Positions 1 through 64,000 of a stretch of 64,000 nt of DNA are shown one piece after another. The stretch comes from Podarcis muralis (lineage: Eukaryota): assembly GCF_964188315.1 (NCBI RefSeq), contig NC_135656.1, positions 71,610,001 to 71,674,000 of the forward strand, in the 5' to 3' direction. Position 1 is the stretch's first letter; every line of letters starts with the position of its first letter. A program made the translations under genes and the position numbers. Under the pieces are notes generated by a model. The model saw nothing but the letters and a program-made list of their open reading frames with translations, was not told the DNA's origin and made no database searches.

Positions 1-901
1 CACAAAGAGCCAGAGCAGCCCTACTCATGAGCACTGCAAGCACACCCAGGCATGCAAAATTTGTGATTAGATGGCCTTGCCTGGCATCACTATTCTCATA
101 ATACAATTTTTGAGATAACTAGCACTGATTTCACTAGTACTAGACAAAGATCAGGGGCTTGGAAACATCTCAGTGACTCATTGTGGTTAGTAAACTATCA
201 GACCTCTCTTGTGGCCCATAAATAGAAGAAAATGAAAAGACTTTACAAGAAGAAATGGTGACGAATTACCAATTTAAAACAACTCCATCTGCACTCTGAT
301 GCAACTGTACAAAACGTATGGGAAAAAGAAGGGCAAAGTGTTGCTAGATAGCAGGTAGACATTGTTTGGATTATGCACGCTCTGCATCACTGACAGACCA
401 AGGCCACTTCTTACCTTTGAGCTACCGTGTGGGAAGCTGCTTGAAAGACCACTTGATGTGATGGCTCTAATATGCCAAAGCTACTCACTCTCCAGTTCAC
501 CCACCAGGTGTGGAGAATATTCAAGCCACCACCAATTACAATGTAGGCTACAATTTTATATATATAAAATACCTCCCAAATTTCAGCCCTATTTTCTTTC
601 CTTAGCAGTGGCCTGCAAAATCTCTTTGGAATTCCTGGTATCAGCCATATTTCAGTACTCACACAAAATTCTTGTTTATACACCAATGTATCACAAACAG
701 TAATGTTCACCTAATCTATAAATTCAACAATCCTCATCCTTCCTAAACACTGCATTGATACAGCTGACAATTCTTCTCTTTGCCTTAAGTATACTGTGGC
801 TACTGTGCTTACATAATTCCACCTGTAAAGCAAATCCCCACTTGTATGCACAATGCTGAAACCTTCAGGTAAGTCTTCACGGCACGGGAGCCCCCACTCA
901 C

Positions 902-1054
902 CACGTACACCCCACGCGGAGCGCCTCCCGTATTGCTCGGAGGTTCTGGAGCGCAGACTGACTGGAAGTCGTAGGATTCTTTCCGTGTGAAGAACGAGTT
1001 GTTGTAGAGAGCAGACATCAAGTGAGCGTCGACCTCACTGAAGAACTTCCCTAC
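902..1054 (-). CDS. CACNA2D2: CACNA2D2 coding exon (~33), [51 protein letters not shown]
   Basis: 153 nt, ttccag acceptor and gtgagt donor; the gene continues beyond the left edge of the window. Confidence 0.96.
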
Positions 1055-2155
1055 CTGGAAAAGGGAAAAAAAGGATGAAATAATTTGTTTAAGCTGTATC
1101 CAGCTGATTATGCATTTTCCAGCCATTGGTGCTTCCAGACAGGGACCTTTTATTGCAGATGGGTAATGATCAGATTTTTCTGTGTGCAAATTTGGTGCTT
1201 CAGCTTCCATGCATTCCTCCCCGCCCCCCATCACTGTATTTGTTAGTATTGCTCTCCAAACCAGTGGGCAGAGCTTGATGGAATGCATCTCAGCCTTGTG
1301 GTTTTTTGTCCTTCCTCTTAATCATTCCTCCCTCACCTCCACTGTCTTTCCCACCGTGTATCTCTATATGTGTATGTGTTTATACCAAGTCACCATGCTT
1401 GACAATGGGAGAAATGGAAATTTATGCTTTCCTTGGGAAGGACAATGCCCACTTCTATTTGGTTTTCTTTCTTTTTCTTTTTAAATGGAGGTAGAACATA
1501 GCCATTGTGGCTATTAGCCATTGAAATCTGGATTAAATGTAAAAAAAGTATTGGCTGGCATTTCGATAATGTGTATGGCATTGGTTGGGTGCTGCAAAAA
1601 TACTTGTGAGCATTAGCAGTAATGCTACCAGTCCAATAGAAATGGGAGCAATGTATAAACTCTGCTAAACATGTAGGAAGCTTCTGAACATGCCTGTTGG
1701 CAACTGGGGTCCTCCATGTGTCAATTGTCTGATATCATAATGATGTTAGAGGACCCAAAGTAATTACTCCCCTTTGTGGGTTTGCTTTGAGCCACTTGCA
1801 TTCAAGCTAGTGATACAAAGGAATATGAGCTGATCAGTGCTTATAGCAAATCCCAGGGATTGGCTGCCCTATGGTACCCCCAGCAAGGAATTCTGTAGTG
1901 CAACTGATTTCAGTGGGCTTGTTAGCAAGCATTCCTTTACCTAGGGGCTGACAACAAGCCTTGCTTGCCAAGCTCTACATTGTTCATATATGCATTTCTA
2001 TCTGCCCCACACCTTACGTTGCATATGACATTGGGTGTGTGACAAGTAGGTGTGATTTGGGGGAAACGATGAGCTGAATTGTTACCCTTGTTGGGCCTAA
2101 TTTGGCCTGTGGACTGGAGGTTCTCTACCCCTGCTATAGAAAAAGCACAGCTTAC

Positions 2156-2227
2156 CTGGAACCAGTAATCCTCCTGGTTGGAAAGTACCAGAAAACCCCC
2201 ATCATCGATGAGAACACAAAGGAGGTC
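2156..2227 (-). CDS. CACNA2D2: CACNA2D2 coding exon (~32), [24 protein letters not shown]
   Basis: 72 nt, ttcag acceptor and gtaagc donor. Confidence 0.96.
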
Positions 2228-2734
2228 CTGAAAGATTGAACAATACTTTGTGTTTTGCAATGGATTCTAAATTCTGGTTTAAACATTAGTCTACATGCCT
2301 GATTGTCTCTATAATGAGCAAAGGCAGCCGTAACTGAGCATTCCTTGTCATTCTATAAACATTTATGGTGCTTGCATGTGTTTAAGGATCAGGGTAGTCT
2401 AAGAGCAAGGGAATAAAGGTGGTGGAAACAAAGCTTGGTATGTGTATACACACACACGTGCACAGGGCAGTCCCCCTGTTTTGCCATCTGAGGCAAGATC
2501 TTGTCAAACTGATGGCACTGATGGCACAATTTATCCACTGGAGGTGGTGCCCATGAGGGTGTTGACTCTTTGGCTTATGCCACCCAAGGCGACTGCTTCA
2601 CCCCACATCAGGATTTCTGACAGTTTTCTAGTTTAGGAAGCAGCTAAGGATACACTACAATAAGCAGTAAGAGTCGCTATGTAACAATCAGCAAAAAGGC
2701 CCAGTTATTTTCCATCTGTTTCCTCCATGTTTAC

Positions 2735-2782
2735 CTTGTAATTAGCCTCACAGTCCATCTCGCAGCCTGTGGAGGGGTCACA
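2735..2782 (-). CDS. CACNA2D2: CACNA2D2 coding exon (~31), CDPSTGCEMDCEANYK
   Basis: 48 nt, ttccag acceptor and gtaaac donor; CEMDCE motif of alpha2delta-2. Confidence 0.92.
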
Positions 2783-3722
2783 CTGGAAATGAAAGAAGAA
2801 AGGCAGTGACACCAAGAGAATTTGAAACACATCTCAAAACTGAATTACTTAAATCCCACATCCACACCCTTCCTAATGACAAGAGGAACAGGTTCTACAG
2901 TCAGAAGGGAACTGTGAGGAAATGAGAATAGAGACAGCTTTGGCAACATTTATCTATACTCTGGTAATGTTTAGATTGCTGCAGTGTGCTGTACGTGGGG
3001 AATTATGATGACTGTCCAGTCGGAGTAAAATGGAGTGTAATAATCGATTCTCACAGATCTGCTTCTGTCCATCCAAGGTTAAACACAGGGCAGGGGAGGA
3101 GGGCGGGGAAGAAGGGTGCCAGACCAGTTTTGCAGGATTGAAGCCACTCCTGCTGAGAACAGTAATAACAGCGCATGGATTGTTCCATAGTGGGAGAAAA
3201 TGTAACTAGTAAAAAAGTCGTCTTAAAAGTGGTTTAAAAATCGTTCTAAGGAATAGAAGTGAAACGTGCCAACAAGAAGCAGCAGCAGCAGCAGCAGAAA
3301 AAACACTAACATGGACTGGCAACGGGATTCACTGCTTGGACTAGACCTTGGTGGTCTTCACTTGTTTTCAGGCACAATTCAGTGTGCTATCTTGTCTTTG
3401 TCCTACAAAGCTCTAGATGACTTTAGGTCAGTAGATCTGACAGACCACCATTTCTCATAAGAACCTTGCTGTGACTTCCTCCCATACGCCACTTTTGGGA
3501 GGCTCACCTTTTAGAAACTAGGCTGATAGTTACCAGAAATGTCTTTGTTTTATTGGTGGGCCCTTCTTTATGGAATATCTTCTCCAGATATATTAAAGTG
3601 TCTCTAATTTTAGCATCTTAATGTTTTAAGCATGCAGGATCCTCAAAATGAACTGGAGGGGCAAAGAAGTGCTATGAAGTAGGATGATAAACCACCTCTT
3701 TCGGGAACAGTAAGACAGATAC

Positions 3723-3790
3723 ATAGATATAGATATAGATATAGATATAGATATAGATATAGATATAGATATAGATATAGATATAGATAT
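3723..3790. repeat. (ATAGAT)n microsatellite
   Basis: About 11 hexamer units. Confidence 0.97.
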
Positions 3791-3802
3791 ATAACCTCTG
3801 GG

Positions 3803-3980
3803 CAGTGCTTTTTTTCTGGGGGGGATGCAGGGGAATGCATACCCCTAAATATTTTGTGCATCTTTGTTCTTTTGTCCATTAACTGTATTTATTTTTCCTG
3901 ATTTTAACTATAAAATGGTGATTTTCTTGAGTCAAAATGAGAGTACCCCTAAACATTTTTTTAAAAGAAAAAAAGCACTG
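3803..3980. mobile_element. hAT-type MITE (178 bp)
   Basis: TIR CAGTGCTTTTTTTCT; near-perfect 8-bp TSD CCTCTGGG / CCTCTTGG. Confidence 0.8.
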
Positions 3981-4058
3981 CCTCTTGGGGTTCATTCACT
4001 GTTGCCAGAGGGAACCTGGCATGTCAGTGGCGAGGGTGACTGCTCTGCTGCAGTGTTA

Positions 4059-4298
<240 letters not shown>

Positions 4299-4340
4299 TT
4301 AGAAAAATGTCGTCTTCTTTTTGTCTAAACACGTGGGCTG

Positions 4341-4478
4341 CATAGACACCACACATTTAAAGCCCATGCCTCCCCCTAAAGAACCATAGGAACTGTAGTT
4401 TACCTCCCACAGAGCTACAGTTCCCAGGATTATTTGGCGGAAGCCATGTGCTTTAAATGAATGGTGTGCATCTAACTC
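4341..4478. mobile_element. Small fold-back MITE
   Basis: CACCACACATTTAAAGC ... GCTTTAAATGAATGGTG arms around GGAACTGTAG/CTACAGTTCC. Confidence 0.6.
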
Positions 4479-4569
4479 AGTTGTCCTGTTGTTTTTTATT
4501 AAGTACTGCATTTTGATGCATTTCCCCCAAAACCAGCTTCATTCAGAACTGAAAAACAAAAACTACTTA

Positions 4570-4808
4570 CCGTATTTTTTGCTCTATAAGACTTACTTTT
4601 TCCCTCCTAAAAAGTAAGGGGAAATGTGTGTGCGTCTTAGGGAGCGAATGCAGGCTGCGCAGCTATCACAGAAGCCAGAACAGCAAGAGGGATTGCTGCT
4701 TTCACTGAGCAGCGATCCCTCTTGCTGTTCTGGCTTCTGAGATTCAGAATATTTCTTTTCTTGTTTTCCTCCAAAAACTAGGTGCGTCTTATAGAGTGAA
4801 AAATACGG
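4570..4808. mobile_element. Short MITE of the same TIR family as 9207-11159, with an internal hairpin
   Basis: TA|CCGTATTTTTTGCTCTATAAG ... CTTATAGAGTGAAAAATACGG|TA; terminal ~80 bp shared with the large element; ~32-bp inverted arms at about 4668-4740. Confidence 0.88.
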
Positions 4809-5083
4809 TAGCTGCTAACGTCTACACAGCAACTGTGACAGCATGAAGGATTACACAAAGGCCACATGAGCCTTCAGCCCAGTGGAGAGGTTTGTCAACC
4901 CAACAGACCAGAGAAATCCAAGCGTTTTTGCAGCCTGACTGAAGACAATGAGCTGGTATTTATGTAGACTGCCAGAGAGGCTGTGGAAGGCTTCACAGCT
5001 GCAAATGATGTAGACCAGAATGCCTGAAGACAGGAGAGACATTCCAGAGACAAAGATGCAGGCAAATGCCCCATCATTCTTAC

Positions 5084-5182
5084 CTGCTGGTTTCAGGTGC
5101 CTCTCACCAAAGTTGAGCTCAACTGCTGTGCTGACAAGGATCCCAACTGTGTTGTTTTCCAGTTCCAGCCCTCGGTAGTTGA
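5084..5182 (-). CDS. CACNA2D2: CACNA2D2 coding exon (~29), NYRGLELENNTVGILVSTAVELNFGERHLKPA
   Basis: 99 nt, ctatag acceptor and gtaaga donor; phase 1 to 1. Confidence 0.94.
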
Positions 5183-5841
5183 CTATAGGGGGAAGAAGAA
5201 GAAAAAGGACCTGCCAGTCTGTGGATGGCACAGGCAGCACAACTGCTGCAAAGCACTCTGGCTTGGGTGGCAATGCTTTATGGTTCCATGCAGGGCTGAC
5301 TTCCTGCCAGTGCCCTCTCCCTGCTTCCTTGTGGTGACAAAATGAAAGGCTGTGCCTTACTTTTTTATTTTATTAACATTCTAATTAGTAATCTATGACG
5401 AAAACACTTTTCTGCTTAAGCAATTACCCACTGCATATAATATGAAATGGTAGCCACAGCATATGCAGCAAGCAGTGAACCGCTTTATTACATTATCCCT
5501 TGTCCTCAGTGGAGTTTGTGAATGCAAAGCGGCAGGTCCCTTATGGTGCAAGAAACCTCAGCTCAGAAGCTATAAATTACGGACTTGGAGGCATGATGGG
5601 GTTCTTTGCCTGTCATTTATTACAGAGCTTCAGGAACCGTGGCTTGATCAAGACTATGTAAATACTACATATTACTATCACTGTCCTTGTAGTAAGCCTT
5701 TAAGCAGAATTTATTGCCTCACACCCTGCAGCCAGATGTCTGGTGCCAATTCCTGTAGTTCCATGCTTATAAAGGCTATCAAAGCTGAGGGCAGGGCAAA
5801 CCAGTCCCACCCACTTGGAGCACTGTGTAGGGCATACTTAC

Positions 5842-5945
5842 AATCCCTGTAAGGGGTCTTAAAGATGTGGCCTTTGTTATCCAGGCTTCTCCGATAGAAA
5901 CTGGCGTTGAAGGGCTCCCGGTCTTCTTCCCAGTCTTCAGCAGCT
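5842..5945 (-). CDS. CACNA2D2: CACNA2D2 coding exon (~28), [34 protein letters not shown]
   Basis: 104 nt, aaag acceptor and gtaagt donor. Confidence 0.95.
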
Positions 5946-7788
5946 CTTTAATAAAATCAACCAGCCCCACAGAATGTCACAAGCTTTTGGCAGAGATTTC
6001 ATTTTCCATATAGCCGCAAATAAAATATTGGCCTTTTTAAAAAACCCATCAATAATATGTACTATGAACATTTATACTTCCACAACCAGTCTTAGAGACA
6101 GGGAGGTGATAGCTGAGAAAGTCCAAATGTTCATTATACATACATATACACAGAATTGTAGAGATGGATCATCATATGTAAACAAATAATATATTTCACC
6201 TCTGACATATAGGACGGTATTGAGCCATAAATGTTCTTTTATTAAGACTACCAGCTATTTACTGTGGCTGTGGTACAGTTTTCATTTTGCACAGAGACAA
6301 GTGCTTGGCAAACCCACCCTTTTTGCAGCGCCAGGCAAACAGAGGATCAGGAAGTCTACCAGGCCCCTTTCAAGCTGCATTTGGTTTAGTGAATCACAAG
6401 TTACATGGGCACAATTCATTGTCTACTGTCAGCCTTTAAAGATAATTACACGCTTTCAGAAACCTCTAAAACCACAAGGGTCACAGAATGATTAAAACTT
6501 AATAGTTGGCAGCCTACATTCCTTTGAGCATCAAGGGCACCTGAACCCAGTAAATTGCTACTAATAATTTTCCCCTGAAGGAGGTAGTTGGGAATACAAA
6601 TCTATTTTGTCGTCAGGAAAAGTGTTGTGAGGGTCTTATTAACCAGATGTGTCCTTCAGTGACACAGGCTGCAAAGTTGTTAGTGGGTACACTTTGACAT
6701 TACCTTTTGCTCCTTGTGCTAAAAAGAAGGTCATTCAACACCTTAAAAGAACATATCAAGGAATGGATTTGCTGGATGCCCAAAGTAATGTGGTACCATT
6801 AGTATTCTGTCTACCTCAACAGTAATTTTTGGAAACCTAACAATGCCAACAGTTATGGCTTTTCCCTTAACCCTCCAGCCCAAGGAGCCTTCATAAGGGA
6901 GCTGTTTCCAGAGGAAGAACTATGAGGGGAGAGAGACTCTGTTTGCCGGGGGGGGGGGGGGCTGGTTTTACCTGTGTGGCTCCACCTTCAGCCCAAGGAA
7001 CCTTCAGAAGGGAGTTGCTGCCATGGGCATTATGCGCTTGTGTATTTTAATAAGATGAACAGAGGGTGTGGAGTGTCTGCGTGCATGAACTTCACAGCGC
7101 TTAGTTCATCTTTTGGTTGCTATTTTGTTAATGTTGTTAATAGTGTTTTATGGATTATAAGTGCTGCATTGATTTGTTAATCCTATGACTTTTGCTTTAA
7201 TTGTGATGTTTAGCTTATTTTTTAGTTTCTTGATTTGTTAACAGTGTTTTATAGATTATAACTGTTTCACTGTAAATTTGTTCATTATTCGGTATGATTT
7301 ATGCTGTATTTGTGATGTTTTGTTATTATTTGAAGGCTGCCTTGGGATTCAGTTGAATTAAAAATGACATAGAAATACTGTATAATCAATCATATCAAAA
7401 TCAAATCAATTCGGATGTTAGAAATGTTTAAGAGGACAAGTGCAATAAAATGTACATAAAATACTTCTAAAATATGTTTTTCAGTGTAGCTTGACAGGGA
7501 TGAAAATGCATAAAACATGTTTCATATAGATATGACAACACATGAACATTTGCACCCTTAAGGAAGTAATTAAATTGTTGCATTAGTTTCACTGGGACTT
7601 GGGCTGCAATGTAACTGTAGTTACCTGGGAGTAAGCTTCACTTCAGTCAACAGGACTTACTTCTGAGTAGATGTGGTTAGGAGTGTATCCTTAATCATTA
7701 CTAACTCTAGATTATGGTAGATTGGGGCCAGTAAATGTTAAACACATTCTCTTCAGCTACAGATGATACGACAAACACTTGTCACTTA

Positions 7789-7884
<96 letters not shown>

Positions 7885-8801
7885 TCAAGCAATATGCCAA
7901 AGTTCGGCTTCTCACCAATTTGTCTTTGCACTGCACCTTTAGCCTATGTGTTGATTATTATAACTGTGGTAGGTATGGTTTGTGTTTTCCTCCCTGTGTT
8001 TTCATTTTGTATTATCTTCAGTGCATTTTTACAAGAAAATATGGTGCCGGTACTCACCATGAAGTTGTTATATTTGAAGAAAAAAAAGTGTCCATACCCT
8101 TGAGTACCCCCAGAAAAAAGCACCAATCATATTGTATGTTTATGTTGTGAACCTCCCTGAGATCTCCAGGTGAAGGGCGGTATAGAAAATTAATAAATAA
8201 TAAAAGGGTATGTGTGCATTTAGGTTAGTATTGCCCCCTGGGAATGGGAGTGGACAAACTTTTGAAAATGAAAAACTTTTACCTGATTTTATACTGAACT
8301 GAAAGAACCTCTAAATGGGCAAGTTACCATGTAGTTTTAAGTTGTGACTTGCAGTTTAGCTTGGATAAAATTTTAACTTGTCTTCAACTTTAACTGGTTT
8401 TAAATTTACCCTCTAGCTTTGATAAACTAAGCTAGTTTTCACTGGTTTTATACTGAATGGAAAGCTGAATCTTTCAGCTGAGGCTTTTCCCATTTAAAAC
8501 CTCACCTAGCCCTCTTAACGCAGGAAGACTTAAGTCCACTTTAAGCTTGTTCTTAAAGCTAATCCTATTTTCAGAAATCTAAGATTACTAGGTCTGTATC
8601 GTGTAGAGTTATATATTAGTTGGGTTTCCTTTTCTCCCTTCTCCAGAACTGACCAATTGTATAGGCCTGCTAGCTTCTCAGAAGAGAGTTTCAGGGTGAA
8701 CACTGCCATATATCTACTTTCTTCCCAGCTGGAAAATACTCTTGTTGGGGCACCAAAATGCTCCCAGTGTCTGAAAGAGCAATGAAATTAAATTGTATTT
8801 A

Positions 8802-8936
<135 letters not shown>

Positions 8937-9382
8937 TTATTGAATATCCCGAGGAGGGCTCCACTCCATTTTAAAGTATGATGGTGAAGAATCCTCTTTG
9001 CCTTCTACTCTTGCTTGCCTTTTCCCTCTCTCCTTGCATAGCCACCTTTTCACTTTTTTCAGCAGCAACTTAAACTGCATCGGAAAACAAGGATACTCCA
9101 AGGTGTGCACTGGACCCTTTCAATGCTCACTGGTTAGAATGCCCTGCAGAGGTTGCTGTGCGGTCCTTATAACTTGATTAGTTGGCTATGTATATTAAGT
9201 TATATACCGTATTTTTCGCTCTATAGGACGCACTTTTTCCCCTCCAAAAATGAAGGGGAAATGTGTGTGCGTCCTATGGAGCGAATGCAGGCTCCCTGGC
9301 TTCAGTGATAGCAAGGCAAAGCCTCCGAAGCCTGCGCTCCGGAGGCTTCCCGTTGCTTCCGCTGAAGCCAGGAGAGTCTGCT

Positions 9383-10237
9383 CTTTGAGGCTGGCGGGGG
9401 GGGGGGGAGCAGCGCTTCCCCCATCGCCAGCCCCAGAGGATGGGGGGCAGCAGGAAGGCGCGCGATGCCTTCCCGCTACTCTCCAACCTGGCTTTGAGGC
9501 TGGCGGGGGGGGGGAGCAGCGCTTCCCCCATAGCCAGCCCCAGAGGATGGGGGGCAGCAGGAAGGCGCGCGATGCCTTCCCGCTACTCTCCAACCTGGCT
9601 TTGAGGCTGGGGGGGGGGGGAGCAGCGCTTCCCCCATCGCCAGCCCCAGAGGATGGGGGGCAGCAGGAAGGCGCGCGATGCCTTCCCGCTACTCTCCAAC
9701 CCGGCTTTGAGGCTGGTGGGGGGGGGGAGCAGCGCTTCCCCCATCGCCAGCCCCAGAGGATGGGGGGCAGCAGGAAGGCGCACGATGCCTTCCCGCTACT
9801 CTCCAACCCGGCTTTGAGGCTGGCGGGGGGGGGGAGCAGCGCTTCCCCCATCGCCAGCCCCAGAGGATGGGGGGCAGCAGGAAGGCGCGCGATGCCTTCC
9901 CGCTACTCTCCAACCCGACTTTGAGGCTGGCGGGGGGGGGAGCAGCGCTTCCCCCATCGCCAGCCCCAGAGGATGGGGGGCAGCAGGAAGGCGCGCGATG
10001 CCTTCCCGCTACTCTCCAACCTGGCTTTGAGGCTGGGGGGGGGGGGGGAAGCAGCGCTTCCCCCATCGCCAGCCCCAGAGGATGGGGGGCAGCAGGAAGG
10101 CGCGCGATGCCTACCCGCTACTCTCCAACCCGGCTTTGAGGCTGGCGGGGGGAAAAGCAGCGCTTCCCCCATCGTCAGCCCCAGAGGATGGGGGGCAGCA
10201 GGAAGGCGCGCGACGCCTTCCCGCTACTCTCCAACCC
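9383..10237 (+). repeat. GC-rich minisatellite, 8 copies of a ~107-bp unit
   Basis: Unit TTTGAGGCTGGCG(G)nAGCAGCGCTTCCCCCATCGCCAGCCCCAGAGGATGGGGGGCAGCAGGAAGGCGCGCGATGCCTTCCCGCTACTCTCCAACCYGGC; copies differ mainly in G-run length. Confidence 0.95.
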
Positions 10238-11005
10238 TCCTGTGGGCTTTTGCGGGAGATGGGGGAATTCCCCCACCTTCCGCAAAAGCAGGCAAAAGCT
10301 GCGCGCTCTTTAAAGAGGCTCCGTGGCTTCTGCTGGCTTTTCTAGGAGGTGGGGGAATTCCCCCACCTCGCAGAAAAGCCTGCAAGAGCCGCGCACCCTT
10401 TAAAGAGCGAGTGGCTCTTGGGGGCTTTTCCCCAAGGAGGGAGACGGGACTGACTGGCCGAGTCAGTCCCTTCTCCCTCCTGCGGGCTTTTGCAGGAGGT
10501 GGGGGAATTTTCCCACCTCCCGCGAAAGCAGGCAAAAGCCGTGCGCTCTTTAAAGGGGCTGCACGGCTTTGCTGGCTTTTCTAGGAGGTGGGGGAATTCC
10601 CCCACCTCGCAGAAAAGCCTGCAAGAGCCGCGCACCCTTTAAAGAGCGCGCAGCTCTTGGGGGCTTTTCCCCAAGGAGGGAGAAGGGACTGACTGGCCAA
10701 GTCAGTCCCTTCTCCCTCCTGCGGGCTTTTGCGGGAGATGGGGGAATTTCCCCACCTCCCGCAAAAGCAGGCAAAAGCTGCACGCTCTTTAAAGAGGCTC
10801 CGTGGCTTCTGCTGGCTTTTCTAGGAGGTGGGGGAATTCCCCCACCTCGCAGAAAAGCCTGCAAGAGCCGCGCACCCTTTAAAGAGCGAGCGGCTCTTGG
10901 GGGCTTTTCCCCAAAGAGGGAGAAGGGTCCCACAGGAGTCACGCGGGGCTCCTGTGGGCTTTTGCGGGAGGTGGGGGAATTCCGCCACCTCCCGCAAAAG
11001 CAGGG
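10238..11005 (+). repeat. Higher-order tandem array, ~3.2 copies of a ~240-bp unit built from palindromes
   Basis: Unit starts at 10238, 10478, 10717 and 10950; contains GGGGGAATTCCCCC-centred and TTTAAA-centred inverted repeats. Confidence 0.92.
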
Positions 11006-12527
11006 AGAAGGTCTTGGGAGTAGCGCACAGGCTGCGTGCAGCCTGTCCACTGCTCCCAGAGCTGCGGTGAGGGGGAAATCATATTTTTTCCTTGATTTCC
11101 CCCCCTGAAAACTAGGTGCGTCCTATGGTCCGGTGCGTCCAATCGTGCGAAAAATACGGTATGTTCACAAAAGTAATAAACCTTAGAGTACATGACCAGC
11201 TCTACTAGTGCATCCCAGTACTTGCTAGTGTTATGCTAGTTTTGCAATGTTGTCAATGACTCCTCTCAATCCTGGAAGTCCTACCAACTCTGCTGGTAAC
11301 CTGTTGCACCTTGGCTGCTCCAGCTCTGCTGAGGTCTCTCAAGTTAGAACTCTCTTACCTAAGTTGTCCTGGTAGGACAGGCAGCCTCTGGCATAATTCT
11401 CCACATTACTGCTGCCACCACATGGTAGGTCTGTGTCCCCATTTACTTGACTTAATAGAGGTGGGCACCACTGGCAGGGAAAGTCTAGGTAATGTATGAT
11501 GGGGAACCTGCGGGTCCTTCAAATTACAGCTCCCATAATCCTTGAGCATTTCTGAGGCTGATGGGAGTTGAAGTCCAACAAACATCTGCGGGGCAACAGT
11601 TTTCCCATCCTCCACTCCATCCTAGAGCATCTCTTAGCGCTGCTATTATGCAGGGCACATTTCCTTCCCAGTTGTTTGCTCTGTGCATTGCCCTATGGGA
11701 AAAGACTCTGAGCCTTTCCTGGCCCTCTTTTGTTTCATGCGATTGCCACAGATGTCTGCCAGCTAAGCCACATAGTTCTCTGCCATGTGGGCATGGACTT
11801 TGAGACTGCTTCTATTTCTCAGTCACTCTGCGTACAGCAAAGAAACAAAAACTTAAATGTGGCATTTCAATTATAGGCAGGATTGGAAGGGGACTTCTAG
11901 AGGTTGTTGTCACCAAACTAAGGATACTTTAGGTGAAAGACTTAAAAATAAATAAATTCATACACAGAGGGGAGTGATAGTCCATAGGCTTCTTACCTTA
12001 TTTTCAGTGCTGAATTGCGTTATCACTAGAAAATTTAACTGATGTTTAATAGCAGCTGTTTTCTTGCAATGCAATCTCACTGTTTTTATGCTATCCCTGG
12101 AAATGGATTTGTCTGCCTTGGTTGGGGATTTGTCTCAGGAACAGACCGGTTTTATACATGAGGTACTTTTGTGAAATGTCTGCTACTAACATTAGAATCA
12201 GAGAGCACCAGCCTTATATGGAATATGACCTGGTTCAAACCAGATCACAACTAGAGTACCTGCTGATGGTCACATTTATGCTTGACAAACTGCATTACTC
12301 AGTGACTGTGCTTGCAATCTGAGACACCCTTTCCTGGGAATAAGCCCCATAGAATTCAATGGAGTTTGCTTCCAAGTGGATATGCCCAGTATTTCATTGT
12401 GAACTTACGGGTTTCATTCATCATTTGCATCCTCCTTTCATGACACCAGAGAACTGATACTACAACCTTCGCCAGAGAATAGTAACCCACCCCAGTTCTT
12501 TCTTCATAGGGTGGACTCTATCTAAAT

Positions 12528-12666
12528 CAGGTGTGGGAAAACTTTGCCCCTCCAGGTGTTGCTGAATTACTGCTCCCATGTTCCCTGGACATTGGCCATT
12601 CTTGCTAGGGCTGATGGGAGTTGTGGTTCAGCAACATCTGGAGAGCCAAATGTCCCCCCACTCTTG
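12528..12666. mobile_element. ~130-bp palindromic hAT-type MITE (dispersed family)
   Basis: Fold-back body; TSD ATCTAAAT / ATCCAAAT; diverged copies near 11497-11622, 13780-13850, 23125-23230, 28630-28737, 30908-31033 and 53235-53335. Confidence 0.75.
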
Positions 12667-12861
12667 ATCCAAATAATTTTTATTTTTTTGGCAAACATAA
12701 ACTTTGCTCCATTTTTAAAAAACAACAACATTTAAATGTATATCTTTTAAAGCAGAAGCACTCTTTTGCTTTGGGTTTTTCCTTGGTTCTCTCACCCAAA
12801 CAGTGCTGAGTGCTTCTTGAGAGAAGGCTGAGTCTCCACTGCATGCCCCGGGGGTACTTAC

Positions 12862-12959
12862 ATTGCTTGGAGTCAGGCGTCACCTTTTCCATGAGGGCGA
12901 TAAAGTTTTCCAGGAATTCAGTGTTGTTATCCGACTGGCTGAGGTCTTTGCAATATTCT
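12862..12959 (-). CDS. CACNA2D2: CACNA2D2 coding exon (~25), [33 protein letters not shown]
   Basis: 98 nt, cccag acceptor and gtaagt donor. Confidence 0.96.
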
Positions 12960-14658
12960 CTGGGATTACGATGAAAAGATTTGTCGTTTGGAAGGATGAA
13001 AAAGTTACTGTCAGTTTTCTTCCTCTCAGAACTGCTATAATCATGACTTTGTGTGCAACGTAGGTGAGGCTGTTACCCAGTCATGTTGCTGTTGTGCCTA
13101 AGAGAACACTTTCAATACTGTCTGCATACATGTTTGAGATAGGAGTGGTGGGGGATTCCTGTAAAGATATTTGTCCTGTCCATGAGCAAGGCTGTGTGAG
13201 ACATCAGTACTTGTGTGCACTTGAAATCTATTTGTACAAATGCATTTAAACGTGGGGATGTGAGGAGGAGGAAGTAAGTGTGGAAAAGGATACGTGTAAA
13301 AACCCAAAATATCTTAAAAACAGATCTTCATATCGAAGATACTCATACGCTGTTCTGTATGACTTGGGCTCAATTTGGAACACAAGTGGATACAGATTGT
13401 AATAATTATTTATCTCCTGCCTTTCCTCCCAAGTGGCTTACAGATAAATTAGATGGCACTGTGCTCAATAAAGGTGGCATTTGGGTTTCCCACACTGCTA
13501 TTATAGTGCCTCTCAAGAATATTAGAAGACTATTAAATAATGTGGGGCTGATCTATGAAGGAATAGTAGGCAGTCTGGGGAATTTAATGACCATATAAAA
13601 ATCTGTGGCATTCACTCATTCCTGTTATTGACTGATGCCACCCATCACCATCTGAAACAAGAAGAACTCTATGAATACTGTGACTGCTTCTCTTCTGGAT
13701 TTGTGTAGCAATTGTGCTGCTATTCTAAGAATTCAGTTGTTTAATTAAATTCCTTTAATTCCCCAACCCGGTGCCCTCCATGCTGGCTGGGGCTGTTGGG
13801 AGTTGTAGTCTAAAACCTTTGGAGGGTATCAGGTTGGAGAAGGTTGCTGTAGGGAAGGTAGCTTAATTAACCATGATACTCGCTTGAACTCCTTTAGGTT
13901 TAGAAAGACTGTGGCAAAAGAAGGCCTTCTTTCCTTCAAGCTCATCTATTATTGTGAAGTTCCAGAACTGTCCTTTATTCTGATTTTCAATATGGCCTCT
14001 ACAGAAGCTTTACAGCTCTCGTAAGAAAAAAAAAGCTTCTGTTTATAAACAGGTACTGTTTGACAAAAATGGAAACTTTGGTAATCAGGATGGTTATAGT
14101 TTTATATACAGCTTTGGAAAACGCGTATGGGGGACTGCAGTTTCACCTGTGCAGTTCTAGCAATAGGTTTTGTTCTTATCCATCATTTTATCCACATTTG
14201 GTCACAGCTTCATTTAACTCTGGTTTCTTTGGTCTCTTTTTAAACACAGCTAAATAAATATGACTCCTTCATGTATGTAATGAGATCCCACAGTGGGAAA
14301 CTTAGGATTCAAAGGTGATACAACTAATGCCTCTATTAATCCTAGTGGCATTTCCAGTAGTAGCAGCTCTCTCTAGAGCAGTGGTGGGCAACCTTTTTAA
14401 GGTCAAGGGCTACATAAGAGTCTAGATGGAAGATGAAGCCCTCTGGCTGTAAAGCACATAGCTCCCTATGAAGCCACAATACTGGATAATGATGTCTGAT
14501 TGTATTCATACCACACTGGCTTCCATTACAAGCTAATGCAATTTAGGTTTCTGGGATACAGGCATTATGAATGATACAACACTGTAGTCAAAGAAGCATG
14601 ACTTTTTTTATGTCTTTGAGAATAATATTCCTGCCTCCTAAATGAAACTAACTCTGAC

Positions 14659-15017
14659 TAGAGATGGGCGAATGTGTCAATTTCAGTTTCTCATTTTTCA
14701 AATCTTGAGTTCGGGTCTCCACATTTCCACATCTGTTTGAGATCCCGCCCCCCAAGTGCCAATGAAAATTTATCAGCATTTTAGTGCAAATTTCTAATAC
14801 ATATATATTTTTGTATGCAATTTTGCCTACATTTTTGCAAAGCAGTTTCCCAGAATAGAATGCATTTTGTGATATTTTCACTAATCTATGTATTTATGGA
14901 CACACTTTTTCTCTAATACGTACCTTTTTGCACAAATTACTTGGCTGGAGAACTGCACTGCAAAATTAGGTAGGTTTGCCTTTAAATGTGAACTGAATTG
15001 AATATCTCCCATCCCTA
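14659..15017. mobile_element. ~400-bp AT-rich MITE family with TAGGGATGG-like termini
   Basis: TAGAGATGGG ... CCCATCCCTA; homologous copies at about 31580-31965, 41470-41888, 57210-57645 and 63577-63900. Confidence 0.7.
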
Positions 15018-16420
15018 TCCTTAACTCGCTTGTGTTAGGTTCTCCCTAAGGAGCAAGTGCATCCCCAAATAAACAAAATAGAAAGATACAAGGATGAGCC
15101 ATGGCTGTCTACAAATGAAAGATGTATACACAGCGCAAGTCACTTATATAATGTGCCACTTTATGCAGGCCTAAAGCTTTTTCATTGAGACTAGTCCAGC
15201 CAATCAACTTGCTATGCTCATTTTGAACAATCATTCTGAGGTTCCTTCTTTGTATGCTTTCCCTACAGTACATTTACTGCTTCCTACATTGGCTTTAACT
15301 GTTTCACCACAAATAATTATTTCTGACTCTAACCCTAAAGAGCAATGGACTGAGGATGGAAAGAACTACAAGTTAGCACGGCGCATCCAAGTTTTCCCAA
15401 ACATGTGTTAGCAGTTGTTAATAATAATGCGAACGCTGGGCATTTACAAAAGAGTATCAAAAGGAAGAGGAGATGTTTACTCCTTCATCTGCTCCCTCTA
15501 TCCACCACACCTATCCACACCCAGTCGCCAAATCTCTCTCCTTTCAGTGGTCTTAGGAGGCAGGCGAGAGTAGTTGTCGGGAAGGATCAAGCCCACCACT
15601 ACTTTTTATATGCAGATATGCACCTCAACCTTGCATGAGTCTTATGAGGCAGACATGGGACTGGGAACTCTGTGTTTCCTTTAGAAAGTGTCCTTTCTCC
15701 TCATCCTTTCCCAGGCTTATTGAACAAAGCAGGAAGAATATAAGTGGAGCACACTGTAATCCAGTAGGCAGACAGACTAGCAGCAACAACTGTCCAAATT
15801 GCATTCACCATGTGTTGATGTATACACAGACATGCAAACACATAGGCAATGCCTTCTGATTCAACTGTGCACCCAGGAGCACTGGTAAAGTGAGCAGGAC
15901 CATAACGCAAAGGGGAAAAGCGGCAGATTAAGCACTTGGTGACTGGAGTATGAAGGGCTGTGCTTAGGAGGCAATGAGCTTTGAGGCAAGATGGCTCAGT
16001 TTCTTGCATGAATTGAACTGTAACTTTGCACGTGGGACTCCCTTTGTTATCGTCCTTTTGCAAGAGAGGAATAACGATACTCACCTGGACAAAATTTCTG
16101 GTGTGCCATTTGGCTTCATTTTTGAATGTTACTGAATTTGAATGCTGCTTCTCCCATGAAGCTTCACGCTTCAAGGAAATGGGGGGCACGATAGTAGTGA
16201 GTGGAGAAGGAATGCACAAGAGAAAACCCTGAGGACCTGTTTCATTTGTGGAACAAATCAATATTCCATAGTGCACAGACGTTCTCTGGACAGTAACAGA
16301 GAACCACTCTTCACCCACAGCAAAAAGAGAACAAGGTGGACAGCCATGCTTTGGATAGGAAAGTACATCCTTCATATAGATTGATAGGGGCTAACTCTAG
16401 ACTGTAGAAGGGGATGTATT

Positions 16421-16823
16421 TGTTGGGTTTGGAACTTCATAGGTTAAGTTCTTCCCATGATGCCTCAATTCTGACGTCAGTTTTCGAAGCTGGGAGGAGC
16501 TGGGAGGAGTCGAGTTCAGTTCTCTCTGTGCTCTGAGAGAGAGAGGCATGCCTTTGCAATGGCTGCCAGCAGTGATGGCTGAAACGTTCCAATAAAGAAC
16601 TGTAAATAGACAAACCTGCCTCTGTGTGTTTGTCTGGAAGCTAAGTAAGGACGTAAGGCTGTTTTACATCGCTGTGCTTCAACTCTGCTACTGGCGTGAC
16701 TGGACGAAAGAGCAGAGGCACGCAGAGGAGGCGTGCCGGACCTGCCGGATCTGCCATAAAGAGCTAATTGTGGACCAATAAATCAATTAGCGGGGGTCGC
16801 GCCAATAAATCGTGTTATGCACA
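16421..16823 (+). repeat. 5' LTR of the Copia-type element
   Basis: Identical to 19860-20262 except C16585 versus T20024; CRE TGACGTCA at 16472-16479; AATAAA at 16591. Confidence 0.97.
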
Positions 16824-17101
16824 GGTTATGGAGGTCAGCCAACGCTCGTAAAACAGTCGTAAAACAGCTTCAGGAAGGCTTTGAAGCTGGGATCTGAGAA
16901 ACGGGAGCTGGCCGGATGTCGGAGGCTGCTTACAGTGCGTCTAAGAGCCAAAGAAGCTGCTGAGAGAGCTGCTGGAACACAGAGCTGGAGCACAGAAGCA
17001 GCTGGGAGCTGAAAGGCAGCTGAGAAATCGTTTCTCCACGGAAGGGAGTGCCAGGGAAGCTTGTGAGTACAGCTTGGGGCCCCTTGGGAGAACGGGAGAA
17101 G

Positions 17102-19975
17102 ATGGCTGAGAGCCAGGATATACCGGTGGAAAAGCTCACTCTAAAGAGTTGGGCAACCTGGAGCAAAAGAGTAAAGGGGTGGTTCCTGGTCCATGGGCTT
17201 TGGGAAGCAAGCCAGAGGGAGCCACTACCACCAACCCCCAGCGCTAAAGCGGCTGGACACGTTGCAGGCTGTGATGCTGCGTTGCCGGAAGATAGCCAGC
17301 AGAAAATGCAAAGAGAGCTGGAGATGCTCAAGGCATGTGTTGATGCTTCACTGAGACCCCACCTAGAGGGTGTGAAATCAGCGTGGGCGGCCTGGAATTT
17401 ACTGAAAGGCCTGTGTCAAGCTTCACCGGGAGGCCAGAGCCCTGCAGACGCTGGTCTAGAAGCCCCTATTCCCCAATCAGCCTCAAGGAGCGCTGGTGCG
17501 CAGATCAGGGGGGGCAGGAGTTCCAAAGGCAAGTTTGAAAAACTTTCCACTTGTGCTGAAGCGGAGAGCAGCTTCAGGGGGGGCGAGGCTGGTGGGAGGC
17601 GCCGTTCCAGAAGGAGGAGGGCCAAGCCAGCTGGGAGCCCCGGGCAGTGTTTTTCCACTGGAGTTCGTCGATGCTACGTGTGCAATTCGGCGCAACATCT
17701 GAGTGGCAGTTGCCCCCACCGGAGCAGAGAGCCGGGGCAGGATGTTCATACTTCCCATGGGAACCAGGCGGGTTTCCATGGCAACAGGCCTGGGAAGGCA
17801 GGCAGGCGTGGAACAGAACCAGGTGGCCGTGGTAAACAACGGGAAGAGTCTTATCAAGTCTCTGCGAGCATGGCGTTGTTTGAAGGCAGCTGTGTGGAAA
17901 ATTCCGAGCTCAGCTTTGTTATTGACTCTGCAGCTAACCGCAACATGGTTCCAGAGACCCCTGCAGTCGAGATGTGGAATTGCAAGGCAGTTCCAAAGGG
18001 ACAAACTGTGCTTTTTGCAAATGGGCAGAAAAAGAATGTAACATGTCTTGTTGACTTACATGTGTTTGTTTTACAGGAATCGATGGAATTTTGTACCGTT
18101 CCTGGGATGCACCACTGTCTTTTATCTGTGCCTTGTCTGTTAAAAAAGGGTTTCCAGGTTTGTTTCCAGGGGGATTTCTGCATAATTTCCAGAGGAGGGA
18201 AACGCCTTGTCGAAGTGAAAAGGGGACAGAATGATCTTTTCATTCTTAAAACGTCTCTTGGGGGTGAAGGGAAGGCTGAGAAAGCACAAGCGTTGCGTGC
18301 TACAGTTCCCAACCAGCGTACTACAATTCCCGCTCATGATGCCACATGTGCATGCGTATGGCATCAGAGAACAATTCATGGGTCGGTAGAGGACTTGCAG
18401 ACTCTGCCCGAGGTTGCCAAGGGGTGTAGAATTAAAAATTGTGGAAGTGCCATTAATTGTGACACTTGCAAGCAGGCAAAGGTAAAAGGCTGCAGTTACC
18501 CAAAGGTAGAAAGGGTAGCCACAAAGCCCTTTGAATTGGTTCACATAGACTTGTGGGGTCCTGTGAGGGAAGCAAGTCTGGGAGGTGCAAGGTTTCTGCT
18601 GACGGTTCAAGACAGTTTTTCGCAGAATTCCTGGAGTTTAGGTCTCAAATCCAAGGAGGATGCAGCACAGCTGATCAGGACCTGGATTGAGGGAGTGGAA
18701 CTAAGGTTTTCCACCAGAGTGCAAGCGATCATCAGTGACAGAAATGCTAAGTACACTGGTTCTGCTTTGCAGGAGTTCTTTCACAAGAAAGGGATACGTC
18801 ACACAGTGACTTCACCCAGTCAGAAGGGGGTGGCAGAGCTTAGAAGTGAGGCTCTGGTTAAAGCTGCACAGGTGTTGCTGAAAGAGTCTGGGTTACCTCC
18901 AAGGTTTTGGCTGGAGGCAACCAGGTACGTATGCTTCACCTGGAATAGGACCTACAATTCGCTGGTAGGTGACACACCGTTTTCTTTGTTGAATGGCAGA
19001 AAGCCCCAGGTTCACTTTCTGCGCAGGTTTGGTTCATCTGCGGTTGTCCCTGTGCCCAAGGCTTTGCAAGGGCCAGATGGAGCCAAGTTCCAGAAAATGA
19101 TCTTCTGTGGGTATGAGCCAGAAGCTCGTGCATGGCGGTTTGCTTACCCATCAGGTGATCAGAGTAAAGTGCTGATCAGTAAACACGCTGAGTTCTTTGA
19201 GCAGAGTGGGAAGCCAAAGGTTGTTGTCCGGCGTGATCTTCTCTCAGATTGTCTCTCTGACCCAGAGGACAGTTGTGATGAGGAGGAAGCAGAGGCTGAT
19301 CCCAGTGATGAGGACCAGGTCCAGGATCAGGGTTCAGAATCCGATGATGACGATCAGGTCATTGACCAAAGTCAGGAGCAAAGTCAGGAGCAGGATGAGG
19401 TTTCTGTAGCTTCTCCACAAGATGTTAAGAGAGCACCCAAAAGCGAGCCTAGTTCTCCTGTGAGTGTGATGGAAAGGATTCGAAGACGCTTTAAGTCAGA
19501 GGGGGAATCCCGTGATGCAGAGGTCACACCTGCTGGTGACGGTGAGCCAGAGGAAACACCTGAGTTTGTGCCTAGGCGGTCCAGTCGCACAACAAAGGGT
19601 ATTCCGCCTGAAAGGTACCAGGCCATAGGTGCGTGGGTAAATTTCGCACAGTGCGTTTCTGAGAATTGTGAGGTGGTTCCACAAATGCCAAACAGGTCTG
19701 CCAAGGGAGGGCACGAGGCATTGGGGATGGGATTGATCTCACAAGGTGTTACTGAAGGGGTTCAACAGGTGCCTGGGAAAGATGCCGAAAAGGGGCACAA
19801 GGCAGAGGGAAAGGTGTTGAACTCAAAAAGGTCTTGTCAGAATGCTCGGCAAGGGGGGGTGTTGGGTTTGGAACTTCATAGGTTAAGTTCTTCCCATGAT
19901 GCCTCAATTCTGACGTCAGTTTTCGAAGCTGGGAGGAGCTGGGAGGAGTCGAGTTCAGTTCTCTCTGTGCTCTGA
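17102..19975 (+). CDS. Copia-type Gag-protease-integrase polyprotein (957 aa from the first ATG), no RT/RNase H
   Basis: Gag N-terminus KLTLKSWATWSKRVKGWFLVHGLW; CX2CX4HX4C knuckle 17672-17713; protease FVIDSAANRNM at 17924; WHQRTIH...CDTC; HIDLWGP / SDRN / GVAEL integrase triad; RRSSRTTKGIPPERY; no YVDD. Confidence 0.9.
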   Translation: MAESQDIPVEKLTLKSWATWSKRVKGWFLVHGLWEASQREPLPPTPSAKAAGHVAGCDAALPEDSQQKMQRELEMLKACVDASLRPHLEGVKSAWAAWNLLKGLCQASPGGQSPADAGLEAPIPQSASRSAGAQIRGGRSSKGKFEKLSTCAEAESSFRGGEAGGRRRSRRRRAKPAGSPGQCFSTGVRRCYVCNSAQHLSGSCPHRSREPGQDVHTSHGNQAGFHGNRPGKAGRRGTEPGGRGKQREESYQVSASMALFEGSCVENSELSFVIDSAANRNMVPETPAVEMWNCKAVPKGQTVLFANGQKKNVTCLVDLHVFVLQESMEFCTVPGMHHCLLSVPCLLKKGFQVCFQGDFCIISRGGKRLVEVKRGQNDLFILKTSLGGEGKAEKAQALRATVPNQRTTIPAHDATCACVWHQRTIHGSVEDLQTLPEVAKGCRIKNCGSAINCDTCKQAKVKGCSYPKVERVATKPFELVHIDLWGPVREASLGGARFLLTVQDSFSQNSWSLGLKSKEDAAQLIRTWIEGVELRFSTRVQAIISDRNAKYTGSALQEFFHKKGIRHTVTSPSQKGVAELRSEALVKAAQVLLKESGLPPRFWLEATRYVCFTWNRTYNSLVGDTPFSLLNGRKPQVHFLRRFGSSAVVPVPKALQGPDGAKFQKMIFCGYEPEARAWRFAYPSGDQSKVLISKHAEFFEQSGKPKVVVRRDLLSDCLSDPEDSCDEEEAEADPSDEDQVQDQGSESDDDDQVIDQSQEQSQEQDEVSVASPQDVKRAPKSEPSSPVSVMERIRRRFKSEGESRDAEVTPAGDGEPEETPEFVPRRSSRTTKGIPPERYQAIGAWVNFAQCVSENCEVVPQMPNRSAKGGHEALGMGLISQGVTEGVQQVPGKDAEKGHKAEGKVLNSKRSCQNARQGGVLGLELHRLSSSHDASILTSVFEAGRSWEESSSVLSVL

Positions 19976-20262
19976 GAGAGAGAGGCATGCCTTTGCAATG
20001 GCTGCCAGCAGTGATGGCTGAAATGTTCCAATAAAGAACTGTAAATAGACAAACCTGCCTCTGTGTGTTTGTCTGGAAGCTAAGTAAGGACGTAAGGCTG
20101 TTTTACATCGCTGTGCTTCAACTCTGCTACTGGCGTGACTGGACGAAAGAGCAGAGGCACGCAGAGGAGGCGTGCCGGACCTGCCGGATCTGCCATAAAG
20201 AGCTAATTGTGGACCAATAAATCAATTAGCGGGGGTCGCGCCAATAAATCGTGTTATGCACA
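19860..20262 (+). repeat. 3' LTR of the Copia-type element
   Basis: Direct repeat of the 5' LTR, preceded by the PPT and followed by the TSD. Confidence 0.97.
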
Positions 20263-21559
20263 GTATTTTCAGTACAGACTTGTATCCTCTCTCTCTTAAA
20301 AAACAACCCCACCCAGGTGATAATTTGCGCTCTTACAGACCCCACACTTCTAATGGGTTGTTGTCTATCAGGATTGCCTCCCCAGAGCGTGTGTTTGCAT
20401 GCCGGCAAGTATATAAAAGACGGAGAATTACTTATTACACAGATCCTGCTGCAAATAACAGTTCTGTGTTTGGCATTATGCCAGTATACTTCTGTCTCTG
20501 GAAGCTTTCCAAGAGCTGCAGCTGCGAAGTTCTTGTGAACATTTTTCACTTGCTGGCTTTGCATTGCCAGTAGCTAATGGCTAAGGATGGAGAGAGTGAG
20601 AGTGTGCCTGGCCTCATTCCTCACTGCCTCTCAGGAGTAAAAAGTAAAGGCGGACGTTCATTTAGAGGGCTCATGACAGCACACCATTGCACTTTCTGAG
20701 TTGCTGAGTTTGCCAATCACAGTTTATGGTAGCTCCAGAGGCCTTAAGGGTTTCTCACAGCTGACAACACTGGGAGAAAAAATCACCTACATACGGGGCT
20801 ATTGCGAAAACTGCTGAATGAATATTCAGGCATTAAGGGGCTCATGCAATGAGGGGAGAGTGGGAACATGCTAGTTGACCCCAGCTCTTCCTTTTGCCTC
20901 CCCCTTGCTGGCCCGGCCATCCTCCAATCATTGGAGGAAAAGTTCCATACCAGGAAGCCTACACAAATACAGCTGGCTTTCTGCTGTAGACCCTCTTCTC
21001 TTGTCCAACACAGAGAAGGCAATGGGAACAGTCAAGCCATCTTCACCTTAACTCATGTAATGCTAAATAGGTCTTAAAATAAACCTAACAAGAAGGCTTA
21101 CCCAGTGGGTGAGGGCCATGTTTCTAGGTCACCTCCAGACTGCCACTGTTTTGCAGGAGGGATTTAGTCACAAAAATGACACAGACACAGGCTTGGCCCA
21201 ACCACAAAGTGGCAGAAGCCCCCGAGGCAGTACATCTATGGGTGCCCCGCCGCCTCTGGCACTGGCGCTGACATGGCATCTAAATCTTGGAAGATCTCAC
21301 CAGAAATTGGTGCCACTTTTCTGGTGGTGGAGGTGGGGGTAGGACTGGGCAGCACGTCCAGTTATGTCTCAAGCAGTGAAATGGGATGCACTGCCCCTGC
21401 AGAAAAATGCATTAGAGAGTGTGGGATAATTTTTGATTGACAGAAAGATGTGTAACCTCTGCGCAAGCAAGTCAGGATGAATGCTGAATCAAGAGCAAAC
21501 ACCGTATATAACCTACATACCAGCTGTGTTCAAGGAAATCAGGATGATACTCTGGACTG

Positions 21560-21817
21560 GAGGGCACAACTCAAACCAATGGCTTCAAGTTACAAGCAAG
21601 GAGATTCTGACCAAATATTCAGAAAAACTTTCTGACAGTAAGAGTTGCTTGGCAGTGCAACAAACTTCCATGAGAGGTGGTGGACTCTCCTTCCTTGGAG
21701 GTTTTTAATTAGAGGTTGGATGGCCACCTGTCATGGCTGCTTTAGCTGAGATTCCTGCATTGCGGGGGTTGGACTTGATGACCCTCGGGTCTCTTCCAGC
21801 TCTTCTATGATTCTATG
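21560..21817 (+). mobile_element. CR1 LINE 3' end
   Basis: GGTGGTGGACTCTCCTTCCTTGGAGG block; terminal TTCTATGATTCTATG tail. Confidence 0.85.
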
Positions 21818-47815: not shown

Positions 47816-47862
47816 CATAATAATAATAGTAATAATAGTAATAATAGTAATAATAGTAATAA
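47816..47862. repeat. (TAATAG)n microsatellite
   Basis: Seen directly. Confidence 0.9.
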
Positions 47863-47976
47863 TTTATTTATACCCCGCTCATCTGGCTGTGTTTTCCCAG
47901 CCACTCTGGGCAGCTCCCAATCGAATATTAAAAACACAATACAGCATTAAACATTGAAAACTTCTCCAAACAGGGG
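47861..47976 (-). mobile_element. L2-type LINE 3' tail
   Basis: Minus strand GGGAGCTGCCCAGAGTGGCTGGG...GCGGGGTATAAATAAAT, adjacent to (TAATAG)n. Confidence 0.6.
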
Positions 47977-48001
47977 AACACACACACAACACACAGTGTA
48001 G

Positions 48002-48240
48002 AAGAAGAAGAGGAGTTTGGATTTGATATCCCGCTTTATCACTACCCGAAGGAGTCTCAAAGCGGCTAACAATCTCCTTTCCCTTCCTCCCCCACAACAA
48101 ACACTCTGTGAGGTGAGTGGGGCTGAGAGACTTCAGAGAAGTGTGACTAGCCCAAGGTCACCCAGCAGCTGCATGTGGAGGAGCGGAGACGTGAACCCAG
48201 TTCCCCAGATTATGAGTCTATCACTCCTAACCACTACACC
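48002..48240 (-). mobile_element. tRNA-derived SINE (Squam3-type)
   Basis: Minus-strand head GTGGTGTAGTGGTTAG with A and B boxes; (CTT)n tail; 11-bp TSD ACACAGTGTAG. Confidence 0.85.
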
Positions 48241-49394
48241 ACACAGTGTAGTGTGTCGGAGCTGACTTTCCAAGACTGCTGTTGCTGCTGGACTCCCCCA
48301 GCATGCCTGTGCAGTCCTCTCCTTTCTGCCACCCGAGTCCTGCCCAGGGAAGCTACAGCGATGCTGGCATCAGGGTGGTTCTGTGGCTCTGCCAACTACA
48401 TTAGCTGCTACCAATTGTTATTACTGTTTCTACAGTTACTGTTACCACTACCACCATCACCAACTGCTCTTCTCTGGGTAGGCAGATAGGAGATTTCAAT
48501 GATCTCTCCTCTAGGTCGGTGCCCTACGTAGCTATAGCAATGCTGCAGCATAGGGAGCTCCCACACTATTCACACTTCTGTATCTCATACGTAATTAGTC
48601 TGTTTCTGACCCATCCCTCTCTGTAAGGTGTTCTTCTATAAACAACGGCACAGCATTCCTACCGGTTGACCCATAGAAGATGCAGCTTTTCTTTTCCTCC
48701 AGTGATACAGCTGCACCCAAACCAGTGATTTTACAGGGCACTATCCACCCCAGGACTTTGACACAGTACACGGTATTGATACAGAAATAACTGGGTGAAG
48801 TTCTGCTTTCTGCAGGAGTGTAGATTATACGCACACTAGTATGTTTTAAAATGCTTACTGCTCACCTGTCATTTGAAGGAGGAATTTATGCCACTCCTAA
48901 CTTCAGGTACCTTCCCAGTTAACAAATTTTAATAACTAAACACTATATTGGTTTGGCATGCAGCCCTGGTCATAAAGGTATGATGCTGATGTACATAAAC
49001 AATAAACACAGGACAAGAAGGTGGTCAGCTGGTGGGCTGACTGACTTGCATTTGCTCTGGAAAAATCCCAGCCAACTGCCCCTCCATCATTTATAATCTT
49101 GCCCCATGTTTACTTCTTTTGAACGTCATAAAATTTGGCAGGGAGATGCTATACTTGGCTGATTCAGATTGACTGATTTTGAATTGACTCCACGGCACCA
49201 TTTTGTGTTTAAAGGTATCAGTGACATCTACATGGAAGGCAAAGAACAAAACAAACCTTTGTTTGGATGCTAGAGTCTCTCTCTGTCATACAAACACATA
49301 CTTCACAGCAGGCTAACTATTGTGGATATGAGCAGGAAGAGTATCAGCAGTAGGTCAAAATCAGGGTGGGGGACATTGCAGGAAGAAAACATAC

Positions 49395-49466
49395 CTTCCT
49401 TTCACTGCTGCCATCTTCAGTGAGGTTGAACACTGGCAGAGTGCCTGTTATGACCAAGCCCAGACC
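49395..49466 (-). CDS. CACNA2D2: CACNA2D2 coding exon (~16), [24 protein letters not shown]
   Basis: 72 nt, gatag acceptor and gtatgt donor; matches [16 protein letters not shown] of alpha2delta-2. Confidence 0.96.
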
Positions 49467-49929
49467 CTATCAAATGTCAAAAGCAAGAAAATATGATAAA
49501 CACAGTTATCTAAATAGCTCCATACTCCTAAGGGTCAAATAGGTGTGACATAGGAGATCTATGATCAAATCTCTCTTTAAAAAACCCCCAAAAAACTTGA
49601 AACAAGTCACAGGGAGCTTTGATTTTTATTCCACTGCCCACTTTCAATTATATTGTGCAAACCAATGGCCTTGAAACATGGAGACGGGCCATGCTGGGAG
49701 GTGTAAATTATTATGTCTTGTGTGTACATCACTGTACAGTGGAATCCGCAGAGCCTGTTTCCTGAAGGAAACTGGAGAAGATACCAACTTGGGAATGTCA
49801 GACTTGGGACACTGAAGAGGTATGTGACATAAAATAAATTAAGTAGGACAAATTACACTGCAGTGGATGGGTAGACCTTACAAACAGGAGAAAAGAAATG
49901 AAAACCAAAAGACCAGTTGTGGGAACTCA

Positions 49930-50163
<234 letters not shown>

Positions 50164-52395
50164 TCAGTTGCTCATCCTGCTCCCCAAACAAACAAACAAA
50201 ACTCCCTTAACTTGAGGAAAGGGTTACAGGCAGAGGAGGGATTCTATCCCACTAGCAGAGGCTACATGTGCAGAGTAGAGCCCGGTGGAGGTGGGATGTG
50301 AGCCCCGACTTGAGTCAGGCTATGCTGGAAGAGAGATGGACCCAGCTTGAATGAAGCTGCCCTGTTCAAGGGCAGTTGGCAGTTTGAGCTTCCTCCTATC
50401 GAAGACTTGCCCCATCCCAAAACTGAACATGGATCTCTTTCCTAAGATAAAGGTTATGAGACTGGACTGAAACAGGGCTGGCAAAGCGAGGCTGCCATCT
50501 CAGGTGGCTGATGGAGGTTGGTGGTGGTGATGAGGAAGCAGTGGCAAGCTGTTGAAGAACAGAGCTGTGGGTGACACGTGGCCTGCCATGCAGTGTGTTT
50601 CCCTCAGGAGCAGTGGAGGATGCTGCCAGTGTTGACCTGAGATTCAGCTTCCAGGAGGGAGGGGTCATATTGTCCTTTGCCTCAGACAGCCAAATATCTT
50701 GAGCTGGCCCTGACTGGAAAGCTATTGAATCATAGTTGAGATGTTGCTCAGACAGGCAAGGCTAAGCCCTCTAAAGACGGGAGCCCAGAAGAAGAGAACC
50801 CTTTCAGGACAAGGTCAGACTGTAAAGACGTATTAGGTTAAGTAGTAAAAATGAGAGCTGTAGGCTGAGAAAAAGCCTTGGAGAAAGTAATCTTGTATGC
50901 GGATATAATGCAAGATGTAAATGGAAACACAGGCTTCCCAATGGAACTCTCAGTTGAACCCAGAACTCTGTCAAGAGCTGCTCGATTCTATATATTCCCA
51001 GGAGACTGAGAAAACCTGTTCCCTGTGTGTTATGAAAACAGAGATTTTAATTGTAGAGGCTGGCTTCAGAAAATGCAGGTCAGCTGCAAAATACTATTTC
51101 TCCCATTACTCCAAAACAAATCCTTGAGTGGATATAACACGTCTCTGATACAAATCTATTCCCAATCATCTCCACTGCAGTGCTGACTTGAGAGTGGGTC
51201 AAGTATTGCCTGAGTATTTAACAGGGACATCTGGCACTTTGGTATTCAGCTTCATGAGTTCCATTCTCTAATTACGGATCTCTGTGTAGACAATCTCCAC
51301 CACTAGAGGGGACATTGCACCACAACTTGAATGCCCTGCTATAGACTAATATGCACACGGTATGCTACTATACAGGCAGAAAAGGAAGCAGCATCATTAC
51401 AAAGAACTAATATCTGATTCAGGGAGATAAAAGATAACTCTTAAGTCATAAATTTCTTGCATGGTGTCATGCAGAAGCTGAATTTCAACATCCAGCTTTG
51501 ACCAGCACACATGTGTCACCTTTCAAAAGCAACAGGTAATGTTTTGGCTGTGAGTCCTGGAAGTCCTGCTCCCTGCCTTGCTGGCCTTTTTCTACTTGGG
51601 GGGCCCTGTCTGACTCCAGCAACAAAGGCTGAGGTTGCTGAACAGACTTGAGCTGGGGTCTTTTTTGGGTGGAAGGGGAGCTGTTGCTATTTTTTCTATT
51701 ATGTTTTGTATCTTTATTTAGATCTTATTTATGTGGAAATGGTTCAGTCTAGTTGTGCATTTTTTGATGTTTTATTTATTATTTATGACTACTTTTGTTA
51801 TGTTGCAATTAAGTATTTTTTATGTTGTAAGCCGCCTTGAGAATGTAAAGATGGCATGCAAATAAAATTATGTATGTATATATGTATGTATGTATGTATG
51901 AATTTATTTTGTCCCCCCCCCTTTTCTTTTGTGTGTTTCACAAAAGATACTTCAACAGAGCAAAAGTTTCTAATATAACTGAGGCCCTTGTTGTGTGAGA
52001 TTGGGCTTCAACAAATGTCAGAAGGACAGCAAACATTTGCTAGATGCTTTGTCAAAAATGTTATCCCATCCTTGAAATACTCTGTGTTTGTGTGGGGGGG
52101 GGGCAGGGGCAGGAAGCGTGAGACTCTAGTAATTGGCTCCTTCTCATCTGCAGCACTGAATAGACAAATATTGGAAAATTCCACCGGCAAAAGCATTTCA
52201 TTCATCTGTGTTTGACGGTGAAGGTATGTGTGCACAGGAATTAGTGTGCAATCCATGCTCATAGACTGTGGTGTGTGACAAATGCATATTCACAAATTTC
52301 ATGGTGTACACACCCAACATGCTGGGAAGCAGCTGTAACATGTGACACACACACATGGATGCTTCAGTTTAAATTCCTACACAGAAATGCAGGAG

Positions 52396-52397
<2 letters not shown>

Positions 52398-52435
<38 letters not shown>
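52398..52435. repeat. (CA)n microsatellite
   Basis: About 19 units. Confidence 0.97.
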
Positions 52436-52438
<3 letters not shown>

Positions 52439-53466
52439 AAGGAATCTCAATACTCTGCCATAATATTAGGCTGATTTCAGCAAGGGCAGAACTAAGTAAT
52501 GACAGAGTTCTTTTTTGCTCCATTCCATAACTTCTTCAGCTTGAGGAGGAAGATGTAAGCCACTGAGCACATTTAGTGTTGAAAACCACAAAGGTGAGGG
52601 AAGAAGGGGAAATGAACGAAATGCAGGGGAGCCCTGTACCAATGTGCACGGGGTCCTGCTCCCTTTATCCCTACAGGAATGCCATGTAAGCAGTGGGGAG
52701 GGCTGGGGGAACGAATGGTGACAGCAGTTCATTGTGCTGAGAGCTGTATCTGCCACCTGTTTGTCTTCTGTAAGCATGTTAAGGGACAGTATGTGCCAAT
52801 CAGCCCTCGCTGTCAGCATGAAGGAAACACGCCCTTTCCCCAAATCGATTAACCCTCCCTGCAGGTTGCCATGGTGAAGTGTGGCGCTGTGACAGGCAAG
52901 AGCTTCAGCCCTGAAGCGCATGGGGAATGTATTATTTCCGGATGATTTAATACAGGGGGAGAGAGATGTAAAGGGAAAACAGCATCATAGAGAGGAGGGA
53001 GAGATATAGGCAGCAGAAGGGGAAAGCGGAACAAAAGCAGAGATACAAACAGAAAAGAGAGGGGAGAGGGGGAGTAAAGGGAAAGTCATGTCACACTTTC
53101 AAGATCACACACTTGACCTGTGGGTTGATTGCTATTCTTGGAAAACTAACATCTTACCTTTCTTGCTCCTGTAAACACAGCAACACAGTTGGTTACCTGT
53201 GATTGTTGTTCTTCAGAGGCAAATAATAAAGTGGGGTGGGGAATGTTGCCGGACTACAAGTCCCATCATACTGATTGGGGCTGATGGAAGTTGGAGTCTA
53301 GCAAACATTTGGAGGGCCACACGTTCCCTACCCCTGCCGTAAAGAGTCCTTCATATGTGGCCATTGTGGCTGGCCATGTGACAGGATATTCTTACTAATG
53401 GCTAGTAAACTGAGATATTTATGAAGGTAAAGGGCTGAACCCCTTCATGGATCACTGCCTTGCCGT

Positions 53467-54571
53467 AGAAAGACATCTACTTCTGCTTCATTGACTATGC
53501 AAAAGCCTTTGACTGTGTCGACCACAGCAAACTATGGCAAGTTCTTAAAGAAATGGGAGTGCCTGATCACCTCATCTGTCTCCTGAGAAATCTCTATGTG
53601 GGACAAGAAGCTACAGTTAGAACTGGATATGGAACAACTGATTGGTTCAAAATTGGAAAACGAGTACGACAAGGCTGTATTTTGTCTCCCTGCTTATTTA
53701 ATTTATATGCAGAATGCATCATGCGAAAGGCTGGGCTGGATGAATCCCAAGCTGGAATTAAGATTGCCGGAAGAAATATCAACAACCTCAGATATGCAGA
53801 TGACACAACCTTGATGGCAGAAAGTGAGGAGGAATTAAAGAACCTTTTAATGAGGGTGAAAGAGGAGAGCGCAAAATATGGTCTGAAGCTCAACACCAAA
53901 AAAACGAAGATCATGGCCACTGGTCCCATCACCTCCTGGCAAATAGAAGGGGAAGAAATGGAGGCAGTGAGAGATTTTACTTTCTTGGGCTCCATGATCA
54001 CTGCAGATGGTGACAGCAGCCACGAAATTAAAAGACGCCTGCTTCTTGGGAGAAGGGCAATGACAGGCCTAGACAGCATCTTGAGAAGTAGAGACGTCAC
54101 CTTGCCAACAAAGGTCCGTATAGTTAAAGCCATGGTTTTCCCAGTAGTGATGTATGGAAGTGAGAGCTGGACCATAAAGAAGGCTGATCGCCGAAGAATT
54201 GATGCTTTTGAATTATGGTGCTGGAGAAGACTCTTGAGAGTCTCATGGACTGCAAGAAGATCAAACACATCCATTCTTAAGGAAATCAGCCCTGAGTGCT
54301 CACTGGAAGGACAGATCATGAAGCTGAGGCTCCAGTACTTTGGCCACCTCATGAGAAGAGAAGACTCCTTGGAGAAGACACTGATGTTGGGAAAGATGGA
54401 GGGCACAAGGAGAAGGGGGCGACAGAGGACGAGATGGTTGGATAGTGTTTTCGAGGTTACCAGCATGAGTTTGACCAAACAGCGGGAAGGAGTGGAGGAC
54501 AGAGGTGCCTGGCGTGCTCTGGTCCATGGGGTCACGAAGAGTCAGACACGACTAAACAACTAAACAACAAC
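53467..54571 (+). mobile_element. BovB (RTE clade) LINE, 3' part encoding the RT C-terminal half
   Basis: KDIYFCFIDYAKAFDCVD...QGCILSP...LRYADD...; 336-aa open ORF 53553-54563; (CTAAACAA)(CAA)n tail. Confidence 0.93.
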
Positions 54572-55966
54572 AGCCCTGTCAGCCCTGGTCTGACTTAACT
54601 TAGGTCCATTAATTTTAATGGGTTTTCTCTGACCATAACTTAGTTCAATACTGGGCTCCAAAATTTACTTAATTTACATTTTGACATCTTCCCCTTCCTC
54701 CACAGAGCTCAGGGTGGTTCACACATAGAGTTAGCCTAACCTACCACAACTGGGTTGTTATGAGGATTAAATGAGGAACCATGTACTGTACATTACCTTG
54801 AGCTCACCCGAGAAAAGGTGTGATATAAATGTATTAAATAAATAAGTAAAAATAAATAATTATAAGTGACCAGTTTACTAATCCCACACTCATGCTTTTA
54901 GTCAGCCAGTTATTGGGGCATTTTAAAAATTAAACACTGTGGTTATAACAATTCGTCTTTGGTTTTACACAGATAACTTTCCAAACTCTCCCTGCATGTA
55001 GTCGGGGTGTTTATTTTAACACTTAACAGCATAAAGTGCCTGTGTGGTGCATCCGAGGCTGTGGTTAGCCAGGCACATATTGTATTTTTGGTTATTCCAG
55101 ACGGACAAGTAGATGCATACAGCTCTTAAAAACCATACTTAATCGTAGGCACAAATGAGGCCAATAACTTAACATCTGGCACTGCTTCATGGCAGCCTGG
55201 CTTTACTACACTAATTTCTATGTTGTAGCAAATGCTTCAGATCTGGGATATAAATGGCTCCATTACTCTGCCTGATCTGCTTCTCTCGGAGACCTCAGGC
55301 AGATGAAATCTGACGTTTTTGATGACAGGCAGTTTAATCATAGGCTCCCATAATTGGACTAGAGACTTAAGGCAGCTGAGAGTCCAGTTAAGTGTGATTA
55401 TTTGATGGGCATACTTGTTGTCTCGTTTGTGCATCAATGAAAGAAACACAAATGGCTTCTTGCTAATATAAGGCTCCGCTGAGAGACAGGATGATTAAAT
55501 GCCATCAATGTTTGTTTCTGCTGTGGTATGTCTTTGAGCGAATCCGCTCTAATAGGTGTTAAAGGTGGTAAGAATTAAGCAACTAATATTGTACAATAAA
55601 ATTGTCACAATTGGCTGGGTGACAGTAGCCAAGAGATATTTTCTAAGGCTGTGTAAAACTATTTACCGCTCCTGCCAGATTGTCTGCTCATATAAATTAG
55701 CACTGACGCCTTTTCTTTCATCAGTGAATAATCTGTGCATTACCAGTTAATGGCTACACCCAGTGCTTTTCGGTGACAGTACTCAGTACTCACTGATACC
55801 AAGTATTGTCACCTCTTTTATTTTCCTGCCCATGGCAGACATTTTGTGCTGGCACCCACAGGACATTTATCAAGATATAATTACTGGCACCTCATTTGTT
55901 TTTAAATAAAATAAGCATTGAAAACACCTATGATTAAGGATATATATCTGCATTATAATTGTAGAC

Positions 55967-56119
55967 CAGGCATGTCCAACAGGTCGATTGAGATCTACTT
56001 TGGGTATTCCTCTCCCAAAAAACCTCAACAGCTTTGGTCAATCCAGTGGGTAGATCACTGACAGTTTTTTTTTTAATAGTGGGAGTAGATCGGAGTCTCT
56101 CGGGAGTTGGACATGCCTG
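55967..56119. mobile_element. hAT-type MITE (153 bp)
   Basis: 14-bp TIR CAGGCATGTCCAAC; perfect 8-bp TSD TTGTAGAC. Confidence 0.92.
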
Positions 56120-57209
56120 TTGTAGACAGATATCCAACTATTTGTACCCACCATCATTTACCTCAGAAAACTATGAAATATTTATTTTACTAAGAGTGCT
56201 GTGAAAGTATTATTAGAGATCCCTAGTTCTTTAAGCAGTTGCCATTTCCAGGGCTCCTAGGTTGAATGTTAAGCTGCAGTCTTGCATCAACGTTCCTGTT
56301 GCAAGCCGTGTTGAGCATACAGTGGGGCTTACTTTTTATCAGATGTGCACAGGACTGCACTGCACAGCATTTAAACCGCATTGAGATTGGCTTAAATGTG
56401 CAATACATGACTATGGCAGCTTTGTATGAATCCGAATTAAGCTCATATGAACTTAGCATTTTGTTGCCAATGAAATGAGAGTGACAGCGCAATACTAATC
56501 CCCGATATTGTTGGCGGGCAGGGGTGGGGGGTTAGGCTGGCAAGCAGTTGACTCTCTGCTGACTTCTGAGGAACACCATTTCGGAAGGAGGAGGCTCAGC
56601 TGAACTGGAGGCCCTGAGCTTCAACCTGATGGCTGGGAACAGAGGCAGATTTAGGGGAGCACAACTGGATCTGTTGCACCGGGAACCAAGCTTCAGGGAT
56701 GCTGAAATCTTGATTTAGACTGGAGTGCAAGAAGGGGGGGGGATTTTGGCATTGCACAGGGCACTGCTGAAATTTGAGACCCCAAGGTTTGTGTTACCTA
56801 CAGAAGTTCTCCTGTGGGCAGTAGCCAGTGGAAATCTTTTAAATGGGGCATTCTGGCACAGAGGTGAGGGCATGAAGCTGAAGCGTGTGTGTGTGTCCTC
56901 ACCTCCTGCCTTGCCTGGCATCAGTGGCAGCGGTTGGTTGCAGCAATAAAGCTGCCACTTATGTCTGCCCGGTTGCTCCCCGGGCAGGATTAGAATTGCT
57001 CTGCCTGTGTAGGAAATGGAATGAGCAGGATACAAGCACCTGGACTGCATGTTCATAAGAATGTTAACAGAGCAGGACCACCTCCATGCTTTCCTATGGG
57101 CCTTTGTTCATCTGGTTAGTTTCTCTTCATAAACGTACTCATTTTAGTGTTAGCCACTGTACTTCGGGGTTTATAATGCAGCCCTCCTGAACAGCAAATA
57201 ACATTTATC

Positions 57210-57645
57210 TAGGGATGGTGAAGAAAAGTCAATTCAGTTTGCATTTAAATATTCACTTACCTAACTTGCACTTTCTGAAACAAGATGTGGACCGAAACAC
57301 AGGCGCCGTTTGAAATTTGAACATTTCCAAATTTTGCAGTGCAGTTCATCAGCTAAGCAATGTGCACAGAAATGCATTCACTTGTGTAAAACGTGCACAT
57401 AAATGTATATATTAGTGGAAATAACACACACACAATGTTACATTAGGGGAAATTGCTTGCAAAAATGTGCACCCTAGGCAAAATTGAGTATGAAATGTAT
57501 ACAATAGGAGAAAATCACACTGAAAGTGAATTTTCATGACTTTTTTTATTGCAAAATGATATGCAGAAATATGGAGAACAGAACTTAAAACTGAAAAAAA
57601 TGAGAAACAGAGAGAAGCTAAAAAGGGCATATTCACCCATCCCTA
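57210..57645. mobile_element. Copy of the ~400-bp MITE family
   Basis: TAGGGATGG ... CCCATCCCTA; colinear with 41470-41888. Confidence 0.7.
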
Positions 57646-58904
57646 CTCCTATCTAAAACCCCTCCTGCCTTTTTTAAATCTGTAATGTCTTAAAGGTTGG
57701 ATTTACAGAGGCTTTCAGGTTGGTGTGCAAATGAGATGTAATGTATCTGCAACTGCAACTGACTGAAACCATCTTTGCAAAAAGTTTAAGCCTTTGGGCT
57801 GGGAGAAACAAGCATTTTGGTAGCCATCCATTTTCTTAAATATCCATATTTTTAAAATAAAAAACCAAACCATACTTTTCCTGCTGCAAGTTGCCATCTA
57901 CATTTATTTTAAGAACTCCCCCCCCTCTCTCTCTCTGTGTGTGTGTTTGGGGTGGGGTGAGCTTGGCACTGAATTTCTAACTGTGGTTCGTTTTGAAGAA
58001 TCACAGGTTCCGTTCCTCCACATTTTGTCGGAGGAGGTTTCAAACGGGCTGCCTGGCCCTACAAAGAGATGAATAGGTACTTAAGGATGCTGCTGAATGA
58101 AAGAGGGCAGCATGCCACAAAGCACAAAGAGGAATCAGCTGGTCAATTTGCTGGCAATTCCCACCGGAGCTTTAGAAGCAAGCCAAGGGGGAGTGCACAT
58201 GTTGGCCTGATGCGCAGTCTCTCACAGGTCTCTAGGTGGTGCTCTCTGTGGGGGACAGCAGATGTTCTACGCAGGATGAAGGCTTCATTAGAACAAGCTC
58301 CAACTGTACACATAATTATCTGCTATGCCCTGCAGCTCCCCACACTTTTTTCTTCTCCTTCCAAAGATGCTTTCATCTTTAAACAGAGCAGTGTGCAGCC
58401 AGGAAAAGAAGTGAGGGTGGCGGCGTTTCAAAGCTGTACGATGGCCTTGGTGATTTGAAGCTTAACTGAGAGAAAAGGACATTTACTTAGCTGATTTAGG
58501 AGCGATGCTGATGGGGCATCTGCACAAATGAGTACCCGAAGTCAGCAATGGACACACATAGAGCCATGTTTTGTGTGTGCATGCATGCCTAAGTCCAGGC
58601 ATATGTACACCATCGTTATCATTTAATTTGTACACTCATTGCATGGCTATATTGGTATTCATAGAAGAGCAAACATATTTACATACATGCTGATAGCGAG
58701 GGAGGAATGGGTGTCCTGCAGGATCTTTCCATTCAGCTGATCTGCCTCTCCTCATCCCCGGCCCTCTCCTAGGCGCTGCACAAGCCCTCCCCCCTTGTCC
58801 CACTGCAGGGAGGATTCTTGCCAGAACTGCACACAATTCTAATGAGAATCTGCCCCCTCCCTGGCAATTAGACTTGTCAAAAAATGGGCTTCCAACACCA
58901 AAGG

Positions 58905-59051
58905 CACTTGGGAGGTGGTGGACTCGCCTTCCTTGGAGGTTTTCAAGCAGAGGTTGGATGTCCATCTGTCATGGCTGCTTTACTTAAGATCCCTGCATTG
59001 CAGGGGGTTGGATTAGATGACCCCTGGGGTCCCTTCCAATTCTATGATTTT
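58905..59051 (+). mobile_element. CR1 LINE 3' end
   Basis: Near-copy of 21680-21817, ending CCTTCCAATTCTATGAT. Confidence 0.85.
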
Positions 59052-59814
59052 AATAATAGGTGAGCACTCATATACTGTAAATAACATGCTAAGATGCATG
59101 GCTGCCCAGACATTTAAGGGATCGTAAACTTTCATGCAGGTGCTTACAGCTGACACGCTGTATCCACCCGTACGAGAATCCATATCAAGACTGACAGCTG
59201 CCTTCCAAACATATTGATTGTTGCACTACTACTATCTGTCAAGATAAAAACAGACACCATTTATTCCCCAACGCTGTTATGAACAGCAGGACTAGCTATA
59301 TATATATAGAGAGAAACTTGATACCCACCTATTGCAACGGGGGGGGGGGGTCGGGTCCACATAACCCACCCGGGGGGGGGGGGGAGTCTGTGGCACCATT
59401 CACATAACAAAAAGTACCAGAGAGAGATTAAAATCTTCAAAGGTCCAGGGCTTGGCTTTTGAAAAACAGGGGGTCCACATTATTTAGCTAATTGGGAACT
59501 ACTGACTTAAAGCATCACTTTTTAGCAGAGGCAGCCAGGGATGCTTGTGGAATTTGGTGGGCCTGAATCTCAAAGTGGACTCATCTGGTCAACACCTCCC
59601 AGGTTAGCATGCAATTTGGGACACGGACTGCTTCAAAATCCACTTCCACCGAATTCCATGATTTTGGTTTGCCTTTGCTTCTTTCTTTTTAAAATGGCAC
59701 TAGCTGCTTTGAGAAGGCAGAATGCACTACTGCAGCCACATGCATTGAGAGTGGAAGTGGAGATGGCTCTGCAAGCAACAGCATGCAATGATGTGCCACT
59801 GCAATCAGGGATAT

Positions 59815-60390
59815 TGTTGTTGTTGCTGTTGTTGCATCCGTCTGTTTTTGAGAGACAATGGAGTGTGCCTCCAGGGGTGAAGTCAAACTGCTGCACACAT
59901 CGTGCTCATTCTGGGGTAGCTTGTCCACCTTTGGTCCCCACCCTCTGCTCAGCTCTCCCCTATGGTTCCTGGAAGCTGTCAGCCTGTGGCAGCAGCAACC
60001 CCTTCGGAATGGCTTTGACCAGTCGGCTAAACCAGGTGAGGGTAGCCAATGGGTCTCAAACCCTCACTGAGTTAGGGACTTCCCCAGTATATAGGCTCCA
60101 GCAGATTGAGCCAACAATATGTGCATGGAGGTCCTGAGCTGCCCCCAGGACAAGATCCCTTTCTCAGCGTCACTGATGTGGTCCAAAGGAAAGCAGAGCA
60201 ATATGTTTGTCACCAGCTTGGTTGCAGGAGTTGACAGAAGGAAGCATACAAAGTGCCATCCTACCGTTGTAGGGACTCCACTTGTGTATGGTTTACTCCT
60301 TAGCCTTTTCTTCTGAAGATATCCCACAAGGAAGCGGAGGTTTAGGATCATGTTAACAACAGCAGCAGCAACAACAACACTTAAGCTGCC
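59815..60390. mobile_element. Decayed RTE-type retroposon relic bounded by (TTG)n and (CAA)n tracts
   Basis: Microsatellite ends seen directly; family assignment from remembered squamate repeats only. Confidence 0.45.
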
Positions 60391-62264
60391 CCTCTCATCA
60401 ACCACCTATGGACCCACAGGGTGGAGAGGAAGATCTTTTTAAAATGAGCTTCTGTATTTCATGAACTGAAGGCTGAGAGAGATCCCACTGGAATGTATAT
60501 TTTCCTTCTGTTTTTAACCTAAGAAACTGGCATGGGGGTGGAAGGGATTGCAGACAACCCTTTTCCCTCCAGCTGGCTTCTCTCAGCAAGTGGGGGGGGG
60601 GAGGCAGTGGGGAGATTTTGAATGGGAAAAACAGCTAAAGGGGAAAGGGTTAAGAAACATCTCTCTTTGCTGTCCTTTTGCTTAAATCTGCAGCCTCCAT
60701 ACAAAGGAAAACAATCATGCGCACACAGACACAAATAACCCATGGGGGAAAGATAGATGTGATTGCGTGTCACATATAAAGAAATAGTCAGGTAAGATTC
60801 TCAAGGTGACATCAGGGACTTTTGAGAGATAATGGGCTCCTACAGTGTTGGGAGAAACCCACCAGATGGCACTGACACACTGTTCTGTGCTCTCTGCGCA
60901 ATACAGAGTGAAAAATGAATCAGCAACCCAGAGGGGAAGCTCCTGTCAAAATCCTGACTCACGTCACTAGAAATAAATATTCAGTAATGAGCTATTAACC
61001 TTTATGGTTCCCTAAGGGGGCATGGGGAGGGGACATGCTAAATACGATACTACAAAGCTACACGGGATCCTGCTTAGCTGCGCAGAAGCGCACCTTTGCA
61101 GGATGCTTCCAGGCCAGAGGCTCCTCAGCATCAAACTCCAGTGTGGGCTTGGGTAAAAGCATGAGATAGACAAAGCCTGCTTGCATAGGGCTTTCAAGCC
61201 TGTGATTAGTGTGAAAGAACAACAAGAGAAAAAAGATCTGAATGATTCAGATAAGCTTCAGGCATCATTGCAGAGGAAAAAGAAGAGACTGGTCCATTGG
61301 GAGGACCCATACTGGACCAGGATGACCGACCCTGCCCCCCACTCCCTTCTGTTCTGTTCTCCATAGCAATGCTCATGTCTTGATTTCAGCTCCTCAGCTC
61401 CCTCTTCATTTATACTCTAGCCACATCAGGAATCATATGATGCTTCCAGACACGGATGATTTAGCAGCGGCCAAGCATTGCTGTTTTGCTCTGAGCTTCA
61501 AGAGGAATAGCAACGACTCTCCTTCCAGACTTCTGGAATTCAAATAGCATTCTGCAGCCAAGTGGGCAGTCCTTCTTTCCCCAGTCATAAATGTGCGGGA
61601 TAATTTTTAGAAGGACCATATTGTGTGTTTGTGTGAAATAAAAGCATTGTTTGGCAGGGTGGAGGGAATGCAAAATTTACTGAACAGCTGCCTGATTTAT
61701 TCTACATCTGGGGAAATTATGGAGCTGTTCCATGAAGTTAAAATACTTGGGATTTTCTTAGCTCTGAAAAAAACCATTAAGAGCAGTGTGTTTTGTTCAT
61801 GATGTCATGCAGTTGCTCCATAAAAAGTGAGTAAACAAAGCGAGGCTATTTCACAGTAAATGCTCAGTGTGAAAACAGCCGTAGAATTTGAAAGCACCAA
61901 AACACTATCACACCATCACAGGGCAACACTATCTGCCCACCAACTTCTCACTTCTCAAACCTGAATCGCACACTCCCTTTTCACTTTGCTTGAAGCAAAA
62001 GTAAACACAATGAACGATGCCCACAAAACATACTACCCATCCTCATTCCCTTTTGGAGTCTTTCATGTGCAGTATCTACACTTTCTGACACTTTAGATTT
62101 GCTGGAGCCCTGCAGCCAAAGATCTGGCTAGGTATTTCAAATCAGTCTAGGTGAATTTCTGCTTTCCTTGCTGCTGAAGTTCCTGGCCATGCACGTCTTT
62201 CCCACCAGCCCACCCTTCTTGTCTCAGAATCCTCCTCCTCCTCTTTCCTTGGATTTTCTTAGCC

Positions 62265-62354
62265 CATAGCTGTCAACGTTTCCCTTTTCTTGTGAGGAAT
62301 CCTATTCGGAATAAGGGAATTTCCCTTAAAAAAAGGGAAACGTTGACAGCTATG
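62265..62354. mobile_element. Very small hAT-type MITE (90 bp)
   Basis: Perfect 24-bp TIR CATAGCTGTCAACGTTTCCCTTTT; 8-bp TSD TCTTAGCC. Confidence 0.92.
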
Positions 62355-62573
62355 TCTTAGCCATTACTTCCTCTCTGCTTTATTTTCCAATCCCACCTTC
62401 CCTTAATCTGCTGCTTCATGAGACACAGACATTTCCCCCTTTGCAAGTACCTTCTGCTTCTATTCCTCCTTCCTAAGCATTACAGCAGCTCAGCCAATCT
62501 CTGCCAGAGGTCTTCTCACCACCACACATTTTAAAAAACAATCTTTACGATACTGATTTATCTGTTTAATCTG

Positions 62574-62818
62574 TGTTATGTACTGAAGTTCTCACCCTGG
62601 GCCAGTAGGGGGATACTGTAGATAGTTATGCAAATGAAGGATCGAAAGTGAAGTTCAGTGATTGGATAGTTTTAGAAAATGGCAACAGTTACATTGTTCT
62701 GGAGCTCTATATAAGCAGGCTGACTGAGCTCCTCAGTCAGTTCTGTTCCAGCTTACAAATAAAGAGCTGCTTTGGAAGAATCGCTGTGTCATCTGGTATG
62801 TTCGCCCACAACTTAACA
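62574..62818 (+). mobile_element. Solo LTR (245 bp) with a 5-bp TSD
   Basis: TGTTA...TAACA termini; ATCTG at 62569-62573 and 62819-62823; TATATAAG at 62708; AATAAA at 62758. Confidence 0.85.
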
Positions 62819-64000
62819 ATCTGCATCTAAATCTGTTTACCTTAAATGGTCAGGCGGCATTGCAGCCTGGCCACGGGCCTGGTCAGTGATTGGGCAGTCA
62901 GCTGGGTAGGCCTGGAGGCCTGGCTGCAGATGGGCCTATGGCAGGCCAGCCTGGGTCTGGGGATTCCCCTGGGGGCGGGCTCAACCAGCCAATGTCCATT
63001 GCTTGGGTCTGCCCCCTGGGGAACAAATTGAGGCAAGCCCAGCACTCCTCCTTAATTTTTCTGTTGGATTTATTTGTTTAATCTGCATCTACATTTTTCT
63101 CCAGTGAGCTCAGTCCTTTAATCATCGCTACAGCCTTGGTTGGTAGGCTAGGGGACTCTCCTTCCCCTCCAACAGAATCATGGGAACTGTAGTTTCCCCT
63201 TCACAGTGGTACAATTCCCAGCGAACATCAGGGATTTGAAATTCTAAACCAGCAGTCAGCAGTCCATGCCCGCTGAACATGCTCAGTCTTCAGTGGACTG
63301 CTATGAGTCTTCCACCACACCCCGCCTGGCCTTAGTTTTCTTTCTTTAAATATATTTGTACTTTGTGAACACTGAGGTTCCCCCAAGTCTGTTCATCACA
63401 TCTCTCCCTCTCATGTGTGGATGGTTCTATTTTGGCTACGTAAGAACCCACACTCGGAGAACGAGTTCCTTATTAATTTATAGGGTAATCCCCCCCCCCT
63501 TCACTGAATTGAAACCAGGGCAGCGTGATGCCTTGGTCTTGCTTTGGAAGAATGAAAGAGAGGAGCACCCTAGTCCTAAGCCAGTTCAGGATGTACGAAT
63601 AAGTACATTTTGTTTTCTAGAAGTTTCTCATTTTTCCATTCCTAAATTCAGTTTGTCATTAAAAAAAAACCCCTCACAATTTCCCTCCATATTTTAGTGT
63701 GTATTTATCCTAATATGCACATATTTGTAGCCAATTTTGACTAATACAAGTATTTTTGCAAGCAATTTCCTCTAATACAATGTATTTTTGTATGTTATTT
63801 TCCCTAAAAATGTCTTTTAGCCATTCTTCCCTTAAAATACAAATTTGTGCATATATTTTGAGGCTGGAGAACTGCAGGGAAGTGAGAATTTTCAGGGATA
63901 GCGGCATTTCAGTTAGCTTTCTCCACAATCCCTAATCCTAGTTTGGATTGGATTTAGCATGCAGAAATTATGCCCTGGGTGCCATTCACCTCACTCCTGC

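What the first reader, a model, noticed from the sequence alone, without database searches (positions are those of the whole stretch)
16421..20262. Very recently inserted Copia-type element with no reverse transcriptase or RNase H, yet a fully open 957-aa gag-PR-IN ORF
Seen: 403-bp LTRs identical at 402 of 403 positions, a perfect GTATT TSD, a PPT, and one uninterrupted ORF. After the RRSSR..PERY linker the ORF has only ~115 aa before the stop, with no YVDD or RNase H core. Short remnants (NCEVVPQMPNRS and KVLNSKR) loosely resemble the start of Copia RT and the end of RNase H. Established: Copia order is gag-PR-IN-RT-RH, and LTRs are identical at insertion. Inference: an RT/RH deletion derivative was mobilised in trans very recently. 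If many copies share this structure, it is a coding non-autonomous lineage, comparable to plant TR-GAG or BARE-2 parasites. I do not know whether one is described in squamates.
Basis: partly seen in the sequence, partly recalled or inferred. Interest (0 to 1): 0.78.

Follow-up and report, generated by a model that had tools for sequence, protein, structure and literature searches.

The report
Lizard Copia element lacking reverse transcriptase
This is a freshly inserted lizard jumping gene from a many-copy lineage that has lost its own DNA-copying enzyme and must borrow one, yet it keeps one long reading frame open although its remaining enzymes look worn out.

Summary
At 16421-20262 lies an LTR retrotransposon with 403-bp LTRs (402/403 identical; the one mismatch is a CpG transition), a GTATT target duplication, a polypurine tract and one 957-aa ORF. 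Pfam finds integrase core and SH3 but no RVT_2 or RNase H. tblastn shows that homology to complete Copia polyproteins stops about 12 residues into the RT domain. The insertion is absent, as an exact empty site, from two other individuals. Related sequence is multi-copy in three species. A Podarcis muralis protein and an expressed variant in a sister species share the RT-less tail. So it belongs to a propagating non-autonomous Copia lineage mobilised in trans.

New here: the ORF is open but degenerate. About 80 capsid residues are missing, the protease motif is DSA instead of DSG, and four invariant integrase residues are changed. It keeps 45 of 65 conserved columns (complete Copias keep 54 or more). 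Sampled variants are 5 synonymous to 21 non-synonymous, yet every indel that could be sized keeps the frame. The autonomous partner was not found.

The scan has reported this same lineage before on other DNA of this genome (s1-188857, s1-152796, s1-193713). The closest described analogues are in plants.

The parts
16416..16420 (+). Target-site duplication GTATT, 5' copy
   Evidence: The empty-site joint 16415->20263 leaves one copy.
16421..16823 (+). 5' LTR, 403 bp, TG...CA termini
   Evidence: 402/403 identical to the 3' LTR.
16472..16479 (+). TGACGTCA palindrome (CRE-like) in the presumed U3. A tandem GCTGGGAGGA x2 follows at 16489-16508.
   Evidence: pattern positions. A promoter role is inferred only.
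16591..16596 (+). First AATAAA in the LTR (20030-20035 in the 3' LTR), the likely polyadenylation signal. It would place the ORF stop about 55 nt upstream of it.
   Evidence: Use of this signal is inferred, not shown.
16711..16742 (+). Block in the LTR that resembles the sense 5' half of initiator tRNA-Met (24/32)
   Evidence: score 36 against a shuffle mean of 18 and maximum of 27.
16824..16846 (+). Primer-binding site directly after the LTR. GGTTATGG is perfectly complementary to the end of the tRNA-iMet 5' half; the match is degenerate after that.
   Evidence: 8 nt perfect, 18 of about 23 with gaps.
17102..19975 (+). Single ORF of 957 aa plus stop: gag remnant, protease-like, integrase, linker, RT stub, then read-through of the PPT and 113 nt of the LTR
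17102..17434 (+). Gag N-terminal part, homologous to the first ~100 aa of Copia gag
   Evidence: (P0007 aa 1-101, E 1e-5) and alignment A1
17435..17659 (+). Low-complexity spacer in place of the rest of the capsid domain (about 80 alignment columns missing). There is no Retrotran_gag_2 hit.
   Evidence: 12 of the 26 listed ORF variants fall here.
17672..17713 (+). CCHC zinc knuckle, CX2CX4HX4C, intact
17921..17935 (+). Protease active-site motif reading IDSAA, where relatives have DSGA
   Evidence: Gly in 89% of 28 complete Copias; Ala here
18359..18469 (+). Integrase HHCC zinc-binding motif, kept
18521..18820 (+). Integrase catalytic core (rve). D483 and D546 are kept. E579 (18836-18838) lies just beyond this part's end; a 3-aa deletion precedes it, and N575K, R580L and R583E lie around it.
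18995..19207 (+). Integrase SH3-like domain. The invariant Lys is replaced by Pro at aa 658, also in P0006.
19208..19606 (+). Acidic linker after the integrase
   Evidence: An in-frame -39 nt variant at 19299-19345 occurs in two species.
19607..19786 (+). PERY motif and the stub of the RT N-terminus. Homology to complete Copias ends at 19741-19786, about 12 aa into RVT_2.
19787..19849 (+). Pre-PPT segment with no detectable homology. The surrounding bin (19672-19835) has the highest depth in both DNA and RNA.
19850..19859 (+). Polypurine tract
19860..20262 (+). 3' LTR
20263..20267 (+). Target-site duplication GTATT, 3' copy

Best explanation
This is a member of a self-propagating, non-autonomous Ty1/Copia lineage of lacertid (Podarcis-type) lizards. 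An old internal deletion removed the sequence from about residue 12 of the RT domain to the end of RNase H.

The element keeps the cis parts needed for retrotransposition: LTRs with TG/CA ends, a primer-binding site of the Copia half-tRNA-iMet type, and a polypurine tract. I infer that its RNA is packaged, reverse-transcribed and probably also integrated by proteins of a complete Copia present in the same genome. This copy inserted very recently into unique intronic-type sequence and is still absent from other individuals.

Its 957-aa ORF is probably no longer a working gag-protease-integrase. The capsid is truncated, the protease glycine is lost, and the DNA-contacting residues next to the catalytic Glu of integrase are lost.

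The frame is nevertheless kept open right into the 3' LTR. I take this to mean that the replicating lineage is selected for uninterrupted translation. Possible reasons are protection of the genomic RNA from long-3'UTR decay, or a non-catalytic cis role of the Gag N-terminus and zinc knuckle. It does not appear to be selected for enzyme activity.

Shown: the anatomy, the absence of RT/RH, recency, multi-copy status, shared RT-less tails, and degeneracy. Inferred: trans-mobilisation, the identity of the helper, and the reason for the open frame.
For: Anatomy and absence of RT/RH:
-.

Recency:
- The LTRs are 402/403 identical.
- Exact empty-site contigs occur in X2 and X15 at the same depth as the flanks.

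Lineage:
- Summed depth over the element against the flanks is about 3000 vs 10, 100 vs 9 and 1500 vs 17 in three species.
- P0006 (XP_077785850.1, Podarcis muralis) shares the tail and the K658P change.
- In organism C, 69 RNA reads carry a form that is 84 nt shorter in the tail and runs on through the PPT into the LTR.

Degeneracy:
- Alignment A1.
- 45 of 65 conserved PR+IN columns are kept, against a mean of 61.6 and a minimum of 54 in 28 complete Copias.
- Variants are 5 synonymous to 21 non-synonymous, against a neutral expectation of 5.9 to 20.1.

Frame kept:
- Neutral substitution alone leaves the ORF stop-free in 4.5% of simulations at 3% divergence and 0.1% at 8%.
- The three ORF indels that could be sized are +3, -39 and -84 nt.

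Complete Copias in Podarcis:
- They exist as 1385-1386-aa polyproteins (P0162, P0163, P0165), in a cluster with P. lilfordi proteins.
Against: - No autonomous partner with matching LTR ends, PBS and PPT was identified. The nearest complete Copia proteins are only 34-37% identical.
- The depth sums are not copy numbers, by the tool's own warning. They also cannot separate RT-less copies from any close RT-bearing relative upstream of the breakpoint.
- The variant sample is small: 26 of 418 places, the best supported only.
- Only three indels could be sized (P about 0.04 under neutrality).
- P0006 is a gene model, so its frame is open by construction.
- Unusual residues might already have been present in a still-functional, unsampled parent.
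Confidence: 0.82

Rival explanations
1. Semi-autonomous element. Its own Gag, protease and integrase still work, and only RT/RNase H is borrowed. The ORF is open because the proteins are needed.
For: - The ORF is fully open over 957 codons.
- The HHCC motif, the D,D,E triad and the zinc knuckle are kept.
- Indels are in frame.
- An earlier follow-up on another copy (s1-188857) concluded that selection preserves the protein.
Against: - The protease Gly of D-S-G is Ala.
- Four residues invariant in 28 complete Copias are changed, three of them beside the catalytic Glu.
- About 80 capsid residues are missing, and neither Retrotran_gag_2 nor Pol_BBD gives a Pfam hit.
- Variants in PR-IN are 2 synonymous to 8 non-synonymous.
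Confidence: 0.13
2. There is no self-propagating lineage. RT-less copies arise again and again, by a recurrent template-switch deletion during replication of a closely related complete master element.
For: - Deleted genomes arise often during retroelement replication (general knowledge).
- Several tail variants exist.
Against: - The degenerate protease, integrase and gag are incompatible with a near-identical working master.
- P0006, 76-81% identical in protein, shares both the RT-less tail and the K658P change, so the loss predates much divergence.
- No protein more than 50% identical and carrying RT was found among 1.84 billion representatives.
Confidence: 0.04
3. One-off event: a deletion after insertion, or an assembly collapse, at this locus only.
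For: None beyond the fact that only one copy lies in the window.
Against: - The TSD is clean, and exact empty sites occur elsewhere.
- The RT-less tail is seen in P0006 and in RNA of another species.
- Contigs across the tail have high depth.
- There are no N runs in the window.
Confidence: 0.01

Closest known systems
TR-GAG elements of plants (Chaparro et al. 2015, PMC4350172)
   Same: Short (<4 kb) non-autonomous LTR retrotransposons with LTRs, PBS, PPT and one retained ORF. They are recently active although they lack RT, and for TR-GAG1 no autonomous partner was found either.
   Different: TR-GAGs encode only Gag. This element has a truncated Gag plus protease-like and integrase regions, is of Copia order, and sits in an amniote.
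BARE-2 / BARE-1 of barley (as described in PMC4350172)
   Same: A Copia-superfamily parasite that is mobilised by a complete relative.
   Different: BARE-2 lacks Gag but keeps the pol enzymes, including RT. Here RT/RNase H is what is missing.
RLG_Quinta / RLG_Cereba and 'semi-autonomous' RLG_Sabrina of wheat (PMC11302176; Wicker et al., PMC9744471)
   Same: A long-lived non-autonomous lineage that lacks RT but keeps an intact ORF. The papers' criteria for a pair (identical PBS, LTR termini and PPT) are the ones that should be tested here.
   Different: These are Gypsy superfamily and plant elements. Quinta lacks integrase as well and is argued to contribute working Gag. Here the partner is unknown and Gag is truncated.
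Complete Copia elements of Podarcis (polyproteins P0162, P0163, P0165; cluster with P. lilfordi proteins)
   Same: Same superfamily and domain order, and the same host genus. They align from gag to the first residues of RT.
   Different: Only 34-36% identical. They carry the full RVT_2 and RNase H domains, the DSG protease motif, and all the invariant integrase residues.
Deleted ERV derivatives of mouse such as IAP I-delta-1 and ETn/MusD (from my own knowledge, not checked here)
   Same: Vertebrate LTR elements with internal deletions that are mobilised in trans and can outnumber their helpers.
   Different: These are retroviral (ERV class II), not Copia, and their deletion patterns differ.

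Membership tests
Ty1/Copia LTR retrotransposon | LTRs with TG...CA termini and a 5-bp target-site duplication | tested here: met
   The empty site confirms the 5-bp duplication.
Ty1/Copia LTR retrotransposon | Integrase lies upstream of RT in the polyprotein (gag-PR-IN-RT-RH) | tested here: met
   The integrase (rve, SH3) is followed by the stretch that precedes RVT_2 in complete Copias.
Ty1/Copia LTR retrotransposon | [quoted passage not shown] | tested here: not met
   No Pfam hit at E up to 1. No tblastn match in any frame of the window. The element is therefore a derivative, not a complete member.
Ty1/Copia LTR retrotransposon | Copia-type Gag (Retrotran_gag_2) | tested here: inconclusive
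   No Pfam hit, but the first ~100 aa align with Copia gag (E 1e-5) and the zinc knuckle is intact.
Ty1/Copia LTR retrotransposon | PBS complementary to initiator tRNA-Met (the half-tRNA primer of copia) | tested here: inconclusive
   8 nt are perfect directly after the LTR, then the match degenerates.
Non-autonomous LTR retrotransposon lineage (trans-mobilised) | Lacks at least one protein essential for retrotransposition | tested here: met
Non-autonomous LTR retrotransposon lineage (trans-mobilised) | Several copies share the same defect | tested here: met
   P0006, an RNA variant in another species, and multi-copy depth in three species. An exact census was not possible.
Non-autonomous LTR retrotransposon lineage (trans-mobilised) | Evidence of recent transposition of the defective form | tested here: met
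   LTRs 402/403 identical, a TSD, and empty sites in two other individuals
Non-autonomous LTR retrotransposon lineage (trans-mobilised) | An autonomous partner with matching LTR termini, PBS and PPT (criteria quoted in PMC11302176) | not testable with these tools
TR-GAG | The single ORF encodes Gag only, with no protease or integrase similarity | tested here: not met
   rve and SH3_retrovirus hits
BARE-2 type | Gag is lost while pol, including RT, is retained | tested here: not met
   RT is absent and the Gag N-terminus is present.
LARD / TRIM | No coding capacity in the internal region | tested here: not met
   A 957-aa ORF

The most novel reading that the evidence does not exclude
The open frame is maintained by selection for translation itself, not for the encoded enzymes. 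The lineage would keep one uninterrupted ORF from the leader to within about 55 nt of its polyadenylation signal so that the genomic RNA avoids decay triggered by a long 3' UTR. Alternatively, the nascent Gag N-terminus and zinc knuckle may capture their own RNA in cis and carry it into a helper's particles. Meanwhile the protease, the integrase and even the non-homologous tail drift freely in sequence. That would be a parasitic strategy not described for LTR retrotransposons of vertebrates.
Probability: 0.25. Interest if true: 0.72.

Novelty: new variant of a known kind. Interest (0 to 1): 0.5.

Why it matters
Copia elements are absent from mammals and birds (PMC4350176), and active ones in amniotes are little studied. 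This lineage is currently mobile and polymorphic, and it has no reverse transcriptase. That shows a helper-parasite system of the plant type (TR-GAG, BARE-2, Quinta) operating in a lizard.

It also gives presence/absence markers for Podarcis populations.

The combination of an intact frame with worn-out catalytic residues raises a testable question: what keeps a parasite's ORF open when its enzymes no longer matter?

Tried and rejected
I could not fetch the DNA of P0006, P0007 or the complete Podarcis Copias. This ruled out comparing LTR, PBS and PPT with candidate helpers, and ruled out nucleotide dN/dS.
- **Word searches.** The whole ORF gave only distant Copias. The C-terminal 366 aa gave only P0006. 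The N-terminal 400 aa gave nothing. Length limits and repeat masking of annotations make these blanks uninformative.
- **RNase H remnant.** A loose K.L...R resemblance to the TKPL end of P0162 cannot be tested.
- **Rejected readings.** Assembly collapse or a one-off deletion, and LTR homogenisation by gene conversion in place of recent insertion, are both rejected by the empty sites.
- **Literature.** Searches for a described RT-less Copia in lizards found none. The library lacks most subscription papers and Repbase, so this is weak evidence of novelty.
- **Depth ratios** are given only as orders of magnitude, because the tool warns that they are not copy numbers.
Full report
**Observation**

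The window holds a complete LTR retrotransposon at 16421-20262 on the + strand.
- The two LTRs (16421-16823 and 19860-20262) are 403 bp each and differ at one place, 16585 C against T, a CpG transition.
- They begin with TG and end with CA, and are flanked by a perfect GTATT duplication (16416-16420 and 20263-20267).
- A purine run, CAAGGGGGGG, abuts the 3' LTR (19850-19859).
- GGTTATGG follows the 5' LTR directly. It is complementary to the end of the 5' half of initiator tRNA-Met as I remember that tRNA. That is the primer type of Drosophila copia (own knowledge). Beyond 8 nt the match degenerates.
- One ORF runs from the ATG at 17102 to a stop at 19973-19975, 957 aa, ending 113 nt inside the 3' LTR. 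The other two frames of the same stretch hold 37 and 61 stops.

**What the ORF contains**

Pfam finds the integrase core (aa 474-573), the retroviral SH3-like domain (632-702) and a weak GAG-pre-integrase match. It finds no RVT_2, RVT_1 or RNase H at E up to 1.

A scan of 1.84 billion representative proteins found complete Copia polyproteins as the nearest RT-bearing relatives, at 34-37% identity. One cluster of these contains Podarcis lilfordi proteins and 1385-1386-aa polyproteins with gag, Pol_BBD, rve, SH3 and RVT_2.

tblastn of five complete polyproteins against the whole window aligns them from the zinc-knuckle region to 19741-19786, which is about 12 residues into the RVT_2 domain of P0010. 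It finds nothing of RT or RNase H in any frame anywhere else in the window. So about 480 residues of RT and RNase H are missing.

The proposed RNase H remnant could not be confirmed.

**Recency**

I laid contigs of three DNA runs (three species labels, coded A, B, C) and raw RNA reads of species C on 15900-20800.
- Flanks have single-copy depth (about 10, 9 and 17).
- In X2 (species A) and X15 (species C), one contig at exactly flank depth joins 16415 to 20263. It skips 3847 nt, which is the element plus one TSD copy. This is the empty site.
- The X15 flanks differ from the window at only 3 of 516 and 3 of 371 positions. Those of X2 and X7 differ at about 3.4%. The window's genome is therefore closest to species C, and the insertion is absent from that individual.
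- Together with the near-identical LTRs, this shows a very young insertion that is polymorphic or species-private. It excludes LTR homogenisation or assembly collapse as explanations.

**Lineage**

- Summed contig depth over the element is about 3000, 100 and 1500 in A, B and C. That is roughly 300, 10 and 90 times the flanks. The tool warns this is not a copy number, so I take it only as tens to hundreds of related copies, with strong differences between species.
- The only protein above 50% identity in the representative library is P0006, a 315-aa RefSeq model of Podarcis muralis (XP_077785850.1). It runs from the integrase C-terminus through the acidic linker, PERY and the same RT stub, and then straight into PPT- and LTR-like codons, without RT.
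- In species C, 69 RNA reads match from 19753 onward. Upstream they carry a sequence whose best match in the element is 19639-19664 (21 of 26). This form is a net 84 nt shorter in the tail. Further reads run from 19844 through the PPT into the LTR start. First mates lie mostly on the minus strand, which in most stranded libraries means sense transcripts.
- So at least three tail variants, all RT-less, exist in at least two species, and one is expressed.
- Notes of this scan describe three more young RT-less Copia copies with open ORFs elsewhere in this genome: s1-188857, s1-152796 and s1-193713, of 3828, 4035 and 3994 letters. I could not verify them and use them only as leads. They do mean that the scan has already found this lineage on other DNA.

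**State of the ORF**

Against complete relatives (alignment A1):
- Gag aligns for its first ~100 residues, then lacks about 80 columns of the capsid domain, which are replaced by a low-complexity spacer. The CCHC knuckle is intact.
- The protease motif reads DSA where relatives have DSG.
- The integrase keeps HHCC and the D, D, E residues. It has a 3-residue deletion before the Glu, and QNG.AER.NR has become QKGVAELRSE.

To quantify this, I aligned the PR-IN part with 28 complete Copia polyproteins and took the 65 columns conserved in at least 85% of them. The ORF keeps 45. The 28 keep 61.6 on average and never fewer than 54. Four of the lost residues (N575, R580, R583, K658) are invariant in all 28. 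K658P is shared by P0006, so it is old within the lineage.

Of the 26 best-supported ORF differences between this copy and contigs of the family, 5 are synonymous and 21 are not. The neutral expectation is 5.9 to 20.1. Within PR-IN the count is 2 to 8. I therefore see no amino-acid-level constraint, and I consider the protease and integrase probably inactive. This differs from the conclusion noted for s1-188857.

**The frame is nevertheless kept**

If the conserved positions drifted freely, 20 losses in 65 columns imply on the order of 10% neutral divergence. In simulations, substitutions alone leave the ORF stop-free in 4.5% of trials at 3% divergence and 0.1% at 8%.

The three ORF length variants that could be sized are all multiples of three:
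- +3 at 17838/17842.
- -45+6 = -39 at 19299-19345, seen in two species.
- -84 in the tail.

By contrast, 10 of the 12 best-supported small indels lie in the LTRs or leader. The sample is small (P about 0.04 for three in-frame indels) and the lists are truncated. Still, the pattern suggests selection for an uninterrupted frame rather than for sequence.

The stop lies about 55 nt before the first AATAAA of the LTR, so nearly the whole RNA would be translated.

**Mechanism**

Shown: the element lacks RT and RNase H, has the cis signals, moved recently, and belongs to a diversified multi-copy lineage.

Inferred:
- Its RNA is reverse-transcribed in particles of a complete Copia. Such elements exist in Podarcis and, by the scan's notes, as young intact copies in this genome.
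- The 5-bp duplication points to a Copia-type integrase, probably the helper's.
- The LTR also carries a block like the sense 5' half of tRNA-iMet (16711-16742; 24 of 32). The scan noted this feature in complete lizard Copias (s1-181798, s1-189834). It hints at a shared primer-handling system, but this is not a test of partnership.
- Why the frame is kept open is unknown. My preferred readings are protection of the RNA by translation, or a non-catalytic cis role of the Gag N-terminus and knuckle.

**Comparison with known systems**

The closest described systems are in plants:
- TR-GAG: Gag only.
- BARE-2: no Gag, RT kept.
- Quinta/Cereba and Sabrina: RT-less, with an intact Gag ORF.

The element fails the defining features of TR-GAG, BARE-2 and LARD/TRIM. 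It fits the general kind 'non-autonomous LTR retrotransposon with partial coding capacity'. Copia is reported as absent from mammals and birds but present in reptiles (PMC4350176). My searches found no paper describing an RT-less Copia lineage in a lizard, but the library is incomplete.

**Limits**

The partner, the true copy number and nucleotide-level selection tests remain open.

**Verdict**

The added finding is that the ORF is open but degenerate. It is a new variant of a known kind, already met by this scan at other loci. Interest is moderate.

Noticed in passing
window 16711-16742 and 20150-20181: The LTR carries a block that resembles the sense 5' half of initiator tRNA-Met (24/32; score 36 against a shuffle maximum of 27). 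Earlier scan notes report the same feature in complete Copias of this genome.
   Followed up: partly
window 16472-16479 and 16489-16508 (repeated in the 3' LTR at 19911-19918 and 19928-19947): A perfect TGACGTCA palindrome (CRE-like) followed by a tandem GCTGGGAGGA x2 in the presumed U3. It is a possible promoter element of the family.
   Followed up: no
window 16846-16867: A tandem TCGTAAAACAG x2 in the leader just after the PBS. The leader is also rich in AGCTG motifs. The function is unknown; it may be a packaging or dimerisation signal.
   Followed up: no
window 15900-16415 and 20263-20800 (read laying): The flanks are 0.6% different in species C but about 3.4% different in species A and B. 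Yet the best word-holders of the element were runs of species A. Family abundance relative to the flanks differs about 30-fold between species (roughly 300, 10 and 90 times), which suggests lineage-specific bursts.
   Followed up: partly
window 19672-19835: This bin has about three times the DNA depth of the rest of the element in species A and C, and also the RNA peak. One contig (X2, loose end behind 19834) continues into unrelated sequence. The ~80-nt pre-PPT segment may therefore also occur in another element or context.
   Followed up: partly
window 17102-17106 (X2 loose end behind 17106): Four contigs of species A share the leader and the start codon, then continue with a different gag start (one search found no good match for it inside this element). 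This hints at a subfamily, or a possible partner, with the same 5' end but a different gag.
   Followed up: partly
window 10238-11005 and 32652-32669: Other first-reader notes on this window: a palindrome array inside a DNA-transposon shell, and a CACNA2D2 micro-exon. The second implies that the Copia insertion lies within or near the CACNA2D2 gene. Neither was examined.
   Followed up: no
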